64,000 nt of DNA, from assembly GCA_965203805.1 (NCBI GenBank), contig OZ241917.1, positions 2,400,001-2,464,000 of the forward strand, given 5' to 3'. This document shows positions 1-64,000 of this stretch, piece after piece (the stretch's first letter is position 1; every line of letters starts with the position of its first letter). The notes beneath the pieces were generated by a model that worked only from the letters and a program-made list of their open reading frames with translations, was not told the DNA's origin and ran no database searches. Origin of the DNA: Candidatus Latescibacterota bacterium (GTDB lineage Bacteria; Latescibacterota; UBA2968; GCA-2709665). Position numbers and translations under genes: made by a program.

Positions 1-21
1 GACCTCCCATTCTGAAACCTT

Positions 22-3000
22 GTTTCAATCCTTGTTCTGATGGAAGATTCTCTCTGAGCACTGACCGGCGCGGATGCTGTTATCAGCACGGTGATGTTTC
101 AATCCTTGTTCTGATGGAAGATTCTCTCTGAGTCCGGACAGCGCCGCGCGGTCCGCCTGCAGCGAGCGGAGTTTCAATCCTTGTTCTGATGGAAGATTCT
201 CTCTGAGCGATCCCGGCTGAAGGCGTTGCGTGGTTGATTCCCAGGGTTTCAATCCTTGTTCTGATGGAAGATTCTCTCTGAGCGGCGCACGGCCCGCGAA
301 CAGCAGGCCCTGATCGAGTTTCAATCCTTGTTCTGATGGAAGATTCTCTCTGAGCAGGGGGCGGACGTTTGCATGCTCCGGGAGTATGCCATGTTTCAAT
401 CCTTGTTCTGATGGAAGATTCTCTCTGAGAGGCAGGGCTCGGGATTTGCACGGACCAACGTTGCAGTTTCAATCCTTGTTCTGATGGAAGATTCTCTCTG
501 AGTCCAGATCGTATCGAACAGCGGCGAGCCATTCTTTTCGTTTCAATCCTTGTTCTGATGGAAGATTCTCTCTGAGCGGAGGCCGGGAATATCACGGCGC
601 GGACGCTGGCGAAGTTTCAATCCTTGTTCTGATGGAAGATTCTCTCTGAGACGTCGTGCAGCTCTGTTATCCGACGTCGGAAGCCCTGTTTCAATCCTTG
701 TTCTGATGGAAGATTCTCTCTGAGAGTGCGCCGTATGCGGTTATGTCAAGTGCAGGTGCCGTTTCAATCCTTGTTCTGATGGAAGATTCTCTCTGAGGTG
801 AGGAACGGCGGAACAGACCACCCCAGACATAACCCGTTTCAATCCTTGTTCTGATGGAAGATTCTCTCTGAGACCCGGAACAGGAACCGGGTGACAAAGG
901 TATCGAGGTTTCAATCCTTGTTCTGATGGAAGATTCTCTCTGAGACCCGGAACAGGAACCGGGTGACAAAGGTATCGAGGTTTCAATCCTTGTTCTGATG
1001 GAAGATTCTCTCTGAGATATGACCGCGAACCATATCACGACGTCGGTATTTAGTTTCAATCCTTGTTCTGATGGAAGATTCTCTCTGAGCACAAAGGCGA
1101 AAGCTACGGATGATAGCTTTGAACCTGTTTCAATCCTTGTTCTGATGGAAGATTCTCTCTGAGCGGTGCCGGATGCGCCGGCGAGGCCCGTCGCTTTCGC
1201 CCGGTTTCAATCCTTGTTCTGATGGAAGATTCTCTCTGAGTTCTGTATCCGCCGTCTGACGGATGGCCTGACGTGCTGTTTCAATCCTTGTTCTGATGGA
1301 AGATTCTCTCTGAGCATTCAGCGGTTGGGCCGCGTCATACGCGCCTTCTACGGGTTTCAATCCTTGTTCTGATGGAAGATTCTCTCTGAGGTAGGAAGCT
1401 GCTTTGGTCCCACTGTCCACACGGTCCAGTTTCAATCCTTGTTCTGATGGAAGATTCTCTCTGAGTGTTGAAAGTCTCCCCGTCCCCGAAACCCTGGCTA
1501 TCCGTTTCAATCCTTGTTCTGATGGAAGATTCTCTCTGAGCGCGCTGCAGTTCGGCCTTGTGGAAGTTCGCGGCTGTGTTTCAATCCTTGTTCTGATGGA
1601 AGATTCTCTCTGAGCCTGGTTCCTGCGGGCCCTGTTCTGCCGGGTGAAAAGTGTTTCAATCCTTGTTCTGATGGAAGATTCTCTCTGAGCCGGTCTGGGG
1701 AGTCGATTGAGAGGCTGGTTTGCGAATGTTTCAATCCTTGTTCTGATGGAAGATTCTCTCTGAGCGGGGCGGTTGAGCGTTGTCATCGCCGCTATCGACA
1801 AAATGTTTCAATCCTTGTTCTGATGGAAGATTCTCTCTGAGGAAAAGCACCTGTGGCGCACCGCCCGCATTTTGGCCGAGTTTCAATCCTTGTTCTGATG
1901 GAAGATTCTCTCTGAGTTTTTGCGGCTCCCGCCGAAGGTTGTTGACCAGATCATGTTTCAATCCTTGTTCTGATGGAAGATTCTCTCTGAGTAACAGTGG
2001 GGGATTCGCTGGCAAGGCCCCAAACGCCTGTTTCAATCCTTGTTCTGATGGAAGATTCTCTCTGAGCTATTCGCATCGCTTCGCGCAAGCGGTGGTTATT
2101 TACGTTTCAATCCTTGTTCTGATGGAAGATTCTCTCTGAGCGTCTCGAGGTGGTCACGGTCGTACTACATCGATGCCGTTTCAATCCTTGTTCTGATGGA
2201 AGATTCTCTCTGAGTGAAGGTCGCGCAGCTTTATGCGTACCGCGAGGGGGTCGTTTCAATCCTTGTTCTGATGGAAGATTCTCTCTGAGAGCTTACGCTG
2301 AAGCGATCCCAGGCAATCACAGCCTCGGTTTCAATCCTTGTTCTGATGGAAGATTCTCTCTGAGGATCATGACGCCGGGAAGCGCATTCGATATCACGAT
2401 GTTTCAATCCTTGTTCTGATGGAAGATTCTCTCTGAGCGGCGCCGTCGTCGACGTCCTCCGCGATGCGCCCACCGTTTCAATCCTTGTTCTGATGGAAGA
2501 TTCTCTCTGAGGCACGGGCGCGAATCAATTAGAGCCTCTCAGGTCGATGTTTCAATCCTTGTTCTGATGGAAGATTCTCTCTGAGTAGTCGAGCACATCC
2601 AGGCAGGAGAGTATGCATGGGACGTTTCAATCCTTGTTCTGATGGAAGATTCTCTCTGAGTCTGGGAGTATGTCATGGAGGGTGCATTGATCCGCGTTTC
2701 AATCCTTGTTCTGATGGAAGATTCTCTCTGAGGGCCTCCAGATGCGCCGGTAACCGCCGGCGGTTCTTGTTTCAATCCTTGTTCTGATGGAAGATTCTCT
2801 CTGAGCGCCGTAGGAGATTTTTGTGAGTCTTCAGGGAGAGAGTTTCAATCCTTGTTCTGATGGAAGATTCTCTCTGAGATCGTGGCGGGTGAAAGTGCAG
2901 CGTGTGCGACGTGTCATGTTTCAATCCTTGTTCTGATGGAAGATTCTCTCTGAGTGAGCTACCCGCCAAAATCGTCAAGTATGCTTCTTTAGTTTCAATC

Positions 3001-3847
3001 CTTGTTCTGATGGAAGATTCTCTCTGAGCCTGTCAGGCGTTGTGCGATACGAGCTAACGGTTTACGGGGTTTCAATCCTTGTTCTGATGGAAGATTCTCT
3101 CTGAGCGGGCGCGGTTCGCCCGGATTCTCAAATGCTTAGAGTGTTTCAATCCTTGTTCTGATGGAAGATTCTCTCTGAGTCTCGTCCAGTTCGAGGGCGC
3201 GGACGTGTGCATGTGTTTCAATCCTTGTTCTGATGGAAGATTCTCTCTGAGCATGGGGGGCCTCTGATGCTGAAGAACTTAACGCCTCTGTTTCAATCCT
3301 TGTTCTGATGGAAGATTCTCTCTGAGCTATCACAGACGGAACTGTCACAACTACAGATGATGGGTTTCAATCCTTGTTCTGATGGAAGATTCTCTCTGAG
3401 CTTGAATATAAGCGGCCAACACACGGCCAAAATTGAAACCGTTTCAATCCTTGTTCTGATGGAAGATTCTCTCTGAGGATCTGGCCGACGTCGGCGGTCC
3501 TGGCGTGTTCCGGATGTTTCAATCCTTGTTCTGATGGAAGATTCTCTCTGAGTTCTCGTCCAGTTCGAGGGCCAGGACGTGTGCATGCTGTTTCAATCCT
3601 TGTTCTGATGGAAGATTCTCTCTGAGGGTCGAATGTCATTTCCCCGACTACAGGACTAAGGCGTTTCAATCCTTGTTCTGATGGAAGATTCTCTCTGAGA
3701 GCAATGGCTATTATTGCAGGTTCGGAAGATATAGCGTTTCAATCCTTGTTCTGATGGAAGATTCTCTCTGAGGTACCCTGCTCACTGGCTATTCGCTCAA
3801 TCCGGTTAGCGTTTCAATCCTTGTTCTGATGGAAGATTCTCTCTGAG
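22..3847 (-). CRISPR. CRISPR array: 52 copies of a 37-bp repeat and 51 complete spacers of about 35-40 bp
   Basis: Repeat GTTTCAATCCTTGTTCTGATGGAAGATTCTCTCTGAG on the + strand, counted by eye from 22 to 3847. Its reverse complement ends in the canonical ATTGAAAC. The AT-rich leader and the cas genes lie to the right, so transcription is on the minus strand. The array may continue left of the window. Confidence 0.99.
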
Positions 3848-4018
3848 CGCATTTTATCCATATCTTCCGAAATTCCAATGGGTTGAGTGGAATAACCGGA
3901 ACTCGTATTCATCCGTAGACCGTACTTTTTTTCTCTGATACAGTGTCATTCTCACCTCCATTGCAGGCCGAATCTCTCACAACATATTATTTTTCAATAG
4001 GATAGGCTGTAAATTTAA
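3848..4018 (-). promoter_or_regulatory. CRISPR leader
   Basis: AT-rich non-coding stretch between the cas4 stop and the first repeat. Confidence 0.8.
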
Positions 4019-4615
4019 TCAGACACAGATATTTCTATAACAACAGTCCCCACATTTGACACGATGAGGTGTTTTTCTGGGCAGACGTCCAGTCTCAATG
4101 ATGTCGAGGATCTCAGCCACAGCAGTCTTTGCTGCGCTTTCTTCGGCCTCGCCAATGGGGACTTCGACCAACCGACTGCCACCGCGCACGTACGCTATGT
4201 AACCACGCGTTACCGATTTTCGATAGACTTCGCGGGCGAGAAGCCCATAGAGAGTAATTTGGATTCGATGAGTCTTGAAAGCATTCTCTCGATAGGGCGT
4301 ATACTTGTAATCGAGCGGTGCAAACGTCCCATCGTGCAATGTCAGGACTTCATCGACAACCCCACGGACACTTAGCGCGGGTGACGCCAAATACACGTTG
4401 AGATCTCTATCTACGGCACCGATTTTCTTCCGCAGGTAGGATCGGTTTTCGCGTTCCCTGCGTTTGTGGACTTCCCGCCCCTTGAGCACCTTGAAGCGCC
4501 GGTCCTCAAACTGCGGGATATTAAGCACGTTCATGAAATACGTGAAACGGGGACAATAGACGTGCTCGATCACCTCCGAAGGCGTGATCATGATTGTCGT
4601 TTCGGTGTCGCTCAC
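4019..4615 (-). CDS. cas4: CRISPR-associated exonuclease Cas4
   Basis: YCPR, RGVVD, DYK, QITLY and C-terminal CGDCCYRNIC Fe-S/RecB motifs. Confidence 0.96.
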   Translation of the reverse strand: MSDTETTIMITPSEVIEHVYCPRFTYFMNVLNIPQFEDRRFKVLKGREVHKRRERENRSYLRKKIGAVDRDLNVYLASPALSVRGVVDEVLTLHDGTFAPLDYKYTPYRENAFKTHRIQITLYGLLAREVYRKSVTRGYIAYVRGGSRLVEVPIGEAEESAAKTAVAEILDIIETGRLPRKTPHRVKCGDCCYRNICV

Positions 4616-4917
4616 AGGAATAGACTCTTTACTTCGTCGGTGACCAGTTTCTGGTCAAACGCCTGGCCTTGTAGTACGACTTTGCGGAAGTCCATGGCGC
4701 ACATGGGGAAAATATACACGCTGTCGGTTTCCTCATCTATGTGTTCCTCAATACGCATCGAGAGTTCATCCAGCCGGTTGTGTTTGACCGTCCCGAGAAA
4801 GACGGACTTTTGTACTCGGTAGAGGCCGGCTTCTTGACAGGCTTTGCCCACCTTCCGCCGACCCTTGTCGGCTGAGATATCGTATAGGACCCAGGTAAGG
4901 GATTCGTCAGATTTCAT
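4612..4917 (-). CDS. cas2: CRISPR-associated endoribonuclease Cas2
   Basis: VLYDIS, RVQKSVF and DSVYIFPMC motifs; 101 aa. Confidence 0.97.
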   Translation of the reverse strand: MKSDESLTWVLYDISADKGRRKVGKACQEAGLYRVQKSVFLGTVKHNRLDELSMRIEEHIDEETDSVYIFPMCAMDFRKVVLQGQAFDQKLVTDEVKSLFL

Positions 4918-5912
4918 GTTCTCATCTCTTTGGTGTTCGGATCGTTGGCAAGCAGTTTATTAGCGATGCGGTGCAGATCGAATTGTATGCTGTCGCGCCG
5001 AGTGATGTTTCGGCCCCGGTAGCGGGTGGCTTCGTCGAGATACGTCGTGAACGCTTCGATGAGGACGGCCTTGCCCTGTTTGTTCAGTGTGAGTCCATTT
5101 TGGAGGTTGTCGAACAGGTCTTTTTTGATCTTGCGCGCAGAGAAAAGTCCAAGCACCGTCTCGTCCGCCCAAATCCGGTATTGCTCGATAAGGTCAAATA
5201 CAAGGGATGGTTTGTTGTAGTGATCGGTATGAATGAACCCAATGTATGGATCGAGTCCGGCGAGCAAACAGGCTCGTTCGACCGTACCATACAGGATGCC
5301 ATAGGCATAATTGAGCAGGCAGTTGAATGGGTCTTTGGCCGGATTGCGGCTCCGGCCTTCAAACCGGTAGTGGATTGGTAAGAGTAATGATACAGCCGAC
5401 CAGTAGGTTCGTCCGGCACGCCCCTCCAGGCCGAGAAGGCTCTGGCGTGCGGAATCAATTTTTCCTGTGACGTCCTGCGTTTGATCTTTGAGCGTCTTTA
5501 GACTACCGATCGCTTCGGTCAGCTGCGCTGAAAGGCGCGTCCGACGATCGCGCATGCGCGCCAGCAGCGCAATCTGGTTGTCAAATTTGCGCTCCACCCA
5601 GCCGAGGGCAAGCCGCATGCCAAGGTCGGTTTCCGCGGCCGCAAATTGCATTCGTCGTATCGCGGTTGTTGAACCTGGTCGGCCGTGCCACACCCGACCG
5701 AACGGGTCGCCGTACTTGTCCAGAAAGAGGATGTCGATATTCTTCTCAACAGCAAGTTGCACCGCATCGGACGAGAACGCCGCGCCCGTTGAAATCAGAA
5801 TGGAGCGTACCTTGCGAGCGGAGATTTCGGTCGATTGTCCATCAACTTTGATGTTGAACAATTCCCCGCGCCGGCTCAGATACGCACCGAATGTGTTGAG
5901 TACGAGTTGCAT
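4914..5912 (-). CDS. cas1: CRISPR-associated integrase Cas1
   Basis: LGLEG...YW, DPFNCLLNYAYGIL, GLDPYIGFIH and LVFDLIEQYR motifs. The start is taken at MQLVLN, whose ATG overlaps the cas3 stop (TAATG). Confidence 0.97.
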   Translation of the reverse strand: MQLVLNTFGAYLSRRGELFNIKVDGQSTEISARKVRSILISTGAAFSSDAVQLAVEKNIDILFLDKYGDPFGRVWHGRPGSTTAIRRMQFAAAETDLGMRLALGWVERKFDNQIALLARMRDRRTRLSAQLTEAIGSLKTLKDQTQDVTGKIDSARQSLLGLEGRAGRTYWSAVSLLLPIHYRFEGRSRNPAKDPFNCLLNYAYGILYGTVERACLLAGLDPYIGFIHTDHYNKPSLVFDLIEQYRIWADETVLGLFSARKIKKDLFDNLQNGLTLNKQGKAVLIEAFTTYLDEATRYRGRNITRRDSIQFDLHRIANKLLANDPNTKEMRT

Positions 5913-8218
5913 TAGAATAGCCTTAAAGCAACGTCTGCAGCGAAGCGTCCGCCTAAGTGTGAGTCGTATTCCATTTCGCAGAACGAAAACAAGCCGTCTC
6001 CTTCTCTCAAGTAGTGTTTTTTTATATACCACAAAGGCATTTTTAACTCGTAAAGCCGTCGATCCTTGGGATCCGCCAAACCTATTACATCGTCCTTGAA
6101 TTCGTGAGGAATGACGCTTTGTTGTTCGTAATTGGAGACCCGAGTACTCCGTCGCTCATCGTGACCACGTACGGGATCTAAAATACCCGAAAAGCGCCTC
6201 TGATCTTGCATTACGGTTTGCTGGGCAAGGATGAAATCCTCGTGTGTATTAATCTCAGTATGGGCATAAATGCTCTCTACCAAATCAAGCAGATCCTGTT
6301 CGGTTAGCCGCCTGTTGTCCATATCTGCAAATGCACGGAAACTACGGTTTAAGAGAGCCTGTTCCGCGCTCTGCTCAATATGCATATTATCGAAATATAT
6401 CCTTTCCGAGCCAGGTCCTGGACGAAAGATGACGACCTCACCATCACGCCTCCTCTTTCGGTTGACTCGTCCTGCCCGTTGCGCTAGCGCGTCGGGGGGC
6501 GCGCATTCGGTAAAAAGCACATCAAAATCAATATCTAGAGCGACTTCTACCACTTGTGTCGCAATCAACAGCGTAGGCTCTTTATTTAAAATAAACTCCT
6601 CTTTGTCTTGTCTGTCTTTGAGAATAAACTTGGAGTGATAACAGACAGGCTGAAGCTCTTCAAGAGCTTCGGCTAATTCTTGACATCGTCTCACGGTATT
6701 TACCACTACCAAGACTCGTTTTCCGACAATGACCTTATCCCGGATCAGGTCCAATCTATCGAGAAGATCGCCGTCAACAACCCGGAACAAACTTCTGGAT
6801 TCTTGCAGCAACTCGTGATCTCTGACGACCTCCGTATGTGCCGATTCCTCTAGCGCAGTCATTAGACTGCATTCCAAGAAACGAGGCAAAGTCGCGCTCA
6901 TAACCATGAATCGTGCTCCGGCGGCTCCCAACTGTTCAATAGCTTTGAATATTAGGCCCGCCGTATAGGGATCGTATGCATGAATTTCGTCCAGAATAAT
7001 TGCGGAGTCACAGGCGGCAAACGCCTTAAGAGGCCACAGTCCTGCATGAAACAAAGTCGTCAAAAGTTGATCAACGGTCCCTACTGTCACGGGTGGGATA
7101 AAATGGCGGTCAAAGAGCGCACGCGAACGCACGTCCTCTCTGCCGTCGCCGACTGCATCATCCATCTGAGCTTGCTCTCGCCGGTTTACTAAATCCGCCA
7201 TTGAGTGCGTCAGACCGACTGGGTGACCATAAGAAGAAAAAAACTGACGCATCCGTTCATACAAACTGTTCGCCGTTACCATGGTAGGAAGGAGGTAGAG
7301 GATTTTTCCAACGTGACCTTGTTCCACCTGCCCCAATGCCCACAGCAAGGCTGCTTCCGTCTTGCCGATGCCCGTAGGCGCGACTGCGACTACATGGCCG
7401 TCTATACTTCCACAAGTACGTTGGAAATCACGAAACTCCGAAAAAACCCAGCCTTCGCGTTTGCCTTTTTCTATCAGATAGGAATAGACTTTTTTAGGGC
7501 CTACATCTACAGTAAATCGGTAATCGAAGCTGTGCGCCGAAGCGTGCCAATCGGCATTTATCAATAGTCCCTTCATCAGGATAAACAACGCTCGGACAGC
7601 GTCGATGTCTGTCACCCTTCTTTTCAAGCTACTAACGAAGGACGGTCGCTTTTTCGCCAGCTCGCTACACTTCTCGTAATCCAATGTCGGAGGGCAAGCA
7701 CCGAAATCGTCAAAGATCTTCTCGACGACACGTTGCCCTTCTTCAATGCCCCCTTCAACCCATGTAAGAGCACCAGGGTTTTTGCCCTCGCGCTCGAAAC
7801 GAGTCAATTCTCCATCAACCGGTTTGTGATGGCCGAGAACTACCATCGCTTCCGTTACTCCCGTGCAGATAGCTTCGGTCAATTGGCCATGAGTCTGTCG
7901 CAAATTGCGGGCCGCTAGAAAAACAAAGGCAGTAGATGCGTATTCATGGCGAAAATTGGCTTTGATGGCTCTCTGTCTATCAACCTCAGAGGAGGCGTAC
8001 ATAATGCGTTGGAAATTCGCCGATAGCTTGCCCATATCGTGAAAAGCTACACACAAAAGGCTGCTTAGCAGAAAGCGATCTCGGTCTATGCTGTGGCGAT
8101 CACATAGTCGATTGATCGCACCGCTGTGTCTATCGATCAATTGCCTCCAAGCCAAATAGACGCTCCAAACGTGCTGCTCGTACGTTTCATCGGGCCTGCA
8201 CTTAGCGAGAAAGATCAT
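5912..8218 (-). CDS. cas3: CRISPR-associated helicase/nuclease Cas3 (HD + SF2)
   Basis: HDMGK, HEYAS, GHH and ADW HD motifs; APTGIGKTE, DEIH, MSAT and QRAGRVNR helicase motifs. Confidence 0.97.
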   Translation of the reverse strand: MIFLAKCRPDETYEQHVWSVYLAWRQLIDRHSGAINRLCDRHSIDRDRFLLSSLLCVAFHDMGKLSANFQRIMYASSEVDRQRAIKANFRHEYASTAFVFLAARNLRQTHGQLTEAICTGVTEAMVVLGHHKPVDGELTRFEREGKNPGALTWVEGGIEEGQRVVEKIFDDFGACPPTLDYEKCSELAKKRPSFVSSLKRRVTDIDAVRALFILMKGLLINADWHASAHSFDYRFTVDVGPKKVYSYLIEKGKREGWVFSEFRDFQRTCGSIDGHVVAVAPTGIGKTEAALLWALGQVEQGHVGKILYLLPTMVTANSLYERMRQFFSSYGHPVGLTHSMADLVNRREQAQMDDAVGDGREDVRSRALFDRHFIPPVTVGTVDQLLTTLFHAGLWPLKAFAACDSAIILDEIHAYDPYTAGLIFKAIEQLGAAGARFMVMSATLPRFLECSLMTALEESAHTEVVRDHELLQESRSLFRVVDGDLLDRLDLIRDKVIVGKRVLVVVNTVRRCQELAEALEELQPVCYHSKFILKDRQDKEEFILNKEPTLLIATQVVEVALDIDFDVLFTECAPPDALAQRAGRVNRKRRRDGEVVIFRPGPGSERIYFDNMHIEQSAEQALLNRSFRAFADMDNRRLTEQDLLDLVESIYAHTEINTHEDFILAQQTVMQDQRRFSGILDPVRGHDERRSTRVSNYEQQSVIPHEFKDDVIGLADPKDRRLYELKMPLWYIKKHYLREGDGLFSFCEMEYDSHLGGRFAADVALRLF

Positions 8219-8946
8219 CGAGGTACCAGTGTAATTCGGTCGTAGCCTGGGCCTAGGATTTTGGTACTTAGACTAAAGCCCTTGATTGGGTCTTTAACTT
8301 GTATCGGATGGCCGATATAGGTAAAAAACTCCCGTCCGACAATCGTACGTCGCTCGCCTTCAAAACTGAAGCGTACAGGTAGATTGAACACTTGGGGCGC
8401 ACGTATTGACTCAGTGAGAGGTAGCTCTAAGACGGATTTATCTGCTTCGTATGCTCCTGTAATATCCTGAGGCACTGCACAAAAATGGACCGATTCTATT
8501 GGTTCCCAATCTGCCTCCGATAATCCGACGGAGCACAAGACGAGCAGGCTATCGCTGTGACCAGCGGTAAGCGCATATACCGGGTCGTTGAACGCTTGGG
8601 CAATTCGCTGAGCAGTGGATTCTTCTTCAGCACAGTACCCTAGACCAATAGATAGATCGACAACATATTCCCTTAGTATAACATCTGAGATCACTTCCCC
8701 GGACTTCACTTTGCGGTACTTCCAGAGGTCCTTAAAGGTGCCGCGATCTCTACCCCCGACGCCAACGAGGATGTTATACTCCTCAACGAACTGTTGACTC
8801 TCCTCCATACCATACCCGAGTGCCGCCCCTAGCAATCCGATACAGCTTGTATAGGACGGAAGGGGTAGCGTTTTATGGAACGTATGTGTTTCAGGTAGGC
8901 GAAAAGAGGCGGTTTCCGCGAATGCCTGGATCAATACTAGATGCAT
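8215..8946 (-). CDS. cas5: Cas5 (type I-B)
   Basis: N-terminal ASFRLP...TLPLPSYTSCIGLLGAALG RAMP motif; position in the operon. Confidence 0.93.
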   Translation of the reverse strand: MHLVLIQAFAETASFRLPETHTFHKTLPLPSYTSCIGLLGAALGYGMEESQQFVEEYNILVGVGGRDRGTFKDLWKYRKVKSGEVISDVILREYVVDLSIGLGYCAEEESTAQRIAQAFNDPVYALTAGHSDSLLVLCSVGLSEADWEPIESVHFCAVPQDITGAYEADKSVLELPLTESIRAPQVFNLPVRFSFEGERRTIVGREFFTYIGHPIQVKDPIKGFSLSTKILGPGYDRITLVPR

Positions 8947-8949
8947 GCC

Positions 8950-9873
8950 TTACACTCCGTTTTGCCGATAACAATCTCTCACCCAACACTTCAGCTGTAC
9001 GAATGCCTCACCGATGGTACAGGCTCTTTCGGGTACACCATCAAATAAACCTGAACGCACCCCAATTACAGAATCGATCACTACAGCCTCATGGTCTTTT
9101 AGCACTTCTTCTAAGACCAACCCGTTAAGCGTTTGTCCTTTGACTTGGACGGATTCCAAAAAGATCGGTGCTTTGACTGAAGTAAGGGCAGCAGCAACGA
9201 ACTTGGGTGTCAAATCTGCCAAGAATCGACTTTGCCGCCCGGTGCTCCACAGATTCTGCAGAGCTTCTAGCAACGCAGTAATGCGCTCTATCTTAAGAGA
9301 GGTTTTCAATTCTCTTTCAAAACCGTCACCTGCCCCTACACGATCAAGTTCGACGAGAATGGTGCCCCGATAGAGACCGCCGTGAATTTCCGTTTCGTAG
9401 ATATTGGGATCGCCACCCGCTTTGACACTCATGTAGTTGGTGCCGAAATCTAAGTCTCCTTGGTAAGGCTGTATGGCGACGAGTGGCGAAACTCGCACGG
9501 GGGAAGTTCGTTTGTCGGTCTTTCCTCTTGCTCCCTGACTCTCCCCCGCTTGGGCATTCATGTAGCCGAATAGATCATCATCAATATATGAGACTGGATC
9601 GCATTCCGTTGTCGCTGCTCCCTTTTTGGCCGCAGCCACAACGCCCTCGGACAACTCGTGGCCCATCGTGTCCAACTGATCACGCAATGCCCTGCGTAGC
9701 GCCTGTGAGGAGACATAGGGATATTCCCTGATGCCTTCGTTTGTTTCCCTGGTGAGCTTTTTGATACTTGATATATTATCCGCTTCCTTATCACTCCCGT
9801 TGAGGCTGGCGAATGAAACGGGCGTTAGGTAGGTTACAGTTAAGGCTTTCGCTTGAGTATGATCTTTGCTCAT
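8950..9873 (-). CDS. cas7: Cas7/Cst2/DevR backbone subunit (type I-B)
   Basis: PYVSSQALRRALR, DDDLFGYM, KRTSPVRVS and IYETEIH motifs. Confidence 0.95.
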   Translation of the reverse strand: MSKDHTQAKALTVTYLTPVSFASLNGSDKEADNISSIKKLTRETNEGIREYPYVSSQALRRALRDQLDTMGHELSEGVVAAAKKGAATTECDPVSYIDDDLFGYMNAQAGESQGARGKTDKRTSPVRVSPLVAIQPYQGDLDFGTNYMSVKAGGDPNIYETEIHGGLYRGTILVELDRVGAGDGFERELKTSLKIERITALLEALQNLWSTGRQSRFLADLTPKFVAAALTSVKAPIFLESVQVKGQTLNGLVLEEVLKDHEAVVIDSVIGVRSGLFDGVPERACTIGEAFVQLKCWVRDCYRQNGV

Positions 9874-10172
9874 TGCTTCTCTCCTTTCTTGTCGTTTGAG
9901 GCAGTACCAGCGTTGAAAGAATTGAGAGCCGCCAACATGCAGAAACCGCGAAACTCTTCGAAGTTAGTTTGATTTAGTTGACCTTCGTACGTGGCTGGGG
10001 GTACGGCAATTTTCCACTTAAACTGAAGTCGGTTGAGTTCGCTGAGAAAATCTGGAACCGTTCGACACTTTCTCAGTGCGAACAGACTTCCCTTTTTGCC
10101 GCCTTCCTTGGCGATGACCGAGCCAATGCGTCTCCCAAGAGTTACGGCTGCTTCACGCGCGTGTGTTTCCAT
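9870..10172 (-). CDS. cas11: Predicted internally translated Cas11 small subunit (C-terminal 100 aa of Cas8)
   Basis: In-frame ATG (METHAREAA...) preceded by AAGGAGG inside cas8 (reads GAAAGGAGGAAGT-ATG). Confidence 0.7.
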   Translation of the reverse strand: METHAREAAVTLGRRIGSVIAKEGGKKGSLFALRKCRTVPDFLSELNRLQFKWKIAVPPATYEGQLNQTNFEEFRGFCMLAALNSFNAGTASNDKKGEKQ

Positions 10173-11597
10173 ACTTCCTCCTTTCTTCCGCAGGACATCC
10201 TCGTAGTGAATGACGAAATCGAAAAGTGGTGCAAAGTACTGCCGTCCTTGTCGGTTTACGTGATAGGCGAATGCTTCTGCTTGGCGTAAGATGGATTGTT
10301 TACGCAGTACCGACCCAAGCACACGATCCCGTTCTAGAGAGCGGTTTTCATTTCGTTGCGCTGTGAAGTCGATCATTGAATGTGCGATGTCTTTCCAAGC
10401 TACTCCTTGTATTTCGGCTCCTCCTGGCTTTTCGATATGTTGGAATAGACGGAACAGATAGACCACATCGTCAAAGAGCCAGACCTGTGTGGGCATCTGG
10501 GTATTTCCCTTCTGTTCGGCTGAGATTAAAGCGAAGGAAAGAGGTGCATCGCTCCACACCACATCCAAAAACTCGCTATAGCCATCGTCTTCGATGGCAT
10601 CTCTTCGATTCCGGGTTAGGTGCGTGTAAACGCGGTGCATAAAAGAAAACCCTACTTCCCGGGGATGGGTGAAATATCCTCCTATCTGCGACTCAAAGTT
10701 GCGCCAAAAATTGGGTTCCCACTCAACTATGCTTCTCAGGCTGTCATAGACTTGATCCATTTTGAGCAAGTCGGGTGCGAAAGGGAGAAACATATGCAAG
10801 CGGTTGCCCGCTTGGCTGAAAAATCCGTTGACTGGAACGAACTTGCCGACATAAGCGCATCTCCAGCATACTTGGGCTACTTCGCGAGTTAAATTAAAAA
10901 AAGACTTAACACCAGAATCGCCAGTTATGAAAGGAAAAATCGTCTGGTTGACCTTTTCCATCGACGAAGAGTATTGACCACAGAGAAAACAGGGAGCAGC
11001 TTTTAGTTTTCCTCCTTTAACATTAATATTCACTTTAGGTCGCACTCTATTGGGTTCGTCCAACAGCATGCCTGCAGGAGGTCCGGCCTTGAGTTTTTGC
11101 TGTTCCAAGAATCCATCCAATCTCTCTTGCAGATGGGCATATGATTTGGGTAACAGGCCAGGCTGTTTTTTGTCGTTCCAACGGACTTGGCCACCGGCTG
11201 GTCGGGGAGCCTTGTCAAAAATGAAAGCGGCAATGCCTCGTGCTTTTCGCTTGGGAAATGTTTCAAACTGATCTTCTGTGGAATCGTAATAGAAATTCCA
11301 AGAAGATTTATCATCTCTTTGCTTCTGCGTAGAGACATCATAATAACGCTTTACTAAGCGGCCGTATGCCCTTTCCAAGACTGCCTCAACATCCTTCGCC
11401 TCACCGCCGATTTTCAGACCATCCTTTTCTAAACTTACGCAAACCGGGTATTCCTCACCGAGGTGGTCGTAAGACTCCTTATCACCGCGCTGTGGGTCGG
11501 CGTGGACATTCCCAACTATGCAGCGATATATACCCAACACCCCTGAGTCGTTCCAGAAATTGTTGATTCTGGGAAAGGATATCTGGACTTCGCTCAT
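9870..11597 (-). CDS. cas8: Cas8 large subunit (Cst1/CXXC_CXXC-type, I-B)
   Basis: N-terminal FWNDSGVLG, paired CFLC and CWRC zinc motifs; lies between cas6 and cas7. Confidence 0.85.
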   Translation of the reverse strand: MSEVQISFPRINNFWNDSGVLGIYRCIVGNVHADPQRGDKESYDHLGEEYPVCVSLEKDGLKIGGEAKDVEAVLERAYGRLVKRYYDVSTQKQRDDKSSWNFYYDSTEDQFETFPKRKARGIAAFIFDKAPRPAGGQVRWNDKKQPGLLPKSYAHLQERLDGFLEQQKLKAGPPAGMLLDEPNRVRPKVNINVKGGKLKAAPCFLCGQYSSSMEKVNQTIFPFITGDSGVKSFFNLTREVAQVCWRCAYVGKFVPVNGFFSQAGNRLHMFLPFAPDLLKMDQVYDSLRSIVEWEPNFWRNFESQIGGYFTHPREVGFSFMHRVYTHLTRNRRDAIEDDGYSEFLDVVWSDAPLSFALISAEQKGNTQMPTQVWLFDDVVYLFRLFQHIEKPGGAEIQGVAWKDIAHSMIDFTAQRNENRSLERDRVLGSVLRKQSILRQAEAFAYHVNRQGRQYFAPLFDFVIHYEDVLRKKGGSMETHAREAAVTLGRRIGSVIAKEGGKKGSLFALRKCRTVPDFLSELNRLQFKWKIAVPPATYEGQLNQTNFEEFRGFCMLAALNSFNAGTASNDKKGEKQ

Positions 11598-11600
11598 CGC

Positions 11601-12275
11601 CTACTCCTCAACTCTTTGAATGGTGCCAAATCCACGAGCACTCTGTTTGCCAACACCCCACCAGTTGGGCAATGCGAAATTGACGTTGAAAGTACCTGAG
11701 ATGCCTAGCAATTCGACGCCATTCTTTATCTCGATCTGCTGCGTACCATCTATTCGCATTGAAGAGACGATCCTTTCTTCTACCGATAAACCGATTGATT
11801 TACATAAAGACAAGATATTTCCAACTAAAATTCTACTGAGGATGTTCTCTCGCCCAGTATTGCTCTTCGTACTGATAAAGCGTTTGTAGTTGAGCTCATT
11901 GAGGGCTAGCCAAGGCGTGATGAATCGATATGCCAGACGTTTTTTCGTCGAGCCTATTGGGACTTGACCAGTCGCTCTTTTACTATCGAGAACTTCGATG
12001 CGTTCTCTATCTATATCTATGGCGTCCGGCAAATCGACAGCCTGTAACAAGAACGCTCCCTTCTCCAGTCCCATGATTCTCCCTGTACCACTTATAGTTT
12101 TGTATTGGATTAAAGGGTGCTGGTAGATCAGACCCATATTTCCGTGGTGGTGAAATTCCGCGCGATTGCGGTATAGGTTACCGAAGAAACCACGTAATTT
12201 ACGTGTTTCATTCTTTCGCAATGGTCTCATGCAGTAGAGCGTAATGGCGGTCAAATCGCATATAGTTTTGCTCAC
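11601..12275 (-). CDS. cas6: CRISPR-associated endoribonuclease Cas6
   Basis: LRGFFG, HPLIQYK, YRFITPWLALN and C-terminal G-loop GVGKQSARGFGTI; GTG start. Confidence 0.92.
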   Translation of the reverse strand: MSKTICDLTAITLYCMRPLRKNETRKLRGFFGNLYRNRAEFHHHGNMGLIYQHPLIQYKTISGTGRIMGLEKGAFLLQAVDLPDAIDIDRERIEVLDSKRATGQVPIGSTKKRLAYRFITPWLALNELNYKRFISTKSNTGRENILSRILVGNILSLCKSIGLSVEERIVSSMRIDGTQQIEIKNGVELLGISGTFNVNFALPNWWGVGKQSARGFGTIQRVEE

Positions 12276-12444
12276 AATGTATATCCTCGTTTTTGTGGAT
12301 GACAGTTACTTAACGGAAAACATGTGAATGGCGTTAAACACAGCTGCTGGCTGAATTAGCAAACCCGGAACCCGAATTGGAACCTCGAAAACATCTCGCT
12401 TCCTAAACGACATCGATTGTCTCACCATTAGGAAAAGGTGACAT

Positions 12445-12540
12445 TCTTAAATATCTGTTTTAATGGAGGTTGTAGGCTAATTTCTAGTTTGCAAGCAAAC
12501 CATATTTCAACTCTTGTTTTGATAGGGTTAAATTGCCGCT
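12445..12540 (-). CRISPR. Degenerate mini-array (repeat-like, 22-nt spacer, repeat-like) upstream of cas6
   Basis: 12504-12525 ATTTCAACTCTTGTTTTGATAG matches 17/22 of the repeat 5' part. 12445-12481 TCTTAAATATCTGTTTTAATGGAGGTTGTAGGCTAAT matches about 20/37. Both are in the same orientation as the main array. Confidence 0.6.
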
Positions 12541-12671
12541 GACGTCCACGAGGCATATGGAAAAGCGTTGCTTCTTTCTCCTGGGTTGGCTAAACTCTCT
12601 TCAGCGACCAGAATGGGCCGGTGCCAACCGACCCAGGACAATGTCCCTGGCCGCTATTTTTTGTACACCAT
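12536..12671. repeat. Repeat segment A, copy 1 (~135 bp, structured)
   Basis: Near-identical to 14805-14940 (3 substitutions seen). Confidence 0.9.
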
Positions 12672-12780
12672 ACTTCGACAAACATCCCCCACCTGCTGGT
12701 GACCAGGAACGGGGCGCGGGAGGAGTGCGTTCGGGAACTTCCTATCCACAGCTCTAGCCCTGGCGTGTTTACCCTGAACA

Positions 12781-13338
12781 TCATCCGATCCGCGCCAATG
12801 CGGTCGTCAGCGCCTCAGCGAGCATTTCGGTCTTGTACTCCCAACTCCGGCGTGCGCTTGGACTGATACACTCGATGGCCTTTACGCCAGCGCGCCTGCA
12901 AGCACCTGCTGCGACCGATCCGAGTGCGATCACCGTTCGGCCTTCGACTTCATGCCGGGTGATTCTGTCGAAGGACTCGTCGACATGCCGTCGCGGGAAC
13001 GGTGGTCCCTCCTTGTTCGGCAACAGATGAAACGCTTGCGTTACATAGATGTCCGCACGGGTGAGAATCGCGCGATCCAGGGCCAGCGTCAGCACTTTGT
13101 TGAAGGGCATACTCGGCAGCCAACCCTGCTCCTTCAGCACGTCTCGATGCACGCGGACCGACGGTGCGTCGAGCCAATAGTGGGCCACAAGCACCGGACC
13201 CGTCTCGGAGTTCGACACCATCTCGCAGGGTGTAACCCACTCGCCGTCGAACCCGACATCAGAGAGCGTCTTGTACTTGTGCTTGTATCCTGAAATTACG
13301 AACTCTCGGCGGCGGGCGATAATTTCCGATCTCTTCAT
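12781..13338 (-). CDS. Uracil-DNA glycosylase superfamily protein (divergent)
   Basis: DIYVTQAFH, VIALGSVA and SPSAR resemble UDG-like motifs (YxTNA, VIALG, HPSxR). Confidence 0.6.
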   Translation of the reverse strand: MKRSEIIARRREFVISGYKHKYKTLSDVGFDGEWVTPCEMVSNSETGPVLVAHYWLDAPSVRVHRDVLKEQGWLPSMPFNKVLTLALDRAILTRADIYVTQAFHLLPNKEGPPFPRRHVDESFDRITRHEVEGRTVIALGSVAAGACRRAGVKAIECISPSARRSWEYKTEMLAEALTTALARIG

Positions 13339-13419
13339 TCTATCCTCTTGATTGAGTCATGTGAACCTGAAGGCCTGAACGCGAAAACGGGCCGGGTGGA
13401 ACCGCCGGTATTGCGGCGG

Positions 13420-14052
13420 CTAACGTCGCGACGGATTGGTTTTCTCAACAGCATTCCTGGCGGCGTGGCTGGCCTCACCGACGGCATCCCTAACCGCGCG
13501 TCTGGCTGCCCTTTCGGCTTCGTAGGCGGCTTCCCGTGTCTTGCTGGCGTCGTCATACGTTTTCAGGGTGGCCCGATAGTTCTCCCAGGCTGCGATGTTT
13601 CTCTCCCGGCCCGTTTCGTATATCGCTCTGGCAGCCTTCGCGGCGGCATTTCTGGCGGCGATTTCCGCCTCGAATGCGGCATCGTATTTCATCCTGGCAG
13701 CTTTGAATATCTGCAGGGCGAACTCATAGTTCTCCCCGGCCGCCGCAACACGCCGCTCCCGATCGGCTTCGTAAATCAGGCGAGCGTCCCTATAAATCAC
13801 CCAGGCGTTTCCGTATACCTCCCTGGCGTCACTTCGGACCCGGCGCCGGGAGAAAGGCGACCTCCGTTTTTCAAACAACGTCGCATTTCCGCCTCTGTTG
13901 GCAGCAAGGTGTTCATACAGGGCGACAGTCCATGCGATTTCCCAGGCGTCGCGTTCGGCTCCTGCCGCTTCCGGCGCTTCGTTTTCGAATGGGGTCGCGT
14001 TGATTGCAAGCATGGTGACGGCTAACACGACGTATCGGGCTGTGCGCATCAT
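13420..14052 (-). CDS. Hypothetical secreted Ala-rich helical repeat protein
   Basis: GGAG RBS before MMRTARYVVLAVTMLAINA (signal-like); internal ~50-aa duplication (ARLIYEADRERRVAAAGENY / ARAIYETGRERNIAAWENY). Confidence 0.6.
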   Translation of the reverse strand: MMRTARYVVLAVTMLAINATPFENEAPEAAGAERDAWEIAWTVALYEHLAANRGGNATLFEKRRSPFSRRRVRSDAREVYGNAWVIYRDARLIYEADRERRVAAAGENYEFALQIFKAARMKYDAAFEAEIAARNAAAKAARAIYETGRERNIAAWENYRATLKTYDDASKTREAAYEAERAARRAVRDAVGEASHAARNAVEKTNPSRR

Positions 14053-14379
14053 GTTCTTTTCTCCTGGCTGTCGTCTTGTGGCGTGTTTTCCGGACAAGAG
14101 TTGCACCCGGTGCGATTTTTGGGCACGGGTAATGCTCAGGTACGGAACCCACATCGACGGTAGATAAAATCGAGTGCGTATGTGCTGCTCGGGAAGTAGT
14201 CTGGAATTGTGACTTCAACAAAAGCTGATTTATCTTCAGTCCGAGTTCGCCGTCCACGTGTTGAGAAGCCCGTTGCGATATAGCAGCGGCGATAAACCTC
14301 CACTGTTTACTGATCCTGGTAGTACATCGCGCCCATCGGGCCTATCCTCTCGTATGGGTTCCGTCGCCCCCATGTGCAT

Positions 14380-14408
14380 ATTATAGTGAAACTTTGTGCA
14401 GCATGCAA
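14380..14408 (-). promoter_or_regulatory. Sigma70-type promoter (segment C, copy 1)
   Basis: TTGCAT-17 nt-TATAAT on the minus strand. Confidence 0.65.
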
Positions 14409-14804
14409 GGGATTGTCGCGCTACGTTGGTCAAGGTACAGCCATCAGCAGTTGGCTTGAAAAAAGTGAAATCCACTAAGCCCACATGCCGACGGAAATCC
14501 GAAGTGAAACCGGATAATGACATAGACGTCGAGGGCAGGCGCCCTCGTTCCCAGGTGTCGCAAGATTCGACAGTTGGAGAATGGCGCGCGTGCGAAATGT
14601 CGCAAAATGCGACAACGGTGTCATAGCACGGCCGCTCGCATCGACCGTTTCTCGAGCCGGCGTCGGTCCCGCCATACACGCTTCCCGCCGCGAACATGCC
14701 GGTCGCGACCTCACGCCTGAGGTCTTCCGGCGCGAGGACTCGGCATTGCCCTATCTGCCGATCCACGGTTTCATTTCCAGCGAGTGCTTCACGCTGAGCC
14801 GCAT

Positions 14805-15168
14805 CCGCTGACGTCCACGAGGCATATGGAAAAGCGTTGCTTTTTTCTCCCGGGTTGGCTAAACTCTCTTCAGCGACCAGAATGGGCCGGTGCCAACCGA
14901 CCCGGGACAATGTCCCTGGCCGCTATTTTTTGTACACCATGCTTCCACGAATTTTCCTTTCCTACGGGCGACCGGCACCGGACCGGTCTCGGAGTTCGAC
15001 ACCATCTCGCAGGGTGTAACCCACTCGCCGTCGAACCCGACATCAGAGAGCGTCTTGTACTTGTGCTCGTATCCTCGCGCCCATCAGGCCTATCCTCTCG
15101 GATGGGTTCCATCGCCCCTATACGCACATTATAGTGAAACTTTGTGCAGCATGCAAGGGACTGCCGCA
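14805..15168. repeat. Mosaic duplicate made of segments A, B (fragment of the UDG-like gene) and C
   Basis: 14805-14940 matches 12536-12671; 14975-15075 matches 13191-13291; 15075-15168 matches 14327-14419. Confidence 0.9.
15128..15156 (-). promoter_or_regulatory. Sigma70-type promoter (segment C, copy 2)
   Basis: Identical TTGCAT-17 nt-TATAAT on the minus strand. Confidence 0.6.
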
Positions 15169-15457
15169 CTTTGAGACGGGAACGAGTGGCCGCTGATCAG
15201 TGGTCAGAAAGGACCCAATCCGTTGGCAACAGTGCGACAATGTTGCGAGCTTCTCAAGGGCGGACGCCGCCTGCGGATTGTGTTCGTCGCTGTGCGCGGA
15301 GAGAAGGCGCGCGGCCTGACACGGGAGGTGAGTGAGCGCAACCGTGCCGCCTGTTCGGATCGGGACACGTATAAATCATGCGCGTGTGAATCGATGCCGC
15401 AGCAGATCCTTCGTCAGCCTGCCTGCCGATGATTCTCCGGCAGGCAAGGCGGCTTCC

Positions 15458-15673
15458 TCAGGATGACAGCGGGGATGGAGCGTAATTCAGGACGGATTTA
15501 CCGTCAGCACGTACGTATTCGCGGCTGCCTCTCGGAGTAAGCCCGATCGCATCGAGATACGCCCGTGGCACAAGCGAATCGTACGCACCGGTATCGACGA
15601 GGAATTTCCCTGTCCAGCTGCGACCCGGATCCGCGGGATTGCGAATGGTGACGTCAACGTACGTCGCGCCCAT
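15458..15673 (-). pseudogene. Truncated clan AA aspartic protease (retropepsin-like)
   Basis: MGATYVDVTIRNP...FLVDTGA motif; only 71 aa and the C-terminal LLG motif region is missing. Confidence 0.7.
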
Positions 15674-15737
15674 TGGCCGTTCTCCGTGTTCGTTGGTTAA
15701 CCGGATGTCGCAAATTGCAACAGCGGCGCGAGTTGCG

Positions 15738-16055
15738 TCAGTCGATCCGGACCGCGGTGCCGCTGACCGAGACCATCAGCATGCTGCCTTCACCGACGAC
15801 TTCGTAGTCCAGGTCGATGCCGACAACGGCGTTGGCGCCCTCCTGGCGGGCGGCTTCCTGCATTTCACTGAACGCGATCTCGCGGGCCTGCTTCAGTTCC
15901 TTCTCGTACGCCGCGGAACGCCCGCCCACGATGTCGCGAATGCCGGCGAAGAAATCCTTGAAGATGTTGGCGCCGAGAATCGCCTCGCCGGTGACGATGC
16001 CTTTGTACTCACGAATCGTCTTGCCTTCAATTCCGGGTGTGGTGGTCACAATCAT
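15738..16055 (-). CDS. ybjQ: YbjQ/UPF0145 family heavy-metal-binding domain protein
   Basis: [11 protein letters not shown]...[11 protein letters not shown]...GANAVVG...SGTAV. Confidence 0.93.
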
Positions 16056-16140
16056 CAGTAAGCCTCCCTCAGATTCAATGGACGGTTGACGGTCGGCGTC
16101 CGTTCGGCCGACCGACGGCCCGGACCCGCCCGCGCATGGT

Positions 16141-17004
16141 CTATTTGTAGCTGTTGTAGACGATCGCCAGCCAGCGGTCGGTGCTCATCCAGCCCTGGCC
16201 CCACGAACGCCACTTCTCCGGCACCCCGGCGGCCTGGATTTCCTCGAGGGTCCTGCCGGCGGCGATGGCTTCCTTCACGAGGGCTGCGCACGTTTCCAGC
16301 ATCTCAAGCGCCGTTCTCAGATCGTCAGGACCCGCGAGCGGGCCGTGGCCGGGGATTATACGCGCATCCGGAGGGATCTGTTTCAGAAGAGACCGGACCG
16401 CCTCGATATAGCCTCCGACGTTTCCGCCGCCCCGGAGGTCCACGTAAGGAAAACTGCCGTTGAAAAAAAGGTCGCCGGCGTGGACGACGTTCGATCCGGT
16501 AAAGAACACAACGCCGTCGCCGTCGGTGTGGGCCTTCGGAAAATGCACGACGCGCAGTTCCTCGCCGTTGAAGTGAATCGACAGACCTTCGTCGAAGGTG
16601 ATTTCCGGCAGGGCGGCTTCAGGCAGCGGCCTGTCGTCGACACGCCTGGCTGCAAGGCGGTTTCGCACGTTCCGGTGAGCGACGATGACGCCCTTCTCTC
16701 CGAAATGAGCATTCCCGCCGGTGTGGTCGCCATGGTAGTGCGTATTCAAGACGAAAGTGGGATCGCCGCCCCCCAATTCGCCGATAGCGGCGCGGATCTT
16801 GCCGGCCAGCGGCGCGAACTGATCGTCGACGATCAGGACGCCGTCCGCGCCCACGGACACGCCGATGTTTCCGCCGCTCCCCTCAAGCATGTAGACGCGG
16901 TCGGCGAGCCGGGTGGCCCTGATCTCGACCGCGGAAAAATCCCTCTGCGCGAATGCCGTGCCGGATACGGCCAGCGACAAAGCAATGGTCATCCATCCGG
17001 TCAT
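16141..17004 (-). CDS. MBL-fold metallo-hydrolase (cyclase-like, secreted)
   Basis: [21 protein letters not shown] and IPGHG motifs; signal peptide. Confidence 0.92.
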
Positions 17005-17043
17005 TGTGAAAACCCTCCTAAAGGCGGGGAGACGTTAAATTGG

Positions 17044-17076
17044 AAAAGGCCCGGGAGCCGACCTCCCGGGCCTTTT
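17044..17076. terminator. Bidirectional intrinsic terminator
   Basis: AAAAGGCCCGGGAG-ccgac-CTCCCGGGCCTTTT perfect hairpin with A and T tails. Confidence 0.85.
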
Positions 17077-17095
17077 CATTGTCTCGCGAACCGCG

Positions 17096-17824
17096 CTATG
17101 CCGTTCGTCCGTCGATGGTGCCCACCTCGATCTTCAATTCTTCCCGCTTGACGACACGGTCGACGCGCCCGTCGCGCACCCATACCACCCGATCGGAAAC
17201 GCTCAGCATCTTGTGGTCGTGCGTCGCTGACACGACGGTGACGCCGGACTCCTTGTTCATCTCCCGCAGCAGTTCGATAATCTCCGTACCGGTGCGCAGA
17301 TCCAGGTTTCCGGTGGGTTCGTCGGCGAGAATCAGGGCCGGATCGTTTGCGAACGCCCGGGCAACCGCCACGCGCTGCTGCTGCCCGCCGGAAAGCTCGA
17401 ACGGCTTATGCGACACCCGGTCGCCCAATCCCACCTTTTTCAGCAGTTCGACCCCCTTGTCCCTGGCCTCGTCGCTGGTCAGCCCGGCAAATACCATGGG
17501 AAGCGTCACGTTTTCCAGCGCCGTCATCACCGGAATCAGATTGAACGTCTGGAAAATATACCCGATCTTCCGGCAACGCAGCCACGCCAGTTCATAGGCA
17601 TCGAGCTGCGCAACGTCCACGTCGTCGATGTACACCTTCCCGTCGCTGGGTTTGTCCAGCCCGCCGACCATGTTGAACAGGGTGGTCTTTCCGGAGCCCG
17701 AAGGTCCCATAATGGAGATGTACTCACCCTGTTCAATCTCGATATCCACTCCCTTGAGCGCGGACACCCGCACGTCGCCCATCTCATAGACCTTCTTCAC
17801 ATCCTGTGTTCTTACGACGGCCAT
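17096..17824 (-). CDS. ABC transporter ATP-binding protein (LolD/MacB-like)
   Basis: GPSGSGKT, LSGGQQQRVAVARA and ILADEPTGNLD motifs. Confidence 0.95.
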   Translation of the reverse strand: MAVVRTQDVKKVYEMGDVRVSALKGVDIEIEQGEYISIMGPSGSGKTTLFNMVGGLDKPSDGKVYIDDVDVAQLDAYELAWLRCRKIGYIFQTFNLIPVMTALENVTLPMVFAGLTSDEARDKGVELLKKVGLGDRVSHKPFELSGGQQQRVAVARAFANDPALILADEPTGNLDLRTGTEIIELLREMNKESGVTVVSATHDHKMLSVSDRVVWVRDGRVDRVVKREELKIEVGTIDGRTA

Positions 17825-17885
17825 CGTCGCCCTCCAGACAAGCAAGTGAAATTCGGTTGGGGAGTCCTCGCGACAGCACGGGCTG

Positions 17886-18575
17886 CTATACTTCCAGCCG
17901 CATTGCGTCGACCGGCTCCATCTTGGCGGCGCGATAGGCGGGAAGGATTCCGCCCATCAGGGAAAGAAAGGAACCGAGGACGACTGCCATCAACCCGCGC
18001 TCCAGAATGCCGGGCCACGGCACGTAATCGATAACGGCCGTGCCATATCCGATCCAGGACATGAGAATGGACAGCAGAAAGCCCACGCCAGCGCCAAGCA
18101 CCGTGCCGGCCATTCCCATAAAGGCGGATTCGAGGATAAACAGTTTGACAATGAACCCGTCCAGAGCTCCCATGCACTTCATGGTGCCGATTTCCCGGAA
18201 GCGCTCGGTAACGGACATCAGCATCGCGTTTGTGATCCCCACCAGACAGACCAGCAGAGAAAGTACGACGAGCCATGTGTTCTTGGCCTCCTCCTGCCGG
18301 TTGGCTTCGCTCTCCTGACTGATGTCGATCCCCTTCTGCTGCAGAATCAGGTTCATCTTCGGGTCGTTGGCGTCTCGAAGGCTGTTCACAATTGAACTGG
18401 TTGTCCATATGGACATCAGAAAGGCGATGGCCAGAATGATGCTGCTCACCGTAATCAAAGACCGTCCGAACCGGATCTTGACGCTGTTGAAGCTGATCTC
18501 AACGGCCTTTCTGACCGGCAGCTTGACCTGCGTGCCAATCTCCCGGCGGGCAGGCGAGGAATAACTTTGCGCCAT
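17886..18575 (-). CDS. FtsX-like ABC permease
   Basis: ITNAMLMSVTERFREIGTMKCMGA and PAYRAAKMEPVDAMR motifs. Confidence 0.92.
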   Translation of the reverse strand: MAQSYSSPARREIGTQVKLPVRKAVEISFNSVKIRFGRSLITVSSIILAIAFLMSIWTTSSIVNSLRDANDPKMNLILQQKGIDISQESEANRQEEAKNTWLVVLSLLVCLVGITNAMLMSVTERFREIGTMKCMGALDGFIVKLFILESAFMGMAGTVLGAGVGFLLSILMSWIGYGTAVIDYVPWPGILERGLMAVVLGSFLSLMGGILPAYRAAKMEPVDAMRLEV

Positions 18576-18688
18576 AGACTCCTCCCACAAGCGGATCTGC
18601 GATGCAGCCGACGCGACGGTCCCGAATTTCTACGCGATGACAGATTCTCTCGAGATTCTCATATGAGCGGTCGCTGCCGGCGCCTGCG

Positions 18689-20410
18689 TTATCTGACTTC
18701 CGGGGCACGCATCGCAGGCACGTGGGTCCGTCCCTGCCGCGCTGAATAATACGCCCGGTCCGCCAACAATCTTTTCGCACGATCGAACAGCTCAAGCGTC
18801 TGAACGACTTCCGGATCCTGACTTACGGCAACCCGGCCCGCCTCCGGATCTCCCCAGCGGAACTTCGCGAAATATCGTTTCATCTGCCGCCTGATCAGAT
18901 CGATGCCGGATTCGAATTCCTGGTCTGCAAACTTCAGATCCGTATCCCACTCCTTGAGAAATGCCTTGAATTCCGTTATCTCGCGAACGCCGGGCGTATA
19001 ATGTTGAAAATAGGATTCAAAATCCGGATAGGCGCCCGTAAACTCCGCAGCGCTTCGACTTGCGAATTCGAAAAAGTGCCTCGGGGCCAGCCGCTGTTCA
19101 AAATCGCCTGGGAGCTCCGAGTCCAACTCCACGTCGGGCGTGATCCCGCCGCTGCCGTACACCTTGCGCTGCAATATCTGCGTAAAGTAGACCGGCCGGG
19201 ACAGCACGCTGTCCGGATCGGCATTGGGATCGTATCCGTCGTGCGCTTCTTTCAGGTATGCCCGCCTGTCGCCGGAATAGGGTCGCTGGATCGGCCGTTC
19301 GCTGGGCGTGAAATAGCGCGCGACGGTGAGCAGCACCGCGCCGCCGTTTTTCAGCGAATACTGCTTCTGTACCAGACCCTTGCCAAACGTGGTCTGCCCG
19401 ACGACGAGCCCGCGGTCGTAGTCCTGAACGGCGCCCGCAACAATCTCTGAAGCGCTGGCGCTGTAACTGTCGACAAGCACCGTCAGCGGCATATCGAGGG
19501 GTATGATGGGATCGCGATCCGCGAAGTGATCTTCACGGGAACCCCGTCTGCGCCCCTCGGTATACACCAGAAGGCGGTCTTTCTCAAGGAATTGGTCGGC
19601 CACGGCCACGGCCTGCTCGAGGTAACCGCCACTGTTGCCGCGCAAATCGAGGATGAGCTTTCCGGCGCCACCGTCGATCAGACCATCGAGCGCGTCCTGC
19701 AACTCACGTGAGGTGCGGCTGGAGAACCGGTCGACCTTCACGTAGCCTACGTCCGCATTCAGTTTGAACGCATACGGTACGCTGGGTACTTCGATCTTGT
19801 CACGAATAATCTCAAGCCTGAGGGGGTCGGTCACTCCCGGGCGTTGAACCAGAACATTCACCTTGCTGCCCTTCGGACCCTTGAGCCGCTTTTTCACGTC
19901 ATCGGTTTTCCGTATGCCAACCACCGATACGTCGTCGATCTTTACAATGCGGTCACCTGGCCGAAGGCCGGCCTTGTAGGCCGGAGATCCGACAATGGGG
20001 GACAAAACCGTCAGCCGGCCCGCGATGATTTCGAAATAGATCCCGATTCCCTCAAACGAGCCGCGCATCCGTTCCTGGGTGTCCTGGAGTTCCTCCGGCG
20101 AAATATAGGTTGAGTGAGGATCCAGGCGGGAAAGATAACCTTCGATGGCGCCGTGATACAGCTCGACCGGATCGGTCGTCTCGTAATACTGACGCCGGAT
20201 CAGGTCGGCCAGCTGATCCAGGGTATGCGCCTGCATGGCCGTATTCACGCGAGGTGGGGGATCCGCGTCTGCCGCACATGGATGACCCGCCGCCCACACC
20301 ATGATCAGTATGGGAACAACCCGACGTATGACCGGCATACAAACCTTTCCGAAGTCACGCGACATCGATTCAGAGCGATTCAACATAACGACGGCAACTG
20401 GACATGTCAA
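18689..20410 (-). CDS. S41 family C-terminal processing peptidase
   Basis: LDPHS, PDZ domain, ILDLRGNSGG, SASASEIVAGA and TFGKGLVQ motifs; start uncertain. Confidence 0.93.
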   Translation of the reverse strand: MTCPVAVVMLNRSESMSRDFGKVCMPVIRRVVPILIMVWAAGHPCAADADPPPRVNTAMQAHTLDQLADLIRRQYYETTDPVELYHGAIEGYLSRLDPHSTYISPEELQDTQERMRGSFEGIGIYFEIIAGRLTVLSPIVGSPAYKAGLRPGDRIVKIDDVSVVGIRKTDDVKKRLKGPKGSKVNVLVQRPGVTDPLRLEIIRDKIEVPSVPYAFKLNADVGYVKVDRFSSRTSRELQDALDGLIDGGAGKLILDLRGNSGGYLEQAVAVADQFLEKDRLLVYTEGRRRGSREDHFADRDPIIPLDMPLTVLVDSYSASASEIVAGAVQDYDRGLVVGQTTFGKGLVQKQYSLKNGGAVLLTVARYFTPSERPIQRPYSGDRRAYLKEAHDGYDPNADPDSVLSRPVYFTQILQRKVYGSGGITPDVELDSELPGDFEQRLAPRHFFEFASRSAAEFTGAYPDFESYFQHYTPGVREITEFKAFLKEWDTDLKFADQEFESGIDLIRRQMKRYFAKFRWGDPEAGRVAVSQDPEVVQTLELFDRAKRLLADRAYYSARQGRTHVPAMRAPEVR

Positions 20411-20437
20411 GGAGAAACCACATCCGCCGCGGCTCCA

Positions 20438-21163
20438 TCAGCCGCCGGATCCGGTGGCCCTGTTTTTCGATTTCGTCATTGAAAACACCAGCAGTTGCTT
20501 GGAAAACAGGTAATACTCCTTGAAATTGAGTTTGCTGGTGCTGTACTGCCGGTTGCGGAACACGTAGGGCACCTCAACAAATGTCGACCAGGTTCCCTTG
20601 ACGAGAATTTCGAGCAGAATCTTGTACCCCGGAGACGTCAGCGTCACGCCCTGCAGCACCCGGCGATGCAGGAAAAAATACCCGCTGAGCGGATCCTGTA
20701 CCCCGGTCAGTTGCCTCGCGGCGAGCACACCGGCCTGGGAGATCAGTTTTCGATACCATGGCCACCGCTCCACACGGCTTTCTGAGTTATAGCGGCTGCC
20801 AAGCGCAAGATCGCATTCCCGCAGCCCGTGAATCAATCGGGGCAATACGGCCGGATCGTGGCTCAGGTCCGCGTCAATCACGCCCAGACAATCGCGGTCC
20901 GACTTTTGAAATCCCTCCATCACCGCGCTGCCCAGGCCCAGTTTGCCGGTCCGGTGTATCACCTGAACGGGAAATCGGCCCTTCAGCGCCTCCGCTTCCT
21001 CGCCGGTGCCATCCGGTGAAGCATCATCCACGACGATCAGTTCCAGATCGATCTCCGGGAACCGACCGACCGCCGAAAAAACTTCGTCCGCCAGAAGGGA
21101 GATGTTCGGGCGTTCGTTATAGGTTGGTGTAATCAGAGACACGCGCAACGGGGATTCACCCAT
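20438..21163 (-). CDS. Polyprenol monophosphomannose synthase-like GT2
   Basis: PTYNE, VDDASPDGT, KLGLGSA, DADLSHDP and DPLSGYF motifs. Confidence 0.9.
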   Translation of the reverse strand: MGESPLRVSLITPTYNERPNISLLADEVFSAVGRFPEIDLELIVVDDASPDGTGEEAEALKGRFPVQVIHRTGKLGLGSAVMEGFQKSDRDCLGVIDADLSHDPAVLPRLIHGLRECDLALGSRYNSESRVERWPWYRKLISQAGVLAARQLTGVQDPLSGYFFLHRRVLQGVTLTSPGYKILLEILVKGTWSTFVEVPYVFRNRQYSTSKLNFKEYYLFSKQLLVFSMTKSKNRATGSGG

Positions 21164-21261
21164 GTCAATCACCTGAGAAGATGAGGTCGATCGGGTTGAC
21201 AACGACGACGGCGACGTACGCGAACATCGGAAACAGCCGCCTGGTGTGGGAGCGGTACCGG

Positions 21262-22188
21262 CTACCGGGTCGTTACGCCCATCTTCCTGCCGGTCGCCTT
21301 CAGATTTTCGGAAAATGACCGCAGAACGGGATTGAACCGTCCGCGCGCCAGGTCGAGCTTCAGGCCCGCACCGGGGGGTCTGGTCGCGGCCTGCCCCAAT
21401 TCCCTGGAAGTGACGGGCACAACCAGATCCTCGTCGAAATTGAAACACCGGCAGATCCGCTTGACCATTTCATACCGGCTCAGGTATTCGGGCCCCGCAA
21501 AGTGGACCACGCCGCGGAAGTCGCCGCGACACAGCCCGAGGAGAAAGACGGCAAGTTCATCCACATGCGTGGGATTCGCCCATTCGTCGGTTACGACCCG
21601 GATGGTTTCGCCCCGAAGCAGGGACTCCAGAGCCCACGTCACGAAATTGGGCCTGCAACCCGCGCGATATCCGTATAGTACCGCCGTCCGGACCACAATC
21701 CCCCGACACGAAGAGGCCAGCAACAGGACCTCCGCGTCGAGCTTGGTCCGTCCGTAGACATTGACGGGGTTGGTGGGATCGGTCTCGGCATACGGGCCCG
21801 CCAGACCGTCGAAAACGTAGTTTGTAGAGACGGTCACCAGGCCGGCGGCTGCGTCTTCGCACGCCCGAACGAGGTTCCGGGTTCCACAAACGTTCACGCG
21901 GTTCGCCAGGTCGGGATCGCGCTCACACCCGTCCACGCCGGCCTCCGCGGCCGCGTTGATCACCCAGTCGGGCCGCACCCGTGCAATCGCCTCACTGACA
22001 GAGTCCGCATCCGTGAGGTCCACCCTCAGACAGTCGGACACCGAATACGGCGCCCGCGGCCTGCGCACCGCGGGTATCCGCCGCAAACCTTCGAAGGGCA
22101 CATCGCAAAGCGCGCGCCCCAGGAATCCGGAAGCCCCCACAATCAATACGTCTCTTGTCGTCCCGTCATCCACAGGTACCACCCGCAC
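21262..22188 (-). CDS. rfbD: dTDP-4-dehydrorhamnose reductase family SDR
   Basis: GASGFLG, STNYVFDG, YGRTK and NPT motifs. Confidence 0.85.
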   Translation of the reverse strand: MRVVPVDDGTTRDVLIVGASGFLGRALCDVPFEGLRRIPAVRRPRAPYSVSDCLRVDLTDADSVSEAIARVRPDWVINAAAEAGVDGCERDPDLANRVNVCGTRNLVRACEDAAAGLVTVSTNYVFDGLAGPYAETDPTNPVNVYGRTKLDAEVLLLASSCRGIVVRTAVLYGYRAGCRPNFVTWALESLLRGETIRVVTDEWANPTHVDELAVFLLGLCRGDFRGVVHFAGPEYLSRYEMVKRICRCFNFDEDLVVPVTSRELGQAATRPPGAGLKLDLARGRFNPVLRSFSENLKATGRKMGVTTR

Positions 22189-22191
22189 AGG

Positions 22192-23766
22192 TTACGGAAG
22201 TTCATGTTCGGATTCTCGAGACTCGGCCCGCGACGTACGACCGGCCCCGAGGCGCAGGTACATCGCCATTCCTCTGTATAGCGCGCCCGCATTGGCTGCG
22301 CGCCGGAGGTGCCTGTTCGCCAGCGTCTCAAGAATCTCACCGGCCGCTTCTCGATAGCGCGAATGCCCGGTCAGCGCGTACAGCCTTGAGAGCACCTGAA
22401 CGGCCACCCCATTGCCCGACGGGACCAGGCGGTCCACCGCGTGGATGACGGCCGTGTCCGGCTCCGGCCAGCGGTCGCGCAGCGCGCCCGAGTCATCGAA
22501 GAGCCGCTCCAGCATCATATCTGTGAGCACAGACGCGAACCGGAAATCACCGCCGCCGGCACTGTATACGTCCAGTGCGGCCCGCGCAGCCAGGGCCTGG
22601 TCCGCCAGCAGAAACTGAGGTTCTCCCGGAGGGTGCATGACGTGACGCATGCCACCCTCCGGATGGGTGAGTCGCTTTCGTAAGGACGCCAGAACGTCGC
22701 GTGCAAGATCCAGATAGGCGGTGACTCCGGAAGTCCGATAGAGCGCGACAAACCCGGTGACGGCCAGGGCGTTCCATGAGGTATAGACAGCCGGGTCTCT
22801 CGGGGCCGCGAGACCCGATTCCAAAAGGACTGCTTCTCCGGATTGTTCGGAAAACCCCGCGAGGCCGGCAACGAACAGGCCTGCCTGCGGAGCATAAAGC
22901 GCGCCCACCAGCGCATTGCCCAGATCAACCGCCGCAGCCGTGTCCGCCCGCGCCAGAACAGCCAGCCATCCCGCATTTGCCGCCAGCGTCTTTTCTCTGT
23001 CGAGCACGGCGCCGTCCGGCGTGAGCCCGCGCTGGAAGTACATCCCGTCGGAATCGCGCAACGGACTTGAGGCGATCTCCTTCAGCCGCGCCAGCGCCAG
23101 GTCCCGCGCCGCCGATTCGTCCGCATCGAGAAGGGCAAGGAATGACTCGGGACCCGGCACCTCTCCCCGCGCCAACGCGGCCCCGGTGCTGTCGGCAAAT
23201 TGATACAGCAGGCCGGCCGCCGGCGCTTCCCGGGGCAGGTTCCGCGTTTCTCTGGCCACCCACCGCGCAAGATTCCGCCGCGCGCGTTCAAAATCGCCCC
23301 AGCGTTTCGGGTTGTTGAAATAGACCCGCACCCGGCGCAACAGTTCCCGCATATCGTCCGGGTCCAGATACGTGGACCCGGTCATCCAGTCGCCGTCGGG
23401 AGTCAGGATCGCCGTTGACGGCCAGCCGCCAACGCCGAACCGCTCCGCCAGGTCGGGCCGCCGGTCCACGTCCACGCGTACCGGCCACGTACCCTGTTCG
23501 ATCGACCGCGCCAGCCCGGCGTCGCCGAAGCACCGTCTGACCATATCCCGGCACCAGTAGGACCGGCTGGAATAAAGATAGAGAAACAGCGGTCGATTCA
23601 GAACCCGCGCGGAATCCCGCGCCGACCACGTCCGCCAGATCACCCGCCCCGGCGGCGGGGCGGTCAGAGCGGATCTGTCCGGCGCCCGATCACATGCGGC
23701 GAACCCGGTATTCAGAGTCGCGCAGAGGCAGGCCGCAAGCAGCGGATTCGGCAGAAAGCGAGACAC
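22192..23766 (-). CDS. DUF255 thioredoxin-domain / YyaL-like protein
   Basis: VRVDVDRRPDL...GGWPST...GSTY, YTSWNAL and PSGN motifs. Confidence 0.8.
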   Translation of the reverse strand: MSRFLPNPLLAACLCATLNTGFAACDRAPDRSALTAPPPGRVIWRTWSARDSARVLNRPLFLYLYSSRSYWCRDMVRRCFGDAGLARSIEQGTWPVRVDVDRRPDLAERFGVGGWPSTAILTPDGDWMTGSTYLDPDDMRELLRRVRVYFNNPKRWGDFERARRNLARWVARETRNLPREAPAAGLLYQFADSTGAALARGEVPGPESFLALLDADESAARDLALARLKEIASSPLRDSDGMYFQRGLTPDGAVLDREKTLAANAGWLAVLARADTAAAVDLGNALVGALYAPQAGLFVAGLAGFSEQSGEAVLLESGLAAPRDPAVYTSWNALAVTGFVALYRTSGVTAYLDLARDVLASLRKRLTHPEGGMRHVMHPPGEPQFLLADQALAARAALDVYSAGGGDFRFASVLTDMMLERLFDDSGALRDRWPEPDTAVIHAVDRLVPSGNGVAVQVLSRLYALTGHSRYREAAGEILETLANRHLRRAANAGALYRGMAMYLRLGAGRTSRAESRESEHELP

Positions 23767-24072
23767 GAGAGATTCGTTCGGGATAACGGTTCAACGGAAA
23801 CGGCCGTCCATTTCGCCGGCACCGCAACTCCGACCGGGAAATTGTGACGGCCGAACGGAAAAGTCGGGAACCCCTGTACGCCAGATGCGTTTATATCTTG
23901 AAATCGACGAAAAGACTTGACATTCCGGCGACGATTAACGTAATTTTTCCGTTTGATGAGATCCAGGAAAGTTCGCTCTCCGGGGTCGTGGCGAAGCACC
24001 GGTTGCTACCCTTGTACATCCGCCCGGAAAGACCCTTTCGCGGGGCTACCCGGAAACGATGTCACTGAATCG

Positions 24073-24333
24073 TCAGCGGACATTCGAAAGTGGTATCGCC
24101 TCTTCGACCAGCATAATCGGGATGTCGTCTTCAATCGGATACAGATAAGCGCCGTCCTCTCGAACGAGGCCCCCGCTAATGGGGTTCTCGACAGGGGATC
24201 CTCCCCTGTTGCACACCTCGCCCTTTTCGATGCGTTCATTGATCCTTTCGATTAATGCCGGACCTGCCAGCCTTACGGGTGTCCTGCTTTCCGGGCAGGC
24301 CAGAATATCGAGCAATTCCTTGTCAATCACCAT
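24073..24333 (-). CDS. Trm112 family protein
   Basis: IDKELLDILACP...YPIEDDIPIML. Confidence 0.88.
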   Translation of the reverse strand: MVIDKELLDILACPESRTPVRLAGPALIERINERIEKGEVCNRGGSPVENPISGGLVREDGAYLYPIEDDIPIMLVEEAIPLSNVR

Positions 24334-24707
24334 GTGGTTCCTTTCAAATACGGACGCCTGAAACACGAATCCGGCCCTGTCACCTCTCAAGTTGACAGAA
24401 AATAGCCAACCACCGGTTTTCGAACAAGCTTTTTTCCAGCAGGAGCGCCTATTCCGAACATTCGCTGACGTGTTTTGCCCTTGGAAGCTGTTTTAGAATC
24501 CCCAGCGTTCGTCGCGTTGTGGGCTTGTTGCAAAAACCTATGGCGAGTGGAGTGCCCGTGCCGTTGCAGCGTTTACCCGGGTCGCCGGACAAGAGAAGGG
24601 GTACACGCCCTACCACCCCTTTCCGCACCCGGTTTTTTGTGCCCTGTCGCTTCGACAATTTCCGCCGGGTCCGATCGATCGAATAACACCTCAAGGAGCC
24701 GAACCCC

Positions 24708-25754
24708 ATGAAAAGCAACCCATTGTGCGTGTGCCTGACCGGCATTCTCCTCTTCTTCGTGTTCGCATATCCGGGCCCGTCGTGGGCAACGCCGGAGAGC
24801 CAGGCCGCGGCGCCCTTTCTTCTCTTTCAACCCAGCGCGCGTTCCGCTGGAATGGGTGAGGCCTATATCGCGATCGCCGACGGCGCCAATGCAACCTATT
24901 ACAATCCAGCCGCCCTGGCAGACGACACAAACAGGCATATGAGCACAACGATGTACAAGCCCGTTCCATCGCTGGCCAGCGACATTTTTACCTCCTTCGG
25001 CGCGTACACGCAGCCGGTCGAAGGCGTGGGCAACCTGGGCTTAAGCCTGATCTACACGTCCCTCGGGTCCCAGCACCGCACCGACTCCCAGGGGCAGGAC
25101 CTGGGCAAATTCACGAGCTTTGGCCTGGCCGTGGCCGTATCCTATGGAACCTTTGTCGTGAAAAACGTTTCCGTGGGCGCGACCATGAAGTTTATTCACG
25201 AGAAACTGGCCAGTCAGGGCGCCGGCATCGAAAAGGGAAAGGGCGCCGGCACGTCCTTCGCCGGCGACCTGGGTTTCATGTGGAAAGCTTCGGATCGGTT
25301 CACCCTGGCCTGGGCGCTGCGAAACGTGGGGCCGAATATTACGTTCATCGATGCGGACCAGGCCGACCCGCTGCCGCAGAATTTCACGATCGGCATTGCT
25401 CACAAGGTGGTGCAGCGAGGAAATTCAACGCTGCTTCTTGCCGCGGACATCTATAAACCCCTGGCCGACGAAGGCTTTTTCTCCTTTGCCACGGGCTGGA
25501 GCGACCGAGCCGGTGGCGAGGAATTCAAGGACATCGACTACCATGCGGGCATCGAATGGACTTACAATCTTTCCGAAGAGTCCGCATTCGCCCTGCGGAC
25601 GGGGTATTTCCACGATGAGGACGGCGACCGGAAGAGCCCGACCTTCGGCCTGGGCCTGAAATACAACTGGGCGACGTTCGACCTCTCCTACTTTGCCAGC
25701 AGCGGCTCCGCCATCCAAAACGTCTTTCGATTCACGGGCGGCTTCTCATTCTAA
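24708..25754 (+). CDS. porV: PorV/PorQ family outer-membrane protein (T9SS-associated)
   Basis: FLLFQPSARSAGMGEA...YYNPAAL, NVGP, PLP and ALRTGY motifs; C-terminal F. Confidence 0.8.
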   Translation: MKSNPLCVCLTGILLFFVFAYPGPSWATPESQAAAPFLLFQPSARSAGMGEAYIAIADGANATYYNPAALADDTNRHMSTTMYKPVPSLASDIFTSFGAYTQPVEGVGNLGLSLIYTSLGSQHRTDSQGQDLGKFTSFGLAVAVSYGTFVVKNVSVGATMKFIHEKLASQGAGIEKGKGAGTSFAGDLGFMWKASDRFTLAWALRNVGPNITFIDADQADPLPQNFTIGIAHKVVQRGNSTLLLAADIYKPLADEGFFSFATGWSDRAGGEEFKDIDYHAGIEWTYNLSEESAFALRTGYFHDEDGDRKSPTFGLGLKYNWATFDLSYFASSGSAIQNVFRFTGGFSF

Positions 25755-25818
25755 GACAATGGAACGGCTTATCCTTCCGCTGTTTTTCGATTGACTTCTC
25801 ATAAGGTCGAAAACCATC

Positions 25819-28800
25819 GTGTGGTTGCGGCGGGTTGAACCCAGACGCAGGCTGAAAACGCGGGTAGCGCAGAAGCAGACGACATTTGCGTTCCTTCTCG
25901 CCGCTTGCTTTTTCTGTCTCGTTCTGCCTCCGCGTGTCGCTCAGGGCGCAGAGGAAACCTGGCGCATCCTCGCGGTCCGTGTGTCCTTTTCGGTGGAAGA
26001 TCCCGACGACGGGACGACCAGCGGAAACGGCGCCTTTGATCTCCGGACCTTCGATTCGGTCCGCGCTGACTATGTCTTCCCCTTCGACGCCCCCCCGCAC
26101 GACAGATCCTATTTTGAAGCGCACCTCCAGGCCCTGCGCAACTATTATCTGCAAATCTCAGACGGACAGCTCAATATTGAATACACCGTGTTTCCGGAGG
26201 ATGCGGACGGCAGCTACATTCTGGACCGACCGCTGAAGGAATACGGCAACGGGCGCACCAGAAACGAAATCGCCCAGCGAATCACACAGCTCTTCCGCGA
26301 CGGGGTCGCGGCGGCCGACAGCGCCGAAGGGGCAAACCTGGATTTTTCGGCGTTCCAGGCCTTCGTGGTCTTTCACGCCGGGCTCGGAGCGGAGGCCGGC
26401 GGACAGGCCATCAACGATATTCCCTCCGCTTTCGTGTCCCGCAATGACCTCGACCGGTTTGCGAACGGGCCGGTGGCGGTGGACGACGGGGCGGAAGCCG
26501 TCCATAACGGCATGTTACTGCCCGAAGCCGTCGGAACGGACGGAAGGGCCGGTCTGAACGGCACGCTTGTGCGGTTCTTCGCACACCAGCTGGGCCTGCC
26601 CGGGCTGTCGAATTTCGAAGACGAGCTCCCCGCGGTGGGAGACTGGAGCCCGCTGGATACCGGCGGCCCCGGCGCCGTCGCCTCCGCGGCCCGCCTGGGC
26701 CTTCAGCCGCTGAGCGCAGAACCGGGAGACAGCCTGCTCATCGGTTTTGTGCCGAGCCGCATGCTCGCGTGGTCCCGCATCCGCCTCGGATGGCTGGAAC
26801 CCACCGTCGTCACGCGTAACGACACCGTACGGCTGGCTGCCCCGCACGTTGCGGGTTCCAACCTGCCCCAGGCCGTCAAGATCCCCGTCAGCGCCACCGA
26901 ATATTTCCTCCTGGAAAACCGAATCTCCCGGCTTGTCGTACACGGGCGCAAACCGGAAATCGAATTCTCATCCGGAGATCGCGTATGGCTCTCGGTGGAC
27001 GACTACGACGCCTTCATTCCGGGTTCCGGCATTCTGATCTGGCACGTGGACGACGCCGTCATTCAGGCCAGCGGCGACGGCGTTGCCGTCAACAGCAATC
27101 CGCAGTATCTTATCGCCCCGGGGCAATACCGGCGGGGCATCTCGCTGGAGGAGGCCGACGGCCTGGAAGATATCGGCAACAATGCCGCGGACCGGGTTGT
27201 GCAGGCGGGCATCATCAGCCTGGATGCCATCGAAGGCGGCGCCCGTGATCCGTTCTACTCGGGCAACGCATCGCGTTTCGGACCGGACACCGTGCCCGCC
27301 ACCAACAGTAACCTGAACTATCCCACGGGAGTCACGATTCAAGTCCTCAGCCCCCCTGCCGATACGATGGACGTGGTCATCACGTTTGACTACCAGCAGG
27401 ATGCGTGGCCCGCAACCGGGTTGGCGAACGTCGGGCTGCAGGCCCCCCGCGCAATCGACCTTGACGGCGACGGCATCAAGGAAATCCTCCGCAGCGGCGG
27501 CGACTTCGGTCCCGACCCCGCCGAGACGTCCCCGGAACGAATCGCACTGCCGCTTTCTGTCAGCGGAAATCCTGCCGTCCTGCCGGCCGATGCCGCGTTT
27601 CCCTTCGTCACCTCGTTTACCCCCGCCGTGGGAGATATCGACGGAGACGGCGAAGCCGATTTCACCTACGCACGAGGCCCCACGCCCGTTCTGTGGCGAC
27701 GCAACGGCGCCACGGCCCCGTCCGTGAGCCCGGCGCCCGAGATCTCGTGCCCGCCACTGGTCGCAAGGTTTGCGGACGGGGCGGTCGACATCTGGGGCTG
27801 GACGAATGGCGACGTGACCTGGGGCAATCTGGAGGGGGCGAACACGGGTGTCGCGCAGATGGGCGGCGGACCCGTCGTCGGCCTGGCGGCGGGAAACGTG
27901 GACGACGATCCGGCCAGCGAGATTGTCGCCCTGACCGGCGACGGCGGGCTCTACGTTGCCGACGCGGATGGACACGTCCAACAGTTGGGCGACCTCTCCG
28001 GGTCCGTTCCGGGAACCCCTGTGCTGGGCGACCTGGACCGGGACGGGCGGGATGAGATCGTCGCGCTGGACGCGGACGGTGTGGTATCGATTTTTTCCGG
28101 CGGGAGAATGACGGCTCAAAGCGTGCCGGTGCCCGGCGGCGCGGGTTCGGCCCCCGTGCTGGGCGACCTGGACGAAGACGGTTACATCGAGGTGATCTTC
28201 GGCGGCGAGGGACGCCTCTGGGTGGTGCGCTTCAACGGGGTGCACCAGACCGATACGCCGCTCGCGTTTCCGCTTAAGGACGAAACCGGCCTGATCCTGG
28301 CGCCGCCCGTACTTGCCGACATCAACCTGGACGGCGACCTGGACATTTTCGCGGCCACGAAGGGAGGCCTTGTGTACGGTCTCGGTGCTGACGGCTCAGG
28401 CCTTGCGTCCTTTCCTCTGCCCGTTTCAGGCCCGGTCCACGCATCGCCCCTGCTTGACGACCTGGACGACGACGGCACCCTCGAACTGGTCGTCTTCACG
28501 ACTGACGGTGCGGCGCATCTCTGGCACCTCGAGACCTTCGACGCCCATTTTACGGGCAATCATCTCGTCTGGAGCCAGGCGGGAGGGGGACCGGGAAACG
28601 CGGGCCGTCTCCTCACGCTGCCCAGCGATCCGCCGCCGGAAACCACATCGCTGCTCCTGCCTCCCGACCAGGTCTACTGCTATCCCAATCCCATTCGCGG
28701 AACGTCGGCCACGATCCGGTTTTTTCTCGGCAGGAGCGCCCGCGTCCAGGTGGCCGTGCTCAACGCGCTTGGTGAAATCGTCGACCGGATGACCATGGAA

Positions 28801-28938
28801 AATCCAACGCCCCGTACGGACAACGAACTCCGCTGGAACACGGGCGACTATGCCAGCGGTTTCTACGTATGCCGAGTGGAAGCCATTTCCGAAGAACGAA
28901 CCGAAGTCCGCTTCGTCAAAACCGCTATCATCAAGTAA
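25819..28938 (+). CDS. Secreted M6-peptidase-like protein with FG-GAP repeats and T9SS type A C-terminal domain
   Basis: FHAG, EYFLLENR, GILIWHVD and LEEADG motifs; multiple GDLDxDG repeats; YCYPNP...ASGFY...AIIK tail. Confidence 0.8.
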   Translation: MWLRRVEPRRRLKTRVAQKQTTFAFLLAACFFCLVLPPRVAQGAEETWRILAVRVSFSVEDPDDGTTSGNGAFDLRTFDSVRADYVFPFDAPPHDRSYFEAHLQALRNYYLQISDGQLNIEYTVFPEDADGSYILDRPLKEYGNGRTRNEIAQRITQLFRDGVAAADSAEGANLDFSAFQAFVVFHAGLGAEAGGQAINDIPSAFVSRNDLDRFANGPVAVDDGAEAVHNGMLLPEAVGTDGRAGLNGTLVRFFAHQLGLPGLSNFEDELPAVGDWSPLDTGGPGAVASAARLGLQPLSAEPGDSLLIGFVPSRMLAWSRIRLGWLEPTVVTRNDTVRLAAPHVAGSNLPQAVKIPVSATEYFLLENRISRLVVHGRKPEIEFSSGDRVWLSVDDYDAFIPGSGILIWHVDDAVIQASGDGVAVNSNPQYLIAPGQYRRGISLEEADGLEDIGNNAADRVVQAGIISLDAIEGGARDPFYSGNASRFGPDTVPATNSNLNYPTGVTIQVLSPPADTMDVVITFDYQQDAWPATGLANVGLQAPRAIDLDGDGIKEILRSGGDFGPDPAETSPERIALPLSVSGNPAVLPADAAFPFVTSFTPAVGDIDGDGEADFTYARGPTPVLWRRNGATAPSVSPAPEISCPPLVARFADGAVDIWGWTNGDVTWGNLEGANTGVAQMGGGPVVGLAAGNVDDDPASEIVALTGDGGLYVADADGHVQQLGDLSGSVPGTPVLGDLDRDGRDEIVALDADGVVSIFSGGRMTAQSVPVPGGAGSAPVLGDLDEDGYIEVIFGGEGRLWVVRFNGVHQTDTPLAFPLKDETGLILAPPVLADINLDGDLDIFAATKGGLVYGLGADGSGLASFPLPVSGPVHASPLLDDLDDDGTLELVVFTTDGAAHLWHLETFDAHFTGNHLVWSQAGGGPGNAGRLLTLPSDPPPETTSLLLPPDQVYCYPNPIRGTSATIRFFLGRSARVQVAVLNALGEIVDRMTMENPTPRTDNELRWNTGDYASGFYVCRVEAISEERTEVRFVKTAIIK

Positions 28939-28945
28939 CCGTACG

Positions 28946-31900
28946 ATGGATACGCAGGGAATGCAACGTATACGACAGGCGCGCAATAGCGGTCGGACAC
29001 GGTGTTCATCGGGCAGGACCATCGGGATGTGCCTGGCCGTACTGTTGTGGGCGCCGCTGCCGGCGGTTGCCCAGTTCGACGCCAACCATCCCGAGTTGCG
29101 CTGGGAGGTCCTGGAGACCGCCCACTTCAAGATCTACTACCACCAGGGCCTCGCCGACTTTGCCCGTCGCGCCGCGACGGCCGCCGAAACCGTGTACGGC
29201 CCGGTCACGACGTTCTACGATTTTACTCCGGACGAGAAAATACGGCTGATCCTGAAGGACACCGACGACTATGCCAATGGCGCGGCCTTTTATTATCACA
29301 ACACCATGGAAATCTGGGCGTCCAACCTGGAGTTCGAACTGCGCGGCGACACCGACTGGCTGCAGAATGTGATCGCGCACGAATTCACCCACATCATTTC
29401 GCTGCAGACGGCCCGCAAGGGTCCACGGCGTCTGCCCGCGATTTACTTCCACTATCTGGGCTACCAGAACGAAGAGCGGCGGGAAGATATCCTCACGGGA
29501 TATCCGGACGTCTTTGCGTCTTACGCCGTTCCCCTGACCATCGTACCGCCGTGGTTCGCCGAAGGTACCGCCCAATACATGGCGCCGGGCGTCCATTTCG
29601 ACCGCTGGGACTCCCACCGCGACATGATCCTGCGCATGGCCACGCTGAACAACCGTCTGCTCACCTACGACGAGATGGGCGTATTCGGTTCCAAGACCGG
29701 ACTGGGACTCGAAAAAGTGTACGACCACGGCTACGCCCTCACCCTGTTTATCGTCAACACCTTCGGTGAAGGCGCGTTGCCCGTTATCTACCGTAATATG
29801 AACACGCTGTGGCGGACAGACTTCGAATCCGCCGTCCGTGGCGCGATCGGCATCTCCGGTCGCGAACTCCACCGGCGCTGGGTTGCCGCCCTGAAAGAGC
29901 GGTACGAGGTCCAGAAGGCCGAACTCGAAGGACGCCTGGTCGACGGCGAAATCCTGCACGGCAAGGGGTACTTCAACCTCCATCCCCGCTGGTCGCGGGA
30001 CGGAAAGCAACTGGCTCATCTCACGAACCAGGGCAGCGACTTCGGCCGTACCGCCCTGGTTGTGCATACCCTCTCTGACAGCTCGTCCGAGACACTCGCC
30101 GGCGGCGCAGACACGGCGCCGGACTGGTCGCCGAACGGCCCCCGCCTCATCTTCGCCCGCCGCAGCGCGCCCGACAGATATGGCTCCCGTTTCCGGGACC
30201 TTTATACGGTCGACCCCACCGCGTCGCGGACCGGCGGCCTGTTTCAAAAGACGCGGGCGACACTTGGTCTGTCTCAGGAACTGCCACCCAACCAGAGTCG
30301 TCTGACGCACGGACTCCGCGCCAGCCATCCGGCGTATTCGCCGAATGGAAAACAGATCGCTCTGGTGATTAACGGCGGCGGCTCCACCAACCTGGCTGTC
30401 ATGGACGTCGACGGCGGAAACCTCCGCCGGCTCACGACATTCGACGACGGATCACAGGTCTACACGCCTCGCTGGTCGCCGGACGGTTCGCAGATCGCCT
30501 GCTCGGTCTTCCGTCCGAACGAAACCCGGGACATCGCCATCGTACCCGCCGATGGGGGACGGATCATCCCGGTCATCGGCTCCACGGGCACGGACCGCGA
30601 TCCCTCCTGGACTCCCGACGGGGCGGGTCTGGTTTTCGCCTCGGATCAGGACGGCATCTTCAACCTGTATCACTTCAGCTTGATCGACGAGGCCGTGCAT
30701 CGCGTTACCCGGGTTCTGGGGGGCGCTCTACAGCCGCACGTCAATCCCGGGGACCGCCGAATTGCCTTTTCCCATTTCGGCGCTTCAGGGTACGAGATCC
30801 GGGTCATATCCGGCAAAGGCGCCTGGGAACCGGTGCCGTCGGGCATTTTCGCGCCCGGGTCCACGCCGTCTCCTCCCGTACCCCCGGCGCCTCAGGGCGC
30901 GGGTACCGAAGCCCGTTCCTATGGCAGCGAATTCTCCACAACGTCCGTCTTTCCCCGCATTGCCGTAGACGCGGGAAAGTTCAAACTGGGCATCTTTGCC
31001 GGATCCAATGACGTTCTCAACAAACAGTCCCTGCTCGTGGGGGCCATGGCCTCCCGCGACCGGGACCTGGACCTCTTCGCGGTCTACGAATACCGCCGCT
31101 GGCGACCCACCGTCTTTCTGGAAGCCTATCGGGCCGTCCGTCACGTAGAAGACGACGTACTCAACCGGGACGAGAATTTCCGCATCTTCAGTCAGACGTT
31201 CACGCTTTCGGGCGTGGAACTCGGAGCATGGCACAGGTTGGGTACGGGCAGCCGCCTGGACGCCCGATTCATCTACAACCTGTCGTCCACCGGCCAGGAC
31301 GTAGCCCACTTCAACGGCATGGACGAAGTAAGCGTGGGCGCCACCACCCACCACGGCTTCAATTTTTCGTTCACGTATTCCCTGAACAACGTCCTCCGTA
31401 CCAGAGACCGGGAGATCAACCCGCGCGCCGGCCGGGAGATGCGGTTCCGCTATGACCGCCAATTCAACTACTTCATCAGCGGGTTCAAGGAAGACACGTC
31501 CCTTCTGATCGAGACGTTCGACCGCTACTTCTACAACCGGCTGACCCTGAACTGGATCGAATACCTGCCGGTGGGTCCCGGACGCGGTACCCTCGGGCTG
31601 CGCGTCTACGGCGGGATGATCGACAGCGAAGTGGATGACTACTTCGACTATTTCCTCGGCGGCCTGCCGTATATGAAGGGATATACGTTCTACAGCCTGG
31701 AAGGCCGCAGGGCCGCCATGTTTCGCGCCGCGTACCGCTTTCCCATCCGGACCGGGATGGATCGGCAGACCGGCCCCATCTATTCCGACCAGCTCTTCGG
31801 ATCCGTCTTCGCAGGTATCGGCCGCGCCTGGGACGGCGACGAAATGGACAACGTGCTCAACCGCGGCTGGAAGCGGGACGTCGGCGTCCAGATCCGCTAC

Positions 31901-32065
31901 GACGCCACGTCCTTCTATACCTTTCCGACCCGCGCCAGCCTGGACGTCGCCTACGGCATGGACACGTTACCGCGCGTGGTACCCGGCGAGGAACCGGAAA
32001 AAAGCGGTTTCAATTTCTATTTCACCCTGCTCTTCGGATACTTGCAAAGCGTTGGGGAAAGATAG
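28946..32065 (+). CDS. Zinc-peptidase + PD40 beta-propeller + Omp85/BamA-like barrel protein
   Basis: VIAHEFTH...WFAEG motif; PxWSPDG repeats; C-terminal MKGY barrel region; start uncertain. Confidence 0.78.
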   Translation: MDTQGMQRIRQARNSGRTRCSSGRTIGMCLAVLLWAPLPAVAQFDANHPELRWEVLETAHFKIYYHQGLADFARRAATAAETVYGPVTTFYDFTPDEKIRLILKDTDDYANGAAFYYHNTMEIWASNLEFELRGDTDWLQNVIAHEFTHIISLQTARKGPRRLPAIYFHYLGYQNEERREDILTGYPDVFASYAVPLTIVPPWFAEGTAQYMAPGVHFDRWDSHRDMILRMATLNNRLLTYDEMGVFGSKTGLGLEKVYDHGYALTLFIVNTFGEGALPVIYRNMNTLWRTDFESAVRGAIGISGRELHRRWVAALKERYEVQKAELEGRLVDGEILHGKGYFNLHPRWSRDGKQLAHLTNQGSDFGRTALVVHTLSDSSSETLAGGADTAPDWSPNGPRLIFARRSAPDRYGSRFRDLYTVDPTASRTGGLFQKTRATLGLSQELPPNQSRLTHGLRASHPAYSPNGKQIALVINGGGSTNLAVMDVDGGNLRRLTTFDDGSQVYTPRWSPDGSQIACSVFRPNETRDIAIVPADGGRIIPVIGSTGTDRDPSWTPDGAGLVFASDQDGIFNLYHFSLIDEAVHRVTRVLGGALQPHVNPGDRRIAFSHFGASGYEIRVISGKGAWEPVPSGIFAPGSTPSPPVPPAPQGAGTEARSYGSEFSTTSVFPRIAVDAGKFKLGIFAGSNDVLNKQSLLVGAMASRDRDLDLFAVYEYRRWRPTVFLEAYRAVRHVEDDVLNRDENFRIFSQTFTLSGVELGAWHRLGTGSRLDARFIYNLSSTGQDVAHFNGMDEVSVGATTHHGFNFSFTYSLNNVLRTRDREINPRAGREMRFRYDRQFNYFISGFKEDTSLLIETFDRYFYNRLTLNWIEYLPVGPGRGTLGLRVYGGMIDSEVDDYFDYFLGGLPYMKGYTFYSLEGRRAAMFRAAYRFPIRTGMDRQTGPIYSDQLFGSVFAGIGRAWDGDEMDNVLNRGWKRDVGVQIRYDATSFYTFPTRASLDVAYGMDTLPRVVPGEEPEKSGFNFYFTLLFGYLQSVGER

Positions 32066-32066
32066 A

Positions 32067-32544
32067 CAGCGATCAGCCATCAGTTTTCAGCAGTCAGCTT
32101 GAAGCAAAATCAACCCATTGACGTCCGCGCCATGATCAGGAAGAACCGAAATGGGCGCAGACCTCTCCCCCAGACCCCCTCTCCCGGGGGGAGAGGGGGA
32201 GAAAACCGGGGGTTGCGCGATCACCCTATGGCGGTTTGCTTCGTTTCAAAATTTCCTTCAGAGGATAACAGTTTCCCCCATCATTCAGGAAGGAAGATTG
32301 GGGTTAGGTCTCAAAGAGGTGGTGAGACGTGAGACGGAAGAGGAGAGACGATACCATCACCCGACCGGTGTTGTGGAATATCGTCTGTAAGGGTTCTGCT
32401 GTTTGGTCTTCGGTTTTGCTTTTGGCTGCCCGCTGATAGCTGTTTCTCTCTCGGTTTTGGTTGTCGTCTTTGCTCTTGGCTGATGGCTCTTGCCTGTTCG
32501 GTTTTGGTTTTCGCCTTTTGCTTCAGGCTGACGGCTGATCGCTG
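32067..32544. repeat. Intergenic element bounded by 17-bp inverted repeats, with an internal GC hairpin and tandem repeats
   Basis: CAGCGATCAGCCATCAG (32067) against CTGACGGCTGATCGCTG (32528), 16/17; hairpin CCCCCTCTCCC...GGGAGAGGGGG; three TCGGTTTTG units. Confidence 0.7.
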
Positions 32545-32579
32545 ACCGCTAACAGCTTTCTTTTTGTCAGGAGTTTCCT

Positions 32580-33311
32580 GTGTACCGAGTCATCCCGACA
32601 CTGATCCTGCTGGCCGTTCTCCCGGCGCATGCCGCAGGCCGTCTCGATGACGGACCCTCCCGCGCGAATCTGTGGCTTAAGAATGACGAACCGGTTGAGG
32701 ACGGCCGCAAATCGCCCAAACTGGCGTTCGCGATGTCGCTTGTGGTTCCGGGTCTTGGGGAACTCTACGCGGGAGAGCCGAAACGGGCGGCTGTTTTTCT
32801 CGGGATCGAAGCGTTCACCTGGTTCAACTATCTCCGCTGGCGGAGCAGGGGCAACGACCTTAAGGCCGAATTTCGCGCCTATGCAGACAGCAACTGGGAC
32901 GAAAACCGATATCGCGAGTGGCAGGAATACAACCAATCCAGGGGTTCGCCCTATATTGAAACCGAAACCCTGCCCTGCAAACACGCACAGGACGGTTGTC
33001 ACAACGTGGACACCCAGCAATACTATGAGATGATCGGGAAGTACGACCAGTTTGTCTTCGGCTGGAAAGACGTGCGCGGGGTGGGCTTCGAAACCAAAAA
33101 CGGCGAGGTTGTCTCCAGCCAGCGCATCGACTACGAAAACCGGCGAAACGACAGCAACAAGCTGCTCAAACGCGCCTCCGTCATCATCGGCCTGACAGTG
33201 GTCAATCGCATGGCAAGTTCCATCCATGCGGCGTTGCGGACACGGTCCGTACGAATCTTCGTACTGCCCGGACCGGAACGGGCCGAAGCGGCGATCCGCC
33301 TCGCTTTCTGA
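32580..33311 (+). CDS. Hypothetical membrane protein (DUF5683-like)
   Basis: KSPKLAFAMSLVVPGLGELYAG and QQYYEMIGKY motifs. Confidence 0.75.
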   Translation: MYRVIPTLILLAVLPAHAAGRLDDGPSRANLWLKNDEPVEDGRKSPKLAFAMSLVVPGLGELYAGEPKRAAVFLGIEAFTWFNYLRWRSRGNDLKAEFRAYADSNWDENRYREWQEYNQSRGSPYIETETLPCKHAQDGCHNVDTQQYYEMIGKYDQFVFGWKDVRGVGFETKNGEVVSSQRIDYENRRNDSNKLLKRASVIIGLTVVNRMASSIHAALRTRSVRIFVLPGPERAEAAIRLAF

Positions 33312-33343
33312 TCATCTAACGACGAATTTTCCCAAAAAAACGC

Positions 33344-33991
33344 ATGTTACACCGATTCCCGAAATCCCTCGCCTTTCACGCGGCCCTGACCCTCCTTCTG
33401 GTCGGCGCGCCTTCCGCGGGACATGCCAGGGGTAAGTCGCCGGCCAGAGCCGCCGTGCTTTCGCTCGTTCTGCCGGGTCTGGGTGAGCTGTACGCCGGCG
33501 GTCCCCGTTCCGCGCGTTTCTTTCTGGTCACGGAAGGTATCCTCTGGACCGGCATGGCCACGTTCCGGTTCCTCGAAACGTACCGCATTGACGCGTATCA
33601 CGCCCATGCCGCCGCTCATGCCGGGATCCGTCTGCATAATCTACCCGAGTCCGTCATCAAGGAGGTGGGTGACTTCGAGAGTATCTACGAACGGAACCAG
33701 CGCGAACGCTTCCTCGCGGGCGAACATGCGAATCTGCGGACCGAATCCGCCGGCCACGTCTGGGAGTGGGACTCCGAAGCCTCCCGCGTCAAATTTCAGG
33801 ATCTGCGCAGCAAGGCCACTTCCGCTGAACAGAAGGCTTTCCTGTTTGTTGGCGGCCTTATTTTCAACCGCTTCGCGAGTGTATTGAACGCGGCTTCTAT
33901 CGCACGCAAGACCCGTACGCGGGGCGCCGGCGTACAGGTTCGCGCGGATCTCCGGAGCGGTCTGTACGCGAGTTTCGATTACGCCTTCTGA
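33344..33991 (+). CDS. Hypothetical membrane protein (DUF5683-like paralog)
   Basis: KSPARAAVLSLVLPGLGELYAG motif. Confidence 0.75.
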   Translation: MLHRFPKSLAFHAALTLLLVGAPSAGHARGKSPARAAVLSLVLPGLGELYAGGPRSARFFLVTEGILWTGMATFRFLETYRIDAYHAHAAAHAGIRLHNLPESVIKEVGDFESIYERNQRERFLAGEHANLRTESAGHVWEWDSEASRVKFQDLRSKATSAEQKAFLFVGGLIFNRFASVLNAASIARKTRTRGAGVQVRADLRSGLYASFDYAF

Positions 33992-34014
33992 GCCCCGGAC
34001 GCAGATCAGTACGG

Positions 34015-35643
34015 ATGTATCACAACAGCCGTAAAAGGGGCGGCAACGCGTTGAATTCGACAATTCCCGATCCTGTGCGCCGATCCTGGCGTCCTGCCTC
34101 CGCCGGGATCGCACTTTGCCTGCTGTTGTCGACCTCCGCGATCGCCGGGGCCGAATCCCGTAGCGGCACGCATCTCCTGCCCGTCCATCCCCATCCCCGC
34201 CCCGCGGCAAAAAGAACGGCCGCCGAGACGTTTGACGTCGGCGACCCTCTTACCGTTCGTGTTTACAATTTCGGGGCAATTCCGGGTTCCGATCCCTATT
34301 ATCTCACCACAACCACGTGCCGTGTGCGGGGCGAGCACTGCTACATCTTCGTGGAAGACGTTATCTGGAGCGGACCGCGGGTCACGCCAAATGCCGTCGC
34401 GTCCCTGGCCCGCGCCTTCGACCGGTCCACTCCAAGGCATCGCGAACGCGGCATCTATTCCATCAATACGGAAATCTTCGGTCCCCCGCCCGACGCCGAC
34501 GGCGACCCGCGCGTCCTGATCGTTGTCCTGGACATTATGGACAACGCCCTGAGCGGCACCATCCTGGGGTACTACGATACCGCGAACCAGGCCGCGCCGT
34601 TCGGCCGGGAAATCCTCTATATCGACAGCGATCCCCTGGACCTCGGCGGGAACCTTGCGCGCGCCACCCTTGCCCACGAATTCCAGCACATGCTTCACTG
34701 GAACGCCGACCCGGACGAAAACCGATGGGTCGACGAGGGCTGTTCCGAATACGCCGAACTCGCCTGCGGATACAAGGACACGACAGGCACGGCCGGGCGG
34801 TTATTCCTGGGCGCGCCAAACCTGCTCAAATCACCGGAATCCGCCCATCGCGTACCATCCGATGCCGGTCTGACGGATGCCGCCAGCTGGTCCGCCGGCA
34901 ACCTGTTACCTTTCCTCTTCGACCAGACCTTTCTGCTGACGACCTACTTCGCGGAGAGATACGGCCATTCTGCCGTCGCCCGGCTGGTCGCCCAACCGGA
35001 AAACGGCATTGCCGGGTTCGACCTCACCCTGGCGTCCCTCGGAGAGATCGATCGGTTCGATCACTTCTGGTCTCACTGGGCAGCAGCCGTGTTCGTGAAC
35101 GACGAGAGCGGTCCGGGTTACCGCGGCCTCACGCTCGAGACGGTCAGAAGCGATACCGTCGCGGTTCCCGCCGGCGACCTCGGCGGCGCCCTTCAGCTGT
35201 GGGGCATCGACTATTTCGTGCCCCGAACGTCAGGATTCCCGGGCTTTTCGCTGGACGTCGGCAGCGGCAGCGACCTGCTCCTGACACTGGTCTCCGAAAC
35301 GGACAACAGGCACGACGTTGCCGCCGTCGCCGTGCCGGGCGGCGCGCGGCGGCGCATCGGTCTTTACGGCGGCTCGCCAACCGTATTGGCCGTCACACGC
35401 ACGTCCGCCGGCCCCCACACGTATACCCTCTCACTGGCCTCGCGCGACGGCCACGCCCCCGCGGCGGCTGACTTCGACGCCAGCGGAACGGTCGGCTTTT
35501 CCGATTTTATCGCGTTTGCCGCGGGCTTCGGTAAATCCGCGGGCAGACCGGGCTTCGACCCCTCGTTCGATCTGGACGGGGACCGCGCCGTCTCGTTCGG
35601 AGATTTCATCATTTTCGCGCGGAACTTCGGCAAGTCACCGTAA
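34015..35643 (+). CDS. Secreted M30-like zinc peptidase with C-terminal dockerin/EF-hand module
   Basis: TLAHEFQHM...WVDEGCSE; ADFDASGTVGFSDF...FDLDGDRAVSFGDF. Confidence 0.78.
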   Translation: MYHNSRKRGGNALNSTIPDPVRRSWRPASAGIALCLLLSTSAIAGAESRSGTHLLPVHPHPRPAAKRTAAETFDVGDPLTVRVYNFGAIPGSDPYYLTTTTCRVRGEHCYIFVEDVIWSGPRVTPNAVASLARAFDRSTPRHRERGIYSINTEIFGPPPDADGDPRVLIVVLDIMDNALSGTILGYYDTANQAAPFGREILYIDSDPLDLGGNLARATLAHEFQHMLHWNADPDENRWVDEGCSEYAELACGYKDTTGTAGRLFLGAPNLLKSPESAHRVPSDAGLTDAASWSAGNLLPFLFDQTFLLTTYFAERYGHSAVARLVAQPENGIAGFDLTLASLGEIDRFDHFWSHWAAAVFVNDESGPGYRGLTLETVRSDTVAVPAGDLGGALQLWGIDYFVPRTSGFPGFSLDVGSGSDLLLTLVSETDNRHDVAAVAVPGGARRRIGLYGGSPTVLAVTRTSAGPHTYTLSLASRDGHAPAAADFDASGTVGFSDFIAFAAGFGKSAGRPGFDPSFDLDGDRAVSFGDFIIFARNFGKSP

Positions 35644-35700
35644 ATCGTCGGGAGGGTCGTTCACGACCGGCCGAATGCCCCGTCCGGCGGAACCGTCTCG

Positions 35701-36435
35701 CTATTCCGCAAGGGCGGACCGACGCCAATAGCCGTGAAAGTGTCGCTTCAGCCAGGCGAACGGAGCCCGAAGCAGCACGTTGTATCCGCCCCAGGTCCAT
35801 CGTGTCACCCGATTCAGGCCGGTCACGGACGACAGCAAAGCCGCACGGGCCTCATCAAAGGGTTCCGCCTCCCGGCCCAACGTCAGCAATTCCCGCTCGT
35901 AGTTGAAGCGAACCATGCTCTGCGCATGCGCCGCCAGTTTTTCAGGAGCCAGCATGCGGGTATGCGGGCAGACCGCGTGGCGTTCCGTAAACAGAAACGA
36001 CGAGACCCACTGCGCGGACACCTTGCCGCGGGCCCCGCGCGCCGTTTCCTCCACCGCTTCGCGGCTCAACACCCCGTAGGTCCGGCAAACCAGCGGGCGA
36101 ACCGGGTAGATCGAACATCCCCCGTCGGCGGTCAGAAACGGGCAACGCACCGGCCGCTCCTCCGTTAACCCCAGCAAAGCGTCGCGTTGTCCCGCCTCGA
36201 AGTGGTCCTGCACATAGTCGACGATGTTCAAATACTCAACCGTATAGAGCGGATACATGGTCGCGAAATCCGCTTCCATTTCCTCCTTCGTGAGTTCGCA
36301 ACACTGTCCCAGCCGGTCGCAGTGGCACGAAACCGCCGGCACCTGGTCGTACACCGCCTGGAGGCGCCGACGATCGGACTCGCTTAGCCATCGCCGCTCG
36401 CTGGAAGGCGCGATCTGTAACAGAGGTGTTTTCAA
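35701..36435 (-). CDS. YkgJ family cysteine-cluster protein
   Basis: C...GQCC...CPFL...CSIYPVRPLVCRTYG. Confidence 0.85.
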   Translation of the reverse strand: MKTPLLQIAPSSERRWLSESDRRRLQAVYDQVPAVSCHCDRLGQCCELTKEEMEADFATMYPLYTVEYLNIVDYVQDHFEAGQRDALLGLTEERPVRCPFLTADGGCSIYPVRPLVCRTYGVLSREAVEETARGARGKVSAQWVSSFLFTERHAVCPHTRMLAPEKLAAHAQSMVRFNYERELLTLGREAEPFDEARAALLSSVTGLNRVTRWTWGGYNVLLRAPFAWLKRHFHGYWRRSALAE

Positions 36436-36446
36436 AACGCAGGCGC

Positions 36447-38824
<2,378 letters not shown>

Positions 38825-38853
38825 CGGGCAAGAGTCTCCTGTTACAGGCCTGA

Positions 38854-38882
38854 AGTATAGAAACCCACCGGCGACGTGTCAA
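38854..38882 (-). promoter_or_regulatory. Sigma70 promoter of the TPR-eno operon
   Basis: TTGACA-17 nt-TATACT. Confidence 0.7.
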
Positions 38883-38991
38883 GCGCCATTTCGGCGCAAG
38901 CCGGCGTTTTTTGCTTGACGGGTTCCCCACGACTCCGTATTTAGTCCGGAGCCGCTTGCCGTGGTCCAGCTACCCGAAATCAGGATTCCCT

Positions 38992-40239
38992 GTGCGTTTC
39001 AGACCCGCTCTCATACTTCCCGGCATTCTCATGGCCGCCACCGGCGTCGGCGCGGGAGACCTGCTGACCGCCAGCCTGGCCGGCTCCAAGATCGGCGTTG
39101 GCCTCGCGTGGGCAGCCGTGATCGGCGCGCTGCTCAAATGGACCCTGAACGAGGGCATCGCACGCTGGCAAATGGCCACCGGAACCACCATGCTGGAAGG
39201 CTGGGTCCATCGCCTCGGCGCCTGGGTGCAGTGGGTCTTCATCGTTTACCTTCTGATCTGGAGCTTTTCGGTGGGCGGCGCGCTGGTGACGGCCTGCGGC
39301 GTGGCGGGCACCGGTCTGTTACCCATCGGCGATCCGGCGACGTCGAAGATCGTGTGGGGCATCGTCCACGCGCTGGCCGGCCTGGCCCTGGTCTGGATCG
39401 GCGGGTTCCGCGTGTTCGAAGTCCTCATGTCGGCGTGCATCGGGTTGATGTTCGTTACCGTGCTGCTCACGGCCCTGTTGCTGGGGCCGGACTGGAATGC
39501 CCTCGCAAAGGGCCTGTTCTTTCCGGCCATCCCGGCAGGCGGCGTGGGCTGGACCCTCGGCGTGCTGGGGGGCGTGGGCGGTACGGTCACGCTGCTGTCC
39601 TACGGCTACTGGATCCGGGAAACGGGCAGGCAAGGTCGCGAGGGCGTGGAAGCCTGCCGCGTCGACCTGGCGGTGGGGTACACCGTCACCGCGCTGTTCG
39701 GCGTTGCGATGATCATCATCGGGTCGCGGGTGGCGCTGGACGGGAAGGGGGCGTCGCTGGCGCTCATCCTTTCGAGCCAGCTCGAACTGGCGCTGGGGGC
39801 GCCGGGCAAGTGGGCTTTTCTCCTCGGCTTCTGGGGCGCGGTCTTCTCCAGCCTGCTCGGCGTCTGGCAGAGCGATCCCTATATGTTCGCGAATTTCCTC
39901 GCCCTGCGAAAAGGGGTCTCGCCCGAAGCCTTTCAGAATTCCGACGTCCGGCGGTCCACGCCCTACCGCGCCTACCTGGTCGGTCTCGCGATCGTACCGC
40001 TCGTCCTGCTGTGGGGCTCCGTGGCTGAGGTCCAGCTCACCTACGCCGTCCTGGGTTCGTTCTTCCTGCCGCTTGTGGCGTTGACCCTGTTGCTGATGAA
40101 CAACAGGACCGACTGGGTCGGAGCCGGGTTCAGGAGCAACATCATCATCAACGCCATCCTCGTCGCCACACTTGTATTCTTCGGCTATACCGGAGCGAAG
40201 AAGATCGTCTCCACGCTCGGGCCGATGCTGGGCGGGTGA
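38992..40239 (+). CDS. Nramp family divalent metal transporter
   Basis: PGILMAATGVGAGDL motif; many TM helices; start uncertain. Confidence 0.85.
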   Translation: MRFRPALILPGILMAATGVGAGDLLTASLAGSKIGVGLAWAAVIGALLKWTLNEGIARWQMATGTTMLEGWVHRLGAWVQWVFIVYLLIWSFSVGGALVTACGVAGTGLLPIGDPATSKIVWGIVHALAGLALVWIGGFRVFEVLMSACIGLMFVTVLLTALLLGPDWNALAKGLFFPAIPAGGVGWTLGVLGGVGGTVTLLSYGYWIRETGRQGREGVEACRVDLAVGYTVTALFGVAMIIIGSRVALDGKGASLALILSSQLELALGAPGKWAFLLGFWGAVFSSLLGVWQSDPYMFANFLALRKGVSPEAFQNSDVRRSTPYRAYLVGLAIVPLVLLWGSVAEVQLTYAVLGSFFLPLVALTLLLMNNRTDWVGAGFRSNIIINAILVATLVFFGYTGAKKIVSTLGPMLGG

Positions 40240-40309
40240 GGCCTAACCCCCTTCCAGGGGGGAAGGGTCCTGCCCTGAAAAGTGGCGGCACTCGTCCTCC
40301 GGTTCTCCT

Positions 40310-43300
40310 TCATCGATAGACGATCAACCGCTCTTTCTCACGCACGCGTTTCCGGCCGTCGTCCGCGGTAACCGTATAGAGGTAGACGCCGTTGGCCAGC
40401 AGGTGCCCGCCGGCATCCCGCCCGTCCCACCGGACCTGGTTGTATCCCGCCCGCCCCGGAACGCCATCGAGGTTCCGGATCAGTCGACCGGAAATCGTAA
40501 AGATGCGGATGCTCACATCCGCCGGACGGGACAGAATGTACGTAAAGTCCGTGGCGCCGGCGGTCGGATTCGGTACGTTCAGCACGCGCTCGATCGCGAG
40601 GTCCGAAGCGACCTGGAACGCCACGGATTTTTCAGCCGGGCCATTGCCCAGCTGATCGGTCCCCGATACCGCAAGCCTGTAACGTCCGTCATCCAGTTGC
40701 GGCGACCAGGTGAATCGCAACGACGTCGGCTCCTCATTCAGGTCCGCCACCCGGTCCGAAGCCAGTCCGTCCGAGATTTCATCGCCGGGTCCCGTGAGGA
40801 GGATCCGTACCGACCCGGCGTCAATCCCGCTTGAATCCCGAAATACCACCGAGAACTCCGGCGTCGCCGGCAGAAAGTCGTCGGGCCGCACCTCACCCGC
40901 GGCGTCCAGAGCGACCAGGTCCAGCTCCGGACCCGCCCGATCGTCGCTCGGATGGACTTCAACGGCCCTCTCGGCGGTGGTCTCTCTTATATAATAGCTC
41001 CGGCCGCCGGAGAGATCCTCCAGCCTCGCCGTAACGACATTCGTGCCTGCAAATCTCGCGGTATTCCAGTCATGGGACACGGAAGCCGTTTCTCCGGCAG
41101 GAGTTCCTTCGGGAACCGACGCCCTTCCAATCAGCCGCCCGTCCTCGGGCGAGCCGCTGTAAAACGCCACCACAGCCCCCGTAACCAGATCCAGAGGGCC
41201 CATATTCCGGGCCCGGACCGTCAGCCGTACGGGATCCAGTTCATCGACCTCAAGGGGTGACGCTTCCAACCCGGACAGAACAAGGTCGGACTGCGGCCGG
41301 TACCGTACCCGCCAACCGATGAGTCCGGCGGACGGTCCCAGTTCCTCTCCGTACAGCCGGATGCGAATGCGGATGCGGTGCTCTCTCAGGTCGCCCAGGT
41401 TTATCTCGCCGTCGGACGCAAGGCCGCTCCATTCGGCAAGCGGGACGAATCCACCGGACGGCGTCGCACCCAGAATATCCACCTCCACCCGCCCGCCGCT
41501 TACCTCGCGGACATCGAGTGTCAGTCCGTGCCATGCGCCGGACGGACCGATCGGCTCCGATACCAGAGTCCCATACGGCGGCAGCGTTTTTCCCGCGTAC
41601 CGGTATACCGTCGGGCCGTTCAGCTGGCCCATCCACACCTTGTTGTTGATCCAGTCGTACTGACCGGTCAGGATGTCCGTCTCCGCCTGGTCGCTCTCGT
41701 ACTCTTCGACAAATTCGCCGCTCCGGGCATCGACCACACGAACCCTGTGGGTCAATCCGGTACCGAATTCGATCAGATACAGGTATCTTCCGTCCGCGAT
41801 CACCCCGTCTGTGACCAGATAGGCGAACCCCGTCTCTGTGGGCGCTACGGTGAATTCGCGCGCCAGCCTCCAGCCGTCCGCCGGATCGTACACGCGTACC
41901 GACCAGCCCGCGCGCTGCACGCCATCCACCGCCGCCGCGAGGTTGTAGACGTAGGTGCCGTCCGACGTGATCAGCGAATGTCCGTCGAATACGAGTCCGG
42001 TTCGAAACTCCATCAACCCGTCCGGCACCCTCACGCGATCCACGACTCCCGTCGCGGGCGCAATCCTCAGGAGTTCGCGTCCGCGACGGTTGTCGGCGTA
42101 GATAAACCCGTCGCCATGGTAGGTTGCCGAAACGCCGAGCACGGGCGTCTCCGAAAGCGCGCCGAGATTTTCTCCGCGACGGGTGCCCCGGAACCCCGTG
42201 CCGATCCGCTCGAAAACATCGGTCCCCGGATAGTCCGTCGTCGGGGAAAAGAACCGGTTCACGTAAAGGTAGGTGCCATCCGTACACAACACACCGGCGC
42301 CCCGGACGCCCTCGGCCGCAAACGCCTCTTCGCGCGTGTCCGCGTTCAGCCGCAATGGGGGCGGGCGGACCACCCGCGAAATGGCGCCATCCGACAGCCG
42401 AACGTCTGTTCCGGCAGCCCACCTGAGGGCACCGGCGGCGTCCTGTTGCCAGAGGATCTCTCGCGCGGGCGCGGCGACCATAGCGTTGAAGTCCATGGTG
42501 GCGGACCAGGCCCCGAATTCCTCACCCTCTCGCACTCGAGTCCGCCAGAAGTAATTGCCCGGAGCCAGTTCCGGCGCCGCCCACAACACGAGCCCCGCAC
42601 GCCCCGTAACGGACCCGGAACGAACCACGCCCGGTCCGTCGAACGCCGGCGAACCGCTCACCTCGAATTCTCCGTGCACTTCCCGCGCAGCGGTTCCCGC
42701 CCGAACGGCCAACCGCACCCCCGAAGCGGGTACCACCTGGCTCTGCCTTGGCATCGTGGGAACGGCCGACAGACTTCCGACCACCTCCAACTCGACTTCC
42801 ACGTGGTTGTTGGCTTCATCCAGCTCCGGAATCTCATCGTCCGGATCCACCGTGAGCGCCAGCGCGTGTCTCCCGGCGCGGCCTGCCAGCCGCCACATCA
42901 CCGCGGTGCTGTCCGTCTGGCCAAAGGCGGGGAAAACGCCCGCAAACAGCGTATCTGCCTCTCCCCGATCCAAATTGCGATCCACCAGCACAACCGCGGG
43001 CCCCGCGCGAGGCGCGATCCCGATATTCTCTATCCGGATCGCGATCCGAACCGAATCATCCACTGTCAACTGTGCGGCCCGCTCGACGTTCAGGCTTCCG
43101 GAATCCAGCAGGAAGTCCGGTTCGGGCAATATGGCAATCTCCTGCGCCGGGTCTCCAATCAACTGTATGCCCAGGGTAAGTGTTCTCAGTTCCGGGAACC
43201 GCGTATCCAGCGCCGCCTTGGCCACCGCCAGACCGGCGCCGAAGCTCCGCACGCCGTCTCTGAAGAATGACGCAAACAGGCGGTCGTTCAGGAAGTCGTT

Positions 43301-46102
43301 CGTGATGACGCCGGCAAGCGCTGACGCCGAGATGTACGCGATCGCGCCGCCATCCGCCTTCCTGGTCATTTCCGCGGCAAGGCACGTGAATCTCGGATCC
43401 GAAAACTGCCCGTTCAGACAGGACAGAGCCACCACAATCGGCAATCGATCCGCATTGACGATCTTCCGCATATAGTTGTAGCTCTCTCGCTGAAAACTTC
43501 CTCTCAGGAACCGCGCCATTCCCGATACGCTTCCGTGTCCCAGAAAGTTCACCAGCAGCCGGCCTTCGTTGATCTGCCGGATCACCTCGCCGGTATCTTC
43601 ATTGGGTTCCGGCCCCACATCCTCATCGTTGTAGACCTTATAGGATTCGAGACCCAGCGGCGCGGCGTAGTTCGCCGCCAACCGGTCGCTGGGGGCCGTG
43701 AAGATCGACAACGGATCGTAGTTGGCCATAAACAGCACCCGGTCCCGCCAACGTTCATTCGGCGCCTGATCATATGATTCGATTTTCCTGACCAGGGCGG
43801 CGGCCTCGCGGCGAGTGACCATCGAAAGCCGACCCACGAAAACATCCTGGAACAGGTCGTCCTCGGGGCCCGCTACGGCGCCGAAAAAATGGTCCGAATA
43901 CGCAAGTCCCCTCCTCACGGACTGGAAGGGAAGCGAGGGAACCCGAGACATATCCACGTGCCGTTCAATGGCGGATTCGTCAAAGTTGCGCCGATAGTCG
44001 AAGCTGTCCGGACCGAATAGAAGGAGATAGGTCGGTCGCCGCGTCCAGTTCTCCCAGGCGTGCCGCATGAATCGACGGATCGCCTGAGGTTCGAACTGTC
44101 CGAAGGAGAACGCATCGTAAATCTCCGTGACGTCCGCGATCTGCACACGCAGCCCCTGTGCGCGACGGTGATCGGCCAGGCGCTCCGCCGCCTCGCGAAA
44201 CCGAGAGTGAGTGACGATCACATAGTCGGCCCCGTCGTTTCCGAACGCCGGCACTTTGGCCGCTTCGCCGGCCGGCGCCCGCCGGATGGCCTCCGAATCC
44301 ATCGCAACAAAACGTCCGGTTACGGCCGGCAGGTCGAATCGGGCTTGAAATCCCGTCTCCGACGGCGTCACCTGAATATCCAGGATCTTCCGCGCCCCCG
44401 CGACGTCGTAGACGGAAACGTCGGACGTTCGAAAACCCGCGATCGAGAAAGTCCGGCCCTCGTCGGTTTCATCCGGCACGAATTCCAGTCTGCCCTCCAC
44501 GCATTCAAACCGCCGGGAATATGCGACCTGTACCCAGTTGAGAAACACGTGCTCGATATAGTCCGCGGGGAAATCCCGGGCGCCCGGGGTCGCCAGGGTC
44601 ACCCGGCTCGTATCCCCCAGTTCCGATACCGGCACCGACCCTTCCGCGACGAACGCGCGTTTCCCGTCCCACCGGTCGTCAGCCACGATCGTGCCGTTCG
44701 AAAGCCGCACAACCGTGCGGTGATCGGGTTCGAAGCGTCGTCTGAATGTCAGTGCGTGCATTCCCACCCGAATGCGGGCGGTCGCCCCTTCGGTGCGGTC
44801 CAGCCCCGGAAGGGGCACGGGCGCCGTCACGGGTAACTCGCTCACGTTCTGAAGACTCGTACCCGGCCGTCCCGGCGAACCGGTCCGCCCCCAGTACCAG
44901 TGGTCCCGATTTACGTCGGGGGCATCACCCAGCGGATCATAGAGAGAATCGACTTCGGCATGCACCCGATGGGTGAATCGAAGGACTTCGGGAAATCCAT
45001 TTTTCGGCGAACCGTCCACGGACTTGAATCGCCGGCCGGGTCGGCCGTCCAGCGTCAGCCAATAGACCTGTTCGCGTCCGAGTTCATGCTCGAAGTCCCG
45101 ATCCGGTGCGCGGCGATACGTTCCGTGGAAAATCGCGCCCTCGCCCTCGCGCAACACACCATCTCCATCGTCCTGAACGTCTACGGGCACCTCCTGACCG
45201 TTCAGAAGAACCTTCAACCGCTCAAGATCGCCCGCCTGAAGCGCGATGCCCGCATCGCTGAACCAGTTTGCGTCCAGCCGGTACAGACCGTCATTCCGCA
45301 CCCGGATCTTGTAGTAGGCGGCCGCCGGATCCAGGCCCTCCGCGACCCGGAGCTTTCGCAGGCCGTCAGGTTGTTCGGCCCGGCCCCTCCAGGGCCGGGC
45401 CTGCTCCGCATTCAACAGCGCATTCTCGTAGAATTCCTCGAAGCCGCCGCCCGTGCCTTCGTCTGAAGCCCGAACCCTGATGGAACGTTCATCACCCACG
45501 AATCGTACGCGCACCCGCAGCCTTCTTGCGATCCGCAGTTGTTGTCGCGCCGGGTTGTACTGGATTGGCCTTAAGGAGATTCCTGCGACCCGCTGATCCC
45601 TCAGGACGCCGATGCGGGTAACCACGGCCGATGCGGCCGGATAGAGTCCGTCACGGGCGTAGAATTCGGCATCCGGCTCGTAAATCTCCACGTCCGTCCC
45701 GTAAGTCCCCCGGCCCGCCGGCCTGGAACGCGGCACCGGCGCCACCAGCACGCCGGAAATCACATCGAACTCCGCTTCCACGACCGTTACCACGACGCGC
45801 GTGCCGAATGGTATTCCCAGAAGCGTGCCCCGTACGGGCACCGCCGGACGCCCGGTTTCGGGCATCCACATGCCTCCGGGTAACTGAACCCGGGTGTAGG
45901 TTGCGCCTTCAAGCTGGACCTCGTGAAGCTGATAGTCGGACCCGTCGACTTCAATCTCCACACCGTCGTCACCCGTCCGCACGAGCCGGGGCTGGCCGCT
46001 GTACGCATGAGGCGCCACGTCAGAAATCATCAGCATCAGTGAGCAAACCGAACAGACCTGAAGGAAACGCGCAGCCATACCCCTTACCTTCGCTCGTTTC
46101 AT
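40310..46102 (-). CDS. C25 (gingipain/PorU-like) cysteine peptidase with CARDB and T9SS C-terminal domain
   Basis: Propeptide; ADYVIVTH, VGRL, NFLGHGS and SCLNGQF (His-Cys dyad); DEANN CARDB; NVPNP...GVYLY tail. Confidence 0.88.
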   Translation of the reverse strand: MKRAKVRGMAARFLQVCSVCSLMLMISDVAPHAYSGQPRLVRTGDDGVEIEVDGSDYQLHEVQLEGATYTRVQLPGGMWMPETGRPAVPVRGTLLGIPFGTRVVVTVVEAEFDVISGVLVAPVPRSRPAGRGTYGTDVEIYEPDAEFYARDGLYPAASAVVTRIGVLRDQRVAGISLRPIQYNPARQQLRIARRLRVRVRFVGDERSIRVRASDEGTGGGFEEFYENALLNAEQARPWRGRAEQPDGLRKLRVAEGLDPAAAYYKIRVRNDGLYRLDANWFSDAGIALQAGDLERLKVLLNGQEVPVDVQDDGDGVLREGEGAIFHGTYRRAPDRDFEHELGREQVYWLTLDGRPGRRFKSVDGSPKNGFPEVLRFTHRVHAEVDSLYDPLGDAPDVNRDHWYWGRTGSPGRPGTSLQNVSELPVTAPVPLPGLDRTEGATARIRVGMHALTFRRRFEPDHRTVVRLSNGTIVADDRWDGKRAFVAEGSVPVSELGDTSRVTLATPGARDFPADYIEHVFLNWVQVAYSRRFECVEGRLEFVPDETDEGRTFSIAGFRTSDVSVYDVAGARKILDIQVTPSETGFQARFDLPAVTGRFVAMDSEAIRRAPAGEAAKVPAFGNDGADYVIVTHSRFREAAERLADHRRAQGLRVQIADVTEIYDAFSFGQFEPQAIRRFMRHAWENWTRRPTYLLLFGPDSFDYRRNFDESAIERHVDMSRVPSLPFQSVRRGLAYSDHFFGAVAGPEDDLFQDVFVGRLSMVTRREAAALVRKIESYDQAPNERWRDRVLFMANYDPLSIFTAPSDRLAANYAAPLGLESYKVYNDEDVGPEPNEDTGEVIRQINEGRLLVNFLGHGSVSGMARFLRGSFQRESYNYMRKIVNADRLPIVVALSCLNGQFSDPRFTCLAAEMTRKADGGAIAYISASALAGVITNDFLNDRLFASFFRDGVRSFGAGLAVAKAALDTRFPELRTLTLGIQLIGDPAQEIAILPEPDFLLDSGSLNVERAAQLTVDDSVRIAIRIENIGIAPRAGPAVVLVDRNLDRGEADTLFAGVFPAFGQTDSTAVMWRLAGRAGRHALALTVDPDDEIPELDEANNHVEVELEVVGSLSAVPTMPRQSQVVPASGVRLAVRAGTAAREVHGEFEVSGSPAFDGPGVVRSGSVTGRAGLVLWAAPELAPGNYFWRTRVREGEEFGAWSATMDFNAMVAAPAREILWQQDAAGALRWAAGTDVRLSDGAISRVVRPPPLRLNADTREEAFAAEGVRGAGVLCTDGTYLYVNRFFSPTTDYPGTDVFERIGTGFRGTRRGENLGALSETPVLGVSATYHGDGFIYADNRRGRELLRIAPATGVVDRVRVPDGLMEFRTGLVFDGHSLITSDGTYVYNLAAAVDGVQRAGWSVRVYDPADGWRLAREFTVAPTETGFAYLVTDGVIADGRYLYLIEFGTGLTHRVRVVDARSGEFVEEYESDQAETDILTGQYDWINNKVWMGQLNGPTVYRYAGKTLPPYGTLVSEPIGPSGAWHGLTLDVREVSGGRVEVDILGATPSGGFVPLAEWSGLASDGEINLGDLREHRIRIRIRLYGEELGPSAGLIGWRVRYRPQSDLVLSGLEASPLEVDELDPVRLTVRARNMGPLDLVTGAVVAFYSGSPEDGRLIGRASVPEGTPAGETASVSHDWNTARFAGTNVVTARLEDLSGGRSYYIRETTAERAVEVHPSDDRAGPELDLVALDAAGEVRPDDFLPATPEFSVVFRDSSGIDAGSVRILLTGPGDEISDGLASDRVADLNEEPTSLRFTWSPQLDDGRYRLAVSGTDQLGNGPAEKSVAFQVASDLAIERVLNVPNPTAGATDFTYILSRPADVSIRIFTISGRLIRNLDGVPGRAGYNQVRWDGRDAGGHLLANGVYLYTVTADDGRKRVREKERLIVYR

Positions 46103-47736
46103 GGCTTCAACTCCCGGACCCCGGTCCCGTCGAAAACCGCCACACGGCTTCCGCGCAGGGGATTGAGTACGACCTCAGCCCGCGTGGGACCGTGAATCCG
46201 GACTTCCCCCCACGTCCTCGTCGCGGCCCCCGGACGCAACCGCTTGCCGTCTGCGCCATAGAACGTCGTGGCATCCTTCTGCCCGTGTACAGACAGATAA
46301 CCGCCATTACTGATATCAATCCCCCAGCGCATCGGACCCAGCCGCTTGACGTTGCTCGTGAATCCGCCGGGATCCGTAAGCCAGCAATGATTGACCGCAA
46401 CCGCCGTTGACGCCTCCCCCACGCGCACCGCCAGTGCATTGCTCAGCCCAAAGGCGTACAACGGTATGTCTCCCAGACTGCCCGGCAGGCTAAGCGCGGA
46501 AGGCACGTTAAAGACATAAAGTGTTCCATCGCTTACTCTCGCTAGCCGCGCCAGCGAATCCAGGACGTTTTCACTCAGGACCGAAGCCTCCCGCCAGAAA
46601 AACCCCTCACGGGCAAGCACCACGCCATAATAGCTGAATACCGTTGCCATCAGGAGGCTTCTGCACCAAACGACCAGCGTACGTTTCGGCCGCCGTGCCG
46701 TCCAGACATTCGCAACCGCAATGCAGAAGAAAACGGAAGGCAGATAAAGGTACCATCGGTGTACCCTTCCCAGAACCGGAACCAGGCTGATCACGGTCAT
46801 TCCACCCAGATACATCGTGTCCCGCAGCACTTCCCGCGGGCGGCCCGAAAAACAGAAGAAGACGCCGGTCGCGGCCAACAGAACGACCCCGAAGAGCGGA
46901 TCATCCGTCATCCCCAGCTTCGCCCCGGATTTGAGAACGTCCAGTCCTATCCCCGCCGCCGTCAGATCCCGATCCGGTATTCCCGTGAATACCCCGCCGA
47001 GCACGATCCGGCGGACGCACAGGTAGATGCCAACGGTCCCGACACTGCACGCCAGTGCACGCCGGGCCGCCGCCGTCCGAAACGTCCCGCAGTAAATGAA
47101 GAGGATGAAAAGCACGCCGGGCAGCGTCAGCGCCATCTCCTTCGAAAACAGCGCCAGCATGGCGCACAGGCTCGCGGCCGCCAGCATTCCCGCGGTCGGA
47201 CGGCGCTGGTACGCCAGAAACAGGAGCAGCGCGGACAGATAGAACGTCGCACAGACGGAGTCCGTGCGGCCCACGATCCAGAAAATGGTGTCCGTGTGGA
47301 CGGGCAGCACCAGAAAGAGAAGGCATGCCGACCAGGCGCCCGATGCCCGGTTCAGCAGCCGCCTTGCCAGCAGATAGACCAGAATGCCGCAGAGACAGTG
47401 AAGCAGGACGTTGCCGATATGATAGAGCAGAGGTTCATATGCCACGAACAGGTAGGTGACGTAAAACGTCAGGGTGACTACCGGACGATAGTAGCCCCCG
47501 GCGCCCGCGAGGCCGGTCCAACTGGTGGTCAGGACGGATGGTATTCCCTCCGCGCACAGACGGATGTGACCCCAGTCATCGTCGAGCAATGACACACCCG
47601 AAGAAAGCCAGGCAAGCAGTACGACGACAATCCCGAACACCAGACATCCCGCGAAGGCCCAGCCGATGGAACCGTGGTCCCGCAAGGCGACTCCAAAATA
47701 AAAAAACCGGCGTACGGCCGGCCCCGTCCCTGCCAT
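46099..47736 (-). CDS. Membrane GT-C-like protein (TMTC/GT39-like)
   Basis: DDWGH, YYRPV, YHIGNVLLH, PVHTDTIFWIVGR, SKE and RWYLYLP motifs. Confidence 0.75.
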   Translation of the reverse strand: MAGTGPAVRRFFYFGVALRDHGSIGWAFAGCLVFGIVVVLLAWLSSGVSLLDDDWGHIRLCAEGIPSVLTTSWTGLAGAGGYYRPVVTLTFYVTYLFVAYEPLLYHIGNVLLHCLCGILVYLLARRLLNRASGAWSACLLFLVLPVHTDTIFWIVGRTDSVCATFYLSALLLFLAYQRRPTAGMLAAASLCAMLALFSKEMALTLPGVLFILFIYCGTFRTAAARRALACSVGTVGIYLCVRRIVLGGVFTGIPDRDLTAAGIGLDVLKSGAKLGMTDDPLFGVVLLAATGVFFCFSGRPREVLRDTMYLGGMTVISLVPVLGRVHRWYLYLPSVFFCIAVANVWTARRPKRTLVVWCRSLLMATVFSYYGVVLAREGFFWREASVLSENVLDSLARLARVSDGTLYVFNVPSALSLPGSLGDIPLYAFGLSNALAVRVGEASTAVAVNHCWLTDPGGFTSNVKRLGPMRWGIDISNGGYLSVHGQKDATTFYGADGKRLRPGAATRTWGEVRIHGPTRAEVVLNPLRGSRVAVFDGTGVRELKP

Positions 47737-47841
47737 CGAGAGGGTTCGGACGGTCCAACGCCAGTTGATTGATTCTAATGATGCCGGTTCGCGAATCGTG
47801 CGCCGCCCAGGCTGCTCCGACCGCCGCCGTGATCAATGTAG

Positions 47842-48816
47842 CTACGACTCGAAATACTCGATAATGCGGCGCAGGGTGTTGTCGAGGCTCATCTTCGGCT
47901 CGTAGCTCACGAACGACCGGATTTTGGACAGATCCGGCACCCGATAGTTCAGGTCTTCATACGACCCCTTGGCAAATGCCTTGTCGTATGGCACGAATTC
48001 GATGGGCGCGTCGCTCTCCGTCAGCGTCTTGACTTTGTGCGCCAAATTGACAATGCTCGTTTCGTTGGTCTCGACATTCCCGCCCAGATTGAAGATCTCA
48101 CCCGGCGTGTCGGGATGTTCTGCCAGCGCGACCAGGCCGTCGAGGGCATCTTCGATATCGGTAAAACAGCGCCGTTGTTCCCCGTCGCCGTACACCGTGA
48201 TCGGGTGCCCCAGGAGCGCCTGCTTGACCATACGCGGCACGACCATACCGTAGTCGCCGGTCTGTCTGGGACCAATGACGTTGAAGAACCGTACGATGAG
48301 CATGGGCAGCTTCTTCTCCCGCCAGTAGGACAGACCCAACATTTCGTCCACCGCTTTTGTCGTGGAATAGATCCATCGGTCGACGGTGATGGGTCCGAGC
48401 AGCCGATCGTCGTTTTCCTGGAAAGAAACCTTGCCGTTCTTCTTGCCGTACACTTCGGACGTGGACGCGAGCATGACGCGCTTCTTGTCTTTATTGGCCA
48501 GTTCCAGCACAATTTCGGTGCCTCGGATATTGGTGGTCAGGGAATGCAGCGGATTGTCGATGATGTAATTTACACCCACCGCCGCGGCCAGGTGATAGAT
48601 CATATCGCACCATTCCACCAGTGGACGCAGCGTTTGCCCTTCCAGTATCGTGCCAACCTTCATCTTGAATCGCGCGTTGGACTCCAGATGGTGGATATTG
48701 TTGTAGTCTCCGGTGGAAAGATCGTCGAGTACGGAAACTTCGTCGCCGCGCATTAAATGCCGTTCCGCCAGATGTGAACCAATAAACCCCGCCCCGCCGG
48801 TAATCAACACCTTCAT
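47842..48816 (-). CDS. NAD-dependent nucleotide-sugar epimerase/dehydratase
   Basis: TGGAGFIGS, STSEVYG, YSTTK and RFFNVIGPRQ motifs. Confidence 0.93.
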   Translation of the reverse strand: MKVLITGGAGFIGSHLAERHLMRGDEVSVLDDLSTGDYNNIHHLESNARFKMKVGTILEGQTLRPLVEWCDMIYHLAAAVGVNYIIDNPLHSLTTNIRGTEIVLELANKDKKRVMLASTSEVYGKKNGKVSFQENDDRLLGPITVDRWIYSTTKAVDEMLGLSYWREKKLPMLIVRFFNVIGPRQTGDYGMVVPRMVKQALLGHPITVYGDGEQRRCFTDIEDALDGLVALAEHPDTPGEIFNLGGNVETNETSIVNLAHKVKTLTESDAPIEFVPYDKAFAKGSYEDLNYRVPDLSKIRSFVSYEPKMSLDNTLRRIIEYFES

Positions 48817-50036
48817 GCGTACGTCCCTTCCCAGCAGTCGCCCGGTGAACCGCCCCCGGCCCGCTTGTTTTCGGATAGCTTACGATAGAGGCGGCTGAAA
48901 TCCTCCGCCAATCTTGTCAACCCGTACGATTCAACAATTTTACGCCGATCACCAACGGAAATCTCCCGCCGCTCCCGTAACGCCCGCTGAATTCCCGCGG
49001 CAAGCCCCGCAGAGTCACCGGGCGCAAACATCAGGCCGATCCGTTCGCTCCGAATCAGATCGGGCACGCCTCCTACGCGAGACGCAACCACGTAACATCC
49101 GGTTGCAACGGCCTCCAGCAACGCAACCGGCAACCCCTCGTGGTGTGACGACAGCACCGACAAATCGAGTGCGCCGTAGATTCGCGCCGTATCATTCCGG
49201 AAGCCGGTAAACCGTACCCGGTCTTCGAGCTTTCGTGCACGCGCGATGGATTCAAGTTCGGTCCGCAGTTCCCCGTCGCCAACGACGACAAAACGAACGT
49301 CCGGCAATGTCTCGGCCACCTGTTCGGCGGCAGCGAGAAAAATGTCCACGCCCTTGATTGGCACCAGCCGCGACACGATGCCGACAAGCCGCACTGAAGG
49401 GCCGAACCCCAGTTCGTCGCGAAGACCCGAGTCGCCCCGCCTCCGGCTCAGATACGGATCCAGATCCACGCCCAGCCGAACCGTTCGAATGCGGGAGGGC
49501 GCCGCGATACGATCCGCCAGCAACTCATCGCGCTGCCGTTCCGAAACGGCAACAAGGACATCGGTCCGGCGGGCAAGGAGCCGCTCAACAAGCACGATCA
49601 GGTAGGACTTCCAGGCAGAAAAATAACCCTTGAAGACCAGCCCGTGAAACGTATGCAGCGTTACCGGCACGCCGGCCAGCCAAGCCGCGACACGACCAAG
49701 CACACCGGCTTTCGACTTGTGGGTGTGGACAATTCCCGGACGAACACGTCTCAATAGCCGGTATAACGCAACGAACACCTTGAGATCACGAAACGGAATG
49801 ATCGCCCGGCTGAGTCCATGCACTTCCACGGGCCGGATTCCCGACCGGCGGATAACGTCGTCCATTTCGGCTTCGCCAGCCGCCACCTGGCCCTTGACCA
49901 CCAGCGAGCGACATCCCCGCGATTCAAGCGCTTTAGTCAGAAAGAGCAGATAGGGCGTTGGCCCGCCAACGTTCAAACGATCGATGATCTGGATCAGATG
50001 AATCGGCGTTTGCGCGTCTGAAGGTTCCGCAGGCAA
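48813..50036 (-). CDS. GT4 glycosyltransferase
   Basis: RLNVGGP, HTHKSKAG and EGLPVALLEA motifs. Confidence 0.92.
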   Translation of the reverse strand: MPAEPSDAQTPIHLIQIIDRLNVGGPTPYLLFLTKALESRGCRSLVVKGQVAAGEAEMDDVIRRSGIRPVEVHGLSRAIIPFRDLKVFVALYRLLRRVRPGIVHTHKSKAGVLGRVAAWLAGVPVTLHTFHGLVFKGYFSAWKSYLIVLVERLLARRTDVLVAVSERQRDELLADRIAAPSRIRTVRLGVDLDPYLSRRRGDSGLRDELGFGPSVRLVGIVSRLVPIKGVDIFLAAAEQVAETLPDVRFVVVGDGELRTELESIARARKLEDRVRFTGFRNDTARIYGALDLSVLSSHHEGLPVALLEAVATGCYVVASRVGGVPDLIRSERIGLMFAPGDSAGLAAGIQRALRERREISVGDRRKIVESYGLTRLAEDFSRLYRKLSENKRAGGGSPGDCWEGTYA

Positions 50037-50230
50037 ACCGACTCCGCAGGTGGAATCTCCACGATGGGGTCGAAAAAAAGGACTTCGACATCGGGGTCAG
50101 CGTCTCAAATATAAACACACGGGGATAAACCGGCAATGCAAAAGTTATTCATTAAATATAAGTGAATCGTATAGAAGTGGGTGCGTCGTCTGTGGAATCT
50201 TTCGGTCGAACCACGATCGGCAAGGCACGC

Positions 50231-51319
50231 TCAGGCCTCTGGCCCGGCTACCGAACGCAGGATCCGCAACATCCTCCGGCTGCTGAGTTGCAGCGAATAA
50301 CGGGCTTCCATTCTTGCGCGTCCGGCCCGGCCCATCCGAACCCGAAGCGCCCGGTCGCGGATCAGCCGGTCGAGACAGGAAACCCACTCGTCGTGAGAAC
50401 TTGCGCAGAAACCGTTAACGCCGTCTTCCACGATTTCGGTGTTTATGCCCACAGGGCTGCTCACCGCCGGAATTCCAATTGAGAGGTATTGCAGAAGTTT
50501 GTACCCACCCTTTCCCCGCGTCCACGGATCGTCGGGCAATGGCATCAGGCCGATATCGAACCCTCGCAGGTCCTGAACCTCCGTCTCCAGAGACCACGGG
50601 CGCCATTCCGTCGGCACGGCATCCGTTTCAAAACCGCCCTCGCCGATCAGACAAAGCCGGATATGGCGATGCCGTCCGCCCAACTCTGCAAGCGGCTCGC
50701 GGATCAATTCGAGATACGGTGAGGACGTGTAGCTGCCGATCCAGCCGAGAACCACGCAATCGGCTTCCTTGACCGCGCTCCCGGGGGAATACCTCTCCGT
50801 GTCGATCGGTCCCGTAATAATCGACACCTCCGGGCAGAACCGTTCGGCATACGAAGCTGTGTAGGTGTTTTCGACGATGACCCTGGATGACGCCCGGAGC
50901 ATCTCTGCCAGCCCACGGGAATGGTGCCAGGTTCTGAGCCGTGCCATCCAGTCTTCTTCGGGCGCCTCGGTGGTAAAGATCGCGTCGTCGAAATCGAAGA
51001 TGACCTTCCGCGAAAACAGCCGGAGGAGCCTGGCGACGGGCGCGCTGAAAAAAGCCCTCTGCACAAACACCACGTGGTACCGTCGCGCAAGCCTGAGGGT
51101 TCGCACCCCCACTCTGAACGAGCGCCACCACACCCAGGCATAGTGGATCAGACGCCCGAACCCTCTCCTTGCGTACGTCCACGCGGATATCCGATCCGGC
51201 AATACAACCGCCACGTCGGCCTGCACACCATTGGCTTTCAGAAAGGGGAGATAGTCGAACACGCGTGTGCGGCTGGCGGCAAACCGGGGCCCGGTGAGCG
51301 TAACGAAAATAACCTTCAA
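50231..51319 (-). CDS. GT4 glycosyltransferase
   Basis: DFDDAIF, GWIGS and DIGLMPL...GKGGYKLLQY motifs. Confidence 0.9.
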   Translation of the reverse strand: MKVIFVTLTGPRFAASRTRVFDYLPFLKANGVQADVAVVLPDRISAWTYARRGFGRLIHYAWVWWRSFRVGVRTLRLARRYHVVFVQRAFFSAPVARLLRLFSRKVIFDFDDAIFTTEAPEEDWMARLRTWHHSRGLAEMLRASSRVIVENTYTASYAERFCPEVSIITGPIDTERYSPGSAVKEADCVVLGWIGSYTSSPYLELIREPLAELGGRHRHIRLCLIGEGGFETDAVPTEWRPWSLETEVQDLRGFDIGLMPLPDDPWTRGKGGYKLLQYLSIGIPAVSSPVGINTEIVEDGVNGFCASSHDEWVSCLDRLIRDRALRVRMGRAGRARMEARYSLQLSSRRMLRILRSVAGPEA

Positions 51320-51397
51320 GGCGGGAAGGCTCCATCAATATAAACACGGAATTCCGGCGAATCAATGGAAAACGGCGCATTTTCGGGGAACCGGCAG

Positions 51398-52240
51398 TCA
51401 GGCCGAACGCCACGATACCGGAGATTCGCGATCGAGAAGATCGAACAGCATTCGGTTTTCTTCCCGGTAGCGTCCGTACAATTCTCGAACGACGGGTTCG
51501 CTGGGAAGAAAATCGCTCTCGGGCAGGAAGCGCGCCAGAACGCTCGTCAAGGGAGACAGGACCGGGAAGTAATACCGTGCGATCAAGTGTAATCTGCAGG
51601 CGTCGAATCGATTGACCCGCTGCTCCACCCCCGAAAAACGAAAGGAATCGTCGATCTCAAGAAATCTGCAGACCTTTTTCAGGCCGTCGTGCGGGCGCAG
51701 CACGATGTCCTCTTCAAAAAACAGCACCAGAATCTGATCGCGTCTGAATAGATCCAGGTAGGCTGTGAGCAACGTAAAGAACCGGCCCACCTCGAAGACC
51801 CCGAACCCTTCAAGCAGGTCGGTCTTTTTACCCGCCAGCAAATCGTCCATCCGATGCAGCGGAGATATTCGACGGGTCCGTATCAGGTGCTTTACCGCGG
51901 AAACAGCCCGGTCGACGGGATTTTTCAGCGTAACAATCAGTTTCGCATGGGGCAGATGTGTCCGGATATGCCGGTGCACATCGGGCATGTGTCCTTCGCC
52001 GCCCAGTCCGTCCGCCCAGAAATAGTCCGGCGTTTTCTCACCCACACACTTTCTGCTTTCGGCCAACTCGAAATGACTGGCATACCATTCGATACCCTTG
52101 TTGTAATTTCCGGCCTTATCGAAGAAATGGACCTCCCTGTCGGGCATGTACACGTCCGGATGCTGGCGAAGCATGGCAGCCAGCCACGTCGTTCCGCACT
52201 TCTGTGCACCGATAATCAGAAAATCGGGTAATCGAGCCAC
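51398..52240 (-). CDS. Sulfotransferase
   Basis: PDFLIIGAQKCGTT (5'-PAPS loop), GEKTPDY and NPVDRAVS motifs. Confidence 0.92.
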   Translation of the reverse strand: MARLPDFLIIGAQKCGTTWLAAMLRQHPDVYMPDREVHFFDKAGNYNKGIEWYASHFELAESRKCVGEKTPDYFWADGLGGEGHMPDVHRHIRTHLPHAKLIVTLKNPVDRAVSAVKHLIRTRRISPLHRMDDLLAGKKTDLLEGFGVFEVGRFFTLLTAYLDLFRRDQILVLFFEEDIVLRPHDGLKKVCRFLEIDDSFRFSGVEQRVNRFDACRLHLIARYYFPVLSPLTSVLARFLPESDFLPSEPVVRELYGRYREENRMLFDLLDRESPVSWRSA

Positions 52241-52333
52241 TTGAGCATCCTTACAGCCCGTTGATAAAGTCCATCCGGGCTACGTCCGGCCCTTGCGGCC
52301 GAGTTACTGCGTTGCGACTTTTCCAACGGACTG

Positions 52334-53788
52334 CTAACGCCGGATCAGTCCGACCAGGCGCGTCGCCTCCACGGCGGTCTCTTTTGAAAGAAAACGTAGT
52401 GCAAGCGGATAAACCAACACACCCGCGACCACGCAGGATCCGGCCAACGCATAGTCGGAAAGCGCGCCTGTCACCAGCCACTTGTAGACGGCCACCAGCC
52501 CGATCATCAATCCGCTGCCCAGCGCAGCGGGACCCAACGCCTCGAGGTATTCGCCGAACGTAATTCGGGCGAGCCGGTTCACGATGGCCTGCGAGACAAC
52601 CGTCAGGACCAGCACTCCGAGGCTGACCGCCAGCGCGGCGCCCGTTATCCCCCAGCCGATCCCCGTTCGCAGGGCCGCCAGCATGAAGATGGCGCCGCAG
52701 ATATTCCAGATCAGCGCCAGACCGGTGCGCCCCAAGGCGGAGTAGACCAGGCCGGCGGGCGACGCGACAGACCGGAGCGCCCCGGCCGTGCAGAGCACCT
52801 GAAGTACGGCCGCCGCGGGCGCCATCTCCGCCTTGAAAAGCAGCGCCACGCCAGGATCCGCCAACAGGAAAAACCCCGCCATAATCGGGAATACGAGTAC
52901 CGCGACGTACTTCACGGTGGACAGATATGCCCGGCCAAGCCGGACCACGTCGTCCTGGAGAGCGGAGAAAGCCGGAAAGGTGACCTTTGCAATGGCCTGC
53001 ACCACGCGGGTCTGCGGAAATGCGATGAGGCGATACGCCAGTCCGTAGTAACCCAGCGCCTCGATCCCAAGGAACCTGCCTATCAGAAGATAGTCCAGGT
53101 TCTGCTGGACATAGCCGGCCAGCCTCGACCCCGTCCACTTTCCGCCGAACCCGATCAGTACCCTTGCATCCACAACGCTGAAGGACGCTCTCGCATTGAC
53201 GGGGCAGAACAACCATGGGCCCATGCCCAGAACCGCCTGGCGGATCACGTAGGCCCAGACAAGGCTCCACACCTCGTATCCCTGCACAGCCAGCAGCGCC
53301 AAGGTGATTCCGCTTGAGAACGCCGCACAGACATCCAGAATCGCCAGATGTCCGAAGCGGAACGTGCGCTCCATCTGCGCCCGGGGGACGATTCCCATCC
53401 CCACGAAAAGCAGCCCCGAGGCCATCGCCGGGAGAACCGCGGCCACCTGAGCGTCATCAAAAAAAAACTCGCCCAGGAAGCGGGCGGTCAGATAGAAAAG
53501 GGCGGCCAGCGAACAGGAGACGATCAGGCCCATCCAGAACGCCGCGGCCAGGTGCGCCTCGGCCGCATCCCGCTTCTGAATCAGGGCCCGCCCCAGACCC
53601 ATTTCCGCGACCAGTATGCCCACGCCGACAATTGTGGCCGCGGCCACCTCGGTACCGAACGCCCGGGACGGTTCGGTCAGATGCCGTACCGCCAGTCCCA
53701 GCGCGCCCACCTGGATCAGATAGCCGGCGCCCTGCGCCAGGCCGGTCCACGAGAAACCCCGGACGGTTGCGCGACGCAGGTCGGTCAT
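52334..53788 (-). CDS. wzx: Wzx-type polysaccharide flippase
   Basis: RGFSW, GLGRALIQ and DYLLIGRFLG...ALGYY motifs; multi-TM. Confidence 0.88.
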   Translation of the reverse strand: MTDLRRATVRGFSWTGLAQGAGYLIQVGALGLAVRHLTEPSRAFGTEVAAATIVGVGILVAEMGLGRALIQKRDAAEAHLAAAFWMGLIVSCSLAALFYLTARFLGEFFFDDAQVAAVLPAMASGLLFVGMGIVPRAQMERTFRFGHLAILDVCAAFSSGITLALLAVQGYEVWSLVWAYVIRQAVLGMGPWLFCPVNARASFSVVDARVLIGFGGKWTGSRLAGYVQQNLDYLLIGRFLGIEALGYYGLAYRLIAFPQTRVVQAIAKVTFPAFSALQDDVVRLGRAYLSTVKYVAVLVFPIMAGFFLLADPGVALLFKAEMAPAAAVLQVLCTAGALRSVASPAGLVYSALGRTGLALIWNICGAIFMLAALRTGIGWGITGAALAVSLGVLVLTVVSQAIVNRLARITFGEYLEALGPAALGSGLMIGLVAVYKWLVTGALSDYALAGSCVVAGVLVYPLALRFLSKETAVEATRLVGLIRR

Positions 53789-53799
53789 CCGGCCCCTTT

Positions 53800-54774
53800 C
53801 TATACGATCTCCACGCGGGCCAACCGCACGCCGGTCCATACCGCCATCACGACAACACAAAGAAGAATGGTTAAGCTTATCGCGGACGGCACCACGGCCG
53901 CCACGATTCCGCAAAGGGCAAGAAGTCCGCCTGCAAGATGAATACGCCGAACCGCGCCGCGGACGGAATGCCCCATTCTCACAAGCCGCTGCGCCACGTG
54001 ATCGCGGCTGGCTCTCATCACGGGCAAGCCCTTTCTCTTTCTCACGACACACAGAAACACGGCTTCGAAACAGGGAACGCCCAGCACCAGTACCGCGCAG
54101 AGTTCGCCCTGAACGCCTGGCATCGCCCTCGAAATCTCCACCGACATCGCGCCAAGCACAAACCCGGCGAACAGACTGCCGGCGTCGCCCATGTAGACCC
54201 TGGCCGGATGGGCGTTGTAAACCAGGAACCCCAGAAACCCTCCCGCCAGGCTGGCGCCGAGAATCACAACCGGCGCGGCGCCGCCGACCAGACCCAACCC
54301 CGCCAGTCCAATCGAAGCGATAGCGCCTGCGCCCGCGGACAAACCATCCATCATGTCCAGCACGTTAAACGCGTTGCACATCCAGACCAGCCACACTCCG
54401 GTTAGAACGGCGTCGGCCACGATACTTCCGGTTGTATCGAATCGAAGCCCGCCACCAACCGCAACAATGACCGTAAAGATTTGAAACGCAAGCTTTTGAA
54501 AGGGTGATAGCGGCCACTTATCGTCGACGAATCCGATGGCGCCCATGCCAAGCGCGCCGATCCACAGGCCAACGGGAAACGACAGCGGCGCAAAGGGAAG
54601 CAACAGCAGGGTCGCGACCGCAATGGCCACGCCGCCGATCGGTGGCACCGGTTCCGCGCCGTTGGACCCGACTGACTTCAACCACGATGCGCGCAACGCG
54701 GCGGCTCGCAGAAGCGGAGTCAGCAAGAGGGCGGTTCCGAAACCGAAAGCAAGAAATAGAGCGGAGGACAACAC
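53800..54774 (-). CDS. wecA: MraY/WecA family polyprenyl-phosphate GlcNAc-1-phosphate transferase
   Basis: PIGG, GFVDD, NAFNVLDMMDGL, YMGDAGS and RDH motifs. Confidence 0.88.
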   Translation of the reverse strand: MLSSALFLAFGFGTALLLTPLLRAAALRASWLKSVGSNGAEPVPPIGGVAIAVATLLLLPFAPLSFPVGLWIGALGMGAIGFVDDKWPLSPFQKLAFQIFTVIVAVGGGLRFDTTGSIVADAVLTGVWLVWMCNAFNVLDMMDGLSAGAGAIASIGLAGLGLVGGAAPVVILGASLAGGFLGFLVYNAHPARVYMGDAGSLFAGFVLGAMSVEISRAMPGVQGELCAVLVLGVPCFEAVFLCVVRKRKGLPVMRASRDHVAQRLVRMGHSVRGAVRRIHLAGGLLALCGIVAAVVPSAISLTILLCVVVMAVWTGVRLARVEIV

Positions 54775-54801
54775 GGTGAACTTTCTGCACGCGAGCGTGA
54801 A

Positions 54802-55941
54802 TCAGGGCTCGCCGCGAGAATTCCGGCTGTACGGTTGAAAGCTGCGGACAGCGTCGATTACCTGGGCGACGTCTGCGTCAGTCATCGCCGGATACAGTGG
54901 CAGCGTTACCAGTTCATTCCACACCGACTCGGTCACCGGCAGCTTGCATCGATAGGGCTCGTGGATCGGATAAAGATGATTCGGATAGTAATGCACGCTG
55001 GAATCGACATCCCGTCCGTGCAGATGGGCGACCAGATCGTCCCTTTCCGAAACGCGCGGAACATAGGCATGGAAGGCGCTTCGCGCGTACGGCGCAATCC
55101 CGGGCGTCCGAAGCCACGTCAGATCGGAAAACGCCTTATCGTACTGCAGGACGATTTCCCGTCGCTGGGCGTTGGCAGACTCCAGCCTCCCCAGCTGCAC
55201 CAGCCCGATGGCCGCATTCAAATCGTTCATATAGAACTTGTGACCCACCTCGGTCACTTCGTACAACCAGCGCTTCTGTTGCGGACCTGCGGTAAACCGG
55301 TCCCAGGTGCCCTGGGGGATGCCCATCCAGCTCAGCCGCTTGAGGCGCTCGGCCAGTTGGGCATCATTGGTGGTGAGCATTCCGCCGTCGCAGGTCGTGA
55401 GGTTCTTCTGTGCCTGGAAACTGAAACACCCGATTGTTCCCAGTCCGCCGGCCATCCGGCCCTTGTACCGGGCGCCGCAGGCATGGGCCGCATCTTCCAC
55501 AACCGGGATGTTCCGGGACGAGGCGATCTCCAGTATCGGGTCCATGTCGCACGGGTGGCCGCTGTGATGCATAACCATGATTGCGGCAGTTCTGTCCGAA
55601 ACCCGGCGGGCCACGCATTCGGGGTCCAGATTCAGCGTGACCGGATCGATGTCGCAAAAAGCCGGAATGGCGCCGTTCTGGAGAATGGCATGGTTGGTGG
55701 CGACAAAGGTCATGGATGAGGTAATGACCTCGCGGCCCTCCACGTCCAGCACCTTAAGTGCCAGCAACAACGCCGACGAACACGAATTCACGCTGACCGC
55801 AAACGACGTCCCGATATACTCGGCGAACCGCTCTTCAAAGGCTGCGGCCTTCGTGCCTGCCCCCACCCATCCGGACAACATCACCTCCCGGACGGCCGCA
55901 ACCTCCTCTTCGTCGAAACAGGCCCGCCAGATGGGTATCAT
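54802..55941 (-). CDS. DegT/DnrJ/EryC1/StrS family aminotransferase
   Basis: VEDAAHA and FSFQAQKNLTTCDGGM motifs. Confidence 0.93.
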   Translation of the reverse strand: MIPIWRACFDEEEVAAVREVMLSGWVGAGTKAAAFEERFAEYIGTSFAVSVNSCSSALLLALKVLDVEGREVITSSMTFVATNHAILQNGAIPAFCDIDPVTLNLDPECVARRVSDRTAAIMVMHHSGHPCDMDPILEIASSRNIPVVEDAAHACGARYKGRMAGGLGTIGCFSFQAQKNLTTCDGGMLTTNDAQLAERLKRLSWMGIPQGTWDRFTAGPQQKRWLYEVTEVGHKFYMNDLNAAIGLVQLGRLESANAQRREIVLQYDKAFSDLTWLRTPGIAPYARSAFHAYVPRVSERDDLVAHLHGRDVDSSVHYYPNHLYPIHEPYRCKLPVTESVWNELVTLPLYPAMTDADVAQVIDAVRSFQPYSRNSRGEP

Positions 55942-56900
55942 GAAATCTCCTTGGGGCCCGTACGCCTTTGCCGGAAACCAGAGCGGGTCCGACGTTCAAT
56001 GCCTCGCGTCAGTACCTGTCGATACGCCTTCAGCCTTGCCCTGGCCTCCTGACGGAATCCGGGCAATAAAAAGAGACCTCCCCAGAGCAGCGTTCTCAAA
56101 ACCATCTCCGGAAACGTCAGTGCAGCCAGGAGGCGGCCCGCATGATCTCCCAGGTGTTTGTTCATCACATAGAGATGACTCGCCATGCCCTCAACCAGCA
56201 TCCGCTCCTGCGCCTTCTTCGAACTCCTGCCTCCCGCATGGAATGCGCAAGCCTCCGGCAGATAGGCCACGGACCAACCGGCCCTACCAAGCCTGAGGCA
56301 GAGGTCGACGTCTTCATAATACATGAATATCGCGTCGTCCATGCCGCCGACCGCGCCGAAGGCGCTGCGGCGCACAAGGAAACAGGCGCCCGTTACCCAG
56401 CCGACCGAAGCGGGCCCACGGGAGACCCGGCAGCCGAATTTAAGCATTGGAAAAACAAGATGCAACAGGAATTTACGGCAGATTTCGCCAGCCAGTCGAG
56501 GCGCCCCGCCGCAAGACAGGTGCGCTCGACCCCTCCGGCCCACAAGGCGCGGCCCAACCACGCCGACACGGTCGTTGGCTTCGAGATAGTCCAACAGACG
56601 TTCAACCGCATCCGGCGACACGGTCACATCCGGGTTCAGGACGAGTACGTAAGGAGCGGTGGAACCTTCCACCCCCCGGTTGACGCCCCTGCCAAACCCG
56701 AAGTTCCCTCCCATCTCTACCAGCTTCACGCCGTCGCCGAAGGTTCTCAGCGCGTCGGGACTGCCGTCCGACGAAGCGTTGTCCACAACCACCACGTCCA
56801 GTCGAAGCCGGTCTTTAGCTTCGATAAGCGACGCGACGCACCGGAGCAGGTCGTCACCCGCGTTCCAGTTCACCACCACCGCCGTCACCGCCGGTTTCAT
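55938..56900 (-). CDS. GT2 glycosyltransferase (WbbL-like)
   Basis: VVNWN, VDNASSDG, LNPD, GACFL and YYEDVDLC motifs. Confidence 0.92.
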   Translation of the reverse strand: MKPAVTAVVVNWNAGDDLLRCVASLIEAKDRLRLDVVVVDNASSDGSPDALRTFGDGVKLVEMGGNFGFGRGVNRGVEGSTAPYVLVLNPDVTVSPDAVERLLDYLEANDRVGVVGPRLVGRRGRAHLSCGGAPRLAGEICRKFLLHLVFPMLKFGCRVSRGPASVGWVTGACFLVRRSAFGAVGGMDDAIFMYYEDVDLCLRLGRAGWSVAYLPEACAFHAGGRSSKKAQERMLVEGMASHLYVMNKHLGDHAGRLLAALTFPEMVLRTLLWGGLFLLPGFRQEARARLKAYRQVLTRGIERRTRSGFRQRRTGPKEIS

Positions 56901-58299
56901 CCGCCTCTCCATCCAAACGGGCCAGAATGCCAAGAAAACACGCATGCCAGAAGATCAGCCGGTTGCCCATCATCGTATTGTCGGTCAAAATATACACCAG
57001 GAGTGCCGCGTACACTGCAAGAAACGCGGCGCAGAAGCCCTTCTTGTGCGGATCGTCGGTGCGGCGGAACATCCCGTAAGCGATCCGCAGCCCCCGGACG
57101 AATATCCACAGGAAGGCGATCACGCCCAGAATTCCCATACGCATCATGATCGTCAGATAGGTATTGTCGACGCCTCCCGACGTAAAGACGTAGGGCTGCG
57201 AATACTCGTCGACCCTGAGATAGGAAATCGTCGCGCCGTGTCCGCCTCCCAGCACCGGCCGCTCCCGGATCTTCTCGAGGGCCAGCGCATAGGCCAGAAG
57301 ACGCCCCTGGATCTCCAGGTCTCCCTCGGTTACCGTGCGGCGCAGACGATGGGCCGCCATATCCTCGACTCCCGCGCCCGTAAACTGCTGGAAGTAGTAT
57401 CCAAGGCCCAGGAGCAGAGCAGGAATCAGCATCAATTTCAGAAGCCGGCGCCCGCGGTGCCTCCCCCGGTCGAGCAGAACCAGCCCGCCCACACAGAACA
57501 ATCCGAACAACAGGCTGGCCCACATGGCGCGACCCATCGTGACCACCAGCGCAAGTCCGATGGGAACCAGGAGAAGGCCACCCACCGTTCGGCGAACCGG
57601 CGACGTGTCGTAGAGGAACGCCGCCGCGAGAACCAGTACACCCATCGGCAGCAGCAGCCCCTCCCGCCGCGCCACGCGGAAGAACGCACCGGCATAAGAG
57701 AGATCGACGGCGCGGACGAATTCAACCAGGTACTCCACGCCCACGACGGCCGCGGAGACGACCAGCACAGCCAGAAACATCCCGCGTCTGCGCATATCGA
57801 AAAAACCGGTCACGACGAAGAACAGCACGTAGTAAAGCGGATATCGCACATCCCTCAGCATCTGCCGGACGTCCTGACCGTAAAACAGACCCAGCGCCAT
57901 CGATGCCACGACCAGCCCCAGAAAAACCAGCAACGGACGGTCCAGTCGGGTGCGTACCCGGTTCAGCCGTCGTTCCTGCAGCCAGGCGACGAATGCCACA
58001 CCCCACACCACCAGAAACAGCGCCTCGCAGAAATGCAGATTCCCGGGCAACATGAGATGATCTTCGTAGAATTCGGAGGAGATTACGGAGGCGATGAAGC
58101 AGAGATACAGGAGCGCGGATGTGACCGACGCCATCAGCGCGATCCCGGAAACCACGACCAGGCTTACGGTGATCACCGGAATCACCTCGCCGAAACGCCA
58201 GAAGGGCAACGCGATCAGCGCGAGTTGCACGATACAGACGACCGGAATTACCCACCCTTCGCGGATTCTCGCCGTCGACAGGCCCGTAGCCGTTTCCAT
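56854..58299 (-). CDS. O-antigen ligase/polymerase family protein
   Basis: Multi-TM; RAMW, RPVLGGGHG and DNTYL...GILG motifs. Confidence 0.85.
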   Translation of the reverse strand: METATGLSTARIREGWVIPVVCIVQLALIALPFWRFGEVIPVITVSLVVVSGIALMASVTSALLYLCFIASVISSEFYEDHLMLPGNLHFCEALFLVVWGVAFVAWLQERRLNRVRTRLDRPLLVFLGLVVASMALGLFYGQDVRQMLRDVRYPLYYVLFFVVTGFFDMRRRGMFLAVLVVSAAVVGVEYLVEFVRAVDLSYAGAFFRVARREGLLLPMGVLVLAAAFLYDTSPVRRTVGGLLLVPIGLALVVTMGRAMWASLLFGLFCVGGLVLLDRGRHRGRRLLKLMLIPALLLGLGYYFQQFTGAGVEDMAAHRLRRTVTEGDLEIQGRLLAYALALEKIRERPVLGGGHGATISYLRVDEYSQPYVFTSGGVDNTYLTIMMRMGILGVIAFLWIFVRGLRIAYGMFRRTDDPHKKGFCAAFLAVYAALLVYILTDNTMMGNRLIFWHACFLGILARLDGEADETGGDGGGGELERG

Positions 58300-58315
58300 C
58301 GGTCCGCTTTCCCGC

Positions 58316-60043
58316 TCAGAAAAAATTGTAGTCCAGCGTCACGCGCCAGTCATGGGTGCTTCCATCCCCGCGCTTTCCGTCGCGCAGTACGACATTGCCC
58401 GCCCGCGTCAGCCGGTAGGTTGCGGAAAGCACCAGGTCCCGCACAGGCTCGAACACGAGGTCCGCCCCGACGCGGGTACGTTTCTCCACCGTGCCGCTCA
58501 TAAACTTCCGGACCGCCGGGTCCGTCGGACGCCGGCCCCGCAGCGCGTCTCCTCCCACATTTGTCAAGGTACCGTCCGGATGCTCGACATTCTCGCCCTC
58601 CCGAGCACGGTCCAGGCTTACCGACACCGTAACGGCCGGCGACAGCCGGCGCGTTATCCGCGCCCAGAGTCTGTCGGAATTCGGCCCCGTTGGATATCCG
58701 AGCAGGGCGTCGAAATGGGCGTAGGAATTGATGTCGAACCTGTGAGAATACACGTACGGCTCGACGTGCACGAATTCGGCCCGGAAATCCGTATCCCGCA
58801 ATTCGAACGGATCGACCCAGAAAACGCCGACCTGAGTGGCGAGCTTGTTGGAAAAGTCTCCCGGACTGAACTTCCTCAGGTCATCCATCAATAGCGCGAC
58901 ATAGGTCTGGATGCCGTTCGTCGGCCTGAAAGAAATATCGAGCGCCACCACAAGATTGTCCTTGTCCCCCACGGACATCTGCGCGGCCGTCAGCAGCGAC
59001 ACGGGCGGAAGGTACAGAAACTCCAGATTTCGGTCTCCAAAGATCACGGCCTCCTGAAGACCCAGACTAGCTCGCGGGGACAGATCGAACTCCACCCGAT
59101 GGGCGGCAATCGCCTTGGCCCGCTGAAACGTACGCAGGTGGCCGTTATCGATCCGGGTCATTGACGTGTCCACCATGCCCCGCTCCGCCTCCAGGAATCC
59201 CAGAATGTGTTTGAAGCGCAGCCGACGGTAGTTCGCATTGAATCGCAAGATCCCGAAAGACGGCGCGAAAGCGGTCAGAAACAGATTGCCGGTCCGGCCC
59301 GGCCCCCAATCCATGCTGCCTTTTCCCGCGCTGACGTCGAACCAGCGCGTCGCCCAGACCAGCTGAAACGTGGCCTCTCGAAAATCCACGGCATTTCCCT
59401 TGATCTGCACCAGCTCGATCGGACGGGCCAGGATATCCGACCGGGTCCGGCGCCGGAGTGTGCTCCATTCGCGGGCCTCGAAATGGCGAACCCGGAAACC
59501 GATCCGATCACCCACGGTTCCGCGCGCCAGTGCGCCCACGTGCGTCAGCGAGACCGTCTCGTCTTCCCTCTCGCCGCCTCTTAACAGGATCAGCCGCTGC
59601 CGGAAGACCGCGTCCAGCACGACAGATGCCGCCGTATCCTGCCACGAATAGAGAGCATCCGCCAGCCGGTCGAAGGCGCCGGGCCGCGCCGGCGCCGGCG
59701 CGCGGCCCAATCGCACAACCTCCGGACGGAACTCCGCCATGTGTCTGCGGAAGATGCCCTGTTCGGTTTGCGACATGGCGGCCTGCGATTCCGTGTTGCG
59801 CGACACCTGAATCAAGAGCCGGGCGACCTGAAGGCGGGTGTACGGTCTGTCCTGCGACGCCGCGGAGTCCAGCCACCCATTGGCGTCGTACCGGTCGAGC
59901 GACCGATAAACACCGTGAACAAGCGGCACGTCCGGGGTATTGTCGCCCGCGGGTACGTTCCGTGCCAACGATAGAAGTGCGAGCAGGAGAAATACGGATC
60001 TCACGACGTCGCGTCCGGTGAAAACTGAACCTTGATTTGTCAT
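58316..60043 (-). CDS. Capsule assembly Wzi family protein
   Basis: RPYTR, WGPG...LFL, AHRVE, DN and LGYPTGPNSD motifs; C-terminal F. Confidence 0.8.
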   Translation of the reverse strand: MTNQGSVFTGRDVVRSVFLLLALLSLARNVPAGDNTPDVPLVHGVYRSLDRYDANGWLDSAASQDRPYTRLQVARLLIQVSRNTESQAAMSQTEQGIFRRHMAEFRPEVVRLGRAPAPARPGAFDRLADALYSWQDTAASVVLDAVFRQRLILLRGGEREDETVSLTHVGALARGTVGDRIGFRVRHFEAREWSTLRRRTRSDILARPIELVQIKGNAVDFREATFQLVWATRWFDVSAGKGSMDWGPGRTGNLFLTAFAPSFGILRFNANYRRLRFKHILGFLEAERGMVDTSMTRIDNGHLRTFQRAKAIAAHRVEFDLSPRASLGLQEAVIFGDRNLEFLYLPPVSLLTAAQMSVGDKDNLVVALDISFRPTNGIQTYVALLMDDLRKFSPGDFSNKLATQVGVFWVDPFELRDTDFRAEFVHVEPYVYSHRFDINSYAHFDALLGYPTGPNSDRLWARITRRLSPAVTVSVSLDRAREGENVEHPDGTLTNVGGDALRGRRPTDPAVRKFMSGTVEKRTRVGADLVFEPVRDLVLSATYRLTRAGNVVLRDGKRGDGSTHDWRVTLDYNFF

Positions 60044-60177
60044 TTTGAGGTGAATTCCGTCGGAAGTTCACCTTCAGATCTGATCCGGTGACAGCCGGCA
60101 GGCGCCGCGGCCTCCTCGCCGGACCCGACGAAGAGACGCCATCGTCCTGTTCCTTCAAGACTGCGAAAGACCGCCCA

Positions 60178-60205
60178 ATTATACCATAACCCCTGGAATT
60201 GTCAA
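60178..60205 (-). promoter_or_regulatory. Consensus sigma70 promoter of the polysaccharide operon
   Basis: TTGACA-16 nt-TATAAT with TG extended -10. Confidence 0.75.
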
Positions 60206-60253
60206 GCGCACGGCCTCCCTTGTTCAGGCGGTTGCGCGTGTCCCCGAAATCCC

Positions 60254-60282
60254 TTGACTTTGCGAATTCAACCTGCTATTTT
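60254..60282 (+). promoter_or_regulatory. Divergent promoter of the BMC operon
   Basis: TTGACT-17 nt-TATTTT with TG extended -10. Confidence 0.55.
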
Positions 60283-60332
60283 TCGCGTCTTGAATCCGGA
60301 GTCGTCCCCGTTTTCTGTCCCGTAAACGCCCG

Positions 60333-61049
60333 ATGGCACAGACATTCAAACCTGCTTCCGAATGCGCGGACTGCAAGCTGTGCGAACGAGGGCAGCCGGC
60401 CGCGAACGGCAACGGATCGCCGGATATCGCCCGCGTTGTCCGAGAAGTCCTCGGGAGGATTCAGAGCGGAAAAGACGGCCTCCTCGAAATCCCGGTCGGG
60501 GTCTCCGCAAGGCACTGCCACCTGAACCGGGAGGCCATGGACGTCCTGTTCGGGCACGGATCGGAACTCACGCCGTACCGGGAACTGTATCAGCCCGGTG
60601 CGTACGCGGCGGAAGAATGCGTCTCCGTGATCGGGCCCCGCCTTCGCGCCATCGAGCGCGTCCGGATTCTGGGACCCGCGCGGGACTACAATCAGGTCGA
60701 ATTGGCCCGAACGGACGCCATCTTTCTCGGTCTCGATCCCCCTGTGCGGGACTCCGGCGACCTGCGAGGCGCCCAGCGGGTCACTTTTGTGGGCCCTGAA
60801 GGCTCCCTCACCGTACCCGCCGCGATCCGCGCCGCACGGCACCTCCACCTTCGCCCCGCCGACGTTGAAGAGATGGGACTTGCGGGGCGCGGCGACGTTC
60901 GTGCTCACGTCAGCGGCGAAAAGGGCCTTATATTCGAGAATATCAGGCTGAAAATCGACCCCGGCTATTTGCCCGAACTCCACCTGGACACCGACGACGC
61001 CAACGCGGCCGACCTTGTCTGCGGCGGCAGGGCGTTTATCGAATCCTGA
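60333..61049 (+). CDS. pduL: Phosphate propanoyltransferase PduL
   Basis: VSARHCHL, LYQPG, QVELARTDA, RHLH and LHLDTDDANAA motifs. Confidence 0.95.
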   Translation: MAQTFKPASECADCKLCERGQPAANGNGSPDIARVVREVLGRIQSGKDGLLEIPVGVSARHCHLNREAMDVLFGHGSELTPYRELYQPGAYAAEECVSVIGPRLRAIERVRILGPARDYNQVELARTDAIFLGLDPPVRDSGDLRGAQRVTFVGPEGSLTVPAAIRAARHLHLRPADVEEMGLAGRGDVRAHVSGEKGLIFENIRLKIDPGYLPELHLDTDDANAADLVCGGRAFIES

Positions 61050-61161
61050 TACGCTCAGGAACATCAGCCCATCGAATGTCCGGTGCGATGCCGGCCAGCC
61101 GTTTCGCCGATCCGGGCGAGCCAACCGTTCAGGTGAATCGACATCTACCGGGTCGGATTGA

Positions 61162-62661
61162 ATGACCCGCCGCTGCGCAGCGGCGTCACTTTGGATTCTC
61201 AAGGCCATTAAAGCCGCACCGATTCGCTTTTTGCGTTCGACCAACGCCCGGCTCTTCATCCTGGTCGCGCTCCTGACGCCCCCCGCGGTTGCCTGTTTCC
61301 ACCGGGTGCAGATGGACGATCCGTATATTACGTACCGATATGCGCGAAATTTGGCGGAAGGCCGCGGGTTCATCTATAACGAAGGCGAACGGGTGCTGGG
61401 AACCACGGCTCCTCTTTACGCCGTGATCCTGTCCCTGCCCGGCCGGATTGCCGGGGACTATCCGCTGTTCAGCACCCTTCTCAGCGGCGCCGCGCTGGGA
61501 GCGCTTGGGCTGCTGATCGGTCGCATTCTCGCCTGCTTCAATGAAGACACGGCGGGTTTCGTTGCCGCGTTTCTCGTGGTCCTGAATCCGTACCTCGGCG
61601 ACGTACTCGGCTTTGAACTGATTCTGTTCCAGGCGCTGATATTCGGCGCCTACGCCGCTTACTTTTCCAACCGCCCGTGTCTGGCGGCATTTCTGCTTGC
61701 CCTGGGCACGCTTACCCGCGGGGACGGGCTTGTGCCCGCGGGACTGATCCTGGGCCACCACCTGTGGACACGACGGCGGCAGGCCTTGCGGCCGATTCTC
61801 GTCTTCGCGATCGTTGTCGGCGGGTGGTCGATCTACGCGACCTCGACTTTCGGATCGCCGTTTCCGAATACGCTCGAGGCAAAGCGCGCCATGGGCGCAA
61901 GCGGGCTCTGGCGGTCGCTGTGGCATGGCGTCCTTTATACGGGCCGGCGATACCTTGAGTTGTCGCCGTTGTTTCTCTGGTTCGTCCTGCCGGCGCTCGT
62001 TGGCGCCAGACGGATTTTGAGTCTGGACAGGCGAATTCTGCTCATTGCGGGCTGGCCGGTATCCATCTTTCTCGGGTACTGGGCGATGGGCGTGCCAGCG
62101 GCCTACAATTATTATGCAGGGCTGGTGCCGCTCCTGATGATCCTGACCGCCCTCGGAACGGTCTCACTGACCGGTTGGGTCGCGGAACGCCGTCCGGTCT
62201 GGCGCGCTTATGGAGTACGGATAACCGCGCTGCTGTGCATTCCACTGGTGATTGCCGTGCTCACCCCCACCGTCAGGCAGTTGGGGCGGGAGCCTCAGCC
62301 GAGGTACACGGTCTACAAATCGGCGGGGGAGTGGCTTGCCGAAAATACACCGGCAAAGGCGTCTGTCGGAATGGTGGAAATCGGTATCGTGGGATTTTAC
62401 AGCGATCGGTACATCGTGGACCTGTGTGGTCTGGTCACCCCCACGGTTGGTCCCCACCTGGCAACCGGAGACGTCTCGTGGCCCGTCCGGACGTACCGGC
62501 CGGATTATATGATTCTGCACGATCCGTTATGGGCTTCGCTGGAGAACCCGATTGCGTCCGCACAGTGGTTCAGAGACGCCTACGAACGCGTCAGGACCTT
62601 CGACGGCCCCCGGCCCTACCGGCTTGCCGTTTACAAAAAAAACGACGTCGATTCTCGTTGA
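61162..62661 (+). CDS. Membrane GT-C-like glycosyltransferase
   Basis: DDPYITYRYARNL...YNEGERVLGTTAPL, TRGDG, PNT and DLCGLV motifs. Confidence 0.78.
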   Translation: MTRRCAAASLWILKAIKAAPIRFLRSTNARLFILVALLTPPAVACFHRVQMDDPYITYRYARNLAEGRGFIYNEGERVLGTTAPLYAVILSLPGRIAGDYPLFSTLLSGAALGALGLLIGRILACFNEDTAGFVAAFLVVLNPYLGDVLGFELILFQALIFGAYAAYFSNRPCLAAFLLALGTLTRGDGLVPAGLILGHHLWTRRRQALRPILVFAIVVGGWSIYATSTFGSPFPNTLEAKRAMGASGLWRSLWHGVLYTGRRYLELSPLFLWFVLPALVGARRILSLDRRILLIAGWPVSIFLGYWAMGVPAAYNYYAGLVPLLMILTALGTVSLTGWVAERRPVWRAYGVRITALLCIPLVIAVLTPTVRQLGREPQPRYTVYKSAGEWLAENTPAKASVGMVEIGIVGFYSDRYIVDLCGLVTPTVGPHLATGDVSWPVRTYRPDYMILHDPLWASLENPIASAQWFRDAYERVRTFDGPRPYRLAVYKKNDVDSR

Positions 62662-62738
62662 AAAAACAGGCGGGCGCCCTGCCCGCCGCGCTCGGTGTTC
62701 TGGTGGGTCGGATAATCTAAAAGAGGAGGAATCGCGAA

Positions 62739-63020
62739 ATGGGTGAAGCCCTTGGCATGATCGAAACCAGAGGTCTGGTGGCGATGATCGAGGCAACCGA
62801 CGCCATGGTGAAAGCGGCCAATGTGAAGCTGGTCAACTGGGAGAAGATCGGGGCGGGATACGTAACCGCCGTCGTCCGCGGCGACGTGGCCGCGGTCAAA
62901 GCCGCCACGGAGGCGGGCGCCGCGGCCGCCGGCAAGATCGGCGAACTGATATCCGTGCATGTCATCCCGCGCCCACACGGCAGTCTGGAAGACGTGCTGC
63001 CCATCGGCAAATCGTCCTGA
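62739..63020 (+). CDS. eutM: BMC hexamer shell protein (EutM/PduA-like)
   Basis: ALGMIETRG...DAMVKAANV...[10 protein letters not shown]...HVIPRPH. Confidence 0.96.
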
Positions 63021-63037
63021 ACCCCTGAGCGTTACCA

Positions 63038-63343
63038 ATGATTCTGGGTAAAGTGGTGGGGACGGTCGTCGCCACCCAGAAAGACAGGGGCCTTGAAGGC
63101 TTCAAGCTCCAGGTCGTTCAGACCCTGGACATTCAGACCCTGGAGCCGGGAAGTCGTTTCCTGGTCGCCGTCGACGCCGTCGGCGCCGGAACCCAGGAAG
63201 TGGTCCTGTGCACAAGCGGCAGTTCCGCTCGCATGACGGGCTCGACCGAAGACCGTCCGGTGGACGCGGTCGTCGTCGCGATCGTCGATTCCGTCGAAAT
63301 GGAAGGCGAAACGACCTACCGCAAGGACACCGGTTCCTTCTGA
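63038..63343 (+). CDS. eutN: BMC pentamer vertex protein EutN/CcmL
   Basis: MILGKVVGTVVATQK...VAVDAVGAG...GSSAR...DAVVVAIVD. Confidence 0.95.
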   Translation: MILGKVVGTVVATQKDRGLEGFKLQVVQTLDIQTLEPGSRFLVAVDAVGAGTQEVVLCTSGSSARMTGSTEDRPVDAVVVAIVDSVEMEGETTYRKDTGSF

Positions 63344-63354
63344 GTTTCGAATCG

Positions 63355-64000
63355 ATGAATATCAGCGAAGCACAAATAAGGTCGGTTGTTGAGGAAGTCG
63401 TCCGTACCCTGGCGCCGGAGAAGCGGGCGCCCGCGGTCGTCTCGTCTCCGGCCCGGCCGGCCGCAAACGGGGACGACGGCATCTTCGAACAACTCGACCA
63501 CGCGGTCGACGCGGCTGCCGTCGCGCAGCGGGGCCTGGAAGCCCTGTCGCTCGAAACCAGGCGAGGAATCATCGAGGCCATTCGGAAGGCGGCGCTGGAA
63601 CACGCCAAGGGCCTCGCGCAGATGACCATCGACGAAACCGGCATGGGCAGAATTGCCCATAAAATCCGGAAATTCGACGTGGTCGCCCGGCTCACGCCGG
63701 GCGTCGAAGACCTGGAACCGGTTGCCTGGACCGGAGACCGCGGACTGACCGTTGTCGAGCTGGCGCCCTTCGGCGTGGTTGCCGCCGTCACACCCTCCAC
63801 CCACCCGGTCCCAACGACCGTAAACAATGCCATCAGCCTCATCTCCGCCGGGAACGGCGCCGTATTTGCGCCGCACCCCGCCGCCAAAAACGTCTCCCTC
63901 CTGGGCATCCAGATCCTCAATCGGGCCATCGTCCACGCGGGCGGGCCCGCGAATCTCCTGACCGCGGTCCGCGAGCCCGGTATCCAGACCGCACAGGACC
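63355..64000 (+). CDS. eutE: CoA-acylating aldehyde dehydrogenase (EutE/PduP-like), 5' part, runs off the window
   Basis: Read manually: MNISEAQIRSVVEEVV...ETGMGRIAHK...TPGVEDL...PFGVVAAVTPSTHP...AGNGAVFAPHP. Confidence 0.92.
   Translation, partial: MNISEAQIRSVVEEVVRTLAPEKRAPAVVSSPARPAANGDDGIFEQLDHAVDAAAVAQRGLEALSLETRRGIIEAIRKAALEHAKGLAQMTIDETGMGRIAHKIRKFDVVARLTPGVEDLEPVAWTGDRGLTVVELAPFGVVAAVTPSTHPVPTTVNNAISLISAGNGAVFAPHPAAKNVSLLGIQILNRAIVHAGGPANLLTAVREPGIQTAQD

Follow-up and report, generated by a model that had tools for sequence, protein, structure and literature searches.

Repeated capture of one short stretch from related but different element copies in a type I-B CRISPR array

Introduction

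Can spacers that lie far apart in one CRISPR array derive from a single short stretch of an invading element, and if so, what brought the array back to the same place? This question is raised by a CRISPR-Cas locus at the start of the window analyzed here, a stretch of 64,000 nucleotides (G000:C1:2400001-2464000 in contig coordinates). The original prediction for this locus held that four spacers tile one coding sequence in different variants, and that they were acquired repeatedly from a diversifying invader in a manner consistent with primed adaptation. The safest statement from our analysis is that one short stretch was captured on no fewer than four occasions, the sources being related, non-identical copies of an element.

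Results

The window begins inside a CRISPR array that extends over G000:C1:2399061-2403847, is transcribed on the minus strand and consists of 65 repeats of 37 nt and 64 spacers of 35-40 nt. The part within the window occupies positions 1-3847 (minus strand), and 13 of the 64 spacers lie upstream of it. The spacer count of 51 that had been given earlier refers to the spacers visible in the window and has to be corrected to 64 for the whole array. Spacers are numbered from S1 upward, starting at the leader. The repeats are nearly invariant: 64 of the 65 are identical, and the sole deviant, which differs in its first 4 bases, is the terminal repeat at the leader-distal end. Two of the spacers, S40 and S39, are identical duplicates within the array.

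Between the newest repeat and cas4 lies an A+T-rich, spacer-free stretch of 171 bases (3848-4018, minus strand). We assigned this stretch as the leader and the minus strand as the crRNA strand on the basis of four observations. First, the degenerate repeat is located at the array end opposite to the leader. Second, the leader stretch carries three minus-strand promoter-like sites, compared with 0.7 expected. Third, the reverse complement of the repeat has the 3′ end ATTGAAAC, which we take to be an orientation motif for the crRNA strand. Fourth, among same-site spacer pairs from this array and its relatives, the shared end faces the cas and leader side, the inferred PAM side, in five of seven.

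The leader adjoins a type I-B cas operon (4019-12275), all genes of which are on the minus strand. Cas4 (4019-4615), Cas2 (4612-4917) and Cas1 (4914-6032) match their NCBIfam models over cut-off, as does Cas3 (5912-8218) with both its core and its HD domains, and Cas7 (8950-9873) matches the NCBIfam model Cst2/DevR, a type I-B model, over cut-off. Cas5 (8215-8946) exceeds the cut-off of the general Cas5 domain model TIGR02593, while the type I-B Cas5 models remain below theirs. The large subunit (9870-11597, 575 aa) is Cas8b-like and was placed by its position, its only domain match being a sub-threshold one to Pfam CXXC_CXXC. Cas6b (11601-12275) is recognized by its Pfam N and C domains. With Cas6b, a Cas8b-type subunit, Cas7, Cas5, Cas3, Cas4, Cas1 and Cas2 beside the array, the locus is a type I-B CRISPR-Cas system.

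A search for the type III protein Cas10 throughout the genome yielded no match to the Cmr2 model and one match of 27.5 bits to the Csm1 model, against a cut-off of 170. A coding-strand bias across the array was also absent (35 of 64 spacers, by a classifier that is 74% accurate on host genes). As there is neither a Cas10 over cut-off nor a coding-strand bias, RNA targeting is not behind the shared orientation of the spacers described below, and a type III partner was rejected as a cause of strand bias.

The four spacers in question are located where the original prediction had placed them, each between perfect 37-nt repeats. Aligned in a single register on one strand, they cover 71 columns, of which eight are variable. 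S4 (3553-3589, plus strand, 37 nt) occupies columns 0-36 and S9 (3180-3214, plus strand, 35 nt) columns 1-35, S4 reaching 1 base further out than S9 at both ends. S16 (2661-2695, plus strand, 35 nt) occupies columns 36-70. S47 (355-392, plus strand, 38 nt), the oldest of the four, covers columns 14-51 and bridges S4/S9 and S16. Over the whole overlap, 32 of 35 positions are identical between S9 and S4, 18 of 22 between S47 and S9, 18 of 23 between S47 and S4, and 14 of 16 between S47 and S16, while S4 and S16 abut with 1 base in common. The same-strand register and its variable columns bear out the view that the four spacers stem from a single locus in differing variants, and they are spread, as had been noted, from a leader-distal position (S47 of 64) to a leader-proximal one (S4).

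The overlaps were weighed against chance in all-versus-all comparisons that took in all 64 spacers of the array, with the opposite strand as an internal control for composition. A local ungapped score of at least 14 was reached by seven same-strand pairs and by no opposite-strand pair, compared with 0.135 expected over both strands from 200 mononucleotide shuffles. When the whole overlap was scored binomially, six same-strand pairs and no opposite-strand pair reached at least 6.4, whereas 400 dinucleotide-preserving shuffles gave an expectation of 0.037 per array; one of the six pairs is the identical duplicate S40/S39. The shuffle test had been set as a possible refutation of the overlaps and came out against chance, and the tile is therefore real. 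S16 is its least secure member: the weakest link, S47/S16, scores 6.42, a value that 3.75% of shuffled arrays reach anywhere. Its array-wide significance is about 0.04; taken as a targeted test, the link fares much better.

S4 and S9 differ in three columns and by 1 base at each end, while 2368 nt of repeat are unchanged. Because the repeats are invariant while these two spacers differ both in sequence and at both ends, the differences entered with the spacers, and divergence inside the array is ruled out by the 64 identical repeats of 65. The differences at eight columns indicate that at least three variants of the invader were sampled; S16, whose overlap with S4 and S9 is 1 base at most, could share its variant with either of them. 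S9 has two columns in common with S47 and three with S4. Array position gives the order of capture as S47, S16, S9 and S4. These spacers are spread over 44 array positions and thus do not stem from a single burst of uptake. Every later spacer deviates from the older one that it overlaps, with two to five mismatches per overlap, and divergence rises with distance in the array, from 3/35 for S9/S4 through 4/22 for S47/S9 to 5/23 for S47/S4.

To judge from its sequence, the 71-base stretch is probably protein-coding. Four of the six frames run through all four spacers without a stop. Scored by the codon usage of the host, with 1797 long open frames as the training set, the plus-strand frame originally proposed is the best of the six at -3.80 per codon; its antisense counterpart, which has identical codon boundaries, follows at -3.91, and the others range from -4.10 to -4.85. 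Both leading frames contain two silent and four replacement changes, plus one undetermined. As the two frames agree in these counts and nearly in score, the peptide can be read in more than one way; the codon boundaries are well supported and the coding strand weakly. The peptides encoded by the tile in the plus-strand frame comprise 11-12 residues. Three differences (gag/cag, ggc/ggg and a terminal c/t) were missing from the original list of four codon changes, and residue five of the consensus must therefore also be given as E/Q. A further plus-strand frame would render the three S4/S9 changes all silent, but it was rejected for its second-worst codon score and a stop inside S16.

A second overlapping family in this array is formed by S41 (798-835, plus strand) and S60 (genome positions 2399396-2399431, upstream of the window), which overlap with an offset of 16 and are identical at 18 of 22 positions; three of the four changes are silent in a minus-strand frame. 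S48 (283-317, plus strand) and S53 (genome positions 2399913-2399947, upstream of the window) are in exact register with one another, with 22 of 35 positions identical (63%), and S48 is also in the same register as a spacer from the array of a same-genus genome, G003. This G003 spacer, from another species, agrees with S53 at 30 of 35 positions and shares its leader-side end, and three of the five changes are silent in a plus-strand frame. Altogether, this array holds five non-identical related pairs among its 64 spacers. In relatives with the same repeat core, eight non-identical related pairs were detected, in 6 of 13 array sets (680 spacers).

The protospacer of the tile was not found in the genome itself, in 53 genomes of the order, in phages or plasmids, or in IMG/VR, JGI metagenomes and GTDB genomes. 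Within the genome itself, blastn-short matches of all 64 spacers did not exceed 26 bases outside the array, the four short peptides had only chance matches of 4-7 residues by tblastn, the second array contained no related spacer, and 745 spacers of relatives produced two matches of 19 bases. In the 53 genomes of the order, BLAST of S4 returned chance matches of at most 24 bases only, the S4/S9 pattern with up to three mismatches retrieved only S4 and S9 themselves, and BLAST of S53 hit only arrays. Against phages and plasmids, the best E values of S4 were 0.4-0.5; the whole array had no match in phages and, in plasmids, matched only Runella arrays with similar repeats.

The exact 19-mer common to S4 and S9 did not occur in IMG/VR, and the back-translated S4/S9 peptide pattern had no match in IMG/VR, GTDB genomes or JGI metagenomes. 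Likewise, IMG/VR contained no match to the S16 peptide pattern, to either of two patterns from the antisense frame, or to the S53-family and S41-family patterns. The S47 peptide pattern matched one viral, five metagenome and one genome sequence; the flanks of all seven were unrelated, and these matches were taken as chance. A phage terminase large subunit as the target, as the original prediction loosely suggested, is a conjecture: the peptides are 11-12 residues long, and in none of the seven matching sequences do the flanking residues agree. The flanks that overlapping variants provide, read by hand in the crRNA sense, are TCC, CGG or CAG, and TTG, and a PAM call from the overlaps was rejected as they have no common motif.

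Discussion

The four spacers have a common origin, differ as variants, follow a clear order in the array and lie beside type I-B machinery with Cas3. We consider it probable, with some reservation, that they represent separate captures by Cas1-Cas2-Cas4 of the type I-B system from the same 71-base stretch of related, non-identical copies of a mobile element, with priming as the likeliest driver. Priming is compatible with the data and is our leading idea; like the PAM, the coding status of the stretch and the nature of its target, it is something that we infer from sequence.

On this reading, as later spacers differ from the older ones that they overlap, the host encountered no fewer than three sequence variants during the array's lifetime and re-immunized itself at the same place. 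If priming was at work, an older crRNA that still paired imperfectly with a drifted variant would recruit Cas3, Cas3 would feed nearby fragments to Cas1-Cas2, and where few usable PAM sites lie nearby, the same site would be likely to be used again. Mismatches near the PAM-proximal end of a protospacer typically cause escape, and, counted from the PAM-proximal end, variable column 48 lies at position 4 of S47 and variable column 35 at position 1 of S9. Two further features agree with the proposal of primed adaptation. An older spacer partly matches a later variant, S47 being older than S16, S9 and S4, and S9 older than S4. In addition, the captures cluster near an older protospacer, all four within 71 columns.

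The geometry of the captures agrees in part. Type I-B priming has been documented in Haloarcula and Pyrococcus, and the dominant pattern described in the relevant part of that account is that new spacers come from the non-target strand on the PAM side (PMC7293040). Relative to S47, S16 lies on the same strand and on the PAM side, as in Pyrococcus, whereas S9 and S4, also on the same strand, are located on the side away from the PAM with respect to both S47 and S16 in the inferred orientation. The type I-B geometry thus fits S16 versus S47 only.

This misfit of S9 and S4 with the described priming geometry (PMC7293040) speaks for a hot spot without priming. In that case, naive Cas3-independent uptake would occur at a preferred site, such as a good PAM with favored flanks, a free DNA end from packaging or injection, or a stalled fork, and selection would keep spacers against a conserved gene. 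We regard this as rather unlikely, although re-use of the register speaks for it as well: S4 and S9 coincide within 1 base, S53 and S48 coincide exactly at 63% identity, and S53 and the G003 spacer share the PAM-side end across species. The exact register of S53/S48 at 22/35 points to site preference at least as much as to priming. However, the offset overlaps are not the re-use of one site, as S47 is displaced by 13-14 bases from S4/S9 and by 22 from S16, and S60 by 16 from S41. Four captures within 71 bases would also need a very strong site preference; by rough arithmetic, about 0.001 four-fold clusters are expected if 64 spacers are drawn at random from one 40-kb genome.

An extension of the idea of site preference, which we put forward as speculation with little expectation that it holds, is that the tile, the two further families and the shared cross-species site mark fixed uptake sites. 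The type I-B module of this clade would then select, by more than a short PAM, particular sequences within conserved genes of an element lineage that has yet to be sequenced. If this is true, the overlapping spacers would be the sole surviving time series of the sequence drift of the element.

The variants might instead be copies of a gene family or repeat inside one element, so that the four spacers would record only one or two encounters. The differences of 9-22% between overlapping spacers lie in the range of paralogues. Nevertheless, we think this improbable, as random sampling of paralogues does not predict that divergence grows with distance in the array, and the spread over 44 array positions also stands against it. 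Finally, an origin by chance resemblance, or by in-array duplication of a spacer with later mutation, is highly improbable: identical duplicates do exist (S40 = S39) and the S47/S16 link alone is within reach of some shuffled arrays, but the excess of pairs, their absence from the opposite strand, the invariant repeats and the differences among spacers in sequence and in length at both ends stand against it, and for S4, S9 and S47 it was rejected by test.

Separate captures from related element copies, probably driven by priming, have known parallels. Overlapping pairs of old and new spacers are already published, and the present case is a further, ordinary type I-B example that establishes no new principle. 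Natural clustering of spacers on their targets was reportedly used as evidence of priming by Nicholson et al. 2019 (RNA Biol). As in that study, priming is proposed here from the spacer positions of one array; that approach needs mapped targets, whereas the clustering in our case is deduced from spacer-to-spacer overlap alone.

The type I-C array of Legionella pneumophila str. Toronto-2005 likewise contains, within one array, spacers with overlapping targets, namely two overlapping pairs against LME-1, each with an older spacer that mismatches the target and a newer one that matches it; in the part of the report that deals with them, Rao et al. 2016 interpret these pairs to mean that close relatives invaded repeatedly and that priming may have taken part, and also mention the same or overlapping spacers within arrays generally (PMC5071653). 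Unlike here, the target LME-1 is known, so that the PAM and seed mutations are readable, and the Legionella case comprises two pairs in subtype I-C rather than a four-spacer tile in type I-B (PMC5071653). Haloarcula hispanica and Pyrococcus furiosus, as far as the account of their priming covers these points, share with our locus the subtype, the gene set with Cas3 and Cas4, and the clustering of spacers at an existing protospacer (PMC7293040). Those results come from laboratory assays with mapped plasmids, whereas ours is a static array in which one later spacer out of three conforms to the dominant pattern of strand and side (PMC7293040).

The locus provides a natural example of an array that re-immunizes at one site as the relatives of a single element drift. 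Where such cases usually comprise a pair of spacers, this one comprises four samples ordered in time, and parallels exist both in the array itself and in a sister species. Should the element one day be sequenced, its escape changes could be followed through the tile as ordered snapshots, and the PAM could be read directly.

Duplicated spacers and solitary repeats of the type I-B array

Within the type I-B array, which carries 64 spacers between 37 nt repeats, the neighboring spacers S40 and S39 (numbered from the leader; window 873-907 and 945-979) are identical at 35 of 35 positions. This identity reflects either the duplication of a repeat-spacer unit or the uptake of one fragment twice. Identical duplicate spacers are also numerous in the arrays of related genomes, and in one of these arrays (L028) a single block of seven units is duplicated, units 41-47 being the same as units 50-56. 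The related genome G024 harbors an array (L026) in which the spacers of units 28 and 48 cover one site on opposite strands; the two spacers share their start and are identical at 31 of 36 positions after reverse complementation.

Two degenerate lone copies of the type I-B repeat are located apart from the array, approximately 4-5 kb upstream of the window (G000:C1:2395089-2395125 and 2395619-2395655). In G008, a genome of the same genus, single-repeat matches are scattered across approximately 25 kb.

A second CRISPR-Cas locus

The same genome contains a second CRISPR-Cas locus beyond the window (L049; G000:C1:2900248-2903870). A 601-aa fusion protein with Cas4 and Cas1 domains, assigned by Pfam, is followed there by an array of 29 identical 36 nt repeats and 28 spacers, and this repeat belongs to a different family from that of the type I-B array. 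Neighboring spacers are identical in two pairs, 11 and 12 as well as 25 and 26. None of the 28 spacers was related to the tile, the 71-column stretch represented in variants by the overlapping type I-B spacers S4, S9, S16 and S47.

Candidate proteins and open reading frames

A 137-aa protein encoded on an IMG/VR contig (L034, 594-1007) and its near-identical metagenomic copy (L041) have only the short motif DVCM..EYA in common with the peptide translated from S47 (window 355-392), and both matches were judged to be due to chance.

Upstream of cas6b (window 11601-12275, minus strand), three open reading frames on the minus strand are candidate genes (window 12781-13338, 13420-14154 and 14236-14910); searches against Pfam and NCBIfam returned no match for them. 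Further along the window, the product of a plus-strand open reading frame (24708-25754) scores 61 bits in Pfam against PorV, a protein of type IX secretion. This match hints at the host phylum, PorV being linked, as we assume, to Bacteroidota.

Follow-up and report, generated by a model that had tools for sequence, protein, structure and literature searches.

The window analysed here, a 64,000-nucleotide stretch of Candidatus Latescibacterota DNA, carries a degenerate mini-CRISPR upstream of cas6, in which two decayed copies of the array repeat flank a short guide. Relatives of this element in other type I-B loci have guides that match a motif-flanked site at or near the start of the operon, and no such site was found in the genome that contains the window. 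We read the window copy as a regulatory guide orphaned in the leader of a cas operon of a different lineage, and give this reading a probability of roughly 55%.

The host locus encodes Cas6b, a Cas8b-like protein, Cas7, Cas5, Cas3 and Cas4-1-2 beside an array (Table 1), and from this Pfam-based gene content it is predicted to be a type I-B-like system; the cas8 assignment combines a weak Cas_CXXC_CXXC match (E 9.3e-4, below cut-off) with gene position. The genes at one end follow the order cas3-cas1-cas2-cas4 with cas4 last (4019-6032), and the listed cas1 ORF shares ∼120 nt with the end of cas3, so that the true cas1 start is probably further in. The array extends past the start of the window (G000:C1:2399065-2400944), and isolated repeat-like sequences lie a few kb beyond it, at G000:C1 2395618-2395662 and 2390654. 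Intact cas genes and uniform array repeats indicate a locus that is likely active, for which some source of expression must exist. The genome also has a second CRISPR-Cas adaptation module, indicated by another Cas1 match (G000:C1:2900548-2901411, E 1.1e-86) that falls within an open frame of 661 aa at a distance of ∼500 kb from the window. The G+C content is ∼42-50% across the locus and ∼60% from 12600 onwards. The closest Cas6 relatives (82-89% identity) are in another family of the phylum, recorded as Latescibacterota, and the best relative in the same genus is only 56% identical, yet the array repeat is closest to the repeat of that same-genus genome; the array and the cas genes therefore seem to have had different histories, making the locus a mixed one.

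Table 1. Coordinates of the mini-array, its surroundings and the genes next to related mini-arrays (positions of the window unless a locus is named).
Feature	Position	Strand	Basis or remark
CRISPR array, 52 identical 37-nt repeats in the window, spacers 35-40 nt	22..3847	-	repeat search
cas8b-like, cas7, cas5, cas3, cas1, cas2, cas4	4019..11597	-	Pfam and ORFs
cas6b	11601..12275	-	Pfam Cas6b_N E 1.6e-17, Cas6b_C E 3.6e-32; GTG start at 12275
psiR2c, third repeat-like copy	12277..12313	-	21/37; 16.2 bits; ends 1 nt before cas6 start
∼80-nt element between mini-array and cas6	12346..12425	-	72-80% copies in same-genus G061 (two places), G058 (two) and G048 (one)
psiR2b, downstream degenerate repeat	12445..12481	-	20/37; profile 10.5 bits; aligned with psiR2 of G093 and G063
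psiS, 22-nt spacer-like guide, palindromic core	12482..12503	-	motif-flanked target absent from genome
psiR1, upstream degenerate repeat	12504..12540	-	20/37 against array repeat; profile 16.6 bits; collinear with psiR1 of G093 and G063
Leader segment upstream of mini-array	12541..12720	-	collinear with region upstream of G093 mini-array
Sigma-70-family genes (Pfam region 2/4 or ECF)	L025:10142-10705, L061:698-1216, L064:292-558	-, +, +	adjoin mini-array upstream
WYL/WCX regulator and DUF3800 genes before the G093 mini-array	L127:2607-3062 and L127:1763-2602	-	Pfam

An earlier note, written from the sequence of the window alone, had described at 12445-12540 on the minus strand a palindromic 22-nt spacer between two degenerate array repeats, some 170 bp upstream of cas6. 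This description agrees with the sequence: 169 nt separate the unit from the cas6 GTG, and the spacer (12503-12482) contains a 6+6 palindrome. The two repeat-derived sequences lie in array orientation, outside the array and within the cas locus. Matches between psiR1 and the array repeat cluster at the 3′ end (17/22, including 6/8 of the 5′-handle and 11/14 of the core), so 5′-handle nucleotides are kept, while those of psiR2b concentrate before the cleavage site (9/14 of the core); this second copy keeps the 3′-handle part and is decayed at and after the Cas6 cut site, its 10.5 bits being the lowest profile score among the psiR2 copies scored in a comparison of 16 loci.

Plain Hamming distance to the 37-nt repeat gave no separation, with many background 37-mers of the window at 15-18 mismatches, and because such counting fails to set the candidates apart we used instead a repeat profile built from the 3′ 25 nt of the array repeats of seven related loci. 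Outside the array, in 60 kb of the window, the top three sense-strand profile matches are at 12504-12528 (16.6 bits), 12277-12301 (16.2 bits) and 12445-12469 (10.5 bits), all within one 265-nt region upstream of cas6, and in the whole genome only nine other sites away from the array neighbourhood reach 16 bits. Among 20000 dinucleotide-preserving shuffles of 12276-12540, 18 have a maximum of at least 16.2 bits, two have two or more matches of at least 10.5 bits, and none has three, which places the repeat similarity above chance. Chance similarity in an AT-rich intergenic region might be argued from the modest identity of the copies to the repeat (20-21/37, no better than several background sites), but given that none of the shuffles reproduces the three matches and that DNA orthologs occur in two other genomes (E down to 5.5e-14) its probability is negligible. 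The repeat-likeness of the mini-CRISPR is non-random, and the element is real.

Other searches returned nothing: there was no Rfam match in 11500-16500 at E ≤1, no tRNA or tmRNA in 11500-16000, and no match to the element in 50,697 phage records. RNA folds of mini-arrays and leaders are no more stable than those of shuffled sequences, except in L001 (z -2.15). The spacer hairpin is present in the window and in L001, partial in L003 and absent from L026 and L019, and because of these absences we do not count it as a feature of the family.

Homologs of the element were sought with window positions 12276-12545 in 168 genomes of the phylum (labels with G denote genomes and those with L loci). DNA homologs covering exactly 12525-12443 were found in G093 (80% identity, E 5.5e-14) and G063 (73%); psiS has in both the same length and the same first five bases as in the window, and the similarity to G093 is collinear over ∼300 nt, including the segment upstream of psiR1. 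The mini-array of G093 ends ∼40 nt before a Cas_TM1802 ORF (Pfam, Cas8b family, E 3.4e-53), and G063 has the same layout, as judged by alignment of the first codons only. These two mini-arrays head cas8b-first I-B loci, and a genome search found no TM1802 cas8b in the window's own genome. The same design is seen directly before cas6 in L001-L003, L025-L027, L013 and L019, and in the metagenome loci L046, L062 and L064, so that conservation upstream of homologous cas genes, a check that the earlier note had proposed, is borne out by the two orthologs and by other I-B loci. A profile scan of 76 of 80 metagenome loci (four with less than 200 nt upstream were dropped) found the expected layout above 11 bits in five (L046, L052, L061, L062 and L064) and an ambiguous case in L119; the 70 loci that had no match may have array repeats of families other than those in the profile. 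Measured between the ends of psiR1 and psiR2, the mini-array unit spans 59 nt in the window and, by hand count, in G093, and 56-57 nt in L001, L002, L025 and L026, compared with an array unit of ∼74 nt, which gives a guide of ∼22 nt. In contigs of four sequencing runs, 12210-12533 is bridged only in the likely source sample, so that these contigs do not bear on conservation among strains.

Guide-target pairs were scored in these relatives. The guide was taken as the 24 nt after psiR1, and because type I Cascade leaves positions 6, 12 and 18 unpaired, the first 18 positions were scored without these three, leaving 15 informative positions. Pairs matching at 15/15 were found in L001, L002, L019, L046 and G093, at 14/15 in L064 and G063, and at 13/15 in L061; shuffled guides reached the observed score in 0/200 cases for seven of these loci and in 1/200 for L061. 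The match is preceded by TTA in six of the eight pairs and by TTG in the other two, mismatches fall at positions 6, 12 and 18, and guide and target covary at position 2 between L019 and L046. A seed mismatch at position 3 is tolerated in the G063 pair. In L025 and L026 there are seed-region matches (10/12 and 12/12) with TTA and TTG respectively, but the 15-position scores are not above the control (0.89 and 0.645). The window, L052 (control 0.78) and L062 (control 0.14) are without a pair in the 16-locus comparison, and L015 and L024 have no profile match of at least 9 bits; L003, L027 and L013 have no psiR1 above threshold, and the sequence taken as their guide is the coding start and thus meaningless.

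In L019 and L046 the target lies immediately next to the -10 box of a TTGACA-17 promoter, and in L001 it begins 24 nt past the -10 box, so that in these three relatives the site is at an operon promoter; in G063 it follows a TTGACA-17 promoter read by eye. In L025, L061 and L064 a sigma-70-family gene lies before the mini-array and cas6 and has the target just upstream of it, and from this placement the guide may control the sigma factor together with the cas genes. The L026 target is upstream of a two-gene cassette, and the 15/15 target of G093 overlaps the start of the DUF3800 gene, which follows the gene for a WYL/WCX regulator.

The earlier note had suggested autoregulation of the cas operon, and a guide-target pair was looked for in the window and in the whole genome without being found. 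There is no seed-anchored match of at least 9/12 from -1500 to +700 of cas6, and the exact 12-mer of the guide start is absent elsewhere in the 5.87-Mb genome. With up to one mismatch to the 12-mer the genome has eight matches, all lacking TTA or TTG; the pattern of positions 1-5 and 7-11 has six other matches, none with TTA or TTG and none extending further; and with one more mismatch allowed and the motif required there are six, with 10-13 of 24 positions agreeing. The 255 TTA/TTG sites in 11000-17000 score at best 9/15, and the best 15-position score in the window, 11/15, is the guide's own palindrome on the opposite strand, which shuffled guides equal at a frequency of 0.245. A motif-flanked site matching the 5′ part of the spacer over at least 10 nt, as in CreR, was thus found in neither the window nor the genome, and no target was found here at a cas-operon or cargo promoter. 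The 51 array spacers have no significant match in their own genome, and the short high-identity matches of the array to the 168 phylum genomes were repeat matches and not protospacers in all of the cases checked (17, and one in the own genome). With no protospacers to draw on, the TTA/TTG motif is derived solely from the regulatory pairs, and a target could go unseen if this Cascade recognised another motif or accepted a less strict seed.

Comparison of the leader with other genomes shows a mosaic of three origins. The stretch 12720-12435, which includes the mini-array, is collinear with the leader of G093. Between this and cas6 is the ∼80-nt element of Table 1, which is present in a single copy in its own genome and is intergenic in the relatives that have copies; it could be an acquired operon promoter, its GG...TTGC arrangement having a spacing that resembles a -24/-12 promoter. 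With the leader of the closest cas6 relatives the window shares no more than 12322-12278 (76% over 45 nt, L001 leader). This segment spans the 3′ part of the relatives' guide and their psiR2, and the operon's own mini-array has thus lost psiR1 and the start of the guide. The second, foreign mini-array sits 168 nt further upstream. It differs from G093 and G063 at both predicted Cas6 cut sites, and the palindrome arises from T-to-C changes relative to G093 at guide positions 9, 13 and 17; these changes could reflect selection for something else.

The region further upstream contains duplications. Positions 12536-12682 recur at 14805-14951, the only two copies in the genome, and 14805-15170 is a patchwork of three pieces that are also spread over 12536-14422 and are 87-96% identical, further duplicate pairs being 13182-13291 with 14966-15075 and 14327-14422 with 15075-15170. 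The core of the duplicated piece (∼12600-12662) holds a terminator-like hairpin on the plus strand (12633-12650), has about ten times the neighbouring depth in run X2, and has other flanks in contigs of X4-X6; similar sequence precedes the mini-array in G093 and cas6 in L013. As to transcription on the minus strand, a simple scan of 12150-12900 found no sigma-70-like promoter, and no terminator was found between the upstream same-strand ORF (12781-13338) and the mini-array, so that read-through transcription is possible.

A third repeat-like copy, psiR2c, was missed in the first reading and belongs to the remnant of an L001-type mini-array at 12278-12322. Its GAGGA is, by sequence, the only Shine-Dalgarno motif before the cas6 GTG. 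Across the 16 loci a profile match of at least 9 bits is present in 14, ending no more than 35 nt from the cas6 start in 12 and no more than 2 nt from it in nine (the window, L001-L003, L025-L027, L013 and L019; the starts in metagenome loci are estimates), and the psiR2 core is invariant across 12 aligned sequences. Cas6 of such systems leaves an 8-nt 5′-handle, which would place a cut in psiR2 within the Shine-Dalgarno motif, a geometry that suggests translational feedback on cas6. As a wider proposal, which we regard as tentative and rather doubtful, the downstream repeat of the family's mini-arrays may double as the cas6 ribosome-binding site, with AAGGA as the Shine-Dalgarno motif and the 8-nt handle as the spacing; the maturation cuts would throttle cas6 translation on top of promoter repression by Cascade, the window would retain the psiR2c layer, and in three loci the guide might control a dedicated sigma factor. 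A full-text literature search on Cas6, repeat-like sequences, Shine-Dalgarno motifs and autoregulation returned nothing on the overlap, which is also not discussed in the available body text of 10.1101/2023.03.03.530964; nor was any treatment of it found in the accessible part of 10.1101/2023.03.10.532045.

For the working members of the family we infer that mini-arrays are transcribed, cut by Cas6, loaded into Cascade and used for repression. The operon transcript would carry psiR1, the 22-nt guide and psiR2, and Cas6 cutting 8 nt before each repeat end would release a crRNA-like RNA of ∼59 nt. The loaded Cascade would bind a TTA- or TTG-flanked site that coincides with the operon promoter, follows closely after it or immediately precedes the first gene. 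Pairing there over three 6-nt segments (1-5, 7-11 and 13-17) would suffice to stop transcription yet not be long enough for Cas3 to be licensed, with negative feedback on cas expression as the outcome. The window copy would descend from a mini-array of the kind heading cas8b-first (TM1802-type) I-B loci, carried into the mosaic leader of a cas6-first operon of a different lineage. There it is perhaps still transcribed by read-through and loaded into Cascade, and would repress nothing. It is because this genome offers no target and both Cas6 cut sites differ from those of the orthologs that we read it as stranded. The copy is probably defunct; as a counterpoint, its psiR1, at 16.6 bits, is within the range of relatives that have targets (13.0-38.1).

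That the copy is a CreR-like regulator still at work, through a weak leader site at 12351-12372 or a motif other than TTA or TTG, is unlikely. The earlier note had drawn attention to an 8-nt match at 12358-12365, within the ∼80-nt element, and the match does exist: guide positions 3-10 agree without interruption at a site 90 nt ahead of cas6 that follows TTC, a type I-B motif in haloarchaea. The seed mismatch in the G063 pair makes such a site more acceptable, as do I-B mini-arrays with targets between mini-array and cas6, described in the accessible text of 10.1101/2023.03.03.530964. As a target, however, the site does not stand, since 328 of 5000 shuffled regions share a word of at least 8 nt, the site does not pair with guide positions 1 and 2, agreement is limited to 8 of the 15 informative positions compared with 13-15 in the relatives, and all ten related pairs use TTA or TTG. 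Somewhat less probable again is the possibility that the repeats act mainly as sites for Cas6 binding and cutting in the 5′ leader, affecting mRNA ends, stability or cas6 translation with no DNA target. The location of psiR2c, with the ribosome-binding site as part of the repeat, speaks for it, as does the fact that the nine loci with a match within 2 nt of the start include L003, L027 and L013, which have no psiR1 above threshold; with cleavage 8 nt from the repeat end, the Shine-Dalgarno motif would be parted from the ORF. But this accounts for psiR2c and not for the distal psiR1-spacer-psiR2b unit, whose relatives carry guide-target pairs, and a ribosome-binding site would be kept regardless, which explains part of the conservation.

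An addiction module of the CreTA type, in which the guide represses an adjacent small toxin gene and which the earlier note had offered beside autoregulation, is very improbable. It draws on a general resemblance of the mini-array to creA and on a 12-codon ORF with a Shine-Dalgarno-like motif that is readable from the leader sequence; against this, a target for the guide is absent from the whole genome, the same-genus copies of the ∼80-nt element have not preserved the ORF, and the orthologous mini-arrays are directly before cas8b with targets at operon starts. With no toxin partner found and no conserved small ORF, the addiction-module reading is unsupported. What stands of the CreR-like interpretation is its anatomy and its orthology, and what falls away in this genome is the target pair and any toxin partner; we retain the stranded regulatory guide as the preferred reading.

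Assignment of the element to the degenerate mini-CRISPRs of the CreR or crRNA-like kind is sound as judged from comparative evidence, and the literature already contains regulatory mini-arrays of the same kind ahead of cas6 in type I-B. According to the accessible text of 10.1101/2023.03.03.530964, repeat-like sequences are enriched near cas6 in 27% of I-B systems with predicted targets in the cas6 promoter region, the upstream repeat is better kept than the downstream one, spacers are shorter, and the tested I-F1 case has mismatches at positions 6 and 12; an overlap of psiR2 with the cas6 ribosome-binding site, as seen here, is not treated in that text. In CreR, as presented in the available part of 10.1101/2023.03.10.532045, psiR1 keeps the 8-nt 5′-handle and psiR2 the 3′-handle part. 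The likeness to it as seen there is in two degenerate repeats and a spacer inside a cas locus and, in the relatives only, a spacer partly matching a motif-flanked site by the cas promoter, whereas the window has no target, a guide of only 22 nt and a mosaic leader, and is known from sequence alone. The haloarchaeal I-B CreTA systems, in the portions of PMC8501985 and PMC9458426 consulted, have in creA another two-repeat degenerate mini-CRISPR that is processed by Cas6, but the window is without toxin gene and target. Solitary repeats and crRNA-like RNAs of phages (PMC10651486, 10.1101/2024.10.29.618823, as far as the accessible text goes) are repeat mimics that occupy Cas proteins without directing immunity, and by analogy the target-less guide of the window could behave like them; unlike these mimics, the window element is chromosomal and heads a cas operon.

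Together, the related I-B loci and the window copy constitute a natural series for one regulatory design, in which such circuits would appear to have been moved and broken by recombination at cas-operon leaders. The series also yields a candidate TTA/TTG motif for the systems of an uncultured lineage, and the overlap of the repeat with the cas6 ribosome-binding site may represent a second, testable layer of feedback.
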